In this document: piece by piece, positions 1 through 64,000 of the stretch
How positions within the stretch are numbered: the first letter of the stretch is position 1
How the letters are laid out: the number at the start of each line of letters is the position of its first letter
Source: Patescibacteria group bacterium
Lineage (GTDB): Bacteria; Patescibacteriota; Minisyncoccia; Minisyncoccales; Staskawiczbacteraceae
Assembly: GCA_038065715.1 (NCBI GenBank)
Contig: JBBTQL010000007.1
Location: forward strand, 49,643-113,642
Direction of reading: 5' to 3'
Length of the DNA: 64,000 bases
The notes under the pieces: model-generated
Seen by the model: only the letters and a program-made list of their open reading frames with translations
Database searches by the model: none
Told to the model about the DNA's origin: nothing
Position numbers and translations under genes: made by a program

Positions 1-1
1 A

Positions 2-163
2 AAGTTTCAAGAAAAAATTAAAAAAATATGTAAACTTTGCGGTATTGATTTTGACATCTGGGCTGAAACAATGCATTTTAACCAAGAAAGAGAGGAAAGG
101 ATGAAAAAGCATGCATTAGGTCAATGCCGTATTTGCAAATGTTCGCCAGTTTGCATCGCATAA
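2..163 (+). CDS. 3' end of a CDS truncated by the window edge; Cys-rich C-terminus
   Basis: Reading frame starting at nt 2 is open from the window edge to TAA 161-163. Translation ...KFQEKIKKICKLCGIDFDIWAETMHFNQ...GQCRICKCSPVCIA*. Absent from the ORF track because it has no start in the window. Confidence 0.35.
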   Translation, partial: KFQEKIKKICKLCGIDFDIWAETMHFNQEREERMKKHALGQCRICKCSPVCIA

Positions 164-184
164 TATAAATTAATTTTTTATACC

Positions 185-580
185 ATGAACAAAAATTTAA
201 TAATTTTATCGATAGCAGTTGTTGCAGTTTTAATAGGAGGCTATAATTTATTGTCAGGATCTAAATTGGGCGTAAAAAATAATACGTTAACTGCTGCTAT
301 CGCCAACCAAAATCAGCAAAATCAAGTAATGTTCAGTGTAGATGCTAAAAGGTGGCAATTCACGCCAGACGTTATTCGGGTAAAAAAGGGTCAACAGGTC
401 AAAATAATTATTAACAATACCGATACCATCCACGGAATAAATTTACTAGACTTTAATGCCATTGGAGACGATTCTATTGAATTTACGGCTGATAAAACAG
501 GTGAGTTTGTATTCAGATGTAATAATTTTTGCGGTGATGGCCATGGAGCAATGCAAGGTAAAATTATTGTAACCAAATAA
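185..580 (+). CDS. Membrane-anchored cupredoxin-domain protein with CuA-type metal motif
   Basis: N-terminal hydrophobic helix. C-terminal FRCNNFCGDGHGAMQGKI = C-x3-C-x3-H-x2-M, as in the cytochrome oxidase subunit II CuA site. First gene of the copper cluster. Confidence 0.7.
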   Translation: MNKNLIILSIAVVAVLIGGYNLLSGSKLGVKNNTLTAAIANQNQQNQVMFSVDAKRWQFTPDVIRVKKGQQVKIIINNTDTIHGINLLDFNAIGDDSIEFTADKTGEFVFRCNNFCGDGHGAMQGKIIVTK

Positions 581-589
581 TTAAAAATT

Positions 590-1909
590 ATGCAAAAAAC
601 AAAATTTAAAATTCAAGGAATAAAGTGCAGTAATTGCTCTTTGTTAATTGAAGAAAGGTTAAAAAATCTTGATGGGGTTGTTAAGGTTAAAGTTGACCAT
701 GACTCAAGCAAAGGGGTTGTCATTTATGACGAACAAAAAATAACAGAGCGGGATATTTATCAAGCCATTGAAAGCATAAATGATTTTCACTTGGAAAAAA
801 TTGAAGAAATAATTCCGTCGGCAGAAGAAATGTCAGAGGCGGAAAACAAAGAACAAGATTTAGGGATTAAAAAAACAAAATTCCGAATTAAAGGATTAAA
901 GTGCGACAATTGCGTTCTTTTAATAGAGAGCAGGCTAAAAAGCAAAGAAGGAGTTGTTAAAGTTAAAGTTGACCAAACTTCAAATAAAGGTGTGGTAATT
1001 TATGATAAACAGAAAATAGACGAAAGCGATATTTACAAAACAATTGAGGAGATAGGCGGATTTAAAGTTGAAAAAATAGAAGATGCAGTAAAAAATACTG
1101 ATGAAAATACTAATTATGACAACCCTTCCGTATCAATAGAGGTAAGACCTCCAATTGAATCTTCGAATAAGCGAGGATTTGCTATTGTTGCAACTATTGT
1201 ACTTTTAATATTTTTGTTTGCTACGTTCGGGCAAAAAAATAATCAGGGGAGTCAAATCAATGGTTCTGTGAAAAACACTCAAGTACAGGTGCAGCAACAA
1301 GCTGATAACCAGCAAGCTCCGGCAACTAAAACATTAGAAAAAAGCGATAATCCTGTTTTAGAAGCTTATGTGGTTAGTAGATGTCCATTTGGGATCCAAA
1401 TGCAAAGAATAATGGCCGATGTTGTTAAAAATATTCCGTCTTTGGCAAATAATGTAAAGGTGAGATATATGGGGGCTGTTTCTAACGGAACAATTTCTTC
1501 AATGCATGGCAGCGCCGAGGCTCAAGAAAATTTAAGACAGATTTGTTTAAGAGAGGAGCAACCAAATAAATACTGGAGCTATGTTTCCTGCCAAATGAAA
1601 AGCGGTGACACTACTGGATGTGAAACTACTGCGGGAGTTGATGCCTCAAAATTAAACGTTTGTGTTTCAGACAGTAGCAGAGGATTAGTTTATGCCCAAA
1701 AAGATTTTGATTTGAACAGTAAATATCAAGTACAAGGTTCTCCAACATTAATATTGAATGGACAGCAGGTTTCAGAATTTAATTTTGGCGGAAGAACTTC
1801 TGATGCGGTAAAAAGCGTGATATGCAGCGGATTTAATAATCAGCCAGGATCCTGTTCAACAAAACTGACCACAGCTAATGCGGCAACAAGTTTCTCTGCT
1901 ACATATTAG
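590..1909 (+). CDS. Double HMA (heavy-metal-associated) domain protein with TM segment and thioredoxin/DsbA-like C-terminal domain
   Basis: Two internal repeats, KFKIQGIKCSNCSLLIEERLKNLDGVVKVKVD and KFRIKGLKCDNCVLLIESRLKSKEGVVKVKVD, each with CxxC. Central hydrophobic stretch. Cys-containing C-terminal domain. Confidence 0.6.
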   Translation: MQKTKFKIQGIKCSNCSLLIEERLKNLDGVVKVKVDHDSSKGVVIYDEQKITERDIYQAIESINDFHLEKIEEIIPSAEEMSEAENKEQDLGIKKTKFRIKGLKCDNCVLLIESRLKSKEGVVKVKVDQTSNKGVVIYDKQKIDESDIYKTIEEIGGFKVEKIEDAVKNTDENTNYDNPSVSIEVRPPIESSNKRGFAIVATIVLLIFLFATFGQKNNQGSQINGSVKNTQVQVQQQADNQQAPATKTLEKSDNPVLEAYVVSRCPFGIQMQRIMADVVKNIPSLANNVKVRYMGAVSNGTISSMHGSAEAQENLRQICLREEQPNKYWSYVSCQMKSGDTTGCETTAGVDASKLNVCVSDSSRGLVYAQKDFDLNSKYQVQGSPTLILNGQQVSEFNFGGRTSDAVKSVICSGFNNQPGSCSTKLTTANAATSFSATY

Positions 1910-1936
1910 ATGAATTAACTATTAATTAAATTTCAA

Positions 1937-4558
1937 ATGGATAAAAACATAAAACTAAAATCGAAAAGAGGGACGGTTAAGAAGAATGTAGAAAGCAGGC
2001 TCTCTAAAATTGAATTGAAAATCAATCAAGTTTTAGATTTGATTTCTGCTAATCCTATAGCTAAACCTCCAAATGTTTTTGCGCCGCCAAAACAAGCAAT
2101 TAAGGCGGAAGAAAACAAGGATAAACAAATCAGTTTGGTTGTTAGCGGGATGCATTGTGTATCGTGCGCAAAGATTATTGAGAAAAAACTACAGAAGGTT
2201 TCAGGGGTTAAAGAAGTAAATGTAAATTTTACCGCTGAAAAAGCCAGGATTATTTATGACGGCTCAAAAGTCAAAACAAATGATTTGATAGGCGCTATTA
2301 TATCTGCTGGATATAAAGCCACTGTGCCGAATATTGCTGATCCAGAAGAAGAAAGAATAAGAAAAGAAAAAGAAATTAAAAATTATCGCAACAAATTTTT
2401 AATTTCTTTTGGATTGAGCTTGCCGATGCTTTATTTCATGTTATTGGACTTCTTCAACTTCCTGCCGTTGAGAGGGCTCTTGTTGCCATATGTCGGCGTT
2501 GTTTCACTATTACTGACAATACCAGTCCAATTTATTATCGGAGCAGGATTTTATAAAGGAATGTGGAGCAGTTTGAAAATGAAAACATTTAATATGGATA
2601 GCTTGATTGCAATTGGAACAAGCACAGCATTCTTTTACAGCTTGTGGCAATTTTTAGCTTACACAATAGGAAATGGAACGCTAATTGGGTTAAACGGAGC
2701 TAAAATTCCAGAATTATATTTTGAAACAGCAGCTTATTTGATAACCTTTGTGGTGCTTGGGAAATGGCTTGAAACAAAAGCAAAGGGCAGAACATCTGAA
2801 GCCATTAAAAAACTAATGGGCCTTCAGCCAAAAACCGCAAGAATAGTAGTAAAGGGAAATGAAACACTGGATATACCAATTGATGAAGTAAAAAGGGGAG
2901 ATGTTGTTTTGGTTCGGCCTGGAGAAAAGGTTCCGGTGGACGGAGTGATTCTAAAGGGCAGGTCATCTATTGATGAATCAATGCTTACAGGAGAAAGCAT
3001 ACCTGTTGAAAAAAATGTGGGTGATAAAGTTATTGGAGCCACAATAAACAAAAATGGCAGTTTTGAATTTGAGGCAACTAATGTCGGCAGCGAAACAGCT
3101 TTGGCTCAAATTATTAGGTTGATTGAAGAAGCCCAGGGTTCAAAGGCTCCAATCCAAGCCATGGCTGATAAAATTTCATCTTGGTTTGTTCCCGCAGTTT
3201 TAGTTTTAGCCGCATTGACTTTTGTAATATGGTATTTTGCTTTGGGCGCAACTCTTTCATTTGCTTTAATGGCATTTACATCAGTAATTGTTATAGCTTG
3301 CCCATGCGCATTAGGGCTTGCAACTCCTACTGCAATTATGGTTGGCACTGGAAAGGGGGCCGAATACGGAGTGCTTATCAAGGGCGGAGAGCCGTTAGAA
3401 GCAGCCTGTAAAGTAAAAGCAGTCGTATTTGACAAAACCGGAACATTGACAAAAGGCAAACCAGAAGTTACTGATATAGTAGGCGCAGGATTAAGCGATG
3501 AAAAAAAGATTATTAGCATTACTGCAAGCTTGGAAAAACTTTCTGAACATCCTTTGGCAGAAGCAATAGTAAAGTATGCCGAAGAGGAAAAAATTCGTTT
3601 GCCTGAGGCGAATAATTTTAAGGCAATTCCTGGTCATGGCGTTGAAGGAAAAATAGACGGTAAGAAATATTACTTTGGCAATAGAAAATTAATTACAGAT
3701 GTGGTTGGATTAGAAATTGGTGAAATAGAAAGTAAAATAAGCAGGCTTGAAAATGAAGGAAAAACAGCAATGATATTGGCTTCAGAAAAAGATACGTTGG
3801 GAATAGTTGCGGTTGCAGATACAATAAAAGAAAACACTATTGAAGCGGTAAATGCTCTAAAAAAAAGAGGCATACAAGTATTTATGATTACAGGAGACAA
3901 CCGACGCACAGCAGAAGCAATTGCAAAACAGATTGGCATTACAAACATTTTAGCCGAAGTATTACCCGAAGACAAAGCTAATGAAGTAAAAAAACTTCAG
4001 GGCACTGGAATTAAAGTTGCAATGGTTGGAGATGGAATTAATGATGCGCCAGCTTTGGCGCAAGCAGATTTAGGAATTGCTATGGGCGGTGGCACTGATG
4101 TTGCAATGGAAACAGGGGGAATAGTAATTATTAAAAATGATTTGCGAGATGTATTAACGGCTATAAGTTTAAGCCGAGAAACTATGGGTAAGATAAAGCA
4201 AAATATGTTTTTTGCTTTATTTTACAATGTGATTGGAATACCAATCGCCGCAAGAATTTTTGCAGGATTTGGTCTTGTATTAAGGCCCGAATTAGCCGGT
4301 TTAGCAATGGCTTTCAGCTCTATTTCGGTGGTTTCTAATTCCTTGTTGCTTAAATATTTTAAACCCAATAAAAAGAACTACATATCCATTATTGCGCCAA
4401 TTATTCTTGCTATATTTTTTACATTTATATTTATTGAGTTTGGCAGGATTAGTTCTAGAATGGCAATTATAGAGGCAGGAGATAAAAAAATGGAAAATGT
4501 TTTGATTCAGGGAAAAGCAGAAAATTTAAATAAGCAAAATAAAAATTTAGTAAAATAA
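1937..4558 (+). CDS. copA: Copper-translocating P1B-type ATPase
   Basis: N-terminal [14 protein letters not shown]; TM metal site CPC ([11 protein letters not shown]); phosphorylation motif DKTGTLT; hinge GDGINDAP. Confidence 0.95.
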
Positions 4559-4568
4559 CCACAAAAAA

Positions 4569-4778
4569 ATGACAGAAAAAATAATACTAACAATTTCAGG
4601 AATGCATTGCTCGTCTTGCGCAAAAATAATTGAAACTACTCTTGAAGAGAAAGAGGGGGTAGACTCAATTTCGGTAAACTATGATTCTAAAAAAGCATTT
4701 TTAGAATTTGACCAGCAAAAAATAAACCTTGATGAAATAAAAAACGAAATAGAAACATTAGGATATAAAGCGTTGTAA
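4569..4778 (+). CDS. copZ: Copper chaperone (single HMA domain)
   Basis: 69 aa. GMHCSSCAKIIE motif. Lies 10 nt after copA. Confidence 0.85.
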   Translation: MTEKIILTISGMHCSSCAKIIETTLEEKEGVDSISVNYDSKKAFLEFDQQKINLDEIKNEIETLGYKAL

Positions 4779-4782
4779 CAAA

Positions 4783-4812
4783 ACAAAAACTACTCCAACG
4801 AGTAGTTTTTGT
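4783..4812 (+). terminator. Rho-independent terminator after copZ
   Basis: AAAAACTACTC-CAAC-GAGTAGTTTTT hairpin plus T-run. A near-identical hairpin design recurs at 40501-40530. Confidence 0.6.
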
Positions 4813-4891
4813 TTCCATTTAACATAGTGTTGACGCGGGAGTTGATTTTGCTAATATAGACCTATACCATAATTAAATAAATATAAAAGTT

Positions 4892-5095
4892 ATGCAAAAA
4901 ATTACTGACAAAGCAACATTAAAAAATATTTTAGAAAAAAAAGGAGCTTGTGAAATTTTAGCAAAACACAACCTTCCCTGCATGTCTTGCCCAATGGCTT
5001 ATTTTGAGCTGGAAAAATTAGAAATTGGCGAAGTGTCAAAAATGTACGGGCTTCCTTTGGAAAAAATATTAAAAGATTTAAATAATTTAAAATAA
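4892..5095 (+). CDS. Small DUF1858-like (hybrid-cluster-protein-associated redox disulfide) domain protein
   Basis: 67 aa. ...HNLPCMSCPMAYFELEKLEIGEVSKMYGLPLEKILKDLN pattern typical of that family (from memory). Confidence 0.5.
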   Translation: MQKITDKATLKNILEKKGACEILAKHNLPCMSCPMAYFELEKLEIGEVSKMYGLPLEKILKDLNNLK

Positions 5096-5173
5096 TATGA
5101 AAAGAAAAAAAGCCACAGAACAGAGGTTTTGTGGCTAAGGGTCATTTTTTTTGTTTTCAATGTGCAAGTTTTT

Positions 5174-5707
5174 TTACCCCGCTATACTAGTTTGGTCTAT
5201 TGGCTGATCATTATTTTCTTCAGTGCAGAGTTGAGGCGGTTTATACCTGTATCGCATTAAATAAGCGTCTTCTGGCGTATCATTAAAATGACCGTGAAGA
5301 ATCTTGACAGCCTTAAATTCGTTTTTGCGAAAAAACAGCTGGGCTGGAAGATTGGTTTCGCGAACTTCCAGTGTTACGTAGGTGCGGCGCTGAAAAGACA
5401 GCTTACTGCAAAGTTTTGCAACCATTTGGCTACCAACTCCTTGCCTCCGCCATTCAGGATGCACAGCAAAATTCAAAACATGTATTTTGGTTTTATGTAA
5501 TTCATAAACCATAAACCCGACTACGCGGTCTTCGTGTTCGGCCGCCATGCCAATGCAATTTCTTTGCCGCAGACATCTTACAAAATCATCTTCTCGCCAA
5601 GGAAATTCAAAACTTGAACTTTCAATGGCAAGAACCTCTGGCATATCCTGCCGAATCATCCACCTAATGTGAACACGAATGTCTTGTTTTACATTAGCTG
5701 TAGACAT
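5174..5707 (-). CDS. GNAT-family N-acetyltransferase (RimI-like)
   Basis: Acetyl-CoA motif HPEWRRQGVGSQMV. Start chosen at MSTANV because AAAGGAG lies 7 nt upstream. Minus strand and visibly G+C-richer than its neighbours. Confidence 0.8.
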   Translation of the reverse strand: MSTANVKQDIRVHIRWMIRQDMPEVLAIESSSFEFPWREDDFVRCLRQRNCIGMAAEHEDRVVGFMVYELHKTKIHVLNFAVHPEWRRQGVGSQMVAKLCSKLSFQRRTYVTLEVRETNLPAQLFFRKNEFKAVKILHGHFNDTPEDAYLMRYRYKPPQLCTEENNDQPIDQTSIAG

Positions 5708-5859
5708 GGCATTCTCCTTTATGCCGAGCATCCGTGGAAAGAACAACAATTAAATAATTGTATTCCCATAAAAAAGTTAGTCAAGAGTTAGTAGGTAGTT
5801 AGTTAATATTGATTTTGGTATTTTTTTGTGATTTAATTAACATGTAAAACATAACACAC

Positions 5860-6246
5860 ATGAAAACTATAAATAAAAATTTAATATTAATTATAGTAGC
5901 CTTTGTGCTTGTTATAGGCGGCGGCTTGCTTTTAAACCAGAAGCTTGGTTTTGCAAAGTTTTTATTTTCAGCATCTCCTGAAGGCATAATTTTGTTTTAC
6001 GGAGAGGGTTGCCCTCATTGTAAAATAGTAGACGATTATATTAAGGCAAACAATATTAAAGACAAAGTTAAGTTTATAGAATTAGAAGTTTTTAACAATA
6101 AAAACAACGCTAATATATTATTAGCAAAAGCTAAAACTTGTAACATAGACCAAAGTCAAATTGGAGTTCCTTTTTTATGGGATGGAAGTAAATGTCTGTT
6201 GGGCGACCAGGATGTTATAAATTTCTTTAAGGAAAAAACAAAATAA
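5860..6246 (+). CDS. Membrane-anchored thioredoxin/glutaredoxin-fold protein
   Basis: N-terminal TM helix followed by the redox motif GCPHCK. Confidence 0.6.
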   Translation: MKTINKNLILIIVAFVLVIGGGLLLNQKLGFAKFLFSASPEGIILFYGEGCPHCKIVDDYIKANNIKDKVKFIELEVFNNKNNANILLAKAKTCNIDQSQIGVPFLWDGSKCLLGDQDVINFFKEKTK

Positions 6247-6265
6247 ATAAAATAATAATTTAAAA

Positions 6266-6790
6266 ATGAAAATAAAAAATTATTCGTTAGCCAGTTTAAT
6301 TTTAGCTTTAATTTTATTTTTCGCAAAATCTGCCAAAGCTGTTTGTCCTGTCTGCATTGCGGCTGTGGGAACCGGACTTGGCTTCTCAAGGTGGTTGGGC
6401 GTAGATGACACAATTACAAGTTTATGGATTGGAGCATTACTTGCTTCTTCAAGCATTTGGACAATAATTTGGTTGAATAAAAAGAACTGGAGTTTTAAGT
6501 TCCAAAAAATTATTATTCCGGCTGCTTATTATTTGCTTACGTTGGTTCCGCTTTATTATTACGATATAATAGGGCATCCTTTTAATGTAATTTTTGGCGT
6601 TGATAAAATAATTTTTGGCGTAATTACCGGAACAATAATTTTTATGGCAAGTATATGGCTGCATAATTATTTAAAAAGAAAAAATGGTTTAAAATCATTT
6701 TTTCCTTATCAGAAAGTAGTTTTGCCAATTACGGTTTTATTAATTGCAAGTTTTATAATTTACTTTTTGCTTAAATGGATGATAATATAG
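6266..6790 (+). CDS. Polytopic membrane protein with N-terminal CxxC
   Basis: Signal-like N-terminus. AVCPVCIAAVG, then about 4 hydrophobic helices. Follows the thioredoxin-fold gene. Confidence 0.45.
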   Translation: MKIKNYSLASLILALILFFAKSAKAVCPVCIAAVGTGLGFSRWLGVDDTITSLWIGALLASSSIWTIIWLNKKNWSFKFQKIIIPAAYYLLTLVPLYYYDIIGHPFNVIFGVDKIIFGVITGTIIFMASIWLHNYLKRKNGLKSFFPYQKVVLPITVLLIASFIIYFLLKWMII

Positions 6791-7308
6791 ACAAAAATAA
6801 AATAGACGAGTTTATAAAAAAAGTTCAAAGCAATAAACAAAATCAACTTGATTTGTCTTCTGATGAAGATTTGTCAATTGCTATAATGAATTTAATTTCA
6901 ATTGAAGAGCATTTTTTCTTTACAGGAGCTAAAACAGGCAAGCCAGAATATTTTGATTTGTTAAATACGGCAAGAGAAATGAGAAAAGAGCTTCTAAAAA
7001 AGATTATTAAAGACTATGAAGGCGAAGTCTGGTGCATTTCAAAACATTTGCTGTCTGCTTCAATGAGATTAATGGAGGTTGGAACAAAAGCTTTAACAAA
7101 AGGAAACAAACAAGAGGCAGAAGATATGTTTAAAAAAGCATACGAGCTTTATTCTCTTTTTTGGGGAATAAATTTAAAGCTGATTGATATTGGCGAAGTT
7201 AAAAAAATAGGTGAAAACCAGATAGACAAAAAAGACCCGGATAAAAAGGGACTTCTGGGAAAATTAGGCAAGGTTGTTCAATATGTAATTGACTGCTGTA
7301 AAGAATAA
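6775..7308 (+). CDS. Hypothetical helical protein
   Basis: 177-aa ORF overlapping the previous stop by 16 nt. No motif recognised. Confidence 0.4.
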   Translation: MDDNIDKNKIDEFIKKVQSNKQNQLDLSSDEDLSIAIMNLISIEEHFFFTGAKTGKPEYFDLLNTAREMRKELLKKIIKDYEGEVWCISKHLLSASMRLMEVGTKALTKGNKQEAEDMFKKAYELYSLFWGINLKLIDIGEVKKIGENQIDKKDPDKKGLLGKLGKVVQYVIDCCKE

Positions 7309-7342
7309 TTGACATAGATTACTGTTGAATTATAATTAGAAT

Positions 7343-7702
7343 ATGGTAAACAACAAAACTAAAAAACAAGAGCCGTTAACCTTGGATGGTTTGGTAAAAT
7401 ACAACCAAGATGTTTTGTTTCCATATTTTAAAGAAACGTTTGCCGGGAAAAAGGAGTTTACTGATTTTAAAAACGAGATGACTGATTTTAAGAACGAGAT
7501 GACTGATTTCAAAAACGAAAATTTAACTGGTCAAGACAAAATATTAAAAAAATTAGACATACTTTTAATTGAAAAGGATGTCAGAGATTACCAAGATAAA
7601 AAACAGAAAAAATTATTTGCAATCATGATAAAATCACTAAAGGAACATAATATTTTATCTTCTAAAGAGTTGGAAGAAATAACCAAGTTAGAATTTTTTT
7701 AA
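7343..7702 (+). CDS. Hypothetical protein with in-frame heptapeptide repeat
   Basis: 119-aa ORF containing FTDFKNEMTDFKNEMTDFKNE. A terminator-like hairpin follows at 7712-7737. Confidence 0.4.
   Translation: MVNNKTKKQEPLTLDGLVKYNQDVLFPYFKETFAGKKEFTDFKNEMTDFKNEMTDFKNENLTGQDKILKKLDILLIEKDVRDYQDKKQKKLFAIMIKSLKEHNILSSKELEEITKLEFF
7458..7520 (+). repeat. 21-nt in-frame tandem repeat (about 3 copies)
   Basis: actgattttaaaaacgagatg / actgattttaagaacgagatg / actgatttcaaaaacgaa. Confidence 0.8.
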
Positions 7703-7889
7703 AAAAATAGTCGGGTTGAGAATGCCCGGCTTTTTGTTTGCAACCGTGAAATGAGGTATAATAGAAGAATATTAATTTTTTATAATTTTTAATTTTGTAA
7801 TTTTATAAATAATTTATTAATTTCTTAATTTTTAAAAATTTGAGCATTCAATCATTATTTAAAAATTAAAAATTGGAAATTAAAAATTT

Positions 7890-8687
7890 TTGTTTATGTT
7901 TGGATTAAATAAAACAACTTCAAAGTTTTGCGATTTAAGGGGAAAGGTGGCAATAATTACAGGAGCCGCCAAAGGCATGGGCAAAGCAGATTCAATAAAA
8001 CTTGCTAATGCCGGGGCAAAAGTGGTTGTGTGTGATATTGATTTTGAAGGATGCAAGCTGGTTGCAGAGGAAATTAAGAAACAAAGGGGGCAAGCTCTTG
8101 CTGTAAAATGCGATGCCAGCAAAAAAGCAGAAGTTGACAGCTTGGTTTCAGAAACTTTGAAAAAATTTGGCAAAATAGACATTTTGGTTAATAATGCCGG
8201 AATTTTTCCGTTTGAACCGTTTTTAGAAATGCCTGAACAAAATTTTGAAAAAGTAATTGATGTAAATTTAAAGGGATATTTTCTAATGGCGCAAGCTGTT
8301 GCAAAAGAAATGGCAAAGCAAAAGTCTGGGGCAATTGTTAATATCGCCTCGATTGCAATGGGGCAGGTGGGTGTTGGATTTGCCGGTTTAACTCATTATT
8401 GCGCCTCAAAAGGAGGAATTGTTGCAATGTCACAAGCTATGGCCTTAGAACTGGCTCCTCTTGGAATTAGAGTAAATTGTATTTCTCCTGGGGCAATTGA
8501 CACTCCGGGAGCATCTTCTGTAAATATGGATCCAAAAGCAATGGAGGCAATGTTAGCTCCCATTCCAATGAAAAGAAAAGGAAAATCAGAGGAAATTGCA
8601 AATGCAGTTTTGTTTTTAGCTTCAGACGAATCTTCTTATATGACAGGGTCAACAATTGTGGTTGACGGGGGGTGGGTTGCCGGTTAG
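7890..8687 (+). CDS. Short-chain dehydrogenase/reductase (FabG-like)
   Basis: Cofactor motif TGAAKGMG, NNAG, and catalytic YxxxK in YCASKGG. Confidence 0.9.
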   Translation: MFMFGLNKTTSKFCDLRGKVAIITGAAKGMGKADSIKLANAGAKVVVCDIDFEGCKLVAEEIKKQRGQALAVKCDASKKAEVDSLVSETLKKFGKIDILVNNAGIFPFEPFLEMPEQNFEKVIDVNLKGYFLMAQAVAKEMAKQKSGAIVNIASIAMGQVGVGFAGLTHYCASKGGIVAMSQAMALELAPLGIRVNCISPGAIDTPGASSVNMDPKAMEAMLAPIPMKRKGKSEEIANAVLFLASDESSYMTGSTIVVDGGWVAG

Positions 8688-8839
8688 ACTTGACTTCACG
8701 ACTATTATAAAGTAAAATAGAATAAAACATTTAAAATTTTAATAAAGTCGACTCTATAATCAAGATTTCGAATTGTAAAATTGAATTTTAGTTTTTTATA
8801 ATCAATAATTCATAATTTATAATTCGTAATTTTAAAAAA

Positions 8840-9004
8840 ATGGCAACAGAAGCTTATTGCGTAAAATGCAAAGCAAAAAGAATGATGAAAGACGAGAAAG
8901 AAGTAACAATGAAAGGAAAAGGCGGTAAAAAAAGATTTGCTATGACAGGAACTTGCGAGAAATGCGGGACAAAGATGTTTAGGATAATGGGAATGAAAAA
9001 ATAG
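8840..9004 (+). CDS. Small zinc-ribbon protein (54 aa; below the ORF-track cutoff)
   Basis: Hand translation MATEAYCVKCKAKRMMKDEKEVTMKGKGGKKRFAMTGTCEKCGTKMFRIMGMKK*. Two CxxC pairs. A terminator follows directly. Confidence 0.6.
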   Translation: MATEAYCVKCKAKRMMKDEKEVTMKGKGGKKRFAMTGTCEKCGTKMFRIMGMKK

Positions 9005-9017
9005 AAAAGATTCTCTG

Positions 9018-9046
9018 AAAAAACCGAGCTATGCGCTCGGTTTTTT
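9018..9046 (+). terminator. Rho-independent terminator
   Basis: AAAAAACCGAGC-TATGC-GCTCGGTTTTTT. Confidence 0.6.
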
Positions 9047-9065
9047 CGTAATTTAAGATTAATGA

Positions 9066-9935
9066 ATGAAAAAGAAATATGTTTTAATTTTTACTGGGTT
9101 GCTTTTTGTGTTGAATGTTTTTGCCTGGCAGGAGGTTTTTTATTTATCGGGACAGCAAAATTTAAAAGTTAATTTTTTAGCCGTAGGGCAGGGCGATGCG
9201 GTTTTTATTGAAACTCCAGAAAAATTTCAGATTTTAATTGATGGCGGCCCAGATTCAACTGTTTTGTCAAAACTGCAAAAAATAATGCCTGTTTTTGACA
9301 GGTCAATAGATGTTGTAATTTTAACTCACCCTGAAAAAGACCATTTAACAGGACTTATAGATGTTTTGCAAAGATATAAAGTAGATTATGTTTTGTGGAC
9401 GGGAGCTGTAAAAAATAGCGCTGAATATAAAAAATGGGTTGAAATTTTAAATAAAAAGCAAAAGGAAAAAACTAAAATAATAACAGCGTTTTCAGGGATG
9501 AAAATAAAAGCAGGAAGAGTTTTAATTGACACTTTATTCCCTTTTGAAAATTTGCAGGGTAAAGAATTTAAAAATACAAGCAATGACACTTGTATTGTTT
9601 CGCGCTTAGTTTTTGGCAGTAATTCTTTTCTTTTTACTGGCGACATAACAAGCAAAGCAGAAAAAGCGCTGGCTAATTCGTACGAATTAGCCAGTCTGAA
9701 ATCAGATGTTTTAAAGGTGGCGCATCACGGATCAAAATATTCAACTTCAGATTTATTTTTGCAAAATGTTAAACCAAAGATTGCAGTAATTGAGGTTGGC
9801 AAGAATTCTTATGGGCACCCAACGCCTGAAACTTTGCAAAGATTGGAAAAATTTGGTATAAAGACTTTTAGAACCGACAAAGACGGAGATGTAAAAATAG
9901 AAAGCAACGGAAAAAATATTAAAATTATTAACTAA
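9066..9935 (+). CDS. ComEC/Rec2-related metallo-beta-lactamase-fold hydrolase
   Basis: N-terminal TM. LAVGQGDAVFIE...ILIDGG, HPEKDHLTG, VAHHGSK motifs. Confidence 0.75.
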   Translation: MKKKYVLIFTGLLFVLNVFAWQEVFYLSGQQNLKVNFLAVGQGDAVFIETPEKFQILIDGGPDSTVLSKLQKIMPVFDRSIDVVILTHPEKDHLTGLIDVLQRYKVDYVLWTGAVKNSAEYKKWVEILNKKQKEKTKIITAFSGMKIKAGRVLIDTLFPFENLQGKEFKNTSNDTCIVSRLVFGSNSFLFTGDITSKAEKALANSYELASLKSDVLKVAHHGSKYSTSDLFLQNVKPKIAVIEVGKNSYGHPTPETLQRLEKFGIKTFRTDKDGDVKIESNGKNIKIIN

Positions 9936-9948
9936 TTAAAATTCTGTT

Positions 9949-11046
9949 ATGAAGGATTTAGATTTTCCATTATTTAAAACTAAAATTGACGGGCAAGCTA
10001 AAAAATTTGACCTGACTGATTTTAATTCTCGGCAAGAGTATTTTGAATACAAAGCTGGAGACGAAATAAAAAAATTGAGAGAATTTTTAAAAGACAATAC
10101 TTTTATTGCTTATTTAATGGGTAAAAAAAGCTCTGGAAAGGGAACTTATTCTAAAATGTTTGCTGAAGTTATAGATAAGGATAGAATTACCCATTTTTCT
10201 ATTGGAGATATGATAAGGTCTTTTGACGAAGTTATAAAAGACCAAGGGAAAAGAAAAGAGATTGTAGGGTTTTTAGAAAAGAATTACAGAGGCAGAATGC
10301 CTTTAGAAGATATAATGAAGTCCTGGGATAACAGGTCAACAAAAACTTTATTGCCAACAGAATTAATTTTAGCCTTGGCAAAAAGAGAAATATCAAAGCT
10401 TGGCAGAAAAGCAATTTTTATTGACGGGTTTCCCAGGGACATAGACCAGGTCTCATACTCTCTGTTTTTTAGAGACCTTATAGATTACAGAGATGACCCG
10501 GATGTTTTTATTTTAATTGATGTGCCAACCGATGTAATTGATGAAAGGGTAAAGTTTAGGGTAATTTGCCCCTTATGCAACACATCAAGAAACTTAAAGC
10601 TTTTGGCAACAAAAACAGTTGAATACGACAAAGATGCCAAAAAGTTTTATTTAATTTGCGATAATTCAAGTTGTCTCGCTTCGCGAGATCTGGCAAAGCC
10701 AGACAAAGGAGCAAGAATGGTTACAAAAGAGGGTGATGAACAAGGTATTGAGCCAATAAGAGAAAGATTAAATAAAGACGAAATGCTTGTAAAAGAAGCA
10801 TATAATTTAAAGGGAATTCCTAAGGTGCTTTTAAGAAATTCAATTCCGGCTAACCAGACAAAAGATTTTGCTGACGATTATGAAGTTACGCCAGAATATG
10901 TATATACTCTTGAAGCAGATAATGTAAAAACAACAGAAAAGCCGTGGGAGGTTAAAGATGACGAAGGCGTTTTATCAAACAGTTTAATGCCGCCTCCAGT
11001 TGTTGTTTCTTTAATAAAACAACTGGTAAAAACCCTTGACCTATAA
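9949..11046 (+). CDS. Long adenylate-kinase-family (NMP kinase) paralog with Cys4 lid
   Basis: P-loop GKKSSGKGT. IDGFPR (adk LDGFPR-like). Lid CPLC...C..SSC. 365 aa. A canonical adk is also present at 29626. Confidence 0.6.
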   Translation: MKDLDFPLFKTKIDGQAKKFDLTDFNSRQEYFEYKAGDEIKKLREFLKDNTFIAYLMGKKSSGKGTYSKMFAEVIDKDRITHFSIGDMIRSFDEVIKDQGKRKEIVGFLEKNYRGRMPLEDIMKSWDNRSTKTLLPTELILALAKREISKLGRKAIFIDGFPRDIDQVSYSLFFRDLIDYRDDPDVFILIDVPTDVIDERVKFRVICPLCNTSRNLKLLATKTVEYDKDAKKFYLICDNSSCLASRDLAKPDKGARMVTKEGDEQGIEPIRERLNKDEMLVKEAYNLKGIPKVLLRNSIPANQTKDFADDYEVTPEYVYTLEADNVKTTEKPWEVKDDEGVLSNSLMPPPVVVSLIKQLVKTLDL

Positions 11047-11055
11047 ATTTAAAGA

Positions 11056-11124
11056 GTTAACCCTTCACCTTTTGATATTTCAATTTTTAATATCGCGTAT
11101 TGACATACAAAGGTGAAGGGTTAA
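11056..11124. repeat. Inverted repeat GTTAACCCTTCACCTTTT / AAAGGTGAAGGGTTAA enclosing a -35 box
   Basis: 16-nt arms read directly. Related CTTCACCTTTT/AAAAGGTGAAG hairpin at 12760-12784. Confidence 0.7.
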
Positions 11125-11133
11125 TATGAAAGT

Positions 11134-11297
11134 AGCTCTGATGTTTTCAAAATAGATTCTATACAAACTTTTTTATGGGAGCTCAAATTTGTTAAGACCG
11201 TGGTCTTAATATGCGGGCACCCACTTAGATTTTACTAGAAATCTATGAAAAGGTCAGAGCATTAAAAAGACACTCAAAAAAATTGAGTGTTTTTTTA
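11134..11297 (+). ncRNA. Candidate structured sRNA (closing stem, central bubble, apical hairpin; 6S-like shape) with its own promoter and terminator
   Basis: TTGACA(11100-11105)-16 nt-TAATAT(11122-11127). 5' GCTCTGA..TTTTC..ATAGATTCT pairs with 3' AGAAATCTAT..GAAAA..TCAGAGC. Inner helix TGGGAGC/GCACCCA. Apical TTAAGACC-GT-GGTCTTAA. Terminator ACACTCAA-AAAAA-TTGAGTGTTTTTTT. Confidence 0.45.
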
Positions 11298-11374
11298 ATT
11301 TTTGCCTTTACACTGTATTTATAAAACTATATAATTAATTCAGTAAATATCATTAATTTAATAAAATTATAATA

Positions 11375-11749
11375 ATGCCAAAAAATATTTTAATTGTTGA
11401 AGATGACGAATTTTTAAGGGGGCTGATAAGCAAAAAGCTGTTGGCCGAAGATTTTAAAATTTCTGTGGCAGTTGACGGAGGAGAGGCAGTCAAAAAAATA
11501 AAAGAGGAAAAGCCTGATTTAATATTATTAGACCTTATTCTGCCCGTGATGAATGGTTTTGAGGTTTTATCAAAAATAAAAAAAGACTCCAGCATAAATT
11601 CAATTCCGGTAGTTATTTTATCAAATCTCGGTGAAAAAGAAGATATTGATAAAGGATTAGAATTGGGAGCCATAGATTATTTTGTTAAAGCCCAGCTTAC
11701 TCCAGAAGAAATTGTTGTAAAAGTAAAAAATATTTTTGAAGAAAAATAA
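11375..11749 (+). CDS. Stand-alone response-regulator receiver domain (CheY-like)
   Basis: ILIVEDDEF...DLILLDLILPVMNGFEV...K. 124 aa, no output domain. Confidence 0.85.
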   Translation: MPKNILIVEDDEFLRGLISKKLLAEDFKISVAVDGGEAVKKIKEEKPDLILLDLILPVMNGFEVLSKIKKDSSINSIPVVILSNLGEKEDIDKGLELGAIDYFVKAQLTPEEIVVKVKNIFEEK

Positions 11750-11773
11750 TTTGTAACTAATGCGCAATACAAA

Positions 11774-11800
11774 CAAAAAACGCCCTCTGGCGTTTTTTTT
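11774..11800. terminator. Bidirectional terminator between convergent genes
   Basis: AAAAAACGCC-CTCT-GGCGTTTTTTTT. Confidence 0.6.
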
Positions 11801-11812
11801 GTTTTGCTTGCG

Positions 11813-12019
11813 TTAAATTTTCGCTGTTCTTTTTATGCATTTAGCGCAGGCTAAAACTCGTTTACCAGATGACAAACCTGCCTGCGCAGGCAGGCGCGTC
11901 CATTGTAAATTTGGGTGCTTTCTTACCTTTTGAGTAGGATTATATTTACCTCTTAATTTAACAAGAGTCCATCCCATGCTTGATTTTTTTCCGCAGATCG
12001 TGCAAATTTTTTCAGCCAT
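11813..12019 (-). CDS. rpmB: Ribosomal protein bL28
   Basis: MAEKICTICGKK...NPTQKVRKHPNLQ...RVLACAKCIKR. Carries an in-frame 18-nt perfect GC palindrome (11877-11894). Confidence 0.85.
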   Translation of the reverse strand: MAEKICTICGKKSSMGWTLVKLRGKYNPTQKVRKHPNLQWTRLPAQAGLSSGKRVLACAKCIKRTAKI

Positions 12020-12094
12020 AATTATAATTTAAAATTTAATAATTCTATATTACACTAACTTTCTTTTTTTTGCAACATCTGGTAATATAAAATA

Positions 12095-12751
12095 ATGGAT
12101 TTAATTATTGCTATATTTTCTTTAATAGTTCTGCTTTTTTCAGTTATTATTCATGAGTTAGCTCACGGATATGTTGCTTATTCGCTGGGAGATCCTACTG
12201 CAAAATATGAAGGCAGGCTTACTCTAAATCCTTTAAAGCATTTAGATTTTTTTGGTTCCATTATATTGCCTCTGCTTTTATTTATTAGCCAAAGCCCTAT
12301 TTTGGTAGGCTGGGCAAAACCAGTGCCGGTTAATCCATATAATTTTAAAGACCAAAAATGGGGAACATTAAAAGTTTCAATTGCCGGCCCGGCAACAAAT
12401 TTTTTAATTGCTATAATTTTTAGCATTTTTGTAAGGCTTTTAAATGCGCAGCAACAATTATTTTTTATTTCTCCCCAGCAAGCAGCATTTTTTACAGAGC
12501 TGCTGGGCATTGTGGCAATTTATAATTTTTTATGGGGATTGTTTAATTTGGTTCCCATACCTCCACTTGACGGTTCGTGGATACTTTTTAGATTTTTACC
12601 GCAAAGATTTGAAAAATTTAAAATGTTTATACAGCAGTACGGGCTTTTCATTTTGATTTTTTTTATTTTTTTTGGCGGGTTAAGCGGATTAAGTTTTATA
12701 GCCCAGCTTTTTTACTCTTTAATCGTGGGTACGCCCTTAGGTTTGCTTTAA
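12095..12751 (+). CDS. Site-2 protease family (M50) membrane metalloprotease
   Basis: HELAHG zinc motif, multiple TM helices, NLVPIPPLDG. Confidence 0.8.
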   Translation: MDLIIAIFSLIVLLFSVIIHELAHGYVAYSLGDPTAKYEGRLTLNPLKHLDFFGSIILPLLLFISQSPILVGWAKPVPVNPYNFKDQKWGTLKVSIAGPATNFLIAIIFSIFVRLLNAQQQLFFISPQQAAFFTELLGIVAIYNFLWGLFNLVPIPPLDGSWILFRFLPQRFEKFKMFIQQYGLFILIFFIFFGGLSGLSFIAQLFYSLIVGTPLGLL

Positions 12752-12759
12752 ATATTGAC

Positions 12760-12784
12760 TCTTCACCTTTTGAAAAGGTGAAGA
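12760..12784 (+). terminator. Perfect 12-bp hairpin TCTTCACCTTTT/AAAAGGTGAAGA flanked by TTGAC direct repeats
   Basis: Read directly. Follows the M50 gene. The 3' flank supplies the -35 box of the rpsL promoter. Confidence 0.5.
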
Positions 12785-12785
12785 G

Positions 12786-12814
12786 TTGACTTCAATAAAG
12801 TTATCTGCTAATAT
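12786..12814 (+). promoter_or_regulatory. Sigma70-like promoter for the str operon
   Basis: TTGACT(12786-12791)-17 nt-TAATAT(12809-12814). Confidence 0.5.
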
Positions 12815-12848
12815 ATATTTAATTAAGCGCTATGCGCTTTTATATTTT

Positions 12849-13259
12849 ATGCCGACAATTCATCAATTAATAAAAAAACCTAGAAAAAATAAAAAAAAGG
12901 CAAAGAAAGGAGTTGCTCTGCAGTTTGGTTTTAATGTTTTAAAAAACAGGCCATCGCATTATTCTTCTCCTTTTAAAAGGGGAGTTTGCGTTAAGGTTTT
13001 TACACAAACGCCCAAAAAGCCAAACTCAGCTTTAAGAAAAGTTGCCAGAGTAAAATTGTCTAATGGAATGGAGGTTACAGCTTATATTCCTGGAGAAGGC
13101 CACAATTTACAAGAGCACTCTGTGGTTATGATAAGAGGAGGCAGGGTTAAAGATTTGCCAGGAGTAAGGTATCATATTGTAAGGGGAGTTTTAGATACGG
13201 CTGGAGTTGAAAACAGAAAACAGGAAAGAAGCAAATACGGAACTAAAAAAGCAAAATAA
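12849..13259 (+). CDS. rpsL: Ribosomal protein uS12
   Basis: [13 protein letters not shown]...[15 protein letters not shown]...[10 protein letters not shown]. Start trimmed from the track ORF to the conserved MPTI. Confidence 0.95.
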
Positions 13260-13260
13260 C

Positions 13261-13725
13261 ATGCGAAGAGCTTACAAAAAACACAAAGTAGCTCCAGATT
13301 CGGTTTATAACGACGTGGCAATTGCCCAGTTTATAAACAAGGTAATGAAAGACGGCAAAAAAACAACCGCGCAAAAAATTGTGTACGGAGCTTTTGATAT
13401 TATAAAAGAAAAAACAAAAAAAGAGCCTGCTGAAGTTTTCAGGCAGGCAATTGAAAATGCTTCGCCTATTTTAGAAGTAAAGCCAAAAAGAATTGGAGGA
13501 GCAACTTATCAAGTTCCAATGGAAGTAAGAGGGGAGAGAAGGCTGGCTTTGTCAACAAAATGGATATTAGACGGCGCAAGGGGAAAAAAGGGAAAAGCAA
13601 TGGCAGAAAAGTTGGCGCAAGAATTAATTGACGCATCAAACAACGAAGGCATTGCAATTAAAAAGAAAAACGACACCCACCGCATGGCCGACGCCAACAA
13701 AGCTTTTGCTCATTTCGCTAGGTAA
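13261..13725 (+). CDS. rpsG: Ribosomal protein uS7
   Basis: MRRAYKK...[11 protein letters not shown]...[13 protein letters not shown]...[10 protein letters not shown]. Confidence 0.95.
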
Positions 13726-13778
13726 AAAAAACACGCGAATTCCCGGTATCCGCGCGTATCTGATCATTTTGCCAGGTA

Positions 13779-13794
13779 ACGTGAGTACTCACGT
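13779..13794. repeat. Perfect 16-bp palindrome ACGTGAGTACTCACGT flanked by GGTAACGT direct repeats
   Basis: Palindrome at 13779-13794. GGTAACGT at 13775-13782 and 13799-13806. Confidence 0.5.
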
Positions 13795-13809
13795 GAGGGG
13801 TAACGTAAC

Positions 13810-13953
13810 AAAAAATCCGTCCTGAGCAAAGTCGAAGGACAGATTCTTTGACGCGGAGGCCGGTGGAGTCGAACCACATTCTAAATAAATAGAACCAATT
13901 GTTTATCAGGCAAAGACCAGAACCGTCTGGTTTCAACCTCCCATAACCTCCGC
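13810..13953 (-). ncRNA. tRNA-like sRNA (acceptor-like helix + T-arm + D-arm-like hairpin, no anticodon arm) with terminator
   Basis: Extended -10 TGcTATAAT (13965-13960) puts +1 at G13953. 9-bp helix GCGGAGGTT(13953-13945)/GGCCTCCGC(13861-13853). T-arm GTGG-TTCGACT-CCAC (13877-13863). TGG-GAGGTTGAAA-CCA hairpin. Terminator GTCCT...AGGAC plus T-run (13840-13810). Confidence 0.55.
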
Positions 13954-13969
13954 AACTAAATTATAGCAC

Positions 13970-14047
13970 AAAAAAAACAGCACTTCCAAAATTGAAAATG
14001 CTGTTTCCGGTTCCATTCTTATAGAATGTGACACTGCCTGATAAACT
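13970..14047 (-). ncRNA. Short sRNA whose 5' end is complementary to the tRNA-like sRNA
   Basis: Lies downstream of the promoter at 14054-14081. The 5' GTTTATCAGGCA (14046-14035) is the exact complement of TGCCTGATAAAC (13912-13901). Ends in hairpin ACAGCA...TGCTGT plus T8. Confidence 0.45.
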
Positions 14048-14053
14048 AACTTA

Positions 14054-14081
14054 ATTATAGCAGAACCAAGCACCCTGTCAA
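14054..14081 (-). promoter_or_regulatory. Near-consensus sigma70 promoter (minus strand)
   Basis: TTGACA(14081-14076)-16 nt-TGcTATAAT(14059-14054). Confidence 0.55.
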
Positions 14082-14169
14082 GAGTAAAAAAAGACCCCGA
14101 GAGATGACTCGAGGTTTGCCCCAGCAATCGCCAGGTCTGGCGCCAAAACGCCTTTTCGCGTTTTGGGGG

Positions 14170-14400
14170 TCAGAGTTTTTTGCCACAACATGGGCAAAAC
14201 TCTGCATCTAATTCATACTTTATGAGCTCGTGCTTACAACCAAACGCTAAATCTGCGAGCTCTTGTTCTTGAAGCTCATTAATGGTTGGTGGAAGCGGTA
14301 AGACCTTCCCGCAATAACAACAATAACGAAAATGTATAGCAACCAGACAACCACAATCCGGACAGTTATATAAACCACGGTCATCGGGTATTATACCCAT
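14170..14400 (-). CDS. Small double zinc-ribbon protein
   Basis: CPDCGC...CCYCG and C...CPCCG pairs. AAGGAG SD 8 nt upstream. G+C-richer than the flanks. Three consecutive hairpins in the 3' region (14100-14168). Confidence 0.6.
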   Translation of the reverse strand: MGIIPDDRGLYNCPDCGCLVAIHFRYCCYCGKVLPLPPTINELQEQELADLAFGCKHELIKYELDAEFCPCCGKKL

Positions 14401-14549
14401 AGTTTTTTCTCCTTGTAAGGTGCAGAATAAATAATATTACAAGATAAATAAGTTATTGTCAAGTTATCATGATAACCGAAAAAATTTAGAAATTTAGTCA
14501 TTTAAAAATTATTTAAAAATTTAAAATTAAAAATTGAAAATTATAGTTT

Positions 14550-16625
14550 ATGGCGCGTAAATATCCACTTAATAAATTAAGAAACATAGGAATAATTGCT
14601 CATATTGATGCTGGCAAAACCACTTTTTCAGAGAGGTTGCTTTTTTATACCGGAGTTTCGCATAAAATTGGCGAAGTGCACGAGGGAGACACTGTTATGG
14701 ATTGGATGGTGCAGGAAAGAGAAAGGGGAATTACAATCACTTCAGCTGCCACAACAATGTATTGGAGAGACCACCAGATAAACTTGATTGACACTCCGGG
14801 CCACATCGATTTTACAGCAGAAGTGCAGAGGTCTTTGAGGGTTTTAGATGGAGCAGTTGTTGTTTTTGACGGAGTTGCCGGAGTTGAGCCGCAAAGCGAA
14901 ACAGTTTGGAGGCAAGCAGATAAATACGCGGTCCCAAGAGTTTGCTTTGTCAACAAATTAGACAGAATGGGGGCTTCTTTTGAAAAAAGTTTTCAGTCAA
15001 TTTTAAATAAATTAACCAAAAATGCGGTTGCGGTAAGCTTTCCAATGGGACTTGAAGAAAAATTAGAAGGAGTTGTTGATTTAATAAAAATGAAAGCGTT
15101 ATATTTTGAGGGAGAAAAAGGCATTGAAGTTGTTGAAAAAGATATTCCCGCAGAATGGAAGGCCGAGGCTGAAACATGGCACAAAAAAATGATTGAAAAG
15201 GTTGCTGGAGAGGACGACGCTTTAACGGGAAAGTTTTTAGAAGGAAGGGAAATAACAGCCGAAGAAATTAAAGCAGTTTTAAGAAAATCAGTTTTAAATT
15301 ATAAATTAGTGCCGGTTTTTTGCGGTTCTGCCTTAAAAAATAAAGGAGTGCAAACTATTTTAGACGCTATTGTTGAATTATTGCCTTCTCCTTTAGATGT
15401 GGTTTCCCAAAAAGGAACCGATCCAAAAACGGGGGCTGTAATTGAAAGAAAGGCAGATGACAACGAGCCATTTGCGGCTTTAGTTTTTAAGATTGCCACA
15501 GACCCTTATGTGGGAACTTTAACATATTTTAGGGTTTATTCTGGAGTTTTGAATAAGGGTTCGTATGTTTTAAATGCCAACACAGGAGAGCAAGAAAGAA
15601 TTGCCAGAATTTTAAGAATGCACGCAGACGAAAGACAGGAATTAGATGTTATATATGCTGGCGAAATTGGAGCCACAGTTGGATTAAAAGGAACAAGCAC
15701 AGGGCACACGTTATGCGCCAAAGAATCGCCGGTTATTTTAGAAAAAATTGTTTTTCCTGAGCCTGTTATTGGAATTAGAGTTGAGCCGAAAACAAAAGCT
15801 GACCAGGAAAAACTTATTATGTCTATCAGAAAATTAACCGAAGAAGATCCGACTTTTAGAATTAAAGAAGATATTGAAACAGGAGAAACAATTATTTCGG
15901 GCATGGGAGAATTGCATTTAGATATTATTGCAGACCGTTTAAAAAGAGAGTTTAAAGTTGAGGCAAATTACGGCAGGCCTCAAGTGGCTTATAAAGAAAC
16001 AATAACAGCTGAAGCTGAAGCTGAAGAAAAATATGTAAGGCAGTCTGGAGGAAAAGGCCAATATGGACACGTGCTATTAAGAGTAAAACCAAAAGAAAGG
16101 GGAGCGGGCTTTGAATTTATTGACGAAATAAAAGGAGGCGCAATTCCAAAAGAATTTATTAAGCCAGTTGAAAAAGGAGTTGTGGAGGCAATGGATAAAG
16201 GAATTGTTGCAGGATATCCAATGGTTGATGTTGAGGTTATATTATTTGACGGAAGCTACCATGATGTTGACTCTTCTGAATTTGCTTTTAAAATTGCAGG
16301 CTCAATGGCTTTTCAAAAAGCCGCAAAATCAGCAAAACCAGTTATTTTAGAGCCAGTAATGAAAATAGAAGTTGTCACTCCGGAGGATTTTTTTGGGCAG
16401 GTTATTTCTGATTTAAATTCAAGAAGAGGGCAAATTAAAGAAACATCAGAAAGAGCTGGAATGAAAGTTATAGACGCGATAGTTCCATTATCAGAAACAT
16501 TTGGATATGCAACGTCTTTGAGGTCATTAACAGAAGGCCGCGCCTCATTTACTATGGAATTTAATAGTTACGAACAAGTCCCAAGTAATATTGCTCAAGA
16601 AATTGTTGACGGAAAAAGGCAGTAA
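14550..16625 (+). CDS. fusA: Elongation factor G
   Basis: [18 protein letters not shown] GTPase motifs. 691 aa. Position after rpsG. Confidence 0.97.
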
Positions 16626-16701
16626 TCAATTACATAATTAAATATTAAAAAAAGCCCCGGGATCAGAAATTGCTATCTCGGGGTTTGTGTTTTAGCCAGC
16701 G

Positions 16702-17007
16702 CTAATGAACTTGGTCTAATATATCTTTTTCATTATCGCTGACAGTGGGCGGTTTATGAGTTCCCACTTCATACCTATGATGTGGCAACGGTGAAACAGC
16801 CTGTTCTTTTGCGCATTCGGGTTGCTCATCGGCAAGCGGTCCTGCCTGTGCAGGCAAGTCGGGAATTTCCCGCTTAAAGATTAGGACAATTTCGGTCCTA
16901 AATCCACTTAATTTCCAACCGCTTTTTTTCTCTTTATCGACTATCTGTTGGCGTATTTCCGCTGATATGTCGCTGGGCAGACGTAATTCTTTGGTTTCTG
17001 TTTTCAT
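16702..17007 (-). CDS. Hypothetical protein (G+C-rich, SD-led, antisense to the operon)
   Basis: 101-aa ORF. AAAGGAAAAA upstream of ATG. Contains a TGCCTG-TG-CAGGCA hairpin (16843-16856) encoding PAQAG. Confidence 0.5.
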   Translation of the reverse strand: MKTETKELRLPSDISAEIRQQIVDKEKKSGWKLSGFRTEIVLIFKREIPDLPAQAGPLADEQPECAKEQAVSPLPHHRYEVGTHKPPTVSDNEKDILDQVH

Positions 17008-17055
17008 GGCGTTTTTCCTTTCGAGGTAAATCAGCGGAGAACGGGTCTCCGCGAG

Positions 17056-17331
17056 TTAGTAGCGCCGATTCTCTTTGTCAAAACGAGCTCGCGTTTTTTT
17101 CAAATCTGCCTCTGTTATACCATCTATACGTCCGTCTTCATCGTATTCTGGCCTTTCCCTTTTCTTTCTGAAAAAGATTGTTTCAACCAAAATGAAAACA
17201 GAGAAACAAATCACCGAAATGCAAAAAAATACAGCTGGTTTTAGATAGTTTGGACAGGGTATGTATATTACCCCTGTAAACGCAAGCACAAACGCAAAAA
17301 CCGAAAGCAGTGCTCTGAGTGAAGTTGACAC
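17056..17331 (-). CDS. Hypothetical two-TM membrane protein (GTG start)
   Basis: 91-aa ORF. AGGAAAGGAA upstream of GTG. Two hydrophobic helices, then a charged tail. Confidence 0.5.
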   Translation of the reverse strand: MSTSLRALLSVFAFVLAFTGVIYIPCPNYLKPAVFFCISVICFSVFILVETIFFRKKRERPEYDEDGRIDGITEADLKKTRARFDKENRRY

Positions 17332-17560
17332 GGCAAGTTCCTTTCCTAAAAGATTGTCAAAGAACAGTAAATATAGTATAATTAAACTGTTAATAAAGTC
17401 AATGTCTCTTATAAGCTATTGACTATTTTAAATATATATAATAAGATAATAAATACACTAAAATTTACAATTTGAAATTTTCAATTTGAAATCAATTTGA
17501 AATATTTAAATATTAAAATATTGAATTCAAATTTCGAATTTCAAATTTCAAATTAGAACT

Positions 17561-18757
17561 ATGGCAACAGAAAAATTTGAGAGGTCAAAGCCTCACGTAA
17601 ACGTAGGTACTATTGGTCACGTTGACCATGGAAAAACCACATTGTCAGCCGCAATTATGAAAGTTTCAGGATTGCGCGGTTTTAAGCATTCAGAAAAAGG
17701 AGTAGACCAAATTGACTCAGCTCCAGAAGAAAAGGCAAGAGGCGTAACGATTTCTATTACTCACTTAGAATTTGAAACAGCAAAAAGGCACTATGCTTTA
17801 ATTGACTGCCCAGGCCACGCTGACTATATTAAAAACATGATTACGGGAGCCGCCCAAATGGACGGAGGTATTTTGTTAGTTTCAGCTCCAGATGGACCTA
17901 TGCCTCAAACAAAAGAGCACATTCTTTTAGCCAGGCAGGTAGGTTTGCCATCATTGGTTGTGTTTATGAACAAATGCGATATGGTTGACGATCCAGAAAT
18001 TTTAGATTTAGTTGAATCAGAAATCAGAGAACTTTTAAAGAAAAACGGTTATCCTGGCGACGAAACTCCAATTATTAGGGGTTCAGCCACAGAAGCATTA
18101 AAAGCAAATTCAATTGACGACGCATCTGCTAAGCCAATTATAGAATTATTAGACGCAGTTGATAATTATGTTGAGGAGCCTGTTAGAGAATTAGACAAGC
18201 CATTTTCTATGGCTATTGAAGATGTTTTCTCAATTGAAGGAAGGGGAACTGTGGCAACAGGAAGGATTTCAAGGGGAATTGTAAAACAAAACGATGAAGT
18301 TGAAATTATTGGTATTAGGCCAACACAAAAAACTGTTGTTGTGTCAGTTGAAATGTTCCAAAAGAGCCTTGACCAAGGAAATGCCGGAGATAATGTTGGA
18401 ATTTTGTTAAGAGGCTTAAAGAAAGAAGATATTGAAAGAGGCCAAGTTATAGCAAAGCCAGGATCAATTACTCCTCATACCGAATTTGAGTGCGAAGTTT
18501 ATGTTTTGAGCAAAGATGAGGGCGGAAGACACACTCCATTTTTCTCTGGATATAAACCGCAATTATATATAGGAACATCTGATATTACTGGCGACGTAAC
18601 TTTGGCAGAAGGAACCGAAATGGTAATGCCAGGAGACACAGCCAACTTAAAAGTTAAATTGATAGTGCCGGTTGCATTGGAAGAAAAAGGAAAATTTGCC
18701 ATTAGAGAAGGCGGAAAAACAGTTGGATCTGGAGTAGTAACTAAAATTATAAAATAA
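17561..18757 (+). CDS. tuf: Elongation factor Tu
   Basis: [22 protein letters not shown]. 398 aa. Confidence 0.97.
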
Positions 18758-18765
18758 TTTTAAGA

Positions 18766-19152
18766 ATGCCTGCAAAGAAAATTGTTCGGAAAAGAACAAT
18801 AAAAGCAAATAAAGAAGAGAACGCAGAAGAAAAGGGAGCCCCAGAAATGAGGCAGAAGCTTCGCATAAAGCTTAAAGCTTATGACCACAAAATTATTGAC
18901 AATTCAGCCCGCCAGATAATTGATATTGCAAACCGCTACGGAGTTGACGCAGTAGGTCCTGTTCCATTACCCACAGAAATTTTAAAATACACTGTTAACA
19001 GATCAAGTTTCGTGCACAAAAATGCCAGAGAACAGTTTGAAATGAGAGTTCATAAAAGAGTGATTGATATTTTAAATCCAAACCAAGATATTATAGAAGC
19101 GTTGAGAGATTTGAATTTACCTTCAGGTGTTGACATTGCGATTAAAATTTAG
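18766..19152 (+). CDS. rpsJ: Ribosomal protein uS10 (with Lys-rich N-terminal extension; alternative start 18847)
   Basis: Core [21 protein letters not shown]...VHKRVIDI. Confidence 0.9.
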
Positions 19153-19222
19153 TAAACTATCATATATAGACAATAGTTAACTTCCCGCCACAATGCTTAT
19201 AGCTTTGGGCGAGGTAACAACA

Positions 19223-19255
19223 TTGCCAAAAATCTGGCAAGCACGCCAGTTTTTT
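19223..19255 (+). promoter_or_regulatory. Attenuator-like pair of mutually exclusive hairpins between rpsJ and rplC
   Basis: Hairpin A is TTGCCA(19223-28)/TGGCAA(19235-40). Hairpin B is CTGGC(19234-38)/GCCAG(19245-49) plus T6. The two share 19234-19240. Confidence 0.4.
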
Positions 19256-19346
19256 GTTAATGCCAATTTACGAATTATATGCTAATAATGCAAATTCGTA
19301 TTTGGGTCATTGGCGACGTCATTAGCTATATTTGCATTGTATTTAT

Positions 19347-19946
19347 ATGAAATTTATATTAGGCCAAAAAATTGGAATGTCCCAGCTATTTGATAAAGAC
19401 GGCAAGTTAACGCCAGTTACCTTGGTTTTGGCAGGGCCTTGTTATGTTTTGCAAAAAAAGACAAAAGAAAAAGACGGTTATAATGCTTTGCAGATTGGAT
19501 TTGAAAAAATAGAAAAGAAAAACAAAATCAAAAAATCAATGGCTGGAAAGGAATATAAATATATACGGGAATTCAGAATCCAGAATTCAGAATTTGAAAA
19601 AGATGGAGAAAAAGAAATTAATGTCGCTACTTTCAGCGAAGGAGAAAAAGTAAAAGTTTCAGGAATGTCAAAAGGCAAAGGATTTCAGGGCGGAGTTAAA
19701 AGGCACGGATTTTCAGGAAGAAACGCCACTCACGGCGTAAAGCATGAACACAGAACAATAGGTTCAACTGGTTCGCGTTTTCCTCAGCATGTTATTAAGG
19801 GCAGAAAAATGCCAGGTCGAATGGGATATGAAAGAATTACAGTTAAAAATTTGAAAATAGCGAAAATTGACGCAGAAAATAACTTGTTAATATTAAAGGG
19901 AGCAGTGCCCGGGCACAAGGGCACATTGCTTGAAATCAGAGGATAA
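19347..19946 (+). CDS. rplC: Ribosomal protein uL3
   Basis: MKFILGQKIGMSQLFDKDG...KGKGFQGGVKRHGF. Confidence 0.95.
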   Translation: MKFILGQKIGMSQLFDKDGKLTPVTLVLAGPCYVLQKKTKEKDGYNALQIGFEKIEKKNKIKKSMAGKEYKYIREFRIQNSEFEKDGEKEINVATFSEGEKVKVSGMSKGKGFQGGVKRHGFSGRNATHGVKHEHRTIGSTGSRFPQHVIKGRKMPGRMGYERITVKNLKIAKIDAENNLLILKGAVPGHKGTLLEIRG

Positions 19947-19953
19947 TTTAAAT

Positions 19954-20598
19954 ATGAAGGTAGATGTTTACAATCAATTAGGAGAGATATCCGGAAGTAT
20001 GATTTTGCCGAAAGAAATTTTTGAGGTAAAACTTAATACTGATTTAGTGCACCAAATTGTTGTTTCGCAAATGGCAAACAAACGCCAGGTTTCAGCCCAT
20101 ACAAAAGACAGAAGCGAGGTGAGGGGAGGAGGAAAAAAACCGTGGAGGCAAAAAGGAACAGGCAGGGCAAGGCACGGTTCAATAAGGTCTCCATTGTGGA
20201 GAGGCGGCGGAGTTACATTTGGACCAAGAAATGAAAAAGTGTTTGAAAAAGATGTTCCTAAAAAAATGAGGAGAAAAGCTTTGCTTATGGTTCTTTCCGA
20301 AAAAGCTAAGAATAATTTCTTGATTGTATTAGAAAGCCCCGCCTTCGCTGAAGCTACGGCGGGCAAAGCAAAAACAAAGGAGGTGGCAAAAATATTGAAA
20401 AAATTGCCAAGCAAAGATAAAACCCTATTGATTGCTTTGCCAGAATACGACAAAAATGTATTTCTGGCAGCCAGAAATATAAAAAAAACCAGCATTTCAG
20501 AAGCAAGAAATTTGAATGTTTTAGATTTAATGTCGTCTAAATATTTGTTAATGCCAAAAGAAAGCATAAAAACTATAGAAAAAACATTTCTAAAATAA
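19954..20598 (+). CDS. rplD: Ribosomal protein uL4
   Basis: ...GGGKKPWRQKGTGRARHGSIRSPLWRGGG. In-frame GC hairpin at 20337-20366. Confidence 0.95.
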   Translation: MKVDVYNQLGEISGSMILPKEIFEVKLNTDLVHQIVVSQMANKRQVSAHTKDRSEVRGGGKKPWRQKGTGRARHGSIRSPLWRGGGVTFGPRNEKVFEKDVPKKMRRKALLMVLSEKAKNNFLIVLESPAFAEATAGKAKTKEVAKILKKLPSKDKTLLIALPEYDKNVFLAARNIKKTSISEARNLNVLDLMSSKYLLMPKESIKTIEKTFLK

Positions 20599-20604
20599 AA
20601 TATC

Positions 20605-21039
20605 ATGGCTTTATTTGATTTTTTAAAAAAGAAAAAAGCAATAGAAAAAGCAAGGGAAACGGATAAAAAGTCCGAGAAAGTTTCGGCTGAAGGAAAACCC
20701 GCTGAAAAGGCAAAGCCTATTAAGGCGGACTCGCAACAATCTCGCCGAAAGGCGAGTTTGGGCGGGTTTTCTTACAACGCCATAAAAAATCCGCATATAT
20801 CAGAAAAAGCAACTGCTTTGGCAGAAAAAAACCAATATACTTTTAAAACATTGGCAGGCGCTAATAAAACAGAAATAAAAAAAACAGTGGAAGGAATTTA
20901 CGGGGTAGATGTTTTATCTGTAAATATAATAAAAATTCCAGCTAAAAAAAGAAGAATAGGAAAAACTAAAGGATTTAAATCGGGGCACATAAAAGCAATT
21001 GTAAAAATAAAAGAAGGCCAAGTAATTGAAATTTTTTAA
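20605..21039 (+). CDS. rplW: Ribosomal protein uL23 (N-terminally extended)
   Basis: C-terminal core ...ISEKATALAEKNQYTFKT...KTEIKKTVEGIYGVDVLSVNI. GC hairpin at 20741-20756 in the extension. Confidence 0.9.
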   Translation: MALFDFLKKKKAIEKARETDKKSEKVSAEGKPAEKAKPIKADSQQSRRKASLGGFSYNAIKNPHISEKATALAEKNQYTFKTLAGANKTEIKKTVEGIYGVDVLSVNIIKIPAKKRRIGKTKGFKSGHIKAIVKIKEGQVIEIF

Positions 21040-21870
21040 ATGAAAATATATAAACCAACAACGCCAGCTAGAAGAGGAATGACAGGGATAGATTTTTCGT
21101 TGCTTTCAAAAGAGCCAAGCGAAAAAAGGCTTTTAAAATACATTAAAAGAAGCGTGGGAAGATCAAAATCTACAGGAAGAATTACAGTAAGGCACAAAGG
21201 TGGCGGAGTAAAAAAACTTTACAGAATTATTGAATTTTCGCAAAAAAGAATGGACAGCCCCGCAAAAGTTGTTGCCTTAGAATATGATCCAAACAGGACA
21301 GGATTTATAGCTTTAATAGAGTACGATAATAGAGAAAGGCAATATATTATAGCTCCGCAAGGATTAAATGTTGGAGACAGTGTAGTTTTTTCCGAAAAAG
21401 CCCCGTTAACTCCGGGTAATAGAATGAAATTGAAAAATATAACAGTGGGAACAGCAGTTTATAATGTTGAATTAGAGCCTGGAAAGGGAGGAAAATTAAT
21501 AAGATCAGCAGGATCTTCGGCTCAGGTTTTGGCTCAGGAAGAAAATTATACGAATTTAAAAATGCCTTCAACCGAAGTTAGAAAATTCAGCAACGAATGT
21601 TTTGCAACAATAGGAATGGTTTCAAATCCAGAAAACAGATTTTACAGAGTTGGCAAGGCAGGCAAGTCAAGGTTAAAAGGCAGAAGGCCTCATGTAAGGG
21701 GCTCTGCAATGAATCCGGTAGACCATCCACATGGCGGCGGAGAGGGCAGGCAGCCAATTGGCTTAAAGCATCCAAAAACTCCGTGGGGAAAACCAGCTTT
21801 GGGAGTGAAAACAAGAAACAAGCGTAAATGGACAAATAAATTCATCGTTCAAAGAAGAAAGAAAAAATAA
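21040..21870 (+). CDS. rplB: Ribosomal protein uL2
   Basis: ...GRITVRHKGGG...VRGSAMNPVDHPHGGGEG. Confidence 0.97.
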   Translation: MKIYKPTTPARRGMTGIDFSLLSKEPSEKRLLKYIKRSVGRSKSTGRITVRHKGGGVKKLYRIIEFSQKRMDSPAKVVALEYDPNRTGFIALIEYDNRERQYIIAPQGLNVGDSVVFSEKAPLTPGNRMKLKNITVGTAVYNVELEPGKGGKLIRSAGSSAQVLAQEENYTNLKMPSTEVRKFSNECFATIGMVSNPENRFYRVGKAGKSRLKGRRPHVRGSAMNPVDHPHGGGEGRQPIGLKHPKTPWGKPALGVKTRNKRKWTNKFIVQRRKKK

Positions 21871-21882
21871 AAAAACAAAAAA

Positions 21883-22206
21883 ATGAGCAGAAGTTTAAAA
21901 AAAGGTCCATACATTGACCCAAAATTGTTAGAAAAAGTGTTAAAGCTCAGGAAAGACGAAAAGGTTATCATTAAAACATGGGCAAGGCACTCTACGATTT
22001 CTCCAGAAATGGTAGGCCATACTTTTGGGGTGCATAACGGCAAAGATTTTGTTCCAGTTCATATTGCAGAGGATATGGTAGGCCACAAGCTGGGCGAGTT
22101 TGCGGCTACAACAAAGTTTGTAAGACATGGAGGAAAAATGCAAAGAGAGATAGAGCAAACCGCAGAACAAAAAGAAGCGGTAAAAACAGCAGCAGAAAAG
22201 AAATAG
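21883..22206 (+). CDS. rpsS: Ribosomal protein uS19
   Basis: [12 protein letters not shown]...[10 protein letters not shown]...GHKLGEF. Confidence 0.95.
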
Positions 22207-22215
22207 CATAATAAC

Positions 22216-22644
22216 ATGGAAATTAAAGTAATATTAAGACATTTAAGAATATCGCCAAGAAAGGCAAGAGAAGTGGTTGATTTGGTAAGAGGTAAAAATG
22301 CGGCCGAGGCAAAAACCGCCCTTGAATTTGCGGTGAAAAGAGCATCGGCGCCTGTTTTAAAGCTTTTAAATTCAGCTGTTGCTTCAGCTAAACACGATTT
22401 TCAGATAGACGAATCAAATCTTTTTGTGTCTAAAATTACAGTAGATGAAGGCCCAACATTGAAAAGGTGGCATGCAATGTCTCGCGGCAGAGCTTATCCT
22501 ATAATGAAAAGAAGCTCGCATATTACTTTAGTATTGGGAGAAATAAATCCAACTGAAAAGAAAGAAACAAAAACCGAAAAAATTAAAGAAGTTAAAGCAG
22601 TAAAAAAGTTAAAAAAACAGCAAAAAAAAGTTAAAAAAACATAA
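22216..22644 (+). CDS. rplV: Ribosomal protein uL22 (Lys-rich C-terminal tail)
   Basis: LRISPRKAREVVDLVRGK...GPTLKRWHAMSRGRA. Confidence 0.93.
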   Translation: MEIKVILRHLRISPRKAREVVDLVRGKNAAEAKTALEFAVKRASAPVLKLLNSAVASAKHDFQIDESNLFVSKITVDEGPTLKRWHAMSRGRAYPIMKRSSHITLVLGEINPTEKKETKTEKIKEVKAVKKLKKQQKKVKKT

Positions 22645-22652
22645 TTCATAAT

Positions 22653-23306
22653 ATGGCTCACAAAGTCCACCCAAAATCATTTAGAATAAAAGGAACAGAA
22701 GATTGGAATGTCCGCGGTTTTTATGGCAAAAAAATGCCTCAGTATTTAGCGGAAGATTTTTTAATTAAAGATTTTTTAACAAAAAAATTGGCAGATGCTT
22801 CGGTTGCTAACATTGAAATTGAACATTCAGCAAACAAATTAAATATTATTATTGCAACAGGCAGGCCTGGATTAATTATAGGCAGAGGCGGAGGCGGAGT
22901 TGAAAATTTGAAAGATTTTATATTGAAAAAAATATATTCAAAAAAAATAGATAATACAAAAAGAGAGATAAAGATAGAAATTAGAGAAATAAAAAATCCT
23001 TGGATTTCAGCTCCTTTAATAGCTCAAATGGCAGCTCAGCAAATTGAAAAAAGAATACCATTCCGCCAAGTTTTAAAAAGAACAATAGAAAGAGTTATGG
23101 CAAACAGAGAGGTAAAGGGCATAAGGATAGAAATGTCAGGAAGATTAAATGGCGTTGAAATTGCCAGAAAAGAGTGGTTGAGGCAGGGCAGATTGCCAAG
23201 AAATACAATAAGAGCTGACATTGAATATAGCCAGGCAGAAGCGCATTGCACCTATGGGGCAGTAGGAATTAAAGTTTGGATATATAAAGGAGAAAAATTT
23301 GAATAA
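22653..23306 (+). CDS. rpsC: Ribosomal protein uS3
   Basis: MAHKVHPKSFR...KH domain...GRLNGVEIAR. Confidence 0.95.
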   Translation: MAHKVHPKSFRIKGTEDWNVRGFYGKKMPQYLAEDFLIKDFLTKKLADASVANIEIEHSANKLNIIIATGRPGLIIGRGGGGVENLKDFILKKIYSKKIDNTKREIKIEIREIKNPWISAPLIAQMAAQQIEKRIPFRQVLKRTIERVMANREVKGIRIEMSGRLNGVEIARKEWLRQGRLPRNTIRADIEYSQAEAHCTYGAVGIKVWIYKGEKFE

Positions 23307-23325
23307 CTAAAAATAAAAATTCGTT

Positions 23326-23736
23326 ATGAGTATTTTAATGCCGAAAAAAGTTAAACACCGCAAGTGGCACAGGGGAAGATCAAGAGGAGTTGAAACTAGG
23401 GCAACCGAGCTTACTTTTGGCAGTTTTGGATTAAAATCTTTGGGAACAAAATGGATAACTGCCCGCCAACTTGAAGCTTCAAGGCGTTATATAATAAGAT
23501 ATCTTAAAAAAGGAGGAAAGCTTTGGATAAGAATTTTTCCAGACAAACCAGTGACATTTAAGGGCGCTGAAGTTGGCATGGGAGGAGGAAAGGGAGGAGT
23601 TGACCATTATGTTTATCCTATAAAACCAGGCAGAATTATTTTTGAATTAGACGGCATAAAAGAAGATATGGCCAGAGCTGCATTTCGCGGAGCGTCAAAA
23701 AAATTGCCGATTAAAACCAGATTTATTAAAAAATAA
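23326..23736 (+). CDS. rplP: Ribosomal protein uL16
   Basis: LMPKKVKHRKWHRGR...GMGGGKG. Confidence 0.95.
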   Translation: MSILMPKKVKHRKWHRGRSRGVETRATELTFGSFGLKSLGTKWITARQLEASRRYIIRYLKKGGKLWIRIFPDKPVTFKGAEVGMGGGKGGVDHYVYPIKPGRIIFELDGIKEDMARAAFRGASKKLPIKTRFIKK

Positions 23737-23746
23737 AACTAAAACA

Positions 23747-23935
23747 ATGAAAGCAAAAGAACTTCGTAAAAAAGATAAAAATGAATTGGAAAAATCAGCA
23801 GAAGACCTTAGAAAAAAATTAAGCGGCCTTAGGTTTAAGTTTTCTTCTAATAAATTAAAGAATGTAAAAGAAATAAATCACGTGAAAAAAGAAATAGCGA
23901 GAACATTAACAGTATTAAAAGAACAAAAACAATAA
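23747..23935 (+). CDS. rpmC: Ribosomal protein uL29
   Basis: MKAKELRKKDKNELEK...LRFKFSSNKLKN. Confidence 0.9.
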   Translation: MKAKELRKKDKNELEKSAEDLRKKLSGLRFKFSSNKLKNVKEINHVKKEIARTLTVLKEQKQ

Positions 23936-23996
23936 GTAATCCTTCGCCCTTCGTCGTAGCGACTTCTCAGGGCTCAGGATGAATTTATTAAAATTC

Positions 23997-24230
23997 ATGC
24001 CAAAAAGAAAATTAAAGGGTGTTGTAGTTTCAGACAAGATGCAAAAAACAGTTGTTGTCAAAGTGGAAAAAGTTAAAGAACACCCAAAATACAAAAGAAG
24101 ATATAAAGTTCACAAGAAATATAAAGCCCATGACGAAAAGGGAGAATTTCACATTGGAGATAATGTTGTGATAGAAGAAACAACGCCTATATCAAAAGAT
24201 AAAAAATGGAAAGTAATAAATAAAATTTAG
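23997..24230 (+). CDS. rpsQ: Ribosomal protein uS17
   Basis: MPKRKLKGVVVSDKMQKTVVVKVE...KYKAHDE. Confidence 0.92.
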   Translation: MPKRKLKGVVVSDKMQKTVVVKVEKVKEHPKYKRRYKVHKKYKAHDEKGEFHIGDNVVIEETTPISKDKKWKVINKI

Positions 24231-24251
24231 TATTCACTTTGTTTATAAATT

Positions 24252-24620
24252 ATGATTCAATTAAGGTCGATGTTAAAAGTTGCCGATAACTCCGGGGCAA
24301 AAATTGTCCAGTGCATTAATGTTCCAGGCGGCACAAGAAGAAGATATGCTCAATTGGGAGATATAATTGTTGGAGTAGTAAAAAAAGCGGAGCCAAGAAA
24401 GTTAGTTAAAAAACATGAAAAGATTAAGGCTGTTATTATAAGGCAGAGAAAAGAATTTAAAAGAGCAGACGGTTCTTATATTAGGTTTGATGACAACGCC
24501 GTAGTTATTTTAGGAGACGGAAAAGCGCCGAAAGGAGGAAGGGTTTTCGGGCCTGTAGCAAAAGAATTAAAAGATAAAGGTTTTGATAAAATTGCTATGA
24601 TGGCAACCGAACTTTTATAA
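24252..24620 (+). CDS. rplN: Ribosomal protein uL14
   Basis: MIQLRSMLKVADNSGAK... Confidence 0.96.
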   Translation: MIQLRSMLKVADNSGAKIVQCINVPGGTRRRYAQLGDIIVGVVKKAEPRKLVKKHEKIKAVIIRQRKEFKRADGSYIRFDDNAVVILGDGKAPKGGRVFGPVAKELKDKGFDKIAMMATELL

Positions 24621-24629
24621 CTTAAAACA

Positions 24630-24935
24630 ATGAAAGTTAAAAAAAATGACACAATTTTAATAACCGCAGGCAAAGACAGAGGCAGAACCGGAAAAGTTTT
24701 AAGAGTTCTTGTTAAAGAAGAGGCTGTTTTAGTTGAAGGGATAAATTTAAAGAAAAAACACGCAAAACCGAAAAAAGAAGGCGAGAAGGGACAGGTTGTG
24801 CAGATTCCAGCGCCTTTAAATATTTCTAATATAAAAGTTATTTGTTCAAAATGCGGGAAGGCCACAAGGGTTGGATATAAAGTTGATAAAGAAAGAAAGG
24901 TCAGAGTTTGCAAAAAATGCGGACAAGAGATTTAA
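24630..24935 (+). CDS. rplX: Ribosomal protein uL24 (with C-terminal CxxC...CxxC)
   Basis: KOW motif KKNDTILITAGKDRGRTGKV. CSKCG...CKKCG tail. Confidence 0.93.
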   Translation: MKVKKNDTILITAGKDRGRTGKVLRVLVKEEAVLVEGINLKKKHAKPKKEGEKGQVVQIPAPLNISNIKVICSKCGKATRVGYKVDKERKVRVCKKCGQEI

Positions 24936-24950
24936 TATAAAGTTTTTAAC

Positions 24951-25505
24951 ATGCCAAGTTTAAAAGAAAAATATAAAAAAGAAGTAATACCGCAAATGAT
25001 GAAGTCTTTGGGTTATAAAAATCCTATGGCAGTTCCAAAGATTAAAAAAGTTGTGATAAATACTTCTTTTGGCAAGGAAGTTGCAAGCAAAACTTCCGGA
25101 GAGAGGGAAAAAATATACAATCTTATTTTGCAGGATTTAACTTTGATTTCAGGACAAAAGCCAAATTTAATAAAATCAAAAAAATCTATCGCCGGCTTTA
25201 AATTAAGGGAGGGGCTTGAGATAGCCGCAAAGGTTACATTAAGAAAGGGCAGAATGTGGGATTTTTTAGAAAGATTGATTTATTTGTCTTTGCCAAGGTC
25301 GCGCGATTTTAAAGGCATTGACTCAAAATCAATTGATAAAAGAGGAAATTTAACTATTGGATTTAGAGAACATATTTCATTTCCTGAAATTTTTACAGAA
25401 AAAGAAAAAACGATTTTTGGATTAGAAATTACTGTTGCGACTAATGCTAAAAATAAAGAAGAAAGTTTAGAATTATATAAATTAATGGGATTCCCAATAA
25501 AATAG
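24951..25505 (+). CDS. rplE: Ribosomal protein uL5
   Basis: ...NPMAVPKIKKVVINTSFG...FGLEITVATNA. Confidence 0.95.
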   Translation: MPSLKEKYKKEVIPQMMKSLGYKNPMAVPKIKKVVINTSFGKEVASKTSGEREKIYNLILQDLTLISGQKPNLIKSKKSIAGFKLREGLEIAAKVTLRKGRMWDFLERLIYLSLPRSRDFKGIDSKSIDKRGNLTIGFREHISFPEIFTEKEKTIFGLEITVATNAKNKEESLELYKLMGFPIK

Positions 25506-25511
25506 ACAAAA

Positions 25512-25697
25512 ATGGCAAAAACATCACAAATTGCAAAAGCAAAAAAGAAGCCAAAATATTCTTCAAGAAAAATAAGGCGCTGTTTTAAGTGCGGAAGAAG
25601 AAGGGGATTTATAAGGAGTTTTGGCCTTTGCAGAATATGTTTTAGGGAATTAGCCAATAAAGGAGAAATTCCAGGAATTAAAAAATCAAGCTGGTAA
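25512..25697 (+). CDS. rpsN: Ribosomal protein uS14, short zinc-ribbon (type Z) form
   Basis: 61 aa. [23 protein letters not shown]. Confidence 0.93.
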
Positions 25698-25712
25698 ATA
25701 AAAAATAAAAAT

Positions 25713-26102
25713 ATGACAGACCCAATTACAGACATGTTAAATCAAATAAGGAATGCAGGAGCTGTTGGCAAAACAGAGCTGTCTTTGCCTTCTTCAAAAT
25801 TAAAATTTGAAGTTGCTAAAATTTTAATGCAGGAAAATTTTATTTCCGATGTTAAAAAAACAGCCAAAGGAAAAAGCAAAACGATGAAAATTGTTTTAAA
25901 GTACGACAACGGAATTATGGCGATTTCAGGGTTGAGAAAAGTTTCAAAGCCAGGACAGAGAATTTACGCAAAAGCGTCTGAAATTAAAAATGTTAAAGGA
26001 GGTTACGGCATATCAGTGGTTTCAACTCCAAAAGGATTAATGACAAATAAAGAAGCCAGGAAAGTAAAATTGGGAGGGGAGATATTATTGGAAATTTGGT
26101 AA
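25713..26102 (+). CDS. rpsH: Ribosomal protein uS8
   Basis: MTDPITDMLNQIRNA... Confidence 0.95.
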   Translation: MTDPITDMLNQIRNAGAVGKTELSLPSSKLKFEVAKILMQENFISDVKKTAKGKSKTMKIVLKYDNGIMAISGLRKVSKPGQRIYAKASEIKNVKGGYGISVVSTPKGLMTNKEARKVKLGGEILLEIW

Positions 26103-26111
26103 CACCTTAAA

Positions 26112-26140
26112 TTGACCAAAGTCAAAAAATAAGATATAAT
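26112..26140 (+). promoter_or_regulatory. Internal sigma70-like promoter between rpsH and rplF
   Basis: TTGACC(26112-17)-17 nt-TATAAT(26135-40) inside an unusually long 99-nt spacer. Confidence 0.45.
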
Positions 26141-26201
26141 AGTAAATTCATATTGCCAATAATAAAAGAAATTAGGAAATTATTTTAAAAAATAGAAATT
26201 C

Positions 26202-26759
26202 ATGAGCAGGATTGGAAAAAAACCAATTGAAATTCCAGAGGGTGTAAAAGTTGATATTCAGGGTCAAAACCTGAAGATTTTAGGTCCAAAAGGGGAGTTG
26301 CAAATACAGCTAAACAGGGAAGTAAAAGTGGATATTGACGAGAATGGAAAGAATATTTTAGTTTCTAAACGCAAAGAAACAGCTACTGGAAAAGCAGGGG
26401 CTTTATGGGGCCTGTACAGGGCGCTTATATTTAATATGGTATATGGAGTTACAAAAGGTTTTGAAAAAAAATTAGAAATAGAAGGAGTTGGCTTCAAAGC
26501 TATGATTGATGGCGATAATCTAGTTTTGAATGTGGGTTTTGTAAATCCAGTTAAAATTAAAAAACCAGAAGGCATTAATTTTTTGGTAGAGAAAAATGTA
26601 ATTACTGTTTCTGGCATAAATAAAGAAAAAGTCGGTCAAATTTCAGCAATAATAAGAAAAGTAAAAAAAGCCGAACCTTATAAGGGTAAAGGAATAAAAT
26701 ATCAAGGAGAAAAAATTAGAAGAAAAGAGGGCAAGAAAGTTGTTTCAGCTAAAAAATAG
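26202..26759 (+). CDS. rplF: Ribosomal protein uL6
   Basis: [17 protein letters not shown]... Confidence 0.95.
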
Positions 26760-26784
26760 AAATGCTTCGCATTTATATAATAAA

Positions 26785-27156
26785 ATGCAGACAAAAAAAG
26801 AAAAAAGAATAAGGCGCCATAAAAAGATAAGATTTAAAATTAAGGGCAGTAAAGACCGCTTGCGCCTTTGTGTTTTTAGGTCTATAAATCATATTTACGC
26901 CCAGGTCATTGACGACAAAAATGCAAAAATTATTGTGTCGGCTTCAGATAAAGAATTAAAAGGAGTAAAAGCAAACAAAACAGAAAAAACAATGACGCAT
27001 AAAGTAGGCATTGCCCATGAAGTTGGCAGGCTGATTGCAAAAAAGGCTATTGAAAACAAAATAGAAAAAGTGGTTTTTGACAGGGCTGGAATTCTTTTTC
27101 ATGGCAGAATAAAGGCATTGGCCGATGGAGCAAGAGAAGGAGGGCTTAAATTTTAA
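26785..27156 (+). CDS. rplR: Ribosomal protein uL18
   Basis: ...[18 protein letters not shown]...[28 protein letters not shown]. Confidence 0.93.
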
Positions 27157-27170
27157 AACAAATTTAAAAA

Positions 27171-27770
27171 ATGGAAGAAAAAATAGAACAAAATAATAAT
27201 AGTCCTCAGTTAACACCAAAAGCTCAAGATAGATCTGGGTTTAAACCTTTTGGCCAAGGCGAAAACAGGGGCCCGGGCAGGAGTTTTGGCGGAGGCCGCG
27301 GCCGCGGTTTTGGAGGCAGAGATAAAATAAAAGATGAATTTGATTCAAAGCTTTTGGATTTGGCTAGAGTTACAAGAGTTACGGGCGGAGGAAAAAGAAT
27401 GAGTTTTAGGGCAGTTGTGGTTGCTGGAGATAAAAAAGGCAAAGTTGGCATTGGAATAGATAAAGGAAAAGATGTTTCTCAAGCGATAGAAAAAGCAACA
27501 AGAAGAGCCAAGAAAAATTTAGTCAGTGTCGTAATTGTGGATGGAACGATTCCTTACGAAGTTATGGCAAAGTCAGGGCCAGCTATAATTTTATTAAAAC
27601 CTCAAAGAAAAGGCAGGGGATTGGTGGCTGGCGGGGCTGTAAGGGTTATTTGCGACTTGGCTGGCATTAAAAATATTTCTTCAAAAATACTTTCTGGTTC
27701 AAAAAACAAATTAAACAACGCAAGGGCAACAATGGAAGCGTTAAAAAAGTTGAAAGTAAAAAGTTCATAA
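27171..27770 (+). CDS. rpsE: Ribosomal protein uS5 (RGG-rich N-terminal extension)
   Basis: ...VTRVTGGGKRMSFRAVVVAGD...GRGLVAGGAVR. The extension is encoded by GC-rich palindromic DNA at about 27262-27312. Confidence 0.93.
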   Translation: MEEKIEQNNNSPQLTPKAQDRSGFKPFGQGENRGPGRSFGGGRGRGFGGRDKIKDEFDSKLLDLARVTRVTGGGKRMSFRAVVVAGDKKGKVGIGIDKGKDVSQAIEKATRRAKKNLVSVVIVDGTIPYEVMAKSGPAIILLKPQRKGRGLVAGGAVRVICDLAGIKNISSKILSGSKNKLNNARATMEALKKLKVKSS

Positions 27771-27830
27771 AGTTCATAAAGTTCATCAAGTATGAAACTT
27801 TACAAACTTGATAAACTTTAAACTACGATT

Positions 27831-28274
27831 ATGCAGTTACACGAATTAAAACCAAAACATAAAACAAAAAGCAAAAAAAGAGTTGGTAGAGGTGGCAAAA
27901 AGGGAACCTATTCTGGGAAAGGAAATAAAGGGCAAAGCTCAAGGGCTGGCAGGAAAATGGCGCCAATAATAAGAGAATTGATAAAAAGGTATCCAAAGTT
28001 AAAAGGATACAGAAGCTTTGCGTTAGACGATTATTTAGTTGTTTTAAATTTAGATGTTTTAGAAAAAAACACTAAAAACGGAGACATAATAAATCCAGAT
28101 AATTTGATTAAAAAAGGAATTATTCGTATGATTAAAGGAAAGACCCCAAAAGTTAAAATATTGGGAGATGGAAAATTAACAAAACAATTAATTGTAGAAA
28201 ACTGCAAAGTTTCTAAAACTGCAAAAGAGGCAATTGAAAAAGCCGGAGGAACAATTAACTCGTTTCACTCGTAA
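27831..28274 (+). CDS. rplO: Ribosomal protein uL15
   Basis: MQLHELKPK...RVGRGGKKGTYSGKGNKGQ. Follows rpsE directly, with no rpmD between them. Confidence 0.93.
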   Translation: MQLHELKPKHKTKSKKRVGRGGKKGTYSGKGNKGQSSRAGRKMAPIIRELIKRYPKLKGYRSFALDDYLVVLNLDVLEKNTKNGDIINPDNLIKKGIIRMIKGKTPKVKILGDGKLTKQLIVENCKVSKTAKEAIEKAGGTINSFHS

Positions 28275-28277
28275 ATC

Positions 28278-29555
28278 ATGTGGTACGACAAAATATTATT
28301 TCTTTTTAAGAATAAGGAGCTTAGGAATAAATTTATATTTATTCTTTTTCTGTTTGTTGTTTTTAGGATAGCAGCCAACATACCAATTCCCGGAATTGGC
28401 ACAGAGGATTTAAGAAAGTTTTTTGCGCAAAACCAAGTTTTCGGGCTTTTAAATATATTTTCTGGCGGCGCTTTGAGTAATTTTTCAATTGTGCTGTTGG
28501 GATTAGGTCCTTATATTACAGCCACAATTATATTACAGCTTTTAACAATGATTTTTCCGGTCCTAGAAAGATTATATAAAGAAGAGGGAGAGGCCGGCAG
28601 GCAAAAATTTAACCAGTATTCAAGATTATTGACAATTCCATTGGCAGCTTTTGAAGGTTATGGAATGTTAACATTATTTCAACGCCAGAATGTTATTGCA
28701 GGTCTTTCTCCATTTATTTTGATAAGTTCAATTGTAACAATTATAGCTGGAGCAATGTTTTTAATGTGGATTGGAGAAATTATTTCAGAGCAGGGATTGG
28801 GCAATGGCATTTCTCTTTTAATTTTTGCCGGCATTGTTGCCCAACTTCCGGTTAATATATTTCAAACATTTGTCAGTTGGAATCCTTCAATGGTCCCTTC
28901 TTACTTTTTATTCTTTGTTTTGTCCGTTGTAATTATTGCCGGCGTGGTTTTAATTACAGAAGCCCGCAGAAATATCCCAGTTTCTTATGCTAAAAGAGTA
29001 AGGGGAACGAAAATGTATGGCGGCTCGTCAACCTATTTGCCGCTAAATGTTAACCCTGCTGGAGTTATTCCTATAATTTTTGCGCTTTCTATTTTGCTTT
29101 TTCCCGGAATGATAGCCAGTTTTTTTGGCGGCGCGCCCGGATTAGCGGGAACTATCGCTACCAACATAGGCGCATTTTTTAATAATGTCTGGGTGCACGG
29201 AGTATTATACTTTTTGTTAGTTATTTTGTTTACTTATTTTTATACAGCAGTTACTTTTGACCCCAAAACAATTGCAGAAAATCTTCAAAAAATGGGAGGT
29301 TTTATTCCCGGAGTAAGGCCCGGCAAATCAACTGCTGATTTTTTAAAACACATATTAAACAGGGTTTTGTTTACAGGAGCCATATTTTTAGGTTTAATAG
29401 CTGTGTTGCCCTCAATTATTGCCGGGGCCACCGGAGTAACTGGATTTACTTTTTTAATTGGCGGCACATCTCTTTTAATCGTGGTTTCAGTAGTATTAGA
29501 CACATTACGCCAGATTAACGCCCAGCTCCAAATGAGGGAGTATGATACTTTCTAG
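28278..29555 (+). CDS. secY: Preprotein translocase subunit SecY
   Basis: 425 aa, 10 TM. ...GLGPYITATIILQLL...GEIISEQGLGNGISLLIFAGI. Confidence 0.96.
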   Translation: MWYDKILFLFKNKELRNKFIFILFLFVVFRIAANIPIPGIGTEDLRKFFAQNQVFGLLNIFSGGALSNFSIVLLGLGPYITATIILQLLTMIFPVLERLYKEEGEAGRQKFNQYSRLLTIPLAAFEGYGMLTLFQRQNVIAGLSPFILISSIVTIIAGAMFLMWIGEIISEQGLGNGISLLIFAGIVAQLPVNIFQTFVSWNPSMVPSYFLFFVLSVVIIAGVVLITEARRNIPVSYAKRVRGTKMYGGSSTYLPLNVNPAGVIPIIFALSILLFPGMIASFFGGAPGLAGTIATNIGAFFNNVWVHGVLYFLLVILFTYFYTAVTFDPKTIAENLQKMGGFIPGVRPGKSTADFLKHILNRVLFTGAIFLGLIAVLPSIIAGATGVTGFTFLIGGTSLLIVVSVVLDTLRQINAQLQMREYDTF

Positions 29556-29625
29556 GTGTTAGATATTAGGTGTTAGATATTGAAATTATTAACTAACACC
29601 CAAAACCCAACACCCAACACCCAAT

Positions 29626-30330
29626 ATGAAGCAAGTTATAATTATATTCGGCCCTCCGGGAGCTGGAAAAGGCACTCAATCTGAATTATTATCAGAAAAA
29701 TTAGGATTATATCTTTTTGAAACCAGTAAAATTTTAGAGAAAAAATTTAAAGAAGCAGAAAATTTATCTGAAAATGCAAAAGAAAGATTTATTAAAGCTG
29801 ACGGTGAAAAGTTTGATATTTTAAAAGAAAAAGAAAAATGGGGAAGCGGAGAGCTTAATAGTCCTCCGTTTGTCACACAATTAGTAAAAGAAAAAATAAA
29901 TAATATTTTTGAAGAAGGAAATAATATTATTTTTTCTGGTTCTCCAAGAACTCTTTATGAAGCAGAAAGAGTTATACCTTTGCTTGAAAAACTTTACGGA
30001 AAAGAAAACATAAAAGTTGTTTTATTGGAAATTACAGCTGAAACAACAATTTTTAGAAACTCCCACAGAAAAATTTGCGAATTAATGCGCCACTCAATTT
30101 TATTTAACAAAGAAACTGAAAACTTGACTATTTGCCCGTTAGACGGCTCAAAATTAGTTAAAAGAAAAGATTTAGATGACGAGGAAACCATTAAAGTAAG
30201 AATTAAAGAATATAACGAAAGAACTTTGCCAATGGTTGAATATTTTGAAAAAAATAATATCAAGATAAACAAAATTAATGGCGAGCAATTTGTGGCAGAT
30301 GTTCATAAAGATATTTTAAAAGTAATTTGA
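29626..30330 (+). CDS. adk: Adenylate kinase
   Basis: P-loop GPPGAGKGTQ. Position after secY. Confidence 0.85.
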   Translation: MKQVIIIFGPPGAGKGTQSELLSEKLGLYLFETSKILEKKFKEAENLSENAKERFIKADGEKFDILKEKEKWGSGELNSPPFVTQLVKEKINNIFEEGNNIIFSGSPRTLYEAERVIPLLEKLYGKENIKVVLLEITAETTIFRNSHRKICELMRHSILFNKETENLTICPLDGSKLVKRKDLDDEETIKVRIKEYNERTLPMVEYFEKNNIKINKINGEQFVADVHKDILKVI

Positions 30331-30378
30331 TGATTACAATAAAATTTCAGAATAGAGACCCGATCTCTATTATCTCTA

Positions 30379-31125
30379 ATGATAAATATCAAAAGCTCAG
30401 AAGAAATTAAAATAATGAGAGAGGCCGGGAGAATCCTGGCGGCAGTTTTAAAAGAAATAGAAAAACAAGTTAAGCAGGGAATTACTACCTTAGAATTGGA
30501 CAGGGCCGCTGAGGCCCTTATTTTAAAACACGAAGCTAAGCCGGGTTTTAAAGGGTATGATAATTTCCCTTTTTCTTTGTGCACTTCAGTTAATGAAGAA
30601 ATTGTGCATGGACTTCCATCTACCAGAGTTTTAAAAGAAGGGGATATAATTAGCTTGGATTTAGGAATTTTATACAAAGGATACTACTCTGATATGGCAA
30701 TAACCGTTGCTGTCGGCAAAGTTTCTTTTGAAGCAAAAAGATTGATTAATGTTGCAAAAAAATCTTTAAGATTGGGAATTAAAAAAGTGAGGCCGGGCAA
30801 TACAACAGGCGACATTGGAAATACTATTCAAAAATTTGTTGAAGGACAGGGCTTTTCAGTTATAAGGGATTTGTGCGGCCATGGAATTGGAAAAAATCTT
30901 CACGAAGAACCTAAAATTCCAAATTTTGGAAAAAGAAAAACCGGCGAAAAGCTCCAAGAAGGCATGGTCATTTGCATAGAGCCAATGGTGGCAATGGGCG
31001 ATTACCGCCTTGAAAAAGCGCAAGACGGCTACGGATACGCCACCAAAGATAAGTCTCTAACAGCCCACTTTGAGCACACAATATTGGTTACAAAATTCGG
31101 TTCAAAAGTGTTAACTGAAATATAA
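30379..31125 (+). CDS. map: Methionine aminopeptidase type I
   Basis: ...VHGLPS...DLGILYKGYYSDMA...GHGIG..LHEEP...IEP...HFEHT. Confidence 0.95.
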   Translation: MINIKSSEEIKIMREAGRILAAVLKEIEKQVKQGITTLELDRAAEALILKHEAKPGFKGYDNFPFSLCTSVNEEIVHGLPSTRVLKEGDIISLDLGILYKGYYSDMAITVAVGKVSFEAKRLINVAKKSLRLGIKKVRPGNTTGDIGNTIQKFVEGQGFSVIRDLCGHGIGKNLHEEPKIPNFGKRKTGEKLQEGMVICIEPMVAMGDYRLEKAQDGYGYATKDKSLTAHFEHTILVTKFGSKVLTEI

Positions 31126-31184
31126 CGAGAGGCGGACTTCAACCGTCTTTTGTTTTATGATAAAATAAAATAACATAATTTAAT

Positions 31185-31937
31185 ATGAAAAATTTAATTG
31201 TAGCCAATTGGAAATTAAATCCATCAACCCAAAAAGAAGCCAAAGCTCTTTTTCAGGCTGTTAAAAAAAAAGCGAAAGTAAAAAATGTGGAAGTAGTTAT
31301 CTGTCCGCCTTTTGCTTGGCTCGCCGAAGGACGCCGGCAGGCGGCCGAAGGCGGCTTTATTTTAGGGGCACAAAACTGTTTTTTTGAAGAAAAAGGAGCT
31401 TTTACTGGAGAAATTTCTGTTTTAATGTTGAAAGATTTAAAAATTGATTATGTTATTTTGGGGCACTCAGAGCGCAGAAAATACTTTAATGAGACAGACG
31501 AAATTGTAAATAAAAAAATTAAAAAAGTTTTGTCTGCAAACTTAAAGCCTATTTTGTGCATTGGCGAAACAGACGAAGAGAGGCAGGCTGGAAAAAAATC
31601 AGAAGTTTTAGAAAAACAAATTACAGGGGGTTTGAAAGGAGTTTTAAGAGAAAACGCAAAAACCGTTGTTATTGCCTATGAGCCAGTTTGGGCGATTGGG
31701 ACGGGAAATAATTGTTCGGTTGACGAAACAATGAGTTCCGTTTTATTCATAAGAAAAATTATTTCAAAAATATATAACAGGGAAATAGCAGACAATATGC
31801 GGATTTTATATGGCGGAAGCGTCAAAAGCGAAAATTCTGGTTCTTATATTAAAGACGCGGGAGCCAACGGCCTTTTAGTCGGCGGAGCATCTTTAAATGC
31901 TGAAGAATTTATTAAGATTGTAAAATCTGCAGAGTAG
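31185..31937 (+). CDS. tpiA: Triosephosphate isomerase
   Basis: NWKLN...GHSERR...AYEPVWAIGTG...GGASL. In-frame GC-rich insert at 31318-31356. Confidence 0.93.
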   Translation: MKNLIVANWKLNPSTQKEAKALFQAVKKKAKVKNVEVVICPPFAWLAEGRRQAAEGGFILGAQNCFFEEKGAFTGEISVLMLKDLKIDYVILGHSERRKYFNETDEIVNKKIKKVLSANLKPILCIGETDEERQAGKKSEVLEKQITGGLKGVLRENAKTVVIAYEPVWAIGTGNNCSVDETMSSVLFIRKIISKIYNREIADNMRILYGGSVKSENSGSYIKDAGANGLLVGGASLNAEEFIKIVKSAE

Positions 31938-31952
31938 TGGTATGTTATATTT

Positions 31953-32531
31953 ATGAATGACGAGATAGTAAACAATGGGCATTTTTTTAATCCAAGCAAG
32001 GGAAATTTGAATTTTGACGAAGTAATAAAAGAGATTAAAAGCTATATTCAGGAGCAGCCTGAATTTTTTTATGATATTGTTGTTGGGTGCGATTCGCCGT
32101 CTTCTGATAAGCCGTTTTTTCCAATTGCTATTGTTGTATTAAGAACTGGAGCTGGCGGAAGATTCTTTTTAAAAAAAATGCGTTATCCAGATAACTTTTT
32201 AAAAAAGTTTGCCAATATTAATTGGAAAAACAGAATTTTGCAGGAAGTTTATTTGTCGTGCGAGCTGGCATTGTCTTTAAGGGAAAGATTAAATGAGGAA
32301 TTTGGTCCCGATTGCAAAGCAATCGCGGATCCTCGATGGCAAAGCCATCGGGACAAAGCCACTTCAACATTTAATTATCAATTTCAATATATTCATGCTG
32401 ATGTAGGGGAGGTTGGTAAAACAAAAGAAATGGTGAAAGAAGTTGTTGGGTTAATAAAAAGCAATGGCTTTGAACCATGCATAAAACCAAAATCTTTTGC
32501 GGCAACTGTTGTGGCAGACAGATTTACATAA
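31953..32531 (+). CDS. YkuK/DUF458-like RNase H-fold protein (tentative)
   Basis: FNPSKGNLNFDEVIKEI...IVVGCDS...IAIVVLRTGAGGRFF pattern (family recalled from memory). Compound in-frame GC hairpin at 32305-32354. Confidence 0.45.
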   Translation: MNDEIVNNGHFFNPSKGNLNFDEVIKEIKSYIQEQPEFFYDIVVGCDSPSSDKPFFPIAIVVLRTGAGGRFFLKKMRYPDNFLKKFANINWKNRILQEVYLSCELALSLRERLNEEFGPDCKAIADPRWQSHRDKATSTFNYQFQYIHADVGEVGKTKEMVKEVVGLIKSNGFEPCIKPKSFAATVVADRFT

Positions 32532-32792
32532 ACTTCGCTCGGCAATCAAATTTTAAATTTTAAAATTTATTGCCTCGCTAATATTCAGATACGCTCAAAA
32601 CGGCGTTTTTTTACGTGTTTCTAAGGTGTGTAATAATGGTGCGTACGCACACTTATTACACACTTGTTTTTAGAATAAGAAATAGCTCAAACGTGTCTGA
32701 GCTATTTTGAGGAAGTGTTTACTATGTAGTAATTAAGGTACAGTATATTAAATATTGCGAGAAAATGATTTTTGAGGTAAAATTAGAAAATC

Positions 32793-34571
32793 ATGAAATC
32801 TGACGAACTACGCCAACGATTTTTAAGTTTTTTTGAGAAAAGGGGGCATAAAATTATTCCCAGCGGTTCTTTAGTTCCAGAAAATGATCCAACGGTTTTA
32901 TTCACAACAGCTGGCATGCATCCTTTGGTGCCTTTTTTGTTAGGTGAAAAACATCCGTCTGGCAAAAGATTAGTTAACGCTCAAAAATGCATAAGGACAG
33001 GAGATATTGATGATGTTGGCGACGATACTCATAATACTTTTTTTGAAATGCTGGGAAATTGGTCTTTGGGCGATTATTGGAAAAATGAAGCCATAAAATG
33101 GAGTTTTGAATTTTTAACAAAAGAGCTGGAAATTCCTTTAGAAAGATTGGCTGTTTCTTGTTTCGCTGGTGATAACGATGCAGAAAAAGACGAAGAATCG
33201 GCAAAAATTTGGGAATCTTTGGGAGTTAAAAAAGAAAGAATTGCCTTTTTGCCAAAAGAAGATAATTGGTGGGGGCCTGCAGGAAAAACAGGACCATGTG
33301 GTACTGATACAGAAATGTTTTATTGGAAATTAAATGACAAACCAGCGCCAGAAATTTTTGACGCAAAAGATAAAAATTGGGTTGAAATTTGGAATGATGT
33401 TTTCATGCAATATATAAAAAATGAAAACGGGAATTACATTGAGGCAAAGCAAAAAAATGTAGATACTGGAATGGGTTTAGAAAGAACGCTTGCAGTTTTA
33501 AATGGAAAAGAAAACGTTTATGAAACTGATTTATTTTTGCCGATTATTAAAAAAATTGAGGAATTATCTGAAAAAAAATATGAGGATAATAAAAAGGCAT
33601 TCAGAGTTATTGTTGACCATATAAAGGCATCAGTGTTTCTTTTAGCTTCTGAAATTGAGCCGTCAAATTTAGGCAGGGGATACATTTTAAGAAGATTGAT
33701 TCGCAGGGCAATAAGATATGGAAAACAGTTGAGTATCAAAGAAAATTTTATTGGTGAAATTTATCCCGCAATTTTAGAAGTTTATAATGGATTTTACCCC
33801 GAAATAGAAAATAAAAAAGATTTTATTTTAGAGCAGTTTAAGTCAGAAGAAGAAAAATTTGAAAAAACTTTAGAAAACGGATTAAGGGAATTTATCTCGC
33901 TTTGCGAGAGCTCGCATAGCGAGATAAAATTAGACAATATATCTGGCAAGGATGCTTTTAATCTTTATCAAACTTATGGATTTCCGATTGAATTGACGGA
34001 AGAAATAGCAAAAGAAAAGGGAATGAATATTGATGTTGAGGAATTTAAAAAAGAATTAGAAAAACATCAGGAACTTTCAAGAACAGCGGGCGCGGGAATG
34101 TTTCGAGGCGGGTTGGCAGATAATTCTGAGCAAACTACAAAACTGCATACCGCCGCCCATTTAATGCTGGCTGGATTAAGAAAAGTTTTGGGCGGGCATG
34201 TTGCGCAAAAAGGAAGCAATATTACTGCCGAAAGATTGCGTTTTGATTTTTCGCACAAAGAAAAAATGACCAGTGAACAAATAAAAGGTGTAGAAAATTT
34301 TGTAAATGGTATAATAAAGAAAGACTTGCCTGTAAGCTTTGAAGAAATGAATTTAGAAAAAGCTAAAGAGCTAAACGCTATGGGAGTTTTTGAATCAAAA
34401 TACGGGGAAAAAGTTAAAGTTTATACTATTGGCGAGGGCAATGAAATTGCAAGCCGCGAAATTTGCGGCGGGCCGCATGTTGAGAAAACAGGAGTTTTAG
34501 GGCATTTTAAAATTATAAAAGAAGAAAGCTCCTCATTTGGAGTCCGTAGAATAAAAGCAATACTTGAGTAA
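32793..34571 (+). CDS. alaS: Alanyl-tRNA synthetase, short form (592 aa; no C-terminal C-Ala domain)
   Basis: FTTAGM..., GNWSLGDYWK, WWGPAG..GPCGTDTE, editing-domain HTAAHL...CGGPHV. In-frame palindrome at 33893-33926. Confidence 0.93.
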   Translation: MKSDELRQRFLSFFEKRGHKIIPSGSLVPENDPTVLFTTAGMHPLVPFLLGEKHPSGKRLVNAQKCIRTGDIDDVGDDTHNTFFEMLGNWSLGDYWKNEAIKWSFEFLTKELEIPLERLAVSCFAGDNDAEKDEESAKIWESLGVKKERIAFLPKEDNWWGPAGKTGPCGTDTEMFYWKLNDKPAPEIFDAKDKNWVEIWNDVFMQYIKNENGNYIEAKQKNVDTGMGLERTLAVLNGKENVYETDLFLPIIKKIEELSEKKYEDNKKAFRVIVDHIKASVFLLASEIEPSNLGRGYILRRLIRRAIRYGKQLSIKENFIGEIYPAILEVYNGFYPEIENKKDFILEQFKSEEEKFEKTLENGLREFISLCESSHSEIKLDNISGKDAFNLYQTYGFPIELTEEIAKEKGMNIDVEEFKKELEKHQELSRTAGAGMFRGGLADNSEQTTKLHTAAHLMLAGLRKVLGGHVAQKGSNITAERLRFDFSHKEKMTSEQIKGVENFVNGIIKKDLPVSFEEMNLEKAKELNAMGVFESKYGEKVKVYTIGEGNEIASREICGGPHVEKTGVLGHFKIIKEESSSFGVRRIKAILE

Positions 34572-34677
34572 ATTTTCAATTTTCAATTTTCAATTTTCAT
34601 TAAATTTTCAATTAATTAATTTTTAAATTAGAAATTTAATATAAATTAGAAATTAGAAATTAGAAATTAAATTGAAA

Positions 34678-36024
34678 ATGCCAAAGAAAATATATGATAT
34701 AGTGCCGCCAAAAGCAAAACATCCTGCCTGGCGGCAGGCAGGCAAAACAGCGGTCGTAAAAAAAATAACAGCCAGCGAAGAAAAAAATCTGCCTGCCGCG
34801 CCTCGGCATGCAGAACATACAGCGAAAAAATCTCATAAGGAAGTCCGCCGCCATAAGGCCGTAAATTTTTCGTGGACAAAAGTTTTGGCTGTAGTTGGTT
34901 CTGCAATAGTTTTGGCATTAGCAATATTTTTTTATTTTAAATTGCAAAAAGCAGATATAGAAATTTGGCCTAAAACAGAAACTTTAAGTTTTTCGCAAAA
35001 AATAATTGCAGATAAATCAGTTGATTTTATTGATATAAATAAAAACACTATTCCAGCCCAGCTCTTAGAAGAAGAAAAAGATTTATCGCAGGAGTTTTCT
35101 TCAAGCGGACAAGCCCAAAATGACAGCAAGGCAAAAGGCGCTGTTAAAGTTTTTAATAGTTATGAGCCGTTTTCACCCATTACTTTGGTTGCTGGAACGC
35201 ATCTTTTATCTGATTCGGGAAAATACTTTATAACTTTGAAAAAAATTACTGTGCCAGCTGCAAAAAAAGTGAGCGGAAAAATTGTTCTGGGATCTGTTGA
35301 TGCAGCTGTTGAAGCTAAAAATACAGGAAGTGATTATAATGTAGGCCCATCTAAATTTTCTTTTCCAAAACTTGCCGGAACTCCTTATTATTACAGCATT
35401 TTTGCAAGTTCATCTGGTTCTATGGCGGGAGGATTTGAAAAAAATGTTAAACTGGTTACAGACGGCGACATTCAAAACGCAAAAGACACTTTAGTTAAAA
35501 AACTTTTAAACGATGCGGAGGCAGGTTTAAGAAGCAAGATTTCTTCAGACCAAGTTCTCTTTGATAATGGGATTATAACTGCTATAGTTGAGGCCTTGCC
35601 CTCGGTAAAATCGGGAGCTACTGCAGAAAAATTTAATTATCAGGCAAAAGTTAAGGCAACGGCTTTAGTATTTAAAAAACAAGATTTAGAAAAATTAACA
35701 AAAGATTATATTCTTTTTCAAACTCAAGATTCAAAAATTATTTTAGATAAAAGTTTTTCAATAAATTATACGCCGGATTTATTAGACATAAAAGGAGGCA
35801 AAATAATTCTTAATTCTAATTTTTCAGCAAAAATATATCAAACAATTAACAAAGACAGCTTAACTATCTTAGTTTCCCGTAAAACACAGGACGAAGTTAT
35901 AAATATTATTAACAGCAATATCGGAGACAGTATTTCTCTGGTTAAAGTTAATTTTTGGCCATTTTGGACGCAGAAAACGCCAGGAGATGCGGGGAAGGTC
36001 AAAATTAACTTAAATTTTGACTAG
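34678..36024 (+). CDS. Hypothetical membrane-anchored protein
   Basis: MPKKIYDIVPP..., one TM helix, then a large beta-rich ectodomain. Two GC hairpins in the N-terminal tail (34723-34742, 34788-34814). Confidence 0.55.
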   Translation: MPKKIYDIVPPKAKHPAWRQAGKTAVVKKITASEEKNLPAAPRHAEHTAKKSHKEVRRHKAVNFSWTKVLAVVGSAIVLALAIFFYFKLQKADIEIWPKTETLSFSQKIIADKSVDFIDINKNTIPAQLLEEEKDLSQEFSSSGQAQNDSKAKGAVKVFNSYEPFSPITLVAGTHLLSDSGKYFITLKKITVPAAKKVSGKIVLGSVDAAVEAKNTGSDYNVGPSKFSFPKLAGTPYYYSIFASSSGSMAGGFEKNVKLVTDGDIQNAKDTLVKKLLNDAEAGLRSKISSDQVLFDNGIITAIVEALPSVKSGATAEKFNYQAKVKATALVFKKQDLEKLTKDYILFQTQDSKIILDKSFSINYTPDLLDIKGGKIILNSNFSAKIYQTINKDSLTILVSRKTQDEVINIINSNIGDSISLVKVNFWPFWTQKTPGDAGKVKINLNFD

Positions 36025-36071
36025 GGTATTGACCTTTATCCTTTAATTTGTTAGAATTAGGAATTACAAAA

Positions 36072-36317
36072 ATGGTATTAAACGAGAGCAAAAATAATCA
36101 AAATTCTAAAAAAGTAATTAAAAAAGAGGGCAGGGTTATAGAAGCCTTGCCAAATGCTTTTTTTAAGATAGTGTTTGATGATGGAAAAGAGGCATTGGGA
36201 TTTCTTTCTGGCAAGATGAAACTTAACAGAATTACCATTTTACCGGGTGATAAAGTAACTGTGGAAATGAGCCCTTATGATGAAAGCAAAGCAAGAATTG
36301 TTTACAGGCTAAAATAA
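36072..36317 (+). CDS. infA: Translation initiation factor IF-1
   Basis: ...EGRVIEALPNAFFKIVFDDGKEALGFLSGKMKLNRITILPGDKVTVEMSPYD. Confidence 0.93.
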   Translation: MVLNESKNNQNSKKVIKKEGRVIEALPNAFFKIVFDDGKEALGFLSGKMKLNRITILPGDKVTVEMSPYDESKARIVYRLK

Positions 36318-36323
36318 TATAAT

Positions 36324-36440
36324 ATGAAAGTCAGGCCATCGATAAAAAAAATTTGCAATGATTGTAAAATTGTCCGCAGGGAGGGCAGGCTTTATGTTAT
36401 TTGCAGAAAAAATCCGAAACACAAACAACGCCAAGGATAA
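36324..36440 (+). CDS. rpmJ: Ribosomal protein bL36 (38 aa; below the ORF-track cutoff)
   Basis: Hand translation [38 protein letters not shown]. Confidence 0.93.
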
Positions 36441-36533
36441 TATTGTAATTCGAATGACGCGAATTAAATGCGAATAACACGAATATATATTTGTGGCATG
36501 CGCATATTATTCGTAAATTCGCATTATACTTAT

Positions 36534-36923
36534 ATGCCGCGTATATCAGGGGTAAACATCCCAGAAAACAAAAGAGTAGAAATAGCTTTAACCTATATTT
36601 ATGGAATAGGCAGGAGTTTGAGCCAAAAAATTTTAAAAGAGGTTAAAATAGATATAAACAAAAAAGCGCAGGATTTAACTCCTAAAGAAGTTAACGATTT
36701 AAAAGATATTATTGAAAAAAGTTATAAAATAGAAGGAGATTTGCGAAGGCAAATTATGATAAACATTAAAAGGCTTAAAGATATTGGTTCTTATCGCGGC
36801 TCGCGTCACGCTAAAAAATTGCCTGCTCGCGGCCAAAGGACAAAAACTAATAACAGAACAATAAGGGGAAATGTCAGAAAAACAATTGGCTCGGGAAGAA
36901 AGCCAGCCGCAACGCCAACATAG
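36534..36923 (+). CDS. rpsM: Ribosomal protein uS13
   Basis: MPRISGVNIPENKRVEIALTYIYGIG... Confidence 0.95.
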   Translation: MPRISGVNIPENKRVEIALTYIYGIGRSLSQKILKEVKIDINKKAQDLTPKEVNDLKDIIEKSYKIEGDLRRQIMINIKRLKDIGSYRGSRHAKKLPARGQRTKTNNRTIRGNVRKTIGSGRKPAATPT

Positions 36924-37012
36924 TATAATGCGAATAACGCGAATTGAATGCTAATAACGCCAATACGATTCGCAGTATTCGCATATCATTTGTAAATTAG
37001 CATTATATTTAT

Positions 37013-37468
37013 ATGGGAAAAAAACATATTATAGAAACAAATCAAGAGGAACTGATAAAAGAGAAAGAAAAAGTTGAGGCTACCTTAAAAAAGGAAACAA
37101 AAGTTAAGGCATCTTCAGAGAGAGTTTTAGAGGGAAGGGTATATGTATCATCTTCTTATAACAACACAATAGTCACTCTTACGAATTCAAGAGGCAATGT
37201 TTTGGCGTGGAAATCAGCTGGGTCGGTCGGTTTTAAGGGAGCCAAAAAAGCCACATCATTTGCGGCTTCAAGAGTGGCAGAATCAATAGCTAATATTTGC
37301 AAAAAAATAGGCATAGAAAAAATTAGCGTTTTTATAAAAGGCATAGGAGCAGGCCGCGAATCTGCTGTAAGGACTTTGGTGGCGCAGGGGTTAAATGTAG
37401 TTTCAATTAAAGATGTAACTCCTATTCCTCATAATGGATGCAGGCCAAAGAAAGTAAGAAGAGTATAA
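37013..37468 (+). CDS. rpsK: Ribosomal protein uS11
   Basis: ...GRVYVSSSYNNTIVTLTNSRGNVLAWKSAGSVGFKG...TPIPHNGCRPKK. Confidence 0.95.
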   Translation: MGKKHIIETNQEELIKEKEKVEATLKKETKVKASSERVLEGRVYVSSSYNNTIVTLTNSRGNVLAWKSAGSVGFKGAKKATSFAASRVAESIANICKKIGIEKISVFIKGIGAGRESAVRTLVAQGLNVVSIKDVTPIPHNGCRPKKVRRV

Positions 37469-37526
37469 AACAGAAGGAAACCCTTCGCTAAAGCTCAGGG
37501 TGATTTCCTCGTTTCACTCGAAAATC

Positions 37527-38156
37527 ATGCGATACGATCAATGTAAAACTTGCAGAAGATTAGGGCAAAAACTCTTTTTAAAAGGGGATCGTTGTTTTTC
37601 TGCAAAATGCGCTATGGTAAGAAGAGCTTATGCGCCAGGACCCCAAAGAAAAAGAAGAGGCGGAGCGCCTTCTGAATATAAAAAATCATTAGAAGAAAAA
37701 CAAACCCTTAAAAAATGGTACGGGCTTTCAGAGCGCCAATTTAAAAGATATGTAAAAGAAACCCTTGAAAAAATGGGCAAGGTAGAGAATGTTTCAAACG
37801 AGCTTATTAAAAGATTAGAAACCAGATTAGATAATACTATATTTCGCTCTGGCATCACAGGGTCTCGCGTTCATGCAAGACAGCTTGTTTCGCATGGTTT
37901 TTTCTTGGTTAATGGTAAACCGGTTAACATTCCGTCTTATCATGTTAAAAAAGGAGATATAATTACCATTAAAGAATCAAAAAAGAAAAGGCAGATTTTT
38001 AAAGATTTGCCAAGCCAATTAAAACGCAAAGAAACGCCTTTGTGGCTGAATATGAATAAAGAAATATTTGAATTAAAATCTGTTGGAGAGCCAACTTTAG
38101 AAGAAGTTAATCCGCCTGCAGAAATTTCATTAATTTTTGAGTTTTATTCACGTTAA
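37527..38156 (+). CDS. rpsD: Ribosomal protein uS4
   Basis: MRYDQCKTCRRLGQKLFLKGDRC...S4 domain RLDNTIFRSG... Confidence 0.94.
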   Translation: MRYDQCKTCRRLGQKLFLKGDRCFSAKCAMVRRAYAPGPQRKRRGGAPSEYKKSLEEKQTLKKWYGLSERQFKRYVKETLEKMGKVENVSNELIKRLETRLDNTIFRSGITGSRVHARQLVSHGFFLVNGKPVNIPSYHVKKGDIITIKESKKKRQIFKDLPSQLKRKETPLWLNMNKEIFELKSVGEPTLEEVNPPAEISLIFEFYSR

Positions 38157-38174
38157 TTATTAAAATTAAAAAAT

Positions 38175-39137
38175 ATGATTTCGCTTCCATTACCGCCAAA
38201 AATAATTCAAAAGAAAAAAAATCAGGCCGTTTTTGAAATAGACGGCTTATACCCCGGCTATGGGGTTACTATTGGAAATAGCTTGAGAAGAGTTTTATTG
38301 TCTTCTCTTCCGGGAGTAGCTGTTACAGAAGTTAAAATAAAAGGAGTTTCGCATGAATTTTCAACAATTCACGGAGTTTTAGAAGATGTAATAGTTTTGC
38401 TTTTAAATATAAAGAATTTAAGATTTAAAATTTACGAAGGCGAGTCGCAGAAAGTTGAATTAAAACTAAAAGGTGAAAGACAGGTGAATGGCTCTGACTT
38501 TAAATTTTCTTCTCAAGTAAAACTGGTAAATCCTGAAATTCACATAGCTACGATTACAGATAAAAATACAGAATTAGAAATAGAACTGCTTATAGAAAAA
38601 GGAATTGGTTATGTGCAAAAAGACCAAAGAAAAAATAAAAAATTAATGGGTTCGCCGCAAACAAAAACAGAAATAGGAATAATTTCCCTTGATGCTATTT
38701 ATACTCCTATTAAAAATGTAAACTTCCAGGTTGAAAATATGCGCGTTGGAGACAGAACCGATTTTAACAAATTAAACCTTGAAATAGAAACAGACGGAAC
38801 AATCACTCCAGAGGAAGCGTTTTTTGACGCTTGTGATTTATTGATAAAACATTTTAATATAATTTTTGAAGGAAAAGCCGTAAAAGAAAAAAAAGAAGAA
38901 AAAGCAGAGGAAGCAAAAGAAGAATCTGATGTTACAAAATCAAGCGTTGAAGATTTAAAATTTTCAACCCGAACGCTTAACGCTTTAATGGACAATAATA
39001 TTAAAACAATAGGCGGGCTTATAAGAAAAAACGAAAAAAGCCTTTTAGAATTGGACGGAATGGGGGATAAAGCTATTTCAGAAATAAAAAGAAAATTAAA
39101 AAAACTTGGTTTTGAATTAAAAACTGGAGAAGAATAA
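38175..39137 (+). CDS. rpoA: DNA-directed RNA polymerase subunit alpha
   Basis: ...[23 protein letters not shown]...; C-terminal domain ...[22 protein letters not shown]. Confidence 0.95.
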
Positions 39138-39138
39138 A

Positions 39139-39492
39139 ATGCGAAAACAAAACAAAGGAAGAAAATTAGGAAGAGGAAAAAGCCAAAGAAAAGCGCTATT
39201 AAAATCATTAGCAAGCAGCCTTTTTTTGCACGAAAGAATACAAACAACAGAAGCTAAGGCAAAAGAGTTGAGAGTGGTTGCCGAAAAAATGATAACCAGA
39301 GCCAAAGATAATAAAATTTCAAACAGAAGAATTTTGGCTCAAGTTCTTTCTCCTAAAATAAATAAAAAATTAATGGAAGAGATTGCTCCAAAATATAAAG
39401 AAAGGCGCGGAGGTTATACAAGAATTATGAAATTAGGCCCTCGCCAGTCTGACGGAGCAAAAATGGTTATAATTGAATTAGTAAAGGAATAA
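39139..39492 (+). CDS. rplQ: Ribosomal protein bL17
   Basis: ...[33 protein letters not shown]...GGYTRI. Confidence 0.94.
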
Positions 39493-39499
39493 AATAGTT

Positions 39500-39859
39500 A
39501 TGGAAAAAGTAGAAAGAAAAACTCATATGATTGATTTAGAGGGAAAGATTTTAGGCAGAATAGCCGTGCAAATTGCTGTTTTGTTAAGGGGTAAAGGAAA
39601 GCCTGATTTTGTGCCATACAAAGATATGGGCGATTTTGTTACTGTAAAAAATGTAGACAAAATTAAGTTTACAGGCAAGAAATTAGAAAATAAAATTTAT
39701 TACAGGCATTCGGGATATTTGGGCGGATTAAAAGAAGAAAAACTAAAAGATTTATATAAAAGAATGCCGTCAGAAGTTTTGAGAAAAGCAGTAATGGGAA
39801 TGCTTGCCAAAAATAAATTAAGGGCAAAACAAATTAAAAGGTTAAAGTTTGAAAAATAA
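39500..39859 (+). CDS. rplM: Ribosomal protein uL13
   Basis: ...LGRIAVQIAVLLRGKGKPDF...YYRHSGY.GG. Confidence 0.93.
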   Translation: MEKVERKTHMIDLEGKILGRIAVQIAVLLRGKGKPDFVPYKDMGDFVTVKNVDKIKFTGKKLENKIYYRHSGYLGGLKEEKLKDLYKRMPSEVLRKAVMGMLAKNKLRAKQIKRLKFEK

Positions 39860-39860
39860 A

Positions 39861-40457
39861 ATGGCAAAAGATACAACTAAAAAACCAGCAAAACCGGCCT
39901 TGCCTGACGGCAGGCAGGCAAAAAAAACTGCAAAGCCAGTTGAGGAGATAAAAAAAATAATTTCAGTTCCAGCGCCAGCTATAACACCGATTCAAAACAT
40001 AGAAGACGATGGAGATGAATTTTCTCCAGAAGATTTTAAAATAGACAAAGAATTAGCGTCAAAGCCTGACCGTTATTTTGAGGCAATCGGGCGAAGGAAA
40101 ACCGCTGTTGCCCGCGTAAGGCTTTTTACAAGAGGCGAGAAGGAATTTTTAGTTAATGGCAAACCTTATCAAGAATATTTTACCATTGCAGAAGACCAGC
40201 AGACAGCTACTGCTTCAATGAAAAAAATGAAATGTCTTGATAAGTTTAGGATTACTTCAATAGTAAAAGGGGGAGGCAGGCACGCTCAAGCAGAAGCAGT
40301 AAGGCACGGAACTGCCAGAGTTTTAGTTGATTTTAATAATAATTTCAGAAAACGTTTAAGAAAAGCAGGTTATTTAACAAGAGACCCAAGAATGAGAGAA
40401 AGAAAGAAATTCGGATTAAAACGCGCAAGAAAAGCTCCTCAGTGGGCAAAGAGATAG
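39861..40457 (+). CDS. rpsI: Ribosomal protein uS9 (N-terminally extended)
   Basis: Core ...GRRKTAVARVRLF...GGGRHAQAEAVRHG.AR...R..ERKK.G...ARK..Q..KR. GC hairpin at 39898-39922 in the extension. Confidence 0.93.
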   Translation: MAKDTTKKPAKPALPDGRQAKKTAKPVEEIKKIISVPAPAITPIQNIEDDGDEFSPEDFKIDKELASKPDRYFEAIGRRKTAVARVRLFTRGEKEFLVNGKPYQEYFTIAEDQQTATASMKKMKCLDKFRITSIVKGGGRHAQAEAVRHGTARVLVDFNNNFRKRLRKAGYLTRDPRMRERKKFGLKRARKAPQWAKR

Positions 40458-40500
40458 TAGAACCCGTCAGAAAACGATTGTCAAGTTTAGTTTTGACTAT

Positions 40501-40530
40501 AAAAACTACTCCGCTCGGAGTAGTTTTATT
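40501..40530 (+). terminator. Rho-independent terminator closing the ribosomal super-operon
   Basis: AAAAACTACTCC-GCTC-GGAGTAGTTTTATTTT. Confidence 0.6.
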
Positions 40531-40567
40531 TTGACTTAGATGTGGTAAAATTATATGATAAATCAAT

Positions 40568-41428
40568 ATGTTGGACGCAACAATAATAAAACAAAATAAA
40601 AAAGTTGATGATGCTGTATCTCGCGAGCTGTATTACGATAAGCCCGGATTTAAATTATACAATGCGAATTGTTTAGATGTTCTTGCAGAACTTCCGGAAA
40701 ACTCCGTTGATATGATTTTTGCGGATCCTCCTTATTTTTTATCAAATGGGGGATTTAGTTTGCATGCTGGCAAGAGAGTAAGCGTAGATAAGGGTCAATG
40801 GGATGTAAGTAATGGACTAAAAAAAGATTTTGATTTTCATCTTGAATGGATAAAAGCTTGCCATAGAGTTTTAAAGCCCCACGGAACGATTTGGATTAGT
40901 GGAACCTATCATTCAATTTATCAATGTGGATTTGCTTTGCTGGTCAATAAGTTCCACATATTAAACGATATTACGTGGTTCAAGCCCAATGCATCGCCAA
41001 ATTTAAGTTGTCGATTTTTTACGGCAAGTCATGAAACTTTGCTTTGGGCTAGGAAGGACAAAAATGCAAAACACATTTTTAATTACGATTTGATGAAAAA
41101 TGGAAGTTGGCCGGAAGACCAACTGAAAAAACCAAACCTTCAAATGCGTTCAGTTTGGGCTATTGGCACTCCAAAAACTGTTGAAAAAAAGTTTGGCAAA
41201 CATCCGACACAAAAGCCGGAAGATTTATTAAAAAGGATTGTACTTGCAAGCACAAATAAAGGAGATTTAGTTCTAGATCCTTTTACCGGAAGCTCAACCA
41301 CTGGGGTTGCCTCTTATCTTTTTGGCAGACATTTTATTGGGATTGATACGGAACCAAAATTTCTAGACTTATCAATAAAAAGGTTTGAGGAGTTAGATCG
41401 TAATTTAAAGAGTAAATTTACTTTTTAA
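40568..41428 (+). CDS. Beta-class N6-adenine/N4-cytosine DNA methyltransferase
   Basis: Motif IV IFADPPYF precedes motif I LDPFTGSSTTG. HPTQKPEDLL. Confidence 0.9.
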   Translation: MLDATIIKQNKKVDDAVSRELYYDKPGFKLYNANCLDVLAELPENSVDMIFADPPYFLSNGGFSLHAGKRVSVDKGQWDVSNGLKKDFDFHLEWIKACHRVLKPHGTIWISGTYHSIYQCGFALLVNKFHILNDITWFKPNASPNLSCRFFTASHETLLWARKDKNAKHIFNYDLMKNGSWPEDQLKKPNLQMRSVWAIGTPKTVEKKFGKHPTQKPEDLLKRIVLASTNKGDLVLDPFTGSSTTGVASYLFGRHFIGIDTEPKFLDLSIKRFEELDRNLKSKFTF

Positions 41429-41432
41429 AACC

Positions 41433-41993
41433 ATGGATGAACAACAGCTAAAAACATACATGACATTTCAGAGAGATGGCCAATCAAAGATGCCTCTCGC
41501 CGTTTTTGAAGTAAATGGAAGCTATGTTGTCGGCGTTTATCAAGGTACTTTGAGTGATTTTGATATTCTGATAAAATATAGACAAAAAATAGATGGAACA
41601 TGGTCAAGAATTCGGACTCCAAAACATATTCACTGGGCTGCTGACATTTTAATTAAATTACACGAGGATAAAATTAAAACACAACAGTTCCTCGATTTTT
41701 TATTAGGTATATGGGCCACGACTGTGCCAGTTAGAAATCCGAAACAACAAAGTGATATTTTAAATATAAAATCATTGCTAAAAGATAGCCAAAATATGAT
41801 TTTAGAGTATGAGAGCTTGAGCAATAAAGGAGAATATAGTATTAAATTTTTAATATTACTTGCTAAATTATTAATGATTCAAGAAAAGACGAATATGGAA
41901 GCGGCCTTTATGTTTAAAAATTTATTGGATGCGCTCCGCAACAAAGGAGATATTTTTTCTGTTGTATCCATAGCGTCCCATACCGGACGATAA
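41433..41993 (+). CDS. Hypothetical protein embedded between the MTase and nuclease genes
   Basis: 186-aa ORF starting 4 nt after the MTase stop. No catalytic motif recognised. Confidence 0.5.
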   Translation: MDEQQLKTYMTFQRDGQSKMPLAVFEVNGSYVVGVYQGTLSDFDILIKYRQKIDGTWSRIRTPKHIHWAADILIKLHEDKIKTQQFLDFLLGIWATTVPVRNPKQQSDILNIKSLLKDSQNMILEYESLSNKGEYSIKFLILLAKLLMIQEKTNMEAAFMFKNLLDALRNKGDIFSVVSIASHTGR

Positions 41994-42003
41994 TCAAAAA
42001 TTT

Positions 42004-42624
42004 ATGAAAATTATAACTCGCGCGGTTGCCATAAGAAATTTAAGAAAATATGTGGGCCAGGATTTAAGAAAGTTGGCTTTAGAGCATGGAATTACAACTT
42101 ATGAAACCGGAAAGCAAAACAAGGGCTGGAAAGGGCTTGTTTTAGAAAGGCTGGCAGGATTAGAAACAAATATTTCAAAGGCTCCAAACGGGCTAACTTA
42201 TGAATTAAAATCGGTTGCTTTTCACCATGTTAAAAATAATCTTGTGCCGAAAGAAACCATGGCGATAACAATGATAAATCCAGAAGAATTAAAAGCCCAT
42301 TCTTTTTTTGAAAGTCATTGCTGGGCAAAACTTAAAACCATTGTGTTTTGTGCGGTTGGATGGAATGGCATAAATTCTACAGAAGCAAAATTACTTAAAG
42401 TTGCGAGCTTAGATTTTGCCGAAGACGACGAATTAATAAAAGAAATAAAAGCAGATTATGATTTTATCCGCGAAAAACTAATTACAAAAGGTTTTAAATC
42501 CTTAACTGGTGCAGACGGAAAATGGATACAAGCGAGAACAAAAGGTGCCGGACACGGATCGACAAGCCGGGCTTTTTATGCTAGAACAGGTTTAGTGAAA
42601 AAAATTTTTGAGATAGCATCATAA
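42004..42624 (+). CDS. MutH/Sau3AI-family endonuclease-like protein
   Basis: ...NKGWKGLVLERLAG......YELKSV... resembles MutH KGWIG.LLE..LG......D....ELK (from memory). The Asp position appears to be Asn (APNGLTYELK). Confidence 0.65.
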   Translation: MKIITRAVAIRNLRKYVGQDLRKLALEHGITTYETGKQNKGWKGLVLERLAGLETNISKAPNGLTYELKSVAFHHVKNNLVPKETMAITMINPEELKAHSFFESHCWAKLKTIVFCAVGWNGINSTEAKLLKVASLDFAEDDELIKEIKADYDFIREKLITKGFKSLTGADGKWIQARTKGAGHGSTSRAFYARTGLVKKIFEIAS

Positions 42625-42642
42625 AAATTAATCGAAACCATT

Positions 42643-43356
42643 ATGGAAATTAATCAAAAAGAAACCGTTGCACAATCTACAAAATTAACGGCGGCAGATG
42701 TTCTAGAAAATTCCGTAAGAACGGTTGGGACGTTTAAGCCAAAATTTAACCCTAGTGCAGGAAAAATGTTTTCAGATGAATTAAATGTATTAGGAACAGC
42801 ATTTTGGCTGAAGGAATATGGAGTGTTGATTACTTGCGCTCATGTAGTTGCGGAAATGATTAAATTGCCTTTGGAATCCGCTGGTTTGTTAGTCGTCGGT
42901 AATCACGGTAAATATCAAAGAGCTATTGTGGGTATGGTTGACTATTTACACGATTTGGCTGTTCTTAATTTGGTTGACTCTAACACTGGTATTCTTATAC
43001 CAGATTTTATTACTTCTATTGATTCTGAAAAGGGCTTACTTCTTTCAAATGATTATCCAAAAACTGGTACGAGAGTTGCCTGGGCAGGATACCCGCTGGG
43101 GAATCAATTGCTAAATCAAATTCATAATCCAACCTATTCAGAGGGAGTTGTTGGGATATCTAAAAGAGATAGTTCCCTGCGAAAAGATATACAAATATCG
43201 GGCGTTGTCGTTGGAGGATATAGTGGTTCACCAGTAATCAATATAGAAAACAATAAACTGATCGGTGTGGTCTCTAATGGTCCGCAAAATTCAGGTATAT
43301 TTATGGCTGTTTCTTGGGAGCATGTTAAGGCCTTAGCAGTGTCAGCTAAATCATAG
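42643..43356 (+). CDS. Cytoplasmic trypsin-like (S1/S1C) serine protease
   Basis: Catalytic triad contexts TCAHVV (His), LHDLAVL (Asp), GGYSGSPV (Ser). No signal peptide. Confidence 0.8.
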   Translation: MEINQKETVAQSTKLTAADVLENSVRTVGTFKPKFNPSAGKMFSDELNVLGTAFWLKEYGVLITCAHVVAEMIKLPLESAGLLVVGNHGKYQRAIVGMVDYLHDLAVLNLVDSNTGILIPDFITSIDSEKGLLLSNDYPKTGTRVAWAGYPLGNQLLNQIHNPTYSEGVVGISKRDSSLRKDIQISGVVVGGYSGSPVINIENNKLIGVVSNGPQNSGIFMAVSWEHVKALAVSAKS

Positions 43357-43378
43357 AAAAATAAAATTATTTACAAAT

Positions 43379-43639
43379 ATGGAAGATACAAAAAATTGTC
43401 AAAAAATATTCGATGAATATATTAGTTTAAATAATCAGATTGTAGCAAGAGATGTTGGGCCTAAGGGGGAAATTGTCGCAACGCCGATTAACGACATTGA
43501 AAAACTATTCGGTCTAAGAAAAAAGGTTTATAGTTGTTTACATGAATTATCTGATGAGCAACTAATAGAACTATACGGTCATAAAGACCTGGAGGAAGCA
43601 CAGAAAATTTTATTAGAACGAAAATTAAAAATTAATTGA
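43379..43639 (+). CDS. Small acidic helical hypothetical protein
   Basis: 86-aa ORF, 22 nt after the protease gene. Confidence 0.45.
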   Translation: MEDTKNCQKIFDEYISLNNQIVARDVGPKGEIVATPINDIEKLFGLRKKVYSCLHELSDEQLIELYGHKDLEEAQKILLERKLKIN

Positions 43640-43670
43640 GAAATGAATTTTGTAGGTTTTAAATGTTGTT

Positions 43671-44063
43671 GTGGGACATATTATTATGAAATTTCCATTT
43701 GAAGGAACATCGGTTAATTCTTTAGCTAAACAGGTAAGCAGCAAAAGTGCTGTAAATCCTTCTCTTTGGGCGTGCCTTGTAGTTTCCCTGCCCCTCTTTT
43801 TGCTTGCAAGCAAAACCGCCGGGATTTTATCATTCTGTTTTTTCGGGATTGCAATTTTGCCAGTTGTTGCATTTCTAATAAGTTATATATATCTTATCTT
43901 CAAGAATCCAAAATATCTTAGATCGGAAGAATACCAACTTAGAGCCGAAGCGATGAATTTAATTGGTGATAAAGATAATCCGCTTCATGCCGATGCAGAC
44001 GATATTGTTTCTGTAATAAATAATCCAATGCTTCCATCGCCTAACAAGGAAAAAAATGAGTAA
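43671..44063 (+). CDS. Small two-TM membrane protein (ATG alternative at 43686)
   Basis: Two hydrophobic helices (LWACLVVSLPLFLLA; ILSFCFFGIAILPVVAFLISYIYLI), then a charged tail. Confidence 0.5.
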   Translation: MGHIIMKFPFEGTSVNSLAKQVSSKSAVNPSLWACLVVSLPLFLLASKTAGILSFCFFGIAILPVVAFLISYIYLIFKNPKYLRSEEYQLRAEAMNLIGDKDNPLHADADDIVSVINNPMLPSPNKEKNE

Positions 44064-44343
44064 ACTATATTTTATTACCTTCAAAGCTGGTTTAAACTAT
44101 AATGCTATTAATTTTCATAGCTACATTACTGCTTTGTATGAAAAAAAATGGATTACTGATTGGTGGCATTATACTGATAATACCTACATCGTTGCTTCAT
44201 CTTACGACGTTAATCAGTTGTATAGTGCTGCTGTTCCCGGTATGTCGAATATGGTCTACGTTCTCTTTATTGAAGTAAATCCAAATAATTCACAGGGATG
44301 GTTGCCTCCGGACGCATGGACATGGCTACAGAAGTATAAGTAA
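44056..44343 (+). CDS. Small Trp-rich hypothetical protein
   Basis: 95-aa ORF overlapping the previous gene by 8 nt. ...WITDWWHYTDNTYIVAS...GWLPPDAWTWLQKY. Confidence 0.45.
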   Translation: MSKLYFITFKAGLNYNAINFHSYITALYEKKWITDWWHYTDNTYIVASSYDVNQLYSAAVPGMSNMVYVLFIEVNPNNSQGWLPPDAWTWLQKYK

Positions 44344-44348
44344 TGGGC

Positions 44349-44376
44349 TTGACTCGTTAAACTATCGCGGTATAAT
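44349..44376 (+). promoter_or_regulatory. Sigma70-like promoter for the orphan sRNA
   Basis: TTGACT(44349-54)-16 nt-TATAAT(44371-76). Confidence 0.5.
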
Positions 44377-44382
44377 AGGTAA

Positions 44383-44500
44383 TGTAGTGACTGTTGGTTT
44401 CGAAGAATAGAAATTCCTGGTCTCAACTGCGGTGAGAAACATTCTCGCTTAAGTGGGCAAAACGTTAATTACAAAAAAAATCCCCTCCCGGGGATTTTTT
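44383..44500 (+). ncRNA. Candidate ~118-nt structured sRNA in the accessory island
   Basis: No ORF. Hairpins GGTGAGAA-ACA-TTCTCGCT and GTTGG...CTCAAC. 5' GTAAT / 3' ATTAC. Terminator ATCCCC-TCCC-GGGGATTTTTT (44480-44500). Confidence 0.45.
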
Positions 44501-44575
44501 AATTTACTTTTTTTACTATTTTGCTATAATATCAATTAAGGTCTTTTCCAAAGGTCTCTTTAAAGGGAGATTAAT

Positions 44576-44794
44576 ATGGGATACTGGGATGCAACAGATC
44601 AAATTATAAATGCAAACGGGGGACAAAACCCAATTTGCCCAGCTTGTCATCAGGAAATGATTCCAATTGATGACCATGGAAGATTTTCCTGTGCCTGCAA
44701 GCCGTTGTTTGACCGCGATATCGGATATAGATTACCAACACCAATTCCTATGGTAATTGATAGAATTTTAGACATTGAAAGGCATCGGCCATAA
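44576..44794 (+). CDS. Small zinc-ribbon-like protein (SD-led)
   Basis: CPACHQEM...FSCAC. GGGAG 7 nt upstream of ATG. Confidence 0.5.
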   Translation: MGYWDATDQIINANGGQNPICPACHQEMIPIDDHGRFSCACKPLFDRDIGYRLPTPIPMVIDRILDIERHRP

Positions 44795-44873
44795 GTATTT
44801 TCAACCGTATGGTTTTACCCAGCGGTCTTTTTTTATCCCTTGCAAATATTTTTTGAAATGATAAAATAATAGC

Positions 44874-45569
44874 ATGTTAAAAGAACTTATTGACGAGTTT
44901 TACGAGGAACAGCAAAAAAATAAAGAGCAGACCAAGTTTTATATTACAGACGCCGGCAAATGCCCGCGCGCTGTTTTTTTTAAATTTAAAAATGCGCCAA
45001 GAGAGCCAATGGATGCGCGTATTTTAAGAATTTTTGAGCACGGCGAACACATACACAGAAATATTTTTAATGTTTTGTATCGCCTTAGAATTGGGGTAAC
45101 AACAGAAATTTCAATTCCATCGCAAGAAATAATTTCTGGCAGAGCCGACGCAATTTTATGCATTAACAACGAAAATTATGTGTTAGACATTAAAAGTATG
45201 AACAGCATGATTTTCAGAAATTTAAATCAGCCAAAAGAAGAAAATATTTACCAGATTCAGCTTTACTTGCATTATTTTAACATTAAAAAAGGCATTCTGC
45301 TTTACATAGACAAAGACCAGCAAAACATTAAAGAGTTTGTTGTGGACTATGATGCAGAGCTTGTAAAAAGTTTGCTTGATAAATTTTACAGCTTAAAAAC
45401 CAAAGTAGAAGAAAATATTGTTCCAGAAAGAATGCAAGATTATCCAAAAAACTGGCAATGTCAGTATTGCCAATTTAAAGACATTTGCAAAACGGCAAAC
45501 GGCCAGGAAATGAAGTGGCAGGAGTTTAAAGATAAAATTGAGTCGCAAAACACCAATCAATCATCATAA
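44874..45569 (+). CDS. Stand-alone Cas4/RecB-like PD-(D/E)XK nuclease with 4-Cys cluster
   Basis: N-terminal Cys (DAGKCPRAVFF). Motif II GRADAIL. Motif III LDIKS. QxxxY (YQIQLYLHY). C-terminal CQYCQFKDIC. Confidence 0.7.
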   Translation: MLKELIDEFYEEQQKNKEQTKFYITDAGKCPRAVFFKFKNAPREPMDARILRIFEHGEHIHRNIFNVLYRLRIGVTTEISIPSQEIISGRADAILCINNENYVLDIKSMNSMIFRNLNQPKEENIYQIQLYLHYFNIKKGILLYIDKDQQNIKEFVVDYDAELVKSLLDKFYSLKTKVEENIVPERMQDYPKNWQCQYCQFKDICKTANGQEMKWQEFKDKIESQNTNQSS

Positions 45570-45601
45570 AAATAGCGGGTGTCCGACACCCGCTATTTTT
45601 G
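45568..45601. terminator. Bidirectional terminator between convergent genes
   Basis: AAAAATAGCGGGTGT-CCG-ACACCCGCTATTTTT. Confidence 0.7.
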
Positions 45602-46735
45602 TTATTGAGTGATTTTTTCTGAAGAAAGGAGAGTGTTACCTGTCAATATATACAATTTTCCGTCAGATTGTTTAAAAAATATTTTAGGATTTTTGATTTC
45701 TAAGGAATTGCCGCTTGTTAAAGTTGCGGTTTGCGGCAGGGTAAACGTATTTATATTGCCCCTTTCGTCAATTTCTGAAATTACTATTTTATTTCCAAGG
45801 TTAAAAATTAAATAATTGTCGTTTAGCCAAAAGCTGTCGCCAATTTTTTCTGAAAATCTGTTTAAAAATATTTGGTCGGTTGGAGAATTGAGGTAAGAAA
45901 ATAGAATTTCATAATCGTTATAAAAAAGCAGTTTTTGCCCGTCCGGAGAAATTTTTAAATTATTTACCGGGCTATAAAAATTTTTAAAATCGTTTGTCGT
46001 TTTTGAAAAAAACAAAAGGCTATTATCATTTTTGAGAAAGATATTTTGCTGGACTGTTATTATTTTGTAAGTATTTTTTATATTTATACTTAGGGCAGTT
46101 TGGCTTAATTTTTGCGTATTGCCCCCGCTTTGGTCAGAGCTGTATAAAAAACCGTTGGCAGAAAGCCAAACTATATTGTTGTTTAATACTGTGCTTGCTA
46201 AAACATTTTTTAAAACGGGAATAGTTTTATCGGCTTTCGTTATATTATTATTTTCTGGCGCGTTAGAATAATACAAGTTGCCATTTTTAATAATATATTT
46301 TTCTTGTTCTTTTGGTTCAATAAAAGGGGATTGGGTTTTGTCTGTTAAAATTTCAAAAAGAATTTGTTCTTTAAATAAAACAACGTGTTCTAATTTTGCC
46401 ACTTCTTTCTCTTTTACATCCAAGGTTTTTTGGTATGAAAAATAGCCGTTTTTTTTTACCAAGACATTATGCGACTTTGGCAGAAGGTTTTGCATAAACA
46501 CAAACCCAGAAAGCATGTTTGTTTTTCCGGCAAGCTTTGAATTTATATAAATCTCGGCTGGCTCTGGCCAGACTTTAACATAAATGCCGCCTGTTGCCAC
46601 TAATTTTTTGTTTTCAAAATCAACCCTGTATCCAAGGGAATAGGCAACTATGTAGGGCGTTATGATAAAAAACAAAACAGCGCAGGTGATTAGTATTACA
46701 AAACGAGTTCTTTTCTGCATATATGTTTTAAGCAT
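45602..46735 (-). CDS. Membrane-anchored PEGA-domain protein with beta-rich C-terminal region
   Basis: N-terminal TM. VKVWPEPAEIYINSKLAGKT...HNVLVKKNGYFSYQKTLDV (PEGA-like). Confidence 0.55.
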   Translation of the reverse strand: MLKTYMQKRTRFVILITCAVLFFIITPYIVAYSLGYRVDFENKKLVATGGIYVKVWPEPAEIYINSKLAGKTNMLSGFVFMQNLLPKSHNVLVKKNGYFSYQKTLDVKEKEVAKLEHVVLFKEQILFEILTDKTQSPFIEPKEQEKYIIKNGNLYYSNAPENNNITKADKTIPVLKNVLASTVLNNNIVWLSANGFLYSSDQSGGNTQKLSQTALSINIKNTYKIITVQQNIFLKNDNSLLFFSKTTNDFKNFYSPVNNLKISPDGQKLLFYNDYEILFSYLNSPTDQIFLNRFSEKIGDSFWLNDNYLIFNLGNKIVISEIDERGNINTFTLPQTATLTSGNSLEIKNPKIFFKQSDGKLYILTGNTLLSSEKITQ

Positions 46736-46837
46736 ATATTAGCACAAAATCTTGCAATTTACCATTTATAAATCTTGATATGAATTAGTTTAAAGTGTAA
46801 AATAAATTAATATTATTAAATTCATTATTTATTAATT

Positions 46838-47221
46838 ATGTTTACAAAAATTGATAAAAAGATTTTGTTGATTTCAGCAGTTTTATTAATAATTTTTTTA
46901 ATAGTTGGATTCTTTATTTATAAAAATTTAATTGAAAGTTCAGCAACAAATGATGAAAAGGGAGATGTAATAGAAACGCAAGACCAGCAAAAAATAGAAG
47001 AAGCTCCGCAAAATTCAAACCTGCAAAATAATTCTCCAGAAATTACAATACCAGAAGGCGGCATAAAAACAGATAATGGAAACACGGGCGCGGGGTTGAG
47101 CATTTGTTCAGATAGGTGCGGAGATGGTGTTTGCCAAAAGTCCGACTCTGAGTGCAAGGTTGATAGTTTAAATTGTGTTTGCCAAGAAACTAAAGAAGAA
47201 TGCCCAAATGATTGCAAATAA
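46838..47221 (+). CDS. Small secreted/anchored Cys-rich protein
   Basis: N-terminal TM. C-terminal CSDRCGDGVCQKSDSECKVDSLNCVCQETKEECPNDCK. Terminator at 47231-47253. Confidence 0.5.
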   Translation: MFTKIDKKILLISAVLLIIFLIVGFFIYKNLIESSATNDEKGDVIETQDQQKIEEAPQNSNLQNNSPEITIPEGGIKTDNGNTGAGLSICSDRCGDGVCQKSDSECKVDSLNCVCQETKEECPNDCK

Positions 47222-47271
47222 CAAGCGCATAAAAGCCCAATTCGGGCTTTTTGTTTAAAGTTCGATAAGTA

Positions 47272-47300
47272 TTGACAAAATTATATTATGGTGATATAAT
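47272..47300 (+). promoter_or_regulatory. Consensus promoter giving a probably leaderless mRNA
   Basis: TTGACA(47272-77)-17 nt-TATAAT(47295-300). ATG at 47308. Confidence 0.5.
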
Positions 47301-47307
47301 TAATTAT

Positions 47308-48063
47308 ATGAAAGGAGGTGAACAAATTTCTATAAATAACAGCTCAAAAGTGGGAGTTTTAATGCTCCACGGTTTTTCAAGCACTCCAAGGCAGTTTAAA
47401 GAATTGAGCGCCTTTTTATCTGAAAAAGGTTTTAATATATTGGCTCCGGTTATATCGGGACACGGAACTTCGCCAGAAGATATGATGAAAACTTCGCCAG
47501 AAGACTGGAAAAAATCAACAATGGATGCTTATTTAAAATTGAAAAATAGCTCTGAAAGCATCTTTGTTATTGGAAATTCTTTTGGCTCTAATCTGGCTTT
47601 ATGGCTGGCAAAAGAATTAAATGGCAATTTAGCTGGGGTTATTACTTTAGGCGCTCCTATTTTTTTAAGATTTCATAATTTTATTAAATTCAGGCTTTTT
47701 ACATACGGCAGATTTAAAAAATATTACAAAAAACCTTTGCGCGTTTATAAAGCCGATTACACAGACATGTTAGACGAAGTTTCGTATCCTGTTATTCCTG
47801 TTAAAAACTTAAACGAGTTTATTAATTTTTTAGAGCAGGAAACAACGCCGAATTTGCATAAAATAAAAACACCAATTTTAATAGCTTACGCCACGGTTGA
47901 TCCTGTTATACATCCAAAAAGCGCAAAATATATTTTTCAAAATATAGGCTCTGAAAAAAAAGAAATTTTTTGGTTTGACAGCAACAGGCACAGCATTTTG
48001 GGAAAAGGATGCGAAAATTTATTTTGTAAAATTTTTGAATTTATAAAAGAACAAAATGTATAA
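47308..48063 (+). CDS. Alpha/beta-hydrolase carboxylesterase
   Basis: LMLHGFSSTP, nucleophile elbow GNSFGS, C-terminal D/H region. Confidence 0.8.
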   Translation: MKGGEQISINNSSKVGVLMLHGFSSTPRQFKELSAFLSEKGFNILAPVISGHGTSPEDMMKTSPEDWKKSTMDAYLKLKNSSESIFVIGNSFGSNLALWLAKELNGNLAGVITLGAPIFLRFHNFIKFRLFTYGRFKKYYKKPLRVYKADYTDMLDEVSYPVIPVKNLNEFINFLEQETTPNLHKIKTPILIAYATVDPVIHPKSAKYIFQNIGSEKKEIFWFDSNRHSILGKGCENLFCKIFEFIKEQNV

Positions 48064-49819
48064 GGCAATTCCAGAAGTTTTTTTTGAAGTTGCGAAAAAA
48101 CATCCCAATAAACGCGCCCTTTTATACAAAAAGGAAGGAGTTTATTTTCCTATTACTTACAAAGAATTATCTAAAAAAATATCAATATTTAGCAAGGGGC
48201 TTTCAGATATTGGGGTTGGCAAGGGAGACAAGGTGGCAATTTTATCAGAGAACAGGCCAGAGTGGGTTATTTCAGATTTATCAATTATGGCCATTGGAGC
48301 TGTTGCTGTGCCTCTGCACACAACATTTAATCCAAAAGCTGTTTGCAGTGTTTTAAGGCATTGCCAAGCAAAAGTTCTTATTGTTTCAAATAGCGATCTT
48401 TTAAATAAAGCGTTATTGGGTCAAAAATATTTAAAAGACCTTAAAAAAATTATTTTCATAGAAAATTTAACTTCGGCCCAAAAAGAGATATTAAGCAACA
48501 AGGTTTTAAGCTGGAAAGCAATGATGGCTCAAAATCAAAAACTTTCCGCCCAAGGCGGACCAGCCTCGGGCTGGGAAAAAATATTTTTAGACCCAGACGA
48601 TTGCTGCTCAATTATTTACACTTCGGGCACCACAGGCAAGCCAAAAGGCGTGGTTTTAACCCATAGAAATTTTTTAAGCAATGTAGAGGCGGTTGCCGAA
48701 GTTGTTCCTGTAAATAGCAGCGATATTTTTTTGTCTTTTTTGCCTTTGTCGCATGTTTTAGAAAGAATGGCAGGTTACTATATGCCTTTGTGCCACGGGG
48801 CAACTATTGCATACGCAGAAGGCATAAAACAGCTTTCAGCCAATTTAAAAGAGGTGAAGCCTACAGTAATGATTTCTGTTCCGCGCGTCTTTGAAAAGTT
48901 CCACGATGCTATTTGGGACAAAGTTAATAGCTCGTCTAAGCTTCAAAAAAGAATTTTTAAATGGGCGCTAAAACAGAAAAAGGGGACGGTGGCATATAAA
49001 GTTGCAGATTTTTTAGCTTTCAAAAAAATACGCAATAAAATGGGAGGCAGGTTGCGCTTAACAATTTCCGGGGGAGCATCTTTAAATGAAAATATTGGCA
49101 GATTTTTTTCAAAAATTGGAATTTTAATATTAGAAGGTTATGGGTTAACAGAAACTTCGCCGGTTATTTCTGCAAATCAGGAATATGATTTTAAATTTGG
49201 AACTGTTGGTAAAATTATTCCCGGAGTAAAAGTTAAAATTACTGATACAAAAGAAATTTTAACAAAAGGCCCAAATGTTTTTCAGCAATATTTCAAAAAT
49301 AAAGAAGAAACAAAACTAAGTTTTGACAGAGAGGGCTGGTTTCATACGGGAGACTTGGGATTTATTGACAAGCAGGGTTTTTTAACAGTTATTGGCAGGG
49401 CAAAAGAAATGATTGTCACTTCTGGCGGCAAAAATGTGTGGCCAGAGCGCGTTGAAAATTTATTAAATAACGACCGTTTTATTTCTCAGGCAATAATAAT
49501 TGGAAACAATAGAAAATTTATTTCAGCTTTAATTGTTCCTGATTGGCAGGAAATTGAAATATATCTAAAAGAAAATAATCTGCCTTTGCAGGAGCACGAC
49601 AAGCTTATAAAAAGCCCTGTTCTTTTAGATGTTTTTCAAAAAAGAATAGACGAAAAAATAAATCCGAATATTCACGAATTTGAAAGAGTCAAAAAATTTA
49701 AATTGCTTCCGCAGGAATTTTCTCAAGACCAAGACGAGCTAACAGCCACTTTAAAACTGAGAAGGCGCATAATTGAAAATCACCATAAAAAGCAAATAGA
49801 CTCAATGTACGAAGACTAA
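48056..49819 (+). CDS. Long-chain fatty-acid--CoA ligase (AMP-forming)
   Basis: AMP-binding motif YTSGTTGKPKGV, GYGLTETS, TGDLG. In-frame double GC hairpin at 48545-48574. Confidence 0.9.
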   Translation: MYKAIPEVFFEVAKKHPNKRALLYKKEGVYFPITYKELSKKISIFSKGLSDIGVGKGDKVAILSENRPEWVISDLSIMAIGAVAVPLHTTFNPKAVCSVLRHCQAKVLIVSNSDLLNKALLGQKYLKDLKKIIFIENLTSAQKEILSNKVLSWKAMMAQNQKLSAQGGPASGWEKIFLDPDDCCSIIYTSGTTGKPKGVVLTHRNFLSNVEAVAEVVPVNSSDIFLSFLPLSHVLERMAGYYMPLCHGATIAYAEGIKQLSANLKEVKPTVMISVPRVFEKFHDAIWDKVNSSSKLQKRIFKWALKQKKGTVAYKVADFLAFKKIRNKMGGRLRLTISGGASLNENIGRFFSKIGILILEGYGLTETSPVISANQEYDFKFGTVGKIIPGVKVKITDTKEILTKGPNVFQQYFKNKEETKLSFDREGWFHTGDLGFIDKQGFLTVIGRAKEMIVTSGGKNVWPERVENLLNNDRFISQAIIIGNNRKFISALIVPDWQEIEIYLKENNLPLQEHDKLIKSPVLLDVFQKRIDEKINPNIHEFERVKKFKLLPQEFSQDQDELTATLKLRRRIIENHHKKQIDSMYED

Positions 49820-49910
49820 TATCGGCAACGGATGTCAACGGCTTGACTATGTTATATATAAATGGTAAGATGTAGTATCAAATCATTTTAACTGAGAAAT
49901 ATTCTTTTTT

Positions 49911-52900
49911 ATGAAAAATAAAAAAAATCAATTTTTCAAGGCTAAACTTTTTAGCCGATTCCTAACAAAATCAGCGAATAATTTTTTATTTAAGCCAACT
50001 ATAATAATGTTGGTTTTTTTGTTTGTTTTTCAGCCAATGGCGTCCGTGTTTGCGCAGGAAGCGCAGGAGGTAAACGTTATTGTTCCTGAAAGCCCTGTAA
50101 TAGGCGAGATAGGACAAATTCCCGCAATAAGCAATGTTGAGCCAACCCAGACTATTAGCCCTATAACAGAATTAAGTCCTAGTGAAATTCCTCTTGTTCT
50201 ATCGCCAGAGCCTCAAGCCCCAACTATAGAGAGCGTTCCTATCGATTCGCCATTAGAGCAAAATACAGAACAAAATGTTGCAGAAAAAGAGCCTGTAGCT
50301 GCTCAAGCATTAAATCAGAACGAAGAAAACAAACAGCCAAGTTCCAGTTTGCAATTAACTCAAAAATTGCCTGAAATAGATAAAAACACAGGCGCTTTAA
50401 CATATAATTATTCTATTGCTGTTCCGCCCGGCAGAAACGGTTTTCAGCCAGAAATTGGGTTGTCATATAACAGCAATTCAAATGAACAAAACAGCATTGC
50501 AGGATATGGCTGGACTATAAATATTCCATATATCAAGCGGTTAAATAAAGCGGGTTCTGACAAACTTTATACTTCAGGAGCCGCCAGTTATTTTTATTCT
50601 TCGCTTGACGGCGAGCTGACATCAGCTGGCGGAGTTTTATATGTTCCCAAAATAGAAAACGGCAATTTTAATAAATACACTTTTGAAAATAATCAATGGA
50701 TTGTTGTTTTTAAAAACGGCACACAATATAAATTTGGGTATAATGATAATTCAAAGCAAAACGACCCAGCCAATCCAGACAACGTTTATAAATGGATGCT
50801 GCAAGAAATAAGGGACACAAACGATAATTTTATTTCTTATGAGTATTTTAAAGACAGGGGGCAGATTTATCCTTTGTCAATAAAATATACTGGCAACGGC
50901 TCAACAGACGGCATTTTTGAGGCTGATTTTCAGAGAATTGACAGGACAGACAATTTTGCCAATTATTCAACTGGTTTTAGCGTAAAGTCTAATTATTTAA
51001 TAGGTGAAATTACAGCAAACATAAATAATGACTGGACAAATAAATATGTTTTGAATTACGAAAAAAGCCAAGACGCAAACAAATCTTTATTAAAATCAAT
51101 AACAACATCAGGCAAAAATAGTAGCGGAAATATTGTTTCTTTAGCGCCATCAAACTTTAGTTATCAAAATTCAACTGCTGGTTTCACGCCCTCAAACACT
51201 TCGTGGAATATTCCATCGCCCCCAGAAGGCGATTGGAATTTACTCACAAGATCTCCTCAATTTGCCGACCTTAACGGAGACGGTCTGCAAGACTTAGTAA
51301 TAGTTGCCCATATTCCAATTGTAATAGGAACTTATCACGGCTCTCGCCTACAAGATTATCAATATTTAAATACAGGCTCAGGCTGGCTGCAAACAACAGC
51401 ATGGAACTTTCCAGGTGTGCCAGACGGCGAATCTTTATGGCAATGGCCAACTATTCCGCCGATGTTCACCGACCTTAACGGAGATGGCTTAACAGACCTT
51501 GTTTTGGTTGCCAGCCACTATAATTATGGAAATATTTATAAAGACTATCAATATCTCAACACCGGAAACGGCTGGGCGCCAAATTTCACATGGCAGCTTC
51601 CAACTCTGCCAGAAGGAGAATGGAATTTTATTTCAATGCCTCCGCAATTTGTGGATCTCAACGGAGATGGCCTGCCAGACATTTCAGCTTTAACAAGAGT
51701 TACTTTTTATGAGGATAACCGTTCTTGGAGGGAAGACAGAAATTATCAATACCTCAACACCGGAAGCGGCTGGGCGCTGGTCTCCGCCTGGAAACTTCCA
51801 ACCCTGCCAGATGGCGAATCTATGTGGCAGTGGCCTACCATACCTCCGCAGTTTACAGACCTCAACGGAGACGGTTTAACAGACCTTGTTTTAGTTGCCA
51901 GCCACTATAATTACGGACATATTTATAAAGACTATGAATATCTCAACACAGGCTCTGGTTGGACGCCAAACTCCACATGGCAACTGCCAGAGGTGGGCTG
52001 GGATTTTATTTTAATGCCCCCGCGGTTTGTGGATCTTAATTCTGACAACCTGCCAGACATTGCAATAATAGTTCGCAGGTGTGTGGAAATTGATAACAGA
52101 ACTTCTTGCGAGTATAAAGACTATCAATATCTTAATAATGGTTCTGGCTGGACACAGATTCAAACGTGGAAATTTCCAGATGTGCCAGTCGGCGAAGATA
52201 CATGGCAATATCCAGGCAGGCCACCGATATTTACAGACCTTAATGGAGACGGTTTACCCGACCTTGTTTTAATTGCCAGGCACTATAATTATGGAAATTA
52301 CCCAAAAGACTATGAATATCTTAACGGCGGGTTAAAACAGGATTTGTTAAGCCAGATAAATTATCCGCAGGGCGGCAATACAAAAGTTGATTATAAGCCC
52401 TCAACTCAATATATAGACGACTCTGGGGTTTTGTTAAATAAATCACCATATCCTATATTTACTGTTTTACAAATTATAAACAGCGATGGCCAAGGCAGTG
52501 AAATAAAATTATCATATAGGTACGCGGGCTCGCATTATTACTACAACAACCCTTTTGACAGGGAATTTGCAGGATACGATTTGGTTGAGCAAACAGATTC
52601 TATGGGAAACACAGCCAAAACTTATTTTCATACAGCTAACGACAGCAATTCATCTGCCGGAGAATTTGAAGACAATTATTTTAAAATTGGCAAGCCGTAT
52701 AGAATAGAGCAGTATGACAACAATAATAAACTTTATCAAACAACAATAAATAAATGGGGAAGCGCTAATTTAGGAAGCAATGCCGGTTTTGTAAAACTGC
52801 TTCAAACAATAGAACAAAATTTTGACCCTGACTTAACTCATAAAGACAAGGCAGAAAGCTATGAATATGACAACAATAATGGGAATCAAACTCAAAAAAT

Positions 52901-55900
52901 AGAATGGGGCGAAGTTTTGGCAAATGATGACGGTAGTTTTTTAGATATTGGAAATGACAAGCGTATTGCTAATATTAGTTATGCTGTTGGCGGAATTTCC
53001 AATTTCCAATTTTCAATTTCCAATCAATTTATCAATGACCAAAACGGAACTAAAATTAAAGAAGCCAAATATTACTACGACGGCCTGCCGCTTGGCCAGT
53101 TAACCTTGGGAAATCAAACTAAACAGGAAAATTGGATAAAAAACACAGATTACGCCAGCTCTGAAAATTCATATAATAATTTTGGCCTGCTCACACAAAC
53201 AAAAGATGCAAATAACAATGCCACAAATTTTTCATACGAAGCAAATAATATTTATCCAGCCTCTGTTATAAATGCCAAAAATCAAACAACGCAATATGTT
53301 TATAATTACGCTATTGGTAAACCAGCTCAAATAACCAATGCCAACGGAAATATATTTAAAAACACTTATGACGGTTTTGGCAGAATTTTAAAAACAGAAC
53401 AGCCAGACCAAAATAACCCTTCAACATTAGTTGTAAAAACATCTTATGTTTACAACGACAGTCCCTTGGCTGTGAGCGTTCAGCAAACAGATTATTTAGA
53501 CGGCTCAAACTCTGTAAACAACTATAATTATTATGACGGTCTTTCAAGAACTATACAGACAAAAAAATCTGCTGAAAATAGCAACTTTGAAACAAAAGAT
53601 TATATTTATGATAATAGGGGAAATTTACAAAAAGAATCTTTGCCTTATTTCTCTCAAGGTTCGGCAAAAACAAGCTCAACTTCAGAAGCTAATCTTTTTG
53701 CAAACTATGTTTATGACGCTTTAAATAGAAAAACAAGTGTTATAAATGTAGTTGGAGCAACAAGCTATAACTATAAAAATTGGCAGGCAATAATTACAGA
53801 TGTTAATGGAAACAAAAAAGACTATATTTATGACGCTTACGGCAATTTAACGCAGGTTTTAGAGCATAATGGGCAAGACACTTATATAACTGCTTATACT
53901 TATGACGGAGCAGGGAATTTAATTTTAATTACAGATGCTTTGGGAAATGTCCGCAATTTTGTTTATGACGGTTTAGGCAGAAGATTATCTGCCCAAGATT
54001 TGCATAATCCTGCAGATTCGGTTTTTGGAACTTTTACTTATTCTTATGATAATGCAGGAAATCTAATTAGTTTAACCGACCCTAAAAACCAGACAATAAA
54101 TTATGCTTACGACGCTTTAAACAGAAAAATAACTGAAAATTATACAGGAAAAACTGGCATAGAAGTTATATTAAACTATGATTATTGTTTAAACGGCAAA
54201 GGTTTATTGTGCGACAGCGTTTCAACAAGTCAAACAGAGCAATATGAATATTCAGCCTTGGGAAATGTAATAAAGCAAACAAAAATTATTGGAGATAATA
54301 TTTTAACAACCCAATTTAATTATGACAGGCAAGGAAGTCAAATTTTTATTGCAAACCCAGACAGCTCGCAAGTTAAATATGATTTTAATTCAGCCGGCTT
54401 AATTGAAAAAGTGTGGCGAAAAGAATCTGGCGACGCAGCATTTACTGTTGTAGCCAGCAACCTTGATTATTCGCCAACAGAACAAATTGCCAGTATTTCT
54501 TTAGCAAACGGAGCTCAAACAACAAACACTTATGACGCAAACCAGCTTTACCGCTTAACCCGTAAATTATCTTATGCAAACAACGTTAATTTGCAGGATA
54601 TTTTTTACCAGTATGACAGCGTGGGCAATATAAAACAAACAACTGACAATTCAAATACAGCCGCCAAAAAAATAGTTTATTATAATTATGATAATTTATA
54701 CAGATTAATTTCGGCTGTGGCCAGCAATACGTCAGACAATCAAGATTATACTCAAAATTTTACTTATGACGCTTTAGGCAATATATTATCTCAAAAATTA
54801 AACGAAAAAACTCTTTCTTATAACTACGAAGGCAATTTAGATTTATCTTACGCAAACCCAGATGCGGCAACAAAAATTGTTGAAAGCGGAATTAAGCCAG
54901 TATTAATTATTTCAAATTTTGTTTCTTCGCCAGCAACAATTAAACCGGGGGAGCAAGCAGTTTTGTCGTGGGCTGTTTCAAACGGAACTCCAACAAGTTT
55001 AACCATAGATAACGGAATCGGCTCGGTTTTGGGCTTGAATTTTAAAATAGTAAATCCAACCGCAACAACAACTTACACAATAACAGCTGAAAACAGCAAC
55101 GGAACAACCACAAAATCAATTACTATAACAGTTGCCCAACAACAGGCCGCAATTTTCACAAAAACTTTGGGCAATATAATTGACTCAGCAATTCCTGCTG
55201 CCCCAGTTATTTCAACCTTTAAAGCCTCGCTAACCACTATAACTCAGGGAGGCTCAAGCTCTTTATCATGGACTTTGTCTGGCGGAGCTCCAGCAAGTTT
55301 AATAATAGATAACGGAGTAGGCAATGTTTTAGGAAAAACAAAAATTACTGTAAAGCCATTATTCACCACAACATACACAATAACCGCAACAAACAGCGCA
55401 GGCGAGGCAACTAAATCTGTAACAATAACTGTGAAGCCTCATTCTTTGGCTCCGGTAATTTCAAGTTTTACCGCAAACCCGACCTCTATTGAAAAAGGAA
55501 AATATGCAACCTTGTCGTGGAAGATTACAGGCTCAATTAAACCCACAAGTTTAACCATAAACAATGGCGTGGGTTCGGTTTTAAATACCACTTCAAAAAG
55601 AATTACACCTAATGCAACAGCCAGCTATACGCTTACCGCAACAAACAGATATGGCGCGGCGTTTAAAACCGTAAAAATAACTGTAAATGATGTACCGCCG
55701 CCTCCGCCTCCTCCTCCTCCGCCTCCACCGCCAGCAGAAGAAGCCCCAGTTATTAATTCTTTCACAGCTGACAATACAACAATTATTCAAGGACAATCTG
55801 CAATATTATCATGGACTTTGTCTGGCGGAACTGCTACAACCCTAAGTATAAACAACGGAGTTGGCAGTGTTTTAGGAAAAACAAGCGTTATTGTAAATCC

Positions 55901-62408: not shown

Positions 62409-63386
62409 ATGGCAAGCAAAAAATTAAAATTTATTGATTTTTGCGCTGGTATTGGCGGGGGACGTTTGGGTTTGGAAAATTTAGGCATGAAGTGTGTCGG
62501 TTTTTCGGAGATTGATAAGTACTCGGAATACACATATAGGATGTTTTTTGGTAACGAAGAAAAAAATTATGGCAACTTAATGAGGATAGATCCAAAAAAT
62601 TTACCCGATTTTGATTTAATGATTGCTGGTTTTCCGTGTCAGACTTTTTCAGTAGCCGGAAAAAGAAAAGGGATGGAGGATAAAAGGGGGCAAATAATTT
62701 ATGGTTTAATTAAAATAATGAAAGAGAAAAACTTGCCATTTTTCATTTTAGAAAATGTAAAAGGATTGGTTAATCATGATGGCGGAGACACATTGAAAAC
62801 AATTTTAAAAGAACTAGACGAGGCTGGATATAAAGTTTACAGCGAAGTGTTGAACAGTTTGAATCTAGGAGTTCCGCAAATGCGAGAAAGAATTTATTTT
62901 GTAGGTATAAGAAAAGATTTAGTTTCTAAAAATACAGAGTTTCAATGGCCCATGCCCATCAAAACCCCAGACGTAGAGGAATATTTGATAGATAATAAGG
63001 AATTAGAATTTACTGAAAAACAAAAAGCTTATGAAACATTTCTGAGATTTTTAGACAATAAATACAATAAAGGATTATTTAAAATAGAAAGTTTGCTAAA
63101 AGACGACTATTTAGTTTTAGACACTCGTCAATCAGATCTAAGATTATATAAAAGAAAAGTTCCCACATTGAGGACCGGAAGACACGGTATTTTGTATGTT
63201 AAAAATAAAAAATTTAGAAAGTTATCCGGTTTTGAATCTCTGCTTTTGCAGGGATTTCCCAAAGAATTATCCCAAAAGACTAATAGAAAAATAGCTGATA
63301 TTTATTTGCTGAGCCAAGCGGGTAATGCAATGACTGTTAGCGCCATAGAGTCAGTTGGTAAAGAATTAATAAATTATATTTCATAG
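62409..63386 (+). CDS. DNA (cytosine-5) methyltransferase
   Basis: Motif I FCAGIGG, motif IV GFPCQTFS, ENVKGL, QAGNAMTV. Confidence 0.93.
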   Translation: MASKKLKFIDFCAGIGGGRLGLENLGMKCVGFSEIDKYSEYTYRMFFGNEEKNYGNLMRIDPKNLPDFDLMIAGFPCQTFSVAGKRKGMEDKRGQIIYGLIKIMKEKNLPFFILENVKGLVNHDGGDTLKTILKELDEAGYKVYSEVLNSLNLGVPQMRERIYFVGIRKDLVSKNTEFQWPMPIKTPDVEEYLIDNKELEFTEKQKAYETFLRFLDNKYNKGLFKIESLLKDDYLVLDTRQSDLRLYKRKVPTLRTGRHGILYVKNKKFRKLSGFESLLLQGFPKELSQKTNRKIADIYLLSQAGNAMTVSAIESVGKELINYIS

Positions 63387-63387
63387 T

Positions 63388-64000
63388 ATGGATAAAAAAA
63401 AGTTGCTAAAGAAGTTAATAAAACTTGGATCTCAAACAGCGTGTGGCGGGTTTAAAAACGAAAAGGATGTAATCACGCGTTTTAATAATTGGAAAAATGA
63501 TGAAGTCTCTCAGAAGTGGCTTGAAGCCATGAATTATAAAATTGGTGATATTGAATATGTGAAAGCCGTAAAAATTCGCGGCTCATATAAAGCAGATATA
63601 CAGGTTAAGATACGAATTATAATCAAATTAAAATCACAGGAAGATTTGCAAAATTTACAAGTGAAGTTAGTTAGCAATCCTCAGGGGTTCAATCAAATAG
63701 ATAAAAGACGAGTTGATAAATATGCTGAGCTATGGGAAATCCCATCAGATACTGTAAAAATTCTTAAAATATTTACAGGGGAGATAGCGCCAATAAAAAA
63801 CGGGTTAAGAGACAAAAGGAGAATGTTCTTAGATGAAGTGGGCTTATCTGATCAAGAAAAAGTTTTAAATTTTTTTACTAAAAATAAAATTTTGATTGTT
63901 TCGGATCTGCTGAAAGGCAGAGGAGAATTTTCCGCCGATTGGATTTTAGTTATTCTAAAAGCGGATGGAAAAAATAGCTGGGTTTTGAAATCAATCAATG
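63388..64000 (+). CDS. HinP1I/MspI-family type II restriction endonuclease (3' end cut by the window)
   Basis: LGSQTACGGFKNEKDVITRFNNWK...YKADIQVKI...LQVKLVSNPQGFNQIDKR...KDKRRMF closely parallels R.HinP1I as recalled. Starts 1 nt after the MTase stop. Confidence 0.7.
   Translation, partial: MDKKKLLKKLIKLGSQTACGGFKNEKDVITRFNNWKNDEVSQKWLEAMNYKIGDIEYVKAVKIRGSYKADIQVKIRIIIKLKSQEDLQNLQVKLVSNPQGFNQIDKRRVDKYAELWEIPSDTVKILKIFTGEIAPIKNGLRDKRRMFLDEVGLSDQEKVLNFFTKNKILIVSDLLKGRGEFSADWILVILKADGKNSWVLKSIN

Follow-up and report, generated by a model that had tools for sequence, protein, structure and literature searches.

A restriction-associated HtrA-like protease and a mobile membrane/Cas2-like gene pair in a predicted composite defence island of a Patescibacteria group bacterium

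The window, a 64-kb stretch of DNA from a Patescibacteria group bacterium, carries a run of seven co-directional genes, from a methylase gene to the gene of a 95-aa protein called p95 here (Table 1). An ORF check located the protease gene and the three small genes behind it as four co-directional ORFs, and the ORFs, coordinates, gaps and motifs of the original prediction, which had been made from the sequence letters, were all reproduced. The nuclease gene ends at 42624 and the protease gene begins 18 nt later. Further downstream, gaps of 22 nt and 31 nt (46 nt when counted to the ATG of the gene for the membrane protein) are followed by an 8-nt overlap between this gene and that of p95. The membrane (TM) protein can be read from a GTG (43671–44063, 130 aa) or from an ATG (43686–44063, 125 aa); the ATG is the start in the NCBI record and agrees with the N-termini of the homologues. 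The codon-usage score of all ORFs, including that of the 86-aa protein, was positive in frame and negative in both other frames.

Table 1. Features of the locus, with positions numbered from the first letter of the window.
Feature	Coordinates	Strand	Evidence or remark
Type II DNA methyltransferase (N6_N4 class)	40568..41428	+	Pfam PF01555 E=2e-57; PADLOC MTase_II E=2e-96
186-aa protein, function unassigned, between methylase and nuclease	41433..41993	+	No match in Pfam, PADLOC, PHROGs, NCBIfam or PDB
MutH/Sau3AI-like type II restriction endonuclease	42004..42624	+	Pfam, NCBIfam, PADLOC
S1C HtrA-like cytoplasmic serine protease, PDZ-less, 237 aa	42643..43356	+	Trypsin_2
86-aa orphan protein, mildly acidic	43379..43639	+	Codon usage
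Small membrane protein with two TM segments, 125 aa (ATG start)	43686..44063	+	phrog_27377 E=1e-14
p95, 95-aa divergent Cas2-like protein, ferredoxin-fold	44056..44343	+	phrog_1090, AF2 model
Promoter-like site (11/12), ~100-125 nt, strong terminator	44349..44500	+	Candidate small RNA; gene cluster end

The run is bounded on its 5′ side by a terminator-like site (40502–40527) followed by a promoter-like site (40531–40559) and on its 3′ side by a promoter-like site (44349–44376) and a terminator-like site (44475–44500), with no terminator between the protease and the small genes. Being co-directional and flanked by terminator-like sites, the seven genes do have the look of one operon, as had been proposed. 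The region is also defence-island-like, as an insertion downstream of the rpsI operon, and the locus is present in identical copies in four other assemblies.

The nuclease matched MutH in Pfam (E=9e-10), Sau3AI (E=1e-13) and MutH (E=8e-13) in NCBIfam, and REase_II in PADLOC. Methyltransferase and endonuclease, here an N6_N4 MTase and a MutH/Sau3AI-like nuclease, are encoded by separate genes, as the definition of a type II restriction-modification (R-M) system asks, and the upstream genes are a predicted system of this type. The 186-aa protein encoded between them belongs to a 90%-identity cluster of three members and gave no match in Pfam, PADLOC, PHROGs, NCBIfam or the PDB. It was considered as a second MutH-like domain or nuclease paralogue, and this was rejected, as BLASTP detected no similarity and no PDB relative was found.

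The protease carries the motifs TCAHVV, HDLAVL and GYSGSPV. The S1-type catalytic triad, described from the letters as intact, corresponds to H67, D104 and S194 of a protein with a Pfam Trypsin_2 match (E=2e-14), and is invariant across 39 family members whose mean column identity is 49%. The N-terminus is hydrophilic (best 19-residue Kyte-Doolittle mean 0.19, over windows that begin within residues 1–30) and, not being hydrophobic, it holds no signal peptide, as predicted. Foldseek comparison of the AF2 model (pLDDT 89.6) with the PDB gave the protease domains of HtrA1, DegP and DegQ as best matches (TM-score 0.6–0.75, ~20% identity), whereas at the sequence level HtrA was matched only with E ~3e-4. 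The protease thus shares the His-Asp-Ser chymotrypsin fold of the S1C enzymes HtrA/DegP/DegQ but, unlike them, has neither signal peptide nor PDZ domain: no PDZ match was found and the 237 aa are entirely occupied by the protease fold. A conserved N-terminal hairpin (VRAVGTFKPKF...) specific to the family further separates it from HtrA, as does a sparse and patchy distribution.

In PADLOC the protease matched RT-Protease_XI (E=2e-16), PDC-M35A (E=6e-10) and LmuA (E=2e-5). These matches are confined to the protease domains of the defence proteins, and the likeness to DRT/UG class 11 RT-protease, PDC-M35A and LmuA is one of trypsin-like domains. Assignment to DRT/UG class 11 was rejected because the match spans profile positions 339–507 of 510 and no RT is present in or adjoining the protein; assignment to Lamassu was rejected because the LmuA match is weak and no SMC/LmuB is found among nine neighbouring proteins.

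The protease has 186 database relatives; the 120 listed are 47–84% identical to it and are single-domain proteins of about 208–293 aa. A pattern-based scan, by which members can be missed, recovered the family in 37 loci among 185,579 species genomes. This scarcity, together with variable and R-M-rich contexts, argues against the housekeeping HtrA-like enzyme that the original prediction had named as its alternative. Neither phage genomes nor PLSDB plasmids contain the family, and IMG/VR practically lacks it, which points to a cellular gene and not to a counter-defence gene.

The neighbourhoods were examined in 99 distinct loci. R-M genes lie within three genes of the protease in 38 of them, 29 being of type I, and in 19 loci from several phyla the protease gene is inserted behind hsdM/S and ahead of hsdR, separated from its neighbours by 1–10 nt. 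Examples are the order hsdM-hsdS-PROT-hsdR, in which the gaps measure 5 and 3 nt (L005-7), and the order HsdM-PROT-276aa-HsdR-YgjP (L008). Elsewhere the protease stands beside a PLD-helicase with MmeI/Eco57I (L013), beside DndB (L001, where the protease is 84% identical to ours), or beside EcoRI-MTase with GmrSD-HNH, Mrr, SLFN-helicase with RadC, or an AAA_15 ATPase. R-M genes make up 75 of the 423 genes near the protease, against 8 of 355 at six or more positions away, and the coupling to the upstream R-M genes suspected in the original prediction fits this family-wide link, even though a position behind a type II nuclease is a minority context within the family. About 60% of the loci show no visible R-M gene, many of them being short contigs and the profiles covering some R-M families only; non-defence neighbours include gyrA, GroEL, GH31 and aldo-keto reductase. 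Judged by these alignments and neighbourhoods, the family, whose members measure about 220–245 aa, is tightly conserved and horizontally mobile, and restriction systems of several mechanistic types are its sole recurrent partners. A literature search returned no description of a serine protease in R-M operons or of PDC-M35, and the family is undescribed.

In EcoprrI, PrrC is located between hsdS and hsdR of the type I operon. The protease gene resembles it as an accessory gene lying within a restriction operon, co-oriented and co-expressed with it, mostly at type I loci; the 1–10 nt gaps between hsdS and hsdR imply co-transcription or translational coupling. PrrC, however, is an ABC-ATPase/anticodon nuclease, whereas the window protease has a trypsin-like domain only, and the protease family, unlike PrrC, accompanies systems of types II, IIG and IV and of the Dnd type as well, with some copies solitary. 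We propose that the likeness extends to a latent second line of defence, the R-M guardian concept being established for PrrC and PARIS (PMC12707154). By this analogy the protease probably acts as a PrrC-like second layer: a latent enzyme expressed together with restriction, which evasion or inhibition of restriction in infection would switch on and which would then, like PrrC and Lit, cleave its targets, here host or phage proteins. It would not be tied to one particular nuclease. Lit, a cytoplasmic protease in phage defence, would be a functional analogue, differing as a metalloprotease.

The R-M-free loci and the non-defence neighbours indicate that the protease can stand alone, and its link to restriction may be mere co-location. 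An autonomous defence or stress gene, hitch-hiking in R-M operons and islands but functionally independent of restriction, would be expected to leave solitary copies amid housekeeping genes (as in L010, L021 and L036–L038) and to keep other defence company, such as the SLFN-helicase with RadC, the AAA_15 ATPase, or the serpin encoded two genes 3′ of the protease in L033. We consider this explanation possible but doubtful, as it does not readily explain a gene set between hsdS and hsdR with only a few nucleotides on either side, repeatedly and across phyla; this position bias far exceeds general co-location in islands.

The place of the protease inside R-M operons, usually immediately before hsdR, could also suggest that it regulates restriction, as an alleviation or establishment factor degrading a nuclease subunit when host DNA is unmodified. 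ClpXP is established as a proteolytic regulator of HsdR (PMC12707154, PMC4231737) and provides a precedent with the HsdR of EcoKI. Yet nearly the same protease accompanies a MutH-like nuclease here and DndB in L001, the HsdR, MmeI-like, Mrr and GmrSD partners have unrelated folds, for all of which a single protease would be unparsimonious, and many copies have no R-M neighbour; a regulatory role is therefore unlikely.

Of the three small proteins, said in the original prediction to be unrecognised, only the 86-aa one keeps this standing; the other two belong to sizeable families. The 86-aa protein is indeed acidic (pI 5.4) and forms a singleton cluster. It had no family match in Pfam, PADLOC, PHROGs, NCBIfam or a further search, no relative in the ~110 loci re-searched or in L198, and none in phages by tblastn against phage genomes and an IMG/VR close-relative scan. 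When the three small proteins were joined end to end and searched once against a large database, no match came back, but identical sequences in that database were missed as well; this null is therefore not evidence of absence.

For the TM protein, hydropathy bore out the two predicted hydrophobic segments, and an exhaustive search returned 426 cluster representatives at E<=1e-3, with a helix P[DE]xLRSEEYQ conserved after TM2. As a small multi-TM protein encoded beside a soluble partner it resembles PycTM and holin-like toxins, but it does not match PF18967 (PycTM), no cyclase is encoded nearby, and its own post-TM helix marks a separate family. TM-family loci were sought with hand-made degenerate DNA patterns, the second of which yielded a single locus, truncated where the gene ends; IMG/VR close-relative scans with each small protein alone and tblastn of the TM protein against phage genomes gave no match. 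A TM gene followed by an overlapping p95-like gene is present in the window and in L062, L065, L068, L111/L112, L197 and L198, and wherever downstream DNA is available a p95-like gene follows or abuts the TM gene. Besides contigs of phages, the seven other settings include an integrative element and a short contig from a metagenome. In L198, the closest instance having flanks, the pair lies in a serine-recombinase/Rep element, and in both L197 and L198 the TM gene is followed by an orthologue of the window p95 (55% identity). No protease was found near the pair in these seven instances within the DNA available (85 nt upstream only in L197). By its distribution the pair is a conserved, separately mobile two-gene cassette, apparently phage-derived; a literature search on Cas2-like/TM pairs found no description of it.

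In L062 the pair is placed between Rz/Rz1 and HNH plus terminase genes, directly behind a holin-endolysin-Rz/Rz1 set, and the TM protein is holin/antiholin-like in size and topology. These features would suit a phage lysis-timing or development module in place of a defence or addiction cassette. The position after Rz is, however, a classical moron site, L065, L112 and L198 have no nearby lysis genes, and the window island is chromosomal and non-prophage. We give this possibility little credence.

The p95 family (~90 aa) counts 663 relatives by profile search. The AF2 model of p95 (pLDDT 84.7) has a beta-alpha-beta-beta-alpha-beta arrangement followed by a C-terminal helix (E-H-E-E-H-E-H), and Foldseek retrieved generic ferredoxin-like PDB folds, several Cas2 entries included, at TM-score ~0.5. 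Cas2 HMMs matched some members of the family (Pfam Cas2 in 5 of 40, PADLOC Cas2b in 13 of 40, best E=2e-8); no Cas2 profile matched the window p95 itself, and the family profile matched PDB Cas2 with E=0.35. The likeness to the small ferredoxin-fold nucleases Cas2 and VapD lies in the fold and in canonical members, some of which match Cas2 profiles and which keep the strand-1 Asp. Strand 1 ends in YDL in these canonical relatives but in F-K-A in the window p95, where Lys replaces Asp and the acidic residues conserved among canonical members are missing. The window p95 carries a C-terminal GWLPxDAWxWL helix specific to its family. The setting also differs from that of Cas2: the partner is a membrane protein, no Cas1 was found among neighbouring proteins (Pfam, PADLOC), and no CRISPR array was detected as short-spaced direct repeats within the window. 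The window p95 is best described as divergent within a Cas2-like family that is widespread. A Cas4-like nuclease that matches phage exonuclease PHROGs is encoded 530 nt downstream.

Canonical p95 genes occur as antisense morons of temperate phages and on 80 plasmids. One heads a CBASS operon; in L057 a TIR-caspase pair is followed by a p95-family gene and then by a true PycTM; in L194, L200 and L201 they are near ImmA/IrrE metallopeptidases. These contexts suggest that the parent family is likely a component of mobile-element conflicts.

The original prediction had joined the protease and the three small proteins in a four-gene module, a protease-triggered membrane effector system with sensor, effector and adaptor. 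No relative of any of the three small proteins was found in the 99 distinct protease loci, the pair moves protease-free in phages and an integrative element, and the proposed roles find no comparative support. Lack of co-occurrence was what the prediction itself had said would speak against it, and the module is left unsupported. The small ORFs found 3′ of the protease in other loci share neither a family nor a charge pattern, so that a conserved protease inhibitor is unsupported too. The idea of a protease releasing a membrane effector is that of gasdermin plus protease systems, but the TM protein, helical, 125 aa long and with two TM segments, is no gasdermin and is not found together with the protease family.

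That the four proteins nevertheless form one system here, in which the protease cleaves an inhibitor or adaptor and frees the TM effector, would agree with the tight packing in one direction with no terminator between the genes; because the seven genes resemble one transcription unit, a local coupling of the protease to the downstream genes may exist. ImmA/IrrE metallopeptidases near canonical p95 genes could be cited in the same sense, but mobile elements often carry such peptidases in their regulatory regions. The caspase-like C14 protease directly 5′ of the p95-family gene and PycTM in L057 is likewise already accounted for, since TIR plus caspase alone makes up a complete system, known as type IV Thoeris (bioRxiv 10.1101/2024.10.24.620036). 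Given the 0/99 protease loci and the seven other TM+p95 instances without a protease in the available DNA, we hold a single system to be quite unlikely.

As p95 members adjoin proteases of three unrelated clans, S1C (window), C14 (L057) and M78 (L194, L200, L201), the family could be imagined as a general switch, gated by proteases, for effectors of the membrane or of other kinds, including a relay here in which failed restriction would activate the protease, cleavage of p95 or of the 86-aa protein would free the two-TM protein, and the membrane would collapse, a very improbable scheme that, if true, would join restriction, protease relay and phage-derived toxin in one layered system.

We therefore favour, with a probability of roughly 0.6, a composite defence island in which an R-M system and its restriction-associated protease lie next to an orphan gene and to a membrane/Cas2-like cassette of phage origin. 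From the observed gene content, family memberships and co-occurrences we infer the biochemical roles of its parts. The first unit would comprise the methylase, the 186-aa protein, the MutH/Sau3AI-like nuclease and the protease, attached at the 3′ end of the R-M genes; the second would be the orphan 86-aa gene. The third, separately mobile unit would be the two-TM protein with the overlapping Cas2-like protein, possibly a membrane-acting toxin or exclusion effector under the control of its soluble partner, in moron-type superinfection exclusion, abortive infection or addiction.

Both leads, the protease and the pair, come from comparative genomics. If the protease family is a functional R-M accessory, it would represent a new kind of guardian or second-line effector, one that works by proteolysis and not by cutting tRNA. 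Members of the family occur across candidate-phyla-radiation bacteria and in several further uncultured phyla, in which defence has hardly been studied. The TM and Cas2-like pair is uncharacterised, as is its large parent family, found on phages, on plasmids and beside CBASS and Thoeris.

The gene cluster ends with a candidate small RNA at 44.38–44.50 kb. An Rfam search of this region gave sub-threshold matches only, with no family at or near its gathering score, and a tRNA search found none; the predicted fold of the candidate RNA has a z-score of -3.0.

Inspection of the ORFs and motifs in the window recovered every ORF, gap and motif described in the original prediction. The genes belong to a co-directional run of seven (methylase, 186-aa protein, nuclease, protease, 86-aa protein, two-TM protein, 95-aa protein) extending from 40568 to 44343. 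It is bordered 5′ by a terminator/promoter-like pair just past rpsI and 3′ by a strong terminator. Codon usage is genome-typical in frame only for all ORFs, the 86-aa one included, and the seven genes are probably co-transcribed. The window comes from a Patescibacteria MAG (NCBI proteins MEK7658739-43), and the locus was found as identical copies in four further assemblies. For the membrane (TM) protein, the ATG start is that of the NCBI record and also agrees with homologues. Our preferred reading of the region is a composite defence island made up of three units: a type II restriction-modification (R-M) system with a restriction-associated protease would form the first, the orphan 86-aa gene the second, and a phage-derived cassette of TM and Cas2-like proteins the third.

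Features of the gene cluster and of the DNA downstream (window coordinates)
Feature	Position	Strand	Description
186-aa gene	41433-41993	+	wedged between methylase and MutH-like nuclease
Protease	42643-43356	+	237 aa; starts 18 nt after MutH/Sau3AI-like nuclease
86-aa ORF		+	22 nt gap after protease
Two-TM ORF		+	31 nt gap from GTG start, 46 nt from ATG at 43686
95-aa ORF		+	8-nt overlap with TM ORF
Candidate small RNA region	44349-44500	+	directly after 95-aa gene
Strong terminator	44475-44500		3′ border of the seven genes
72-aa zinc-ribbon ORF	44576-44794	+	phage-like gene downstream of cluster
Cas4-like PD-(D/E)XK nuclease/exonuclease	44874-45569	+	C-terminal Cys cluster; phage-like
2712-aa secreted protein	49911-58049	+	repeat-rich, distinct C-terminal domain

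No family was detected for the 186-aa gene, nor any similarity to the MutH-like nuclease; it may serve the R-M system as a subunit for specificity or control.

The protease matches Pfam Trypsin_2 and its N-terminus has no hydrophobic stretch. A database search returned 186 relatives; among the 120 listed, identity ranges from 47 to 84%, and nearly all have a single domain and a length of 208-250 aa (293 aa in one). The catalytic H67, D104 and S194 are invariant in 39 relatives, and mean column identity is 49%. Beyond the triad, the family conserves an N-terminal hairpin (VRAVGTFKPKF..G..FSDELNV.GTAFWL) and a C-terminal Ser. The AlphaFold model (pLDDT 89.6) is nearest to the protease domains of HtrA1, DegP and DegQ (TM 0.6-0.75, about 20% identity). 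By sequence, kinship to any solved protease is minimal (E about 3e-4); PADLOC matches are confined to the protease parts of RT-Protease_XI, PDC-M35A and LmuA. In contrast to HtrA, DegP and DegQ, the family carries neither a PDZ domain nor an export signal. A pattern-based scan, which can miss members, detected it in just 37 of roughly 185,000 species-representative genomes, in Patescibacteria, Omnitrophota, Verrucomicrobiota, Planctomycetota, Acidobacteriota and others. Phage genomes and PLSDB plasmids gave no match, and IMG/VR one weak partial match and nothing else. This sparse distribution, the lack of phage and plasmid matches and the missing PDZ domain and export signal together indicate a cellular gene that moves horizontally, rather than a housekeeping HtrA.

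A first survey of neighbours at fetched protease loci (L-numbers) used precomputed Pfam annotation. The closest relative (L001, 84% identity) lies in a DndB-protease arrangement. Loci L005-7 have the order hsdM-hsdS-protease-hsdR with gaps of 5 and 3 nt, L008 the order HsdM-protease-276aa-HsdR-YgjP, and in L013 a PLD-helicase, an MmeI/Eco57I methylase and an 89-aa protein precede the protease; L002 and L010 are non-defence contexts. Genes were called in 37 GTDB and 80 metagenome loci, and neighbours were annotated by iterated profiles seeded from Pfam-annotated neighbours and by direct Pfam scans of those left unassigned. The direct scans added further partners (EcoRI-type methylase with GmrSD-HNH; Mrr; SLFN-type helicase with RadC; AAA_15 ATPase) as well as plain housekeeping neighbours (gyrA, GroEL, GH31). 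An R-M-type gene lies within three genes of the protease in 38 of 99 distinct loci (type I in 29 of the 38) and is its immediate neighbour in 34; in 19 of the 99, hsdM/hsdS stand upstream and hsdR downstream. R-M genes make up 75/423 of the genes within three positions of the protease versus 8/355 at six positions or more. An all-against-all comparison of neighbours gave HsdM, HsdS and HsdR as recurrent families, and no others.

Three observations were made at these loci. YgjP-like (DUF45) metallopeptidase genes often lie 3′ of hsdR in protease-bearing type I operons (L008, L029, L031, L044) and are present in L002 and L042 too; since such a gene shares the type I operon with the serine protease, some R-M loci hold two different putative peptidases. 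In L033 a serpin, i.e. a serine-protease inhibitor (5352-6566, Pfam E=1e-121), is encoded two genes downstream of the family member and may form a protease/inhibitor pairing with it. A KwaB (Kiwa) homologue (L005, 11012-11872) a few genes downstream of the type I operon confirms a defence-island setting there.

Tight insertion in restriction operons, high conservation across mechanistically unrelated nucleases and absence from phages and plasmids argue for the protease being an accessory of host defence whose recognition is not tied to a single nuclease. Most likely it is latent, infection-triggered and co-expressed with restriction, a mechanism that we infer. Lit is a precedent for a protease acting as an abortive-infection effector. 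The nearest precedent is the R-M guardian idea, i.e. PrrC in EcoprrI and PARIS (PMC12707154). A restriction-alleviation protease encoded by the system itself, comparable to ClpXP acting on HsdR (PMC4231737), is disfavoured by how diverse the partner nucleases are. An autonomous hitch-hiking gene is disfavoured by the precise position between hsdS and hsdR.

The original prediction had joined the protease and the three small proteins into one module, to be given up if their homologues did not co-occur elsewhere. When co-occurrence was checked, no relative of the 86-aa, TM or 95-aa protein was found in any protease locus examined, and on the prediction's own terms the four-gene module is not supported. 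The 86-aa protein is a singleton at 90% identity clustering; it gave no family match in Pfam, PADLOC, PHROGs or NCBIfam and no relative in the fetched loci tested, within a search of limited reach toward distant relatives.

The TM and 95-aa proteins form a separate pair. They match phrog_27377 (E=1e-14) and phrog_1090 (E=3e-4), respectively. An exhaustive HMMER search gave 426 cluster representatives of the TM family; besides the two TM segments, these have a P[DE]xLRSEEYQ helix and an NPxxP tail in common. In local profile searches of all fetched loci, every TM-family gene with downstream DNA is followed by an overlapping gene like that of the 95-aa protein (hereafter p95), as in L065 and L068; in L111/L112 the partner bears an extra coiled-coil tail. 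The pair of L062 lies between holin-endolysin-Rz/Rz1 genes and HNH and terminase genes. The closest relatives of the window pair are in L197 and L198, at 54-59% and 55% identity. L198 is a small element that encodes a large serine recombinase, Rep and RelB and has no protease or R-M genes.

A profile search gave 663 p95 relatives of about 90 aa across Bacteria (consensus YLISYDLNK..WWHYLDSTW..GWLPxDAWDWL). In a sample of 40 members, Pfam Cas2 is matched by 5 and PADLOC Cas2b by 13. The window protein is a divergent member, without the Asp of the YDL motif or the other conserved acidic residues. Its model (pLDDT 84.7) has a ferredoxin-like beta-alpha-beta-beta-alpha-beta fold with a C-terminal helix and retrieved generic ferredoxin-like matches only. 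Relatives detected by tblastn in two temperate Firmicutes phages are encoded antisense to the early genes and share the integrase and repressor strand, a moron-like position. Unlike the window-type pair, canonical p95 genes in viral contigs are mostly solitary antisense morons. The family is carried by 80 plasmids; unannotated members were seen on 3-5 kb ColE1-type plasmids of Klebsiella, Citrobacter and Pantoea. Canonical p95 repeatedly stands beside an ImmA/IrrE (M78) metallopeptidase or HTH+M78 pairs (among L194, L199, L200, L201). In L200 (Cereibacter plasmid NZ_CP012967.1, 2995-6249), beside ImmA/IrrE, it heads a CBASS operon (CD-NTase, SAVED effector). The family may also include the unnamed fifth gene in the Liu-DS6 Pycsar/Thoeris operon described in PMC13069673.

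Moron-like positions, carriage on phages, plasmids and integrative elements, and known defence systems nearby point to an effector/partner role: the TM protein is most likely a putative small membrane effector controlled by its soluble partner p95. A single protease-triggered membrane-effector system, as originally proposed, keeps a small probability. Probable co-transcription favours it, as does a tight operon in another Patescibacteria genome (L057, GCA_049294415.1, 2603-4744; ThsB-TIR, caspase-like Peptidase_C14, canonical p95, PycTM), in which a protease from a different clan immediately precedes a p95-family gene and a TM effector. No cyclase is visible in this operon, where a Cas2-like and TM-effector pair stands behind a type IV Thoeris-like pair. 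However, its TIR-caspase pair on its own constitutes a full, known system, type IV Thoeris (bioRxiv 10.1101/2024.10.24.620036). In the literature searched, neither a serine protease family residing within R-M operons nor the TM and Cas2-like pair turned up. Both are uncharacterised variants of known themes, the protease family of accessory genes within R-M loci and the pair of small toxin-like cassettes carried by mobile elements, and neither is a categorically new system.

Downstream of the cluster, a promoter-like TTGACT-16-TATAAT (11/12 near-consensus) is followed by about 100-125 nt of non-coding DNA and the terminator. The predicted fold of this region, a candidate small RNA, is more stable than shuffles (z = -3.0), and the region has no Rfam family. 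Two independent Logan contigs identical to the window (L055, L056) both end at 44396, just past the 95-aa gene and the promoter-like site, which may be a strain-variable junction. The Cas4-like nuclease is closer to phage Cas4-domain exonuclease PHROGs (E=1e-32) than to CRISPR Cas4, and neither cas1 nor a CRISPR array is present in the 64-kb window. In translation, the 2712-aa protein further downstream shows FG-GAP/VCBS-like, YD/RHS-type and Ig-like repeats and resembles a polymorphic toxin or adhesin.

Follow-up and report, generated by a model that had tools for sequence, protein, structure and literature searches.

A probable Sec-exported SpvB, beta-propeller and RHS polymorphic toxin locus in a groundwater Patescibacteria genome

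The closest described systems to the locus reported here are the BC components of the Photorhabdus and Yersinia Tc toxins (TcdB2-TccC3, TcdB1-TccC2 and YenB-YenC2), which are encoded by two genes and consist of an SpvB N-domain, a six-bladed FG-GAP propeller, a TcdB mid region, an RHS shell, an Rhs core with two catalytic Asp residues and a variable C-terminal cargo. The Rhs effectors of T6SS (RhsA 7Q97, RhsP 8H8A, Tse5, Tse15 and Tre23) combine an RHS shell with an Rhs core that cleaves itself at DPxGL; their tips are polymorphic and come with immunity genes and orphan cassettes. WapA of the monoderm Bacillus subtilis, a Sec-exported Rhs-type toxin independent of T6SS and TcA, has a tip that is polymorphic and an immunity gene next to its own; it carries N-terminal wall-binding repeats and is not known to have an SpvB/propeller cap. 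The TcdB/TcaC-type polymorphic toxins were described by Zhang, de Souza, Anantharaman, Iyer and Aravind in 2012 as proteins with a signal peptide, SpvB and an integrin-like beta-propeller, RHS repeats, a polymorphic C-terminal toxin and immunity genes (PMC3482391). Bacterial teneurin-like proteins (9IFO, 9PT5) are Sec-exported autonomous YD-shell toxins which have polymorphic C-terminal domains and immunity genes and no known delivery machine (PMC13018210).

In this work a stretch of 64,000 nucleotides (the window) was analysed. By far the longest ORF in its ORF listing runs from 49911 to 58049 on the plus strand, as do the parts of the locus described below; it starts with ATG and encodes 2,712 residues, and the single 8.1-kb frame of the original prediction is thus present. 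By Pfam, NCBIfam and a family profile the gene is composed of SpvB, an FG-GAP propeller, an RHS cocoon, an Ig array, an Rhs core and a hydrolase tip. It is probable, in our assessment, that this is the locus of a Sec-exported SpvB/beta-propeller/RHS polymorphic toxin in a groundwater Patescibacteria (CPR) genome, acting through the mechanism proposed below. The CPR-type character of the genome, already suspected, is borne out by the ribosomal protein genes, where L15 comes immediately after S5 and L30 is missing, and by nearest relatives that are Patescibacteria. The protein fits the definition of the TcdB/TcaC-type class, the phyletic list of which dates from 2012 and is older than the CPR genomes; SpvB-propeller-RHS toxins accompanied by immunity genes and by orphan cassettes have been known since then, and the present locus is mostly confirmatory. 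It differs from that class in an Ig insertion and in the families of its tip (CT1) and immunity protein (I1), which are unnamed beyond "alpha/beta hydrolase" in Pfam, NCBIfam and PDB searches. The domain order is that of the Photorhabdus and Yersinia BC components, but here it is found in one polypeptide, which has a Sec signal peptide of its own and, in the part equivalent to TcC, carries 617 aa of inserted Ig-like sequence; the gene is accompanied by one for immunity and by orphan tips in an array, and no TcA partner was detected in the window or near 79 related loci.

The first 48 residues (49911-50054) form a predicted Sec-type signal peptide, recognised by sequence, hydropathy and a motif kept in homologs. 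Its h-region, aa 22-40, is the N-terminal hydrophobic segment that had been pointed out before, although its place in a Sec signal peptide had gone unnoticed, and cleavage would fall between VFA and QE at the end of FQPMASVFAQE, where homologs keep PVFAQ. A SecY gene is present within the window as well, and the earlier statement that the export route was unknown has to be given up. The signal peptide is followed by a low-complexity linker rich in Pro, Glu and Ser (aa 49-150; 50055-50360), which is disordered in the structural model: the first 20 residues of the model of aa 130-1329 have pLDDT below 30.

A scan with Pfam models found SpvB, FG-GAP, TcdB_toxin_midN and RHS repeats, all in line with the original prediction of a single-chain TcB-TcC-like cocoon. 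The SpvB/TcB N-terminal shell domain (aa ~151-440; 50361-51230) is matched by Pfam SpvB at E 1.5e-13, in agreement with the SpvB motif noted earlier, as well as by the model and its TcB fold matches. It is followed by an FG-GAP beta-propeller (aa ~441-830; 51231-52400; Pfam FG-GAP and FG-GAP_3) colinear with YenB 337-801. Eight blades had been counted for this propeller; the number is six, both in exact F.DLN.D.L.D motifs (aa 451, 519, 580, 648, 706 and 774) and in the model, where each blade has four strands. The shell wall consists of the TcdB mid-N region and RHS/YD repeats (aa 831-1665; 52401-54905), assigned by Pfam TcdB_toxin_midN and RHS_repeat, TIGR01643, the family profile and fold match. 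The RHS repeats are real (Pfam E 4.5e-30), although not as the "dozens of YD..GN" first described: YD dipeptides number about 24, and the strict pattern YxYDxxG[NR] is matched by 6 of them. Searched against PDB, the family profile finds TcdB2-TccC3 best, at E 3e-60, and is colinear over positions 334-840 with YenB/TcdB1 337-801 and over 1400-1807 with TccC/YenC. An AlphaFold (AF2) model of aa 130-1329 (pLDDT 89.1, pTM 0.88) was compared with PDB by Foldseek; the top 13 matches are all TcB subunits (TcdB1, TcdB2 and YenB; TM 0.69-0.76, E down to 1.7e-53), and the SpvB N-domain structure 6P0X is matched too. As modelled, the N-terminal half is thus a TcB-like fold, and closure of the whole shell, aa ~150-1665 plus 2283-2491, would follow the same plan. 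At about 1,740 aa this shell is shorter than that of TcB/TcC, which is about 2,150 aa long.

The other systems resemble the present protein in fewer respects. The features listed above for T6SS Rhs effectors are all shared, and the RHS and core regions match them at E ~1e-21 to 1e-18; here, however, the cap is made of SpvB and propeller, with no N-terminal plug of the T6SS type, and the fold match of these effectors to the N-terminal half is poor (TM <=0.25, the ceiling also for teneurins and teneurin-like proteins). No PAAR or VgrG domain is matched by Pfam or NCBIfam and no T6SS-sized genes occur in the window, which rules out a T6SS effector. Teneurin-like proteins have in common with it Sec export, the YD shell, the polymorphic C-terminus and immunity genes, but are defined by an FN-plug, an NHL propeller and a YD shell, where here the cap is SpvB and an FG-GAP propeller. 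Sequence matches to 9PT5 and 9IFO are limited to aa 2286-2495, which hold the final YD repeats and the core, the fold of 9IFO gives TM 0.12 against the model, and Pfam finds neither NHL nor FN-plug; with the wrong propeller and cap, a teneurin-like protein was ruled out. The likeness to WapA lies in the signal peptide, RHS toxin, tip and immunity gene, and the difference in having a SpvB/propeller cap and not wall-binding repeats.

The last YD repeats and the Rhs core lie at 56757-57383 (TIGR03696 E 1.2e-17), with Rhs_assc_core at aa 2402-2491 ending in NNPIIGSDPTGL, which upholds the core end originally predicted. The catalytic Asp residues of the TccC3 autoprotease are D651 and D674 (PMC7861908). 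In the alignment of the core with TccC3, D2455 corresponds to D651 and D2487 to D674, and the equivalents of R and G677 are also conserved (R2442 and G2490); these autoprotease residues are invariant in 30 relatives. The homology supports the autoproteolysis motif proposed earlier and places the predicted cut between L2491 and I2492, after L2491 (57381-57383). What remains is a tip of 221 aa, CT1 (57384-58046), close to the ~220 aa first given, in which the nucleophile elbow VVCHSHGCNV is present. Scanned alone, CT1 matches Pfam Abhydrolase_8 with 24.1 bits against a cut-off of 20.5 bits. Its triad S2576 (57636-57638), D2626 (57786-57788) and H2692 (57984-57986), or S85/D135/H201 in tip numbering, is invariant in 6 homologous tips, and hydropathy shows a Gly-rich hydrophobic segment at aa 2640-2658. 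Sequence searches against PDB gave chance matches only and a fold search was therefore required. In an AF2 model of moderate confidence (mean pLDDT 64.8, residues 133-181 below 50), the top Foldseek matches are Bacillus LipA (E 1e-5, TM 0.44-0.55). Like lipase A of Bacillus subtilis and B. pumilus (1I6W, 7R1K), CT1 has a minimal alpha/beta hydrolase fold, the x-H-S-x-G motif and similarly spaced Ser, Asp and His triad residues, but the identity is only 17-19% and CT1 has a Gly-rich hydrophobic insertion of about 45 aa between Asp and His; lipase A is a free enzyme, CT1 a putative toxin cargo. The lipase-like tip of the original prediction is thereby supported, and on the computed fold and triad CT1 is a lipase-like serine hydrolase with putative lipolytic activity.

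The next gene begins 3 nt downstream (taa-aat-ATG), as had been seen. It encodes I1 (58053-58844), a putative cognate immunity protein of 263 aa with one N-terminal TM helix (aa 5-23), the remainder of which is predicted to lie outside the membrane. The I1 family is small (20 clusters). The CT1-I1 pair recurs at two unrelated metagenome loci, with 57% and 51% identity at one (L006) and 46% and 43% at the other (L009), a partner behaviour that agrees with the cognate immunity gene postulated before. Homologs of I1 were also expected after the more distant CT1-type tips of P0005 (40% identity) and P0027 (32%), and there an unrelated protein of about 95 aa with three TM segments was found instead; immunity for CT1-like tips is therefore not one family. 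Further downstream an orphan array had been overlooked. It opens with a 5'-truncated rhs core fragment joined to an alternative tip, CT2 (58893-60050; TIGR03696 E 2e-20), the frame of which is open from 58893 and has its earliest possible start at a GTG at 59124. The orphan core has 73% nucleotide identity to 56963-57360, and core and CT2 together are 68% identical to the C-terminus of the full-length protein P0003; in P0003 and P0008 CT2 is the main tip type. I2 (60056-60352), a 98-aa three-TM protein, is the putative CT2 immunity protein, and the CT2-I2 pair recurs in L006 with 82% and 76% identity. Next comes I3a (60373-60702), a 109-aa TM protein regarded as an orphan immunity gene product and a paralog of I3b, with 71% nucleotide identity to 61435-61599 and the C-terminus FFFNLLTNCPGIK common to both. 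A remnant of a third type of tip, CT3 (60957-61271), keeps its last ~100 aa; these have 66% identity to the C-terminal end of P0006, with further matches to P0001 and P0012, and a complete version of CT3 is present in the orphan at L002. Directly after it lies I3b (61273-61596), a 107-aa TM protein and putative CT3 immunity protein. Neither CT2, the CT3 remnant, I1, I2 nor I3 has a Pfam or NCBIfam match. Extra downstream cores are found at 17 of the 79 related genome loci, and an immunity gene with an orphan tip/immunity array is the signature of ordinary polymorphic-toxin (interbacterial) systems. No tRNA genes marking a possible integration site occur in the 64-kb window.

A second feature overlooked before is the Ig-like array of 617 aa (aa 1666-2282; 54906-56756), inserted between the RHS repeats and the core. 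Its seven Ig-like domains comprise six repeats of ~80 aa and one Big_2 domain (aa 2108-2192), with a linker of 13 Pro (55695-55733). The repeats are 46-68% identical to each other in protein and 55-70% in DNA, values which rule out a recent tandem duplication; a slippage-prone poly-Pro tract is likewise ruled out, as mixed codons are used. Among 119 relatives, 35 carry an insertion of 97-695 aa at this site (DUF2341 with LamG, DUF5648, He_PIG/Big_9/PKD or Ig-like modules) and 84 have none. The family has an insertion hot spot here, and the Ig array occupies it. No description of a shell-wall site swapping binding modules was found in the literature searched, and such a hot spot could be of use where Tc/RHS cocoons are engineered into delivery vehicles.

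The proposed mechanism is as follows. The precursor would be exported through Sec with removal of the signal peptide, and aa ~150-1665 and 2283-2491 would then form a closed TcB-TcC-like shell, shut at one end by the six-bladed propeller; the model covers the N-terminal half of this structure. By homology to TccC3, the aspartyl-protease core (R2442/D2455/D2487) would cut after L2491 and leave the 221-aa tip loose inside the cocoon. The seven-Ig-domain arm would point outward from the shell wall and may bind target-cell surfaces, at a site occupied in about one relative in three by lectin, Ig or PKD modules. A trigger would free the LipA-like Ser-Asp-His esterase/lipase tip, and this, with its hydrophobic Gly-rich segment, would attack ester bonds in the target membrane or envelope; no TcA injector would be involved. 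The producer would be shielded by the membrane-anchored and outward-facing I1. The orphan core-and-tip/immunity cassettes, whose structure as cassettes, like the pairing of tips with immunity genes, is seen, would supply immunity to other tips and may also be substrates for tip switching via recombination in the conserved core. A wider generalisation is offered tentatively, and we would not expect it to hold in full: that BC cocoons lacking TcA serve monoderm ultra-small bacteria as autonomous delivery particles that can be retargeted, and that they vary at two polymorphic sites, one being the C-terminal warhead and the other a fixed shell-wall site, ~200 aa before the cleavage site, which swaps external binding modules (Ig arrays, LamG/DUF2341, PKD or DUF5648; here the seven-domain Ig arm). 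The locus is a clean, fully dissected case of a TcA-independent, Sec-exported BC cocoon; it shares with bacterial teneurin-like proteins the question of how the cargo exits, and it adds CT1/I1 as a new tip/immunity pair, besides two more pairs that can be tested.

CPR bacteria are generally without lipid synthesis. Together with the CPR context, the lipase-like tip, the adhesin-like Ig array and the alpha/beta hydrolase and FadD-like acyl-CoA ligase genes found directly upstream on the same strand, this could suggest a device serving mainly for episymbiont host interaction and nutrition, in which the Ig arm provides attachment to the host bacterium, the tip frees fatty acids from the host membrane and the adjacent ligase activates them. 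As the main function this is unlikely: HNH, RNase, EndoU, peptidase and unknown tips occur in relatives, and unrelated tips follow DPxG in those at 40-59% identity, making the hydrolase one exchangeable cassette among many, and the upstream genes are not conserved at three related loci (L001, L002 and L006). Moreover, immunity genes and orphan arrays imply susceptibility in the producer and its kin, the hallmark of competition systems. Such a role is compatible with the polymorphic-toxin reading and the two are not mutually exclusive; a lipase warhead beside a FadD-like ligase might serve also in lipid scavenging from host cells.

A further reading makes the protein the BC component of a tripartite Tc (ABC) toxin, with a TcA pentamer encoded elsewhere docking on the propeller and injecting the tip into eukaryotic or bacterial cells. 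The N-terminal half does match TcB structurally, and this extends to the propeller, the TcA-binding part in Photorhabdus; natural tcB-tcC fusion genes are known (PMC7861908), and 64 kb of the genome is covered by the window. Within it, as originally predicted, there are no TcA, VgrG/PAAR or T6SS genes: the next-largest ORF, of 873 aa, is a P-type ATPase, and nothing larger is present besides the toxin gene. At the 79 related loci no large neighbour recurs within 10 kb on either side, and the six largest unrelated neighbours are devoid of TcA Pfam domains. The protein also has its own Sec signal peptide, its immunity gene and orphan array are typical of interbacterial toxins, and relatives occur in CPR genomes of ~1 Mb. 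We regard a Tc-ABC arrangement as very unlikely.

The public record of the gene requires a comment. The window is 100% identical to the ENA contig Hain_H43_01um_R1_36_length_123360 except for 100 N in the contig, which split codon 2391 between bases 57081 and 57082 of the window. The gap lies in the first copy (57057-57136, main core) of an exact 80-bp repeat, the second copy of which (59109-59188) is in the orphan core. The public gene caller called only the last 313 aa of the ORF (P0121), and exact-sequence look-ups of the 2712-aa protein and of EF-Tu in public records gave no match. The ORF might then be partly a product of assembly, the gene body in reality joining CT2, in the genome or in part of the population, with CT1-I1 absent or elsewhere; the position of the gap in a repeat common to gene and orphan would allow for this, and two independent Logan assemblies likewise break at the repeat. 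However, reading frame and colinearity with homologs are kept across the join, and an independent Logan contig (L004) runs from repeat copy 1 to copy 2, joining CT1-I1 to the left flank of the orphan. Given this link, the order in the window is the only single-chromosome arrangement using all pieces, and is the parsimonious one. Either join would result in the same kind of protein, and we give this explanation hardly any credence. No greater credence is due to a mainly non-toxic, teneurin-like surface adhesion or signalling protein with a vestigial tip, despite the large Ig array and the inclusion of adhesion receptors in the YD-shell superfamily (PMC13018210), when six tips share an unchanged catalytic triad, the autoprotease residues do not vary either, tip-immunity pairs co-vary, teneurins and teneurin-like proteins match the fold poorly (TM <=0.15) and Pfam finds no FN-plug or NHL domains.

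The distribution of the polymorphic-toxin family was addressed by searching for relatives in species-representative genomes. At least 477 relatives, mostly in Patescibacteria of many classes, and at least 654 protein clusters at E<=1e-10 were found. The family being abundant in Patescibacteria, the claim that so large a coding investment is unusual for such genomes fails, and with hundreds of such genes in public Patescibacteria genomes the present one is no anomaly for a reduced genome. No paper describing the SpvB-propeller-RHS family in CPR was found in the literature searched, nor is it discussed there that CPR bacteria commonly devote 0.5-1% of a ~1-Mb genome to such weapons. Genes of this type are commonplace among the ultra-small (CPR) bacteria of groundwater, and the locus illustrates a known kind well.

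The main gene (49911..58049, +), which has an ATG start and a product of 2712 aa, is threefold longer than any other ORF in the window. The 8.1-kb frame of the original prediction was found there with all of its quoted motifs, the next ORF does follow 3 nt downstream of its stop codon, and the anticipated SpvB, FG-GAP and RHS domains were all matched by Pfam. Along the plus-strand gene the order is SpvB (E 1.5e-13), which is the first Pfam domain, then FG-GAP and FG-GAP_3, TcdB_toxin_midN (aa 774-909), RHS_repeat (E 4.5e-30), Big_2 (aa 2111-2184) and the NCBIfam domain Rhs_assc_core (aa 2402-2491, E 1.2e-17). Judged from its sequence this is the architecture of the "TcdB/TcaC" class of polymorphic toxins, a kind known since 2012 and composed of a signal peptide, SpvB, an integrin-like propeller, RHS and a variable tip (Zhang et al. 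2012; PMC3482391); natural tcB-tcC fusions are also known (PMC7861908). A polymorphic toxin is, in our view, the probable reading of the locus overall. Eight F.DLNGDGL.D blades had been claimed, but the count is six F.DLN.D.L.D motifs, and the structure model has six four-stranded blades. Two features had been missed: a 617-aa block (aa 1666-2282) of six ~80-aa Ig-like repeats, Big_2 and a 13-Pro linker, and the tip and immunity cassettes downstream of the gene. The toxin gene (window 50001-58000) has a GC content of 0.35-0.42, as against ~0.34 elsewhere, and a negative GC skew, with a positive skew in the remainder of the window; this shift may reflect amino-acid composition (Thr/Asn/Tyr/Gly-rich) or foreign origin.

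A family profile built from the main protein and 29 relatives was searched against the PDB. Its best matches were TcdB2-TccC3 fusions (E 3e-60), with profile positions 334-840 colinear with YenB/TcdB1 residues 337-801 and positions 1400-1807 colinear with TccC/YenC. The AlphaFold2 model of aa 130-1329 (63 sequences; mean pLDDT 89.1, pTM 0.88) gave 13 top PDB fold matches which were all TcB subunits (TcdB1, TcdB2, YenB), at TM 0.69-0.76 with E values as low as 1.7e-53, whereas the next fold classes, namely mosquito SGS1, T6SS Rhs proteins, teneurins and bacterial teneurin-like proteins, reached TM <=0.25. This gap argues that the cap and the first half of the shell are TcB-like as modelled and do not have a T6SS-Rhs-like or teneurin-like fold. 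By analogy the cocoon would form a closed shell with the tip enclosed inside. In the core, R2442, D2455, D2487 and G2490 align with the Arg, D651, D674 and G677 of TccC3, whose roles in autoproteolysis are taken from PMC7861908, and none of the four varies among 30 relatives; cleavage is predicted at L2491|I2492.

The export route had been described as unknown. At the N-terminus of the main protein a long n-region is followed by a hydrophobic core (aa 22-40) and then by ..FQPMASVFA|QE, with the cleavage motif kept as ..PVFAQ.. in relatives, a combination which points to a Sec-type signal peptide. Since SecY is also encoded in the window, the route across the membrane need not be mysterious: the precursor would be exported by Sec and its signal peptide cleaved off. 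The lack of a TcA gene in the window, stated in the original prediction, was borne out, the second-largest ORF being a P-type ATPase of 873 aa. Within 10 kb either side of 79 related loci no recurring large neighbour was found, and the six largest unrelated neighbours of such loci contained no TcA domains. How cargo is released from a shell without a delivery machine is a question which this family shares with the bacterial teneurin-like proteins (PMC13018210).

Projection of the flanks of the 617-aa block onto 119 relatives showed that these flanks are contiguous in 84, while the other 35 carry 97-695 aa inserted at exactly this site, ~200 aa before the cleavage site. The inserted modules are mutually unrelated and of extracellular binding type, comprising DUF2341 with LamG, DUF5648 repeats, He_PIG / Big_9 / PKD, Kre9-like Ig, Ig arrays resembling the present one and unassigned sequences. 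As a seven-domain arm of 617 aa cannot fit in the lumen alongside the cargo, we infer that it is displayed on the exterior of the shell, where it would bind target cells. No description of an insertion hot spot in the shell was found in a non-exhaustive search of the literature; this hot spot and the abundance of the family in Patescibacteria (CPR) are the two features worth pursuing.

The C-terminal tip of the main protein (CT1, aa 2492-2712), searched alone against Pfam, matches Abhydrolase_8 with 24.1 bits (cut-off 20.5). The S-H-G elbow (S2576), D2626 and H2692 are invariant across six homologous tips. Its AlphaFold2 model is of moderate confidence (mean pLDDT 64.8, core 80-92) and resembles the fold of Bacillus lipase A, a minimal alpha/beta hydrolase, which is also the best fold match (E 1e-5, TM 0.44-0.55). 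A hydrophobic segment rich in Gly (aa 2640-2658) separates the Asp from the His and is by hydropathy the sole TM-like stretch of the main protein besides the signal peptide; it would be in keeping with an enzyme that acts at an interface or a membrane, and the target of CT1 may be lipid or the envelope. The following ORF (I1, 58053-58844) encodes a single TM helix at the N-terminus and then a domain of ~235 aa for which a location outside the membrane is predicted; its family is small, comprising 20 clusters. A CT1 homolog with an I1 homolog no more than a few bases downstream recurs in two metagenome contigs that are otherwise unrelated, with identities of 57% for CT1 and 51% for I1 in L006, and of 46% and 43% in L009. 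This co-variation looks like that of a toxin and its putative immunity protein, which would act on the membrane's outer face. The remoter CT1-like tips P0005 and P0027 are followed by a different three-TM gene instead of an I1 homolog. Some I1 relatives (P0129, P0131) carry an S-x-D-x-G-x-T-W (Asp-box/BNR-like) motif, which hints at a beta-propeller or beta-sandwich for the extracytoplasmic domain. L009 encodes (122-1078) a 318-aa protein, P0124, in which a signal-peptide-like N-terminus (MKKVIVLTAVFTILFSVSMVSDAYA) precedes a Rhs core fragment and a CT1-like tip; an orphan cassette may here have become a secreted toxin in its own right. Behind the immunity gene of P0124 lies a second CT1-like orphan, whose tip has a GGISHGG motif.

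The plus strand downstream of I1 carries an array of further cassettes. The first (58893-60050; frame open from 58893, first possible start GTG 59124) is an orphan core with 73% DNA identity to the main core and its own Rhs core match (E 2e-20), and its tip, CT2, differs from CT1. Two full-length relatives, P0003 (68% identical) and P0008, have CT2 as their main tip. Directly after it lies I2 (60056-60352), a three-TM protein, and the CT2-I2 pair recurs in L006 (82% and 76% identical, respectively). There follow I3a (60373-60702), an orphan immunity paralog of I3b; a remnant of CT3, a third type of tip, of which the final ~100 aa are left (60957-61271; 66% identical to the end of the related protein P0006); and I3b (61273-61596), by position the putative immunity partner of CT3. 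The array has the classic Rhs layout of a main gene with displaced tips, and extra downstream cores were present in 17 of the 79 related genome loci. At the P0005 locus (L002 7885-9268), where the main tip is of the CT1 type, an orphan with a complete CT3-type tip precedes a 138-aa multi-TM protein, so the same three tip types circulate among related loci.

The main and orphan cores share an 80-bp exact repeat (57057-57136 = 59109-59188), the regions around it being otherwise 73% identical. The public contig has 100 N at its middle, between window bases 57081 and 57082 and inside codon 2391, and its gene caller predicted just the last 313 aa of the main gene (P0121). This gap aside, the window matches at 100% identity ENA contig ERZ1292629, "Hain_H43_01um_R1_36_length_123360_cov_16", a name pointing to Hainich groundwater, well H43, 0.1-um fraction. 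Three independent assemblies break at the repeat. The join across the gap is in frame; the related protein P0004 has an identical ...LNSSSVMTDSAGAIAETMDYFPFGEIRLD there, so that the main gene is colinear with its homologs; and an independent Logan contig spans exactly from repeat copy 1 to copy 2 (window 57107-59138). For these reasons the joining of the gene body to CT1 as in the window is the most parsimonious arrangement. The repeat could have arisen by gene conversion in the recent past, or it could be a site where tips are actively switched by recombination.

The original prediction held such a gene to be unusual in CPR genomes, but when one genome was scanned for each species, at least 477 relatives were returned, across many patescibacterial groups. 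The protein search gave at least 654 clusters at E<=1e-10, and the named clusters among the matches listed were mostly Patescibacteria (Nealson-, Staskawicz-, Falkow-, Ryan- and Paceibacteria). By record label, the 79 loci examined add Wolfe-, Doudna-, Uhr-, Magasanik-, Kaiser-, Lipton-, Gracili-, Peri- and Saccharibacteria, with some Acidobacteriota, Bacteroidota, Proteobacteria and Ca. Methanoperedens; the cultured Aquimarina hainanensis (Bacteroidota) carries a relative. The assignment of the window to a CPR-type genome holds: at 27171-28274 L15 lies 60 nt after ribosomal protein S5 without an L30 gene, and S5 leading directly to L15 is a CPR hallmark. The alanyl-tRNA synthetase (32793-34571) is 592 aa long (catalytic and SAD domains); the bacterial enzyme is usually ~870 aa.

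Downstream of the array (window 61714-63386 and L003 15302-18040) are a LexA-like repressor, a C5 DNA methylase, R.HinP1I and Vsr, with a PIF1-type helicase later. In three other metagenome contigs (L006-L008 1594-3405) the methylase and R.HinP1I pair is flanked by the CT1-I1 module on one side and the CT2 orphan on the other, so that the restriction-modification system seems to move together with rhs cassettes. Two genes directly upstream share the strand of the toxin, one for an S33-type alpha/beta hydrolase (47272-48063), the other for a FadD-like long-chain acyl-CoA ligase (48056-49819). L001, L002 and L006 do not keep this linkage, so their position next to a lipase-tipped toxin is probably coincidental, yet suggestive of a lipid-scavenging CPR cell. 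Just upstream of the locus lie a Cas4-like PD-(D/E)XK nuclease (44874-45569) and a PEGA-domain protein (45602-46735, -).

Follow-up and report, generated by a model that had tools for sequence, protein, structure and literature searches.

A tandem array of Ig-like modules inserted in the RHS shell of a TcB/TcC-like polymorphic toxin from Patescibacteria

A module of 626 residues, comprising six repeats of predicted Ig-like fold, a run of 13 prolines and a Big_2 domain, interrupts a single RHS shell in a large toxin-like protein, here called Q, which is encoded in a 64-kb stretch of Patescibacteria DNA (the window: the whole stretch that we analysed). We think it probable that Q is a secreted, single-chain TcB/TcC-like cocoon toxin, that the module in its shell hairpin attaches the capsule to a surface ligand, and that such hairpin loops take cassettes which are exchanged by recombination.

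Architecture of the toxin gene and its neighbourhood

The gene for Q (nt 49911-58049, plus strand) encodes a fused TcB/TcC-like RHS polymorphic toxin of 2712 aa with a Sec signal, and translation shows its reading frame to be unbroken over all 2712 codons. Read by eye from the sequence, the N-terminus runs from a charged n-region through a hydrophobic core to the ending ...SVFA/QE; the signal peptide is followed by SpvB, an FG-GAP propeller, TcdB_midN, the RHS/YD shell, the Rhs core and an alpha/beta-hydrolase-like toxin domain. Pfam matches in Q are to SpvB, FG-GAP, TcdB_toxin_midN, RHS_repeat and Big_2; those to PF03534, PF13517/PF01839 and PF12256, which give the N-terminal TcB-type order ahead of the shell, all exceed their cut-offs, and the YD/RHS repeats are matched by PF05593 (E 4.5e-30) as well as by the TIGR01643 YD repeat.

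The RHS/YD shell upstream of the insertion occupies nt 52638-54884 of the plus strand (aa 910-1658), where a profile match of Q 19-1658 covers positions 6-1597; AF2 models aa 1300-1658 as beta-hairpins, mostly with pLDDT >85. The shell resumes, and runs into the Rhs-associated core, at nt 56763-57383 (plus strand, aa 2285-2491), with Q 2285-2624 matching profile positions 1597-1949 and TIGR03696 (Rhs_assc_core) matching aa 2402-2491 at 64.2 bits against a cut-off of 32.5. The core closes at aa 2491 with NPIIGSDPTGL (DPTGL being aa 2487-2491), which gives the Rhs-core pattern PxxxxDPxGL directly before the variable C-terminal toxin; autoproteolysis is predicted there. The toxin domain (nt 57384-58046, plus strand, aa 2492-2712) contains the motif CHSHGC and, scanned alone, matches Abhydrolase_8 (E 3.1e-5, 24.1 bits against a cut-off of 20.5).

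An ORF of 263 aa with an N-terminal TM segment (nt 58053-58844, plus strand) starts 4 nt after the stop codon of the toxin; a Pfam scan assigned it to no family, and its position makes it a candidate immunity gene. Further downstream lies an orphan Rhs C-terminal cassette (nt 59124-60050, plus strand), in which an Rhs-core fragment ending ...NPITLSDPSGE precedes a different toxin domain; it is 94% identical in DNA over 101 nt to nt 57036-57136 of the main gene and is followed by small TM ORFs. No other ORF >900 aa, and thus no TcA-sized partner, occurs in the 64-kb window (the only window examined), and therefore we do not file Q as part of a three-component ABC toxin. A scan of the same window found no tRNA or Rfam family anywhere, and a minus-strand ORF of 170 aa (nt 56159-56671), which lies entirely within the conserved plus-strand gene, was taken to be spurious.

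The insert interrupts one shell

The initial annotation read the YD repeats as broken by about 620 aa and then resuming; we located LSYNYEGNLDLSYANPDAATKIVESG (aa 1635-1660, nt 54813-54890) on one flank and NNYQYDKNGNVTGDG (aa 2286-2300, nt 56766-56810) on the other, with 625 aa between them. In hmmsearch, a profile built on the insert-less homologues breaks its match to Q at column 1597, with Q 1658 on one side and Q 2285 on the other. This split, and the direct joining of the flanks in compact homologues, place the inserted segment as a whole at nt 54885-56762 of the plus strand (aa 1659-2284, 626 aa), within a few codons of the borders first proposed (54891-56740). An hmmalign alignment to the compact-family profile matched the first Ig repeat to columns of the shell, with the gap at column 1685; we preferred the hmmsearch borders, since flank BLAST and local hmmsearch agree on them. 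Whole-protein BLAST HSPs could not be read for the junctions, as RHS repetitiveness tangles them.

The flanks belong to a single shell and not to two separate RHS modules, the case that was to be guarded against from the start. In 44 insert-less family members (1900-2110 aa) both flanks are joined, with ~3 residues between them. Q with its insert removed aligns unbroken across the junction to RhsP (8h8a; query 169-465 on residues 866-1151), and also continuously to the teneurin-like protein 9pt5/9ifo (residues 1832-2146), while the family profile runs as a single stretch through TccC3, TccC2 and YenC2. The AF2 model of aa 1300-2495 (1196 residues) matches Rhs cocoons in Foldseek with E about 1e-23, among them the chains of TccC2 and of YenC2/RHS2, with 555-650 columns aligned and a target-normalised TM of 0.45-0.48. 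The segment is thus an insertion within one RHS shell, placed in one predicted beta-hairpin turn ~115 residues upstream of the Rhs core.

Parts and predicted fold of the insert

The modules of the insert, all on the plus strand, follow one another in the order Ig-Ig-Ig, Pro13, Ig-Ig, Big_2, Ig. Repeat R1 (nt 54897-55148, aa 1663-1746) is a positional orthologue of repeat 1 in the relatives P0004 and P0001 (67% identical), and is 83% identical to repeat 1 of L001, the closest syntenic orthologue. It is followed by the non-repeat linker AIFTKTLGNIIDSAIP, read from the sequence (nt 55149-55196, aa 1747-1762), which is kept in L001 and in whose region (aa 1744-1761) AF2 pLDDT is <50. R2 (nt 55197-55448, aa 1763-1846) and R3 (nt 55449-55694, aa about 1847-1928) come next, the latter having a one-residue indel (GSIKP) in common with repeat 2 of P0002. 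The tract at nt 55695-55733 (aa 1929-1941, AF2 pLDDT <50) is of exactly 13 prolines, at the very nucleotides first reported; L001 has PPPPLPALP in its place. R4 (nt 55740-55988, aa about 1944-2026) and R5 (nt 55989-56234, aa about 2027-2108) lead to the Big_2 domain (nt 56241-56462, aa 2111-2184), which was recognised from the outset and scores above the Pfam cut-off (PF02368, 31.6 bits against 22.8); its region is poorly modelled in the large AF2 model (pLDDT about 34). R6 (nt 56499-56750, aa 2197-2280), orthologous to the last repeat in P0004 (73%) and P0001 (66%), ends the array. The six paralogous repeats that had been noticed are thus present, at ~84 aa each and 45-68% identical to one another in protein; a repeat search recovered 5-6 in-register copies in the DNA.

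Modelling also bears out the Ig-like nature that had been read into the repeats. R5 is predicted by AF2, at a pLDDT of 96.9, to form seven strands (residues 4-11, 15-17, 22-30, 35-38, 50-53, 59-67 and 70-81), and Foldseek places this model in the Ig superfamily, with probability 1.00 and TM 0.68-0.75 to titin and obscurin (I-set), Robo1 Ig5 and an archaeal S-layer PKD domain, so that the repeats are Ig-like folds as far as models can tell, and not some other fold. Single repeat units passed no gathering threshold among Pfam Ig families (the best was I-set, E 0.0012), and across 30 repeat units the sub-threshold matches were to I-set (21/30) and PKD (13/30), with Big_1 also below threshold. The I-set score summed over the whole of Q reaches 29.4 bits against 23.7, yet no single stretch passes; the sole Ig-type Pfam pass in the insert is the separate Big_2 domain. 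By these scores the repeat is an uncurated Ig-like family. Its profile, run against a set of 5.8 billion proteins, matched only fragments <150 aa from many phyla, which carry no architecture information.

Insertion sites and modules across the family

A family search gave 654 matches, in proteins of roughly 2000-3900 aa, whose source names, where given, are mostly of Parcubacteria-type lineages; the family belongs mostly to Patescibacteria, in which it is widespread. At least one internal insert of >=50 aa is held by 68 of 121 family proteins. The inserts of these 121 sequences gather at profile columns ~1496 (30), 1597 (10), 1613 (12), 1630 (10) and 1686 (13), with a minor site near column 1260; the main columns, ~1496-1686, fall in the C-terminal third of the shell, and every clustered site is in or beside a turn between strands in the AF2 secondary structure. 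About half of the family has no insert at the site used by Q.

The Q-type Ig unit is found at the same column in other members, in eight copies (P0001), six (L006/L007), five (P0009), four (P0004, L004), three (P0002) or one (P0005, P0007). Other inserts in relatives consist of LamG_3 with DUF2341, Ig_Rha78A_N, a TGFb-propeptide-like jelly-roll, or Big_7 with SLH, and CHB_HEX_C_1 (three modules, in three matched stretches) and a CBM96-like module occur within Ig arrays. The Big_7+SLH insert, a wall-binding module, is that of P0069, at the neighbouring column 1519; the SLH of this one relative points to anchoring on the producer's own wall, and not to target recognition. The shell of the family, from its sequences, appears to take interchangeable binding-type modules at a few clustered loops. 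Literature searches on shell insertions in the Rhs toxins of Patescibacteria/CPR turned up nothing specific. The Zhang et al. survey discussed below dates from before Patescibacteria genomes were sampled on a large scale.

Relation to known systems

Accessory domains on RHS shells are already known, and what is new here is the anatomy and the family-wide pattern, not the principle. The initial annotation knew of no such arrangement among characterised Tc or Rhs proteins, a view overtaken by two precedents. In mosquito SGS1, by the parts of the published account drawn on here, accessory domains (CBM, lectin-CRD, wedge and propeller 2) decorate the exterior of an Rhs/YD cocoon, are encoded as inserts within the Rhs/YD repeats and are proposed to be receptor domains (PMC9935623). 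Zhang et al. 2012, in the portions of their survey that concern us, described lectin-type domains "embedded among the RHS repeats", proposed that these enhance contact with the target, and gave some accessory domains an anchoring role (PMC3482391).

SGS1 resembles Q in having accessory domains inserted in the Rhs/YD repeats of a single shell, and the Rhs core regions of the two are detectably homologous. It differs, on the same portions of its description, in that its inserts are single compact domains at other shell positions, whereas in Q a single loop takes seven domains in tandem together with a poly-Pro spacer; SGS1 is also eukaryotic and encloses transmembrane helices, in place of the enzyme toxin of Q, and those portions describe neither the clustering of insertion sites nor the cassette exchange seen in the family of Q (PMC9935623).

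The BC cocoons of Tc toxins (TcdB2-TccC3 and YenB-YenC2; PDB 4o9x, 4igl) share with Q the series of SpvB, beta-propeller, TcdB-mid, RHS shell, Rhs core and toxin; the family profile matches TcdB2-TccC3 with E 5.7e-72, and TcdB1 and YenB over profile positions 334-828. B and C are separate in those toxins but form one polypeptide in Q. In structures of TcA, Ig-like receptor-binding domains are inserted into the TcA shell protein. The Ig-like modules of Tc toxins thus belong to TcA, unlike those of Q, which are in the cocoon itself.

The class of TcdB/TcaC-type toxins, as outlined in the survey portions used here, combines signal peptide, SpvB, integrin-like propeller, RHS repeats and variable toxins as Q does, and typically has an orphan toxin cassette downstream, as at the locus of Q (PMC3482391). 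That survey, in contrast to the present view, predates the cocoon structures and treats the RHS repeats as a filament, and in those same portions it mentions neither Ig arrays nor defined insertion loops (PMC3482391). Bacterial teneurin-like proteins (PDB 9ifo, 9pt5) have a homologous YD shell and Rhs core, and vary in adhesion domains such as BIG, FN3, PKD, SLH and Ig-like (bioRxiv 10.1101/2025.11.11.687626). These domains, however, are N-terminal to a superfold of invariant organisation (10.1101/2025.11.11.687626), whereas the modules of Q interrupt the shell.

Possible functions of the insert

The lumen of an RHS cocoon would be too small for an insert of such size. Its length of 626 aa, its flexible linkers of low pLDDT and the precedent of SGS1 make an exterior position likely. 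The Ig/Big_2 module, set in one beta-hairpin turn of the shell, would then stick out from the capsule's outer surface, either as a flexible loop or as a folded-back two-stranded arm, with a contour length that we estimate from generic per-domain lengths to be of the order of 30 nm. The adhesin-like stalk on the cocoon wall that was first envisaged survives in so far as Ig-like domains are inserted in one RHS shell, but not as a free rod: both ends of the insert are pinned at one hairpin, and therefore the seven-domain chain loops or folds back.

We infer for the insert a tethering or receptor-binding role; its ligand may be on the envelope of the target or host cell, or on a glycan. The capsule would attach through the module, and would itself supply the recognition that the receptor-binding domains of TcA supply in classical Tc toxins. 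Binding to a receptor or glycan is put forward here indirectly, from the relatives in which this loop or one nearby holds LamG, CHB_HEX_C, CBM96-like or SLH modules. Ig domains in tandem often act as passive spacers and not as binders, and R1-R3 are 81-83% identical to those of L001, where the shell reaches 65-72% and the propeller 46%; on these identities R1-R3 appear to be under purifying selection, and a conservation greater than that of the shell argues against an arms-race receptor-binding surface on R1-R3.

Monoderm surface proteins have Ig-like stalks and Pro-rich wall-spanning segments, and the Ig/poly-Pro array of Q might accordingly hold the capsule on the envelope of its own producer (cell wall or S-layer), or push it beyond, with no target recognition. 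We consider this unlikely, while taking it seriously. A neighbouring loop of P0069 carries the wall-binding Big_7+SLH module, Pro-rich linkers occur in both Q and L001, the high conservation of R1-R3 is as expected of a structural part, and, apart from its Sec signal, Q shows no recognisable anchor; an anchoring role for some accessory domains was also suggested in the parts of the Zhang et al. 2012 survey cited above (PMC3482391). The insert of Q, however, lacks any wall-binding domain, whether SLH, LysM or a sortase motif, the lectin- and CBM-like inserts of relatives (LamG, CHB_HEX_C) fit glycan recognition on another cell equally well, and a chain terminus would be a simpler place for an anchor.

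It is improbable that the array binds no ligand at all and instead drives oligomerisation of the capsule, or sterically governs how the shell opens and lets out the toxin near the Rhs core. The site is just ~115 residues before the autoproteolytic core, the units are conserved, and I-set-like Ig domains such as those of titin, which Foldseek matched, are generally known to be mainly structural; but roughly half of the family functions with no insert at the site of Q, and a specific mechanical role fits poorly with copy numbers of 1-8 and with the presence of unrelated folds in this loop or in loops nearby. We therefore keep attachment of the capsule to a surface ligand as the favoured reading of the module.

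Age of the repeats, base composition and cassette exchange

The repeats had been thought to be set up for copy-number variation, and DNA pairs had been described as nearly identical (56048-56128 with 56565-56645, and 55264-55344 with 55806-55886). The pairs are real repeats, although as written they are 1 nt out of register, and in register their identity is just 79-80% over 81 nt. Between whole repeats, DNA identity over 204 nt is 60-72%, and no exact direct repeat in the insert exceeds 24 nt, a length reached by two pairs, against 9-15 nt in shuffled sequence. Slippage-prone variation is unsupported, because the repeats are old by both measures. It is very unlikely, then, that the array is a hyper-mutable contingency locus in which copy number shifts fast by slippage or unequal crossing-over and so varies the length of the appendage. 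Copy number does range from 1 to 8 among homologues, and the two exact 24-nt repeats would serve such a process; but against this the units have diverged (45-68% in protein), five of the six (R1, R2, R3, R5 and R6) find their best match in a positional orthologue in another protein, only R4 being closest to a sister unit (R5, 65%), and L001, ~74% identical, has the same six units in identical order. Genome and metagenome scans found no near-identical alleles and no locus >~80% identical overall.

The same repetitiveness, with the metagenome-type source of the genome, is all that could be said for a misassembled or chimeric contig or for a segment joining separate RHS modules, for which no positive evidence was found and which we hold to be exceedingly improbable, since the architecture recurs in the independent syntenic MAG L001 and at least 9 other proteins or contigs, the frame is continuous, and the two flanks adjoin each other in the 44 homologues as they do in solved single shells.

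The insert is richer in G+C than the RHS part of the gene (0.431 against 0.336), as had been observed; the FG-GAP and Rhs-core parts of the gene match or exceed the insert in G+C. The difference lies at codon position 2 (0.575 against 0.34 in the RHS part) far more than in GC3 (0.323 against 0.273), and is due to a composition rich in Thr, Ser, Ala and Pro. We rejected a foreign origin of the insert, to which its G+C had seemed to point, given this excess at codon position 2 and the equal richness of other parts of the gene.

A tract of 376 nt (56199-56574, plus strand), which spans the linker from R5 to Big_2, Big_2 itself and the start of R6, is 97% identical to the metagenome contig L004, which comes from Hainich groundwater, whereas its flanks are 72% identical, and this indicates that related genes trade cassettes through homologous recombination. 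The Big_2 domain within this tract is present in Q and missing in L001.

Implications for Patescibacteria

Patescibacteria are ultra-small, mostly live on other cells, and how they recognise and attack their hosts is largely unknown. We suggest, tentatively and as a possibility that has the odds somewhat against it, that the cocoon toxins of Patescibacteria (CPR) dropped a TcA-like partner and moved recognition to the capsule, with a few hairpin loops of the C-terminal third of the shell as docks for binding cassettes (Ig arrays with Big_2, CBM or chitobiase-type tips, LamG/DUF2341 and jelly-rolls) that are swapped between strains by homologous recombination, as the Big_2 tract shared with L004 would illustrate. 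If this were true, each toxin would be polymorphic at two ends, in that both the targeting module in its shell wall and its C-terminal toxin could be swapped; the targeting end would be analogous to the swapping of receptor-binding proteins in phage tail fibres, and could set which hosts are attacked by these episymbionts. Defined insertion loops, their use by more than half of the sampled members, and the exchangeable lectin- and Ig-like modules that they hold are testable handles on target specificity, and the same permissive loops may be of use in engineering Rhs/Tc cocoons as targeted protein-delivery capsules.

The insert lies in one turn of a single RHS shell

The toxin gene Q (49911-58049, + strand) encodes a 2712-aa protein in which Pfam and NCBIfam recognise, in order, SpvB, FG-GAP (beta-propeller), TcdB_toxin_midN, RHS/YD, Big_2 and Rhs-associated core domains (the core at aa 2402-2491, its last residues NPIIGSDPTGL) and a C-terminal region. 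This architecture is that of the 'TcdB/TcaC-type' polymorphic toxins described in Zhang et al. 2012 (PMC3482391), and amounts to a TcB-TcC-like cocoon in a single chain. Judged by sequence, the N-terminus looks like a Sec signal, with a basic n-region, a hydrophobic IIMLVFLFVF and then ...SVFA/QE. The C-terminal region (57384-58046; aa 2492-2712) matches Abhydrolase_8 on a separate scan (24.1 bits), marking an alpha/beta-hydrolase-like toxin domain; its CHSHGC motif stands at the position of the lipase-type GxSxG nucleophile elbow, and BLAST alignments from five homologues (P0005, P0027, P0062, P0118 and P0018) cover it. The propeller (51228-52310; aa 440-800) is the part of Q that diverges most from the syntenic orthologue L001 and has the highest G+C of all parts of the gene (0.444); the propeller of Tc toxins serves as the gate for TcA docking.

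The insert (aa 1659-2284; 54885-56762) is a ~65-kDa module of seven beta-sandwich domains and a Pro13 spacer. Both flanking peptides, the ~625 aa that they enclose and the 13-Pro tract (55695-55733) are exactly where the initial annotation placed them; present too are its six paralogous repeats (R1-R6, ~84 aa each, 45-68% protein identity, recovered as in-register DNA families) and its Big_2-like domain, which scores above the Pfam threshold.

A whole-protein search with Q returned 654 homologues. Among the best 120, the commonest length class is 1900-2100 aa (48 of 120), and BLAST with the two flanks leaves about half with only ~3 residues between the positions matching Q 1656 and Q 2287. When a family profile built from 44 such compact members was run against Q, hmmsearch split the protein at one point (profile 6-1597 to Q 19-1658; profile 1597-1949 to Q 2285-2624), so that aa 1659-2284 is a clean insertion at one column of the profile. 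Once the insert is taken out, Q aligns unbroken over the junction to the solved cocoon RhsP 8h8a (query 169-465 to residues 866-1151), the junction being a short loop preceding VRYKYDQQGN; it is likewise one continuous stretch on the bacterial teneurin-like proteins 9pt5/9ifo, which are solved single cocoons, and the family profile matches TccC3, TccC2 and YenC2 each without a break. An AF2 model of aa 1300-2495 (mean pLDDT 81; RHS parts mostly >85) predicts short strands flanking the insert at aa 1655-1660 and 2282-2287, and in Foldseek it matches the TccC2 and YenC2/RHS2 chains over 555-650 columns. The annotation had itself named two-module flanks as the finding that would count against its reading of an insertion within one shell; compact homologues, profile split, continuous alignment to solved cocoons and AF2 model together reject two separate RHS modules. 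The insert is thus shown to interrupt one RHS shell at a single hairpin turn, and ~115 residues separate that turn from the autoproteolytic core downstream.

The repeats are an uncurated Ig-like family

The Ig-like fold proposed for the repeats is confirmed by structure prediction: an AF2 model of R5, with an alignment of 30 units as input, has seven strands at pLDDT 96.9, and Foldseek against the PDB returned solely Ig-superfamily matches (TM ~0.7), among them titin/obscurin I-set, Robo1 Ig5, an archaeal S-layer PKD domain and the Deinococcus HPI S-layer. In the aa 1300-2495 model all six units fold (pLDDT ~85-90), with low confidence in the linker aa 1744-1761, the Pro tract and the Big_2 region. 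No single unit reached a Pfam gathering score (I-set, PKD, Big_1 and He_PIG were all sub-threshold), and the repeat therefore represents an uncurated Ig-like family.

The insert is G+C-richer, as first noted (0.431 versus 0.336), but other parts of the gene are equally so; the excess sits at codon position 2 (0.575 versus 0.34, with GC3 nearly the same) because the insert is rich in Thr, Ser, Ala and Pro. A 170-aa antisense ORF (56159-56671, minus strand) wholly inside the Ig/Big_2 region is most likely not a gene but a consequence of the coding strand being C-rich and poor in stops.

An old array with a recently exchanged cassette

The initial annotation took the array to be set up for copy-number variation, quoting 81-nt 'near-identical' DNA pairs. 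The repeats are real, but those pairs were 1 base out of register and in register are 79-80% identical; whole Ig units of Q are 60-72% identical, and the longest exact direct repeat in the insert is 24 nt (9-15 nt in shuffles). Five of the six units are closer to a positional counterpart in another protein than to a sister unit: R1 to the first units of P0004 and P0001 (67%), R2 and R3 to the first and second of P0002 (with a one-residue indel in R3 common to both), R5 to the third of P0004 (71%) and R6 to its fourth (73%). R4 best matches its sister R5 (65%), with the third unit of P0004 just behind (63%). L001 carries the same six units in unchanged order, without Big_2 and with shorter Pro-rich linkers (PPPPLPALP; PPPPPPQPP), and identity between Q and L001 is 81-83% in R1-R3, above that of the shell (65-72%) and the propeller (46%). 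Purifying selection therefore acts on the array, which is no contingency repeat prone to slippage; the proposed copy-number variation is not borne out.

Against L004, a Hainich groundwater metagenome contig, 56199-56574 differs from 904-1279 at 10 of 376 positions in an ungapped alignment (97% identical; flanks 72%). The tract spans the linker after R5, the whole of Big_2 and the first ~25 codons of R6, and Big_2 is missing from the closest orthologue, L001. This is clear evidence that a domain cassette was recently recombined or transferred.

Insertion sites and modules across the family

At least one internal insertion of at least 50 aa, scored as a break between profile domains, is present in 68 of 121 sequences, and 22 have two. 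Insertions are not scattered along the profile; they cluster near columns 1260 (4 inserts, 225-745 aa), 1496 (30, 156-1823 aa), 1597, the site of the Q insert (10, 111-670 aa), 1613 (12, 157-705 aa), 1630 (10, 138-327 aa) and 1686 (13, 84-651 aa). By the AF2 secondary structure of Q, every one of these columns is a turn between two strands or adjoins one.

The inserted modules are a varied set of binding-type or anchoring-type domains: one or two LamG_3+DUF2341, Ig_Rha78A_N with a TGFb-propeptide-like jelly-roll, and Big_7+SLH; other Ig arrays hold three CHB_HEX_C_1 modules (three matched stretches, L008) or a CBM96-like jelly-roll (L006). Several extracted inserts start or end in Gly/Ser-rich stretches. 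The Ig unit of Q recurs at column 1597 in P0001 (8 copies), L006 and L007 (6), P0009 (5), P0004, which is L005 (4 + Big_2), L004 (4 + Big_2), P0002 (3), and P0005 and P0007 (1 each), and three proteins have single copies at column ~1496. L006 (340418-355774) and L007 (134688-150044) are two apparently identical 2853-aa copies of one family member on the 621-kb metagenome contig JGI1356J14229_10000004, each with six Ig units and a ~215-aa jelly-roll module, both at column 1597. The commonest cassette is a recurrent ~215-240-aa module (P0033, P0107, P0077, P0119, P0056; L006 aa 2190-2410) that is without a curated family; it has weak TGFb_propeptide and CBM96 matches and a conserved ...FDTSSLPD...DNDGxDF...GTSxDPxLxVTY, and it occurs at several different shell sites, sometimes twice per insert.

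Genomic surroundings

The window resembles a Patescibacteria (CPR) genome: almost every gene in it lies on one strand, and G+C is ~35%; Pfam identifies an EF-Tu gene, and we take the small + strand ORFs after it (~17.5-29.5 kb) to be a putative ribosomal-protein operon. The named best homologues of Q come from Nealsonbacteria, Staskawiczbacteria, Falkowbacteria and similar groups, and L001 from a MAG labelled Candidatus Saccharibacteria. Upstream of the toxin, 44874-49819 and L001 894-5878 keep a common gene order (PD-(D/E)XK/Cas4-like nuclease, minus-strand PEGA-domain protein, alpha/beta hydrolase, AMP-binding enzyme), so the toxin sits at a stable chromosomal position and not on an obvious mobile island. 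No TcA-sized gene is found among the ORFs of the 64-kb window.

Downstream, an orphan Rhs C-terminal cassette (59124-60050) opens with a second copy of part of the Rhs core (MMTDSAGAIAETMDYFPFGEIR... NPITLSDPSGE), 94% identical in DNA over 101 nt to main-gene 57036-57136; next comes an unrelated C-terminal domain that matches nothing in Pfam. Three small predicted membrane ORFs follow (60056-61596), two of which end ...FFNLLTNCPGIK and are probably immunity genes.

A proposed role for the insert

The lumen of a Tc cocoon encloses only unfolded toxin, and a module as large as the insert cannot share such a lumen with a 221-aa toxin. On grounds of size we therefore infer that the insert would lie outside the capsule; the same would follow by analogy with SGS1, a mosquito protein with an Rhs/YD cocoon, whose accessory inserts are placed on the shell exterior in PMC9935623. 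Fixed in the same loop at both ends, it would form a closed loop or fold-back arm and not a free rod, perhaps with three units out, the Pro13 spacer, and four units back. In relatives the same loops hold lectin-/CBM-like or wall-binding modules, which together with the lack of a TcA-sized gene nearby makes attachment of the capsule to a surface ligand, on target or producer, the best reading. That surface could be the producer's own and not the target's, a case for which the SLH module in one relative's insert speaks. A tether role for the insert, as first proposed, is plausible.

The initial annotation knew of no such arrangement in characterised Tc or Rhs proteins, which the shell inserts of SGS1 contradict, as do the lectin domains embedded among RHS repeats, with target contact proposed, in Zhang et al. 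2012 (PMC3482391); the principle of accessory domains on an RHS shell is already known. Bacterial teneurin-like proteins carry their adhesion domains N-terminal to an invariant superfold (bioRxiv 10.1101/2025.11.11.687626), whereas the Ig array of Q is within the shell. Among the open-access texts searched we found no description of a shell loop that holds a tandem Ig array, of defined sites of clustered shell insertion, or of Patescibacteria toxins with such inserts. The Q insert is of interest for the way insertion sites cluster throughout the family and for the evidence of cassette exchange.
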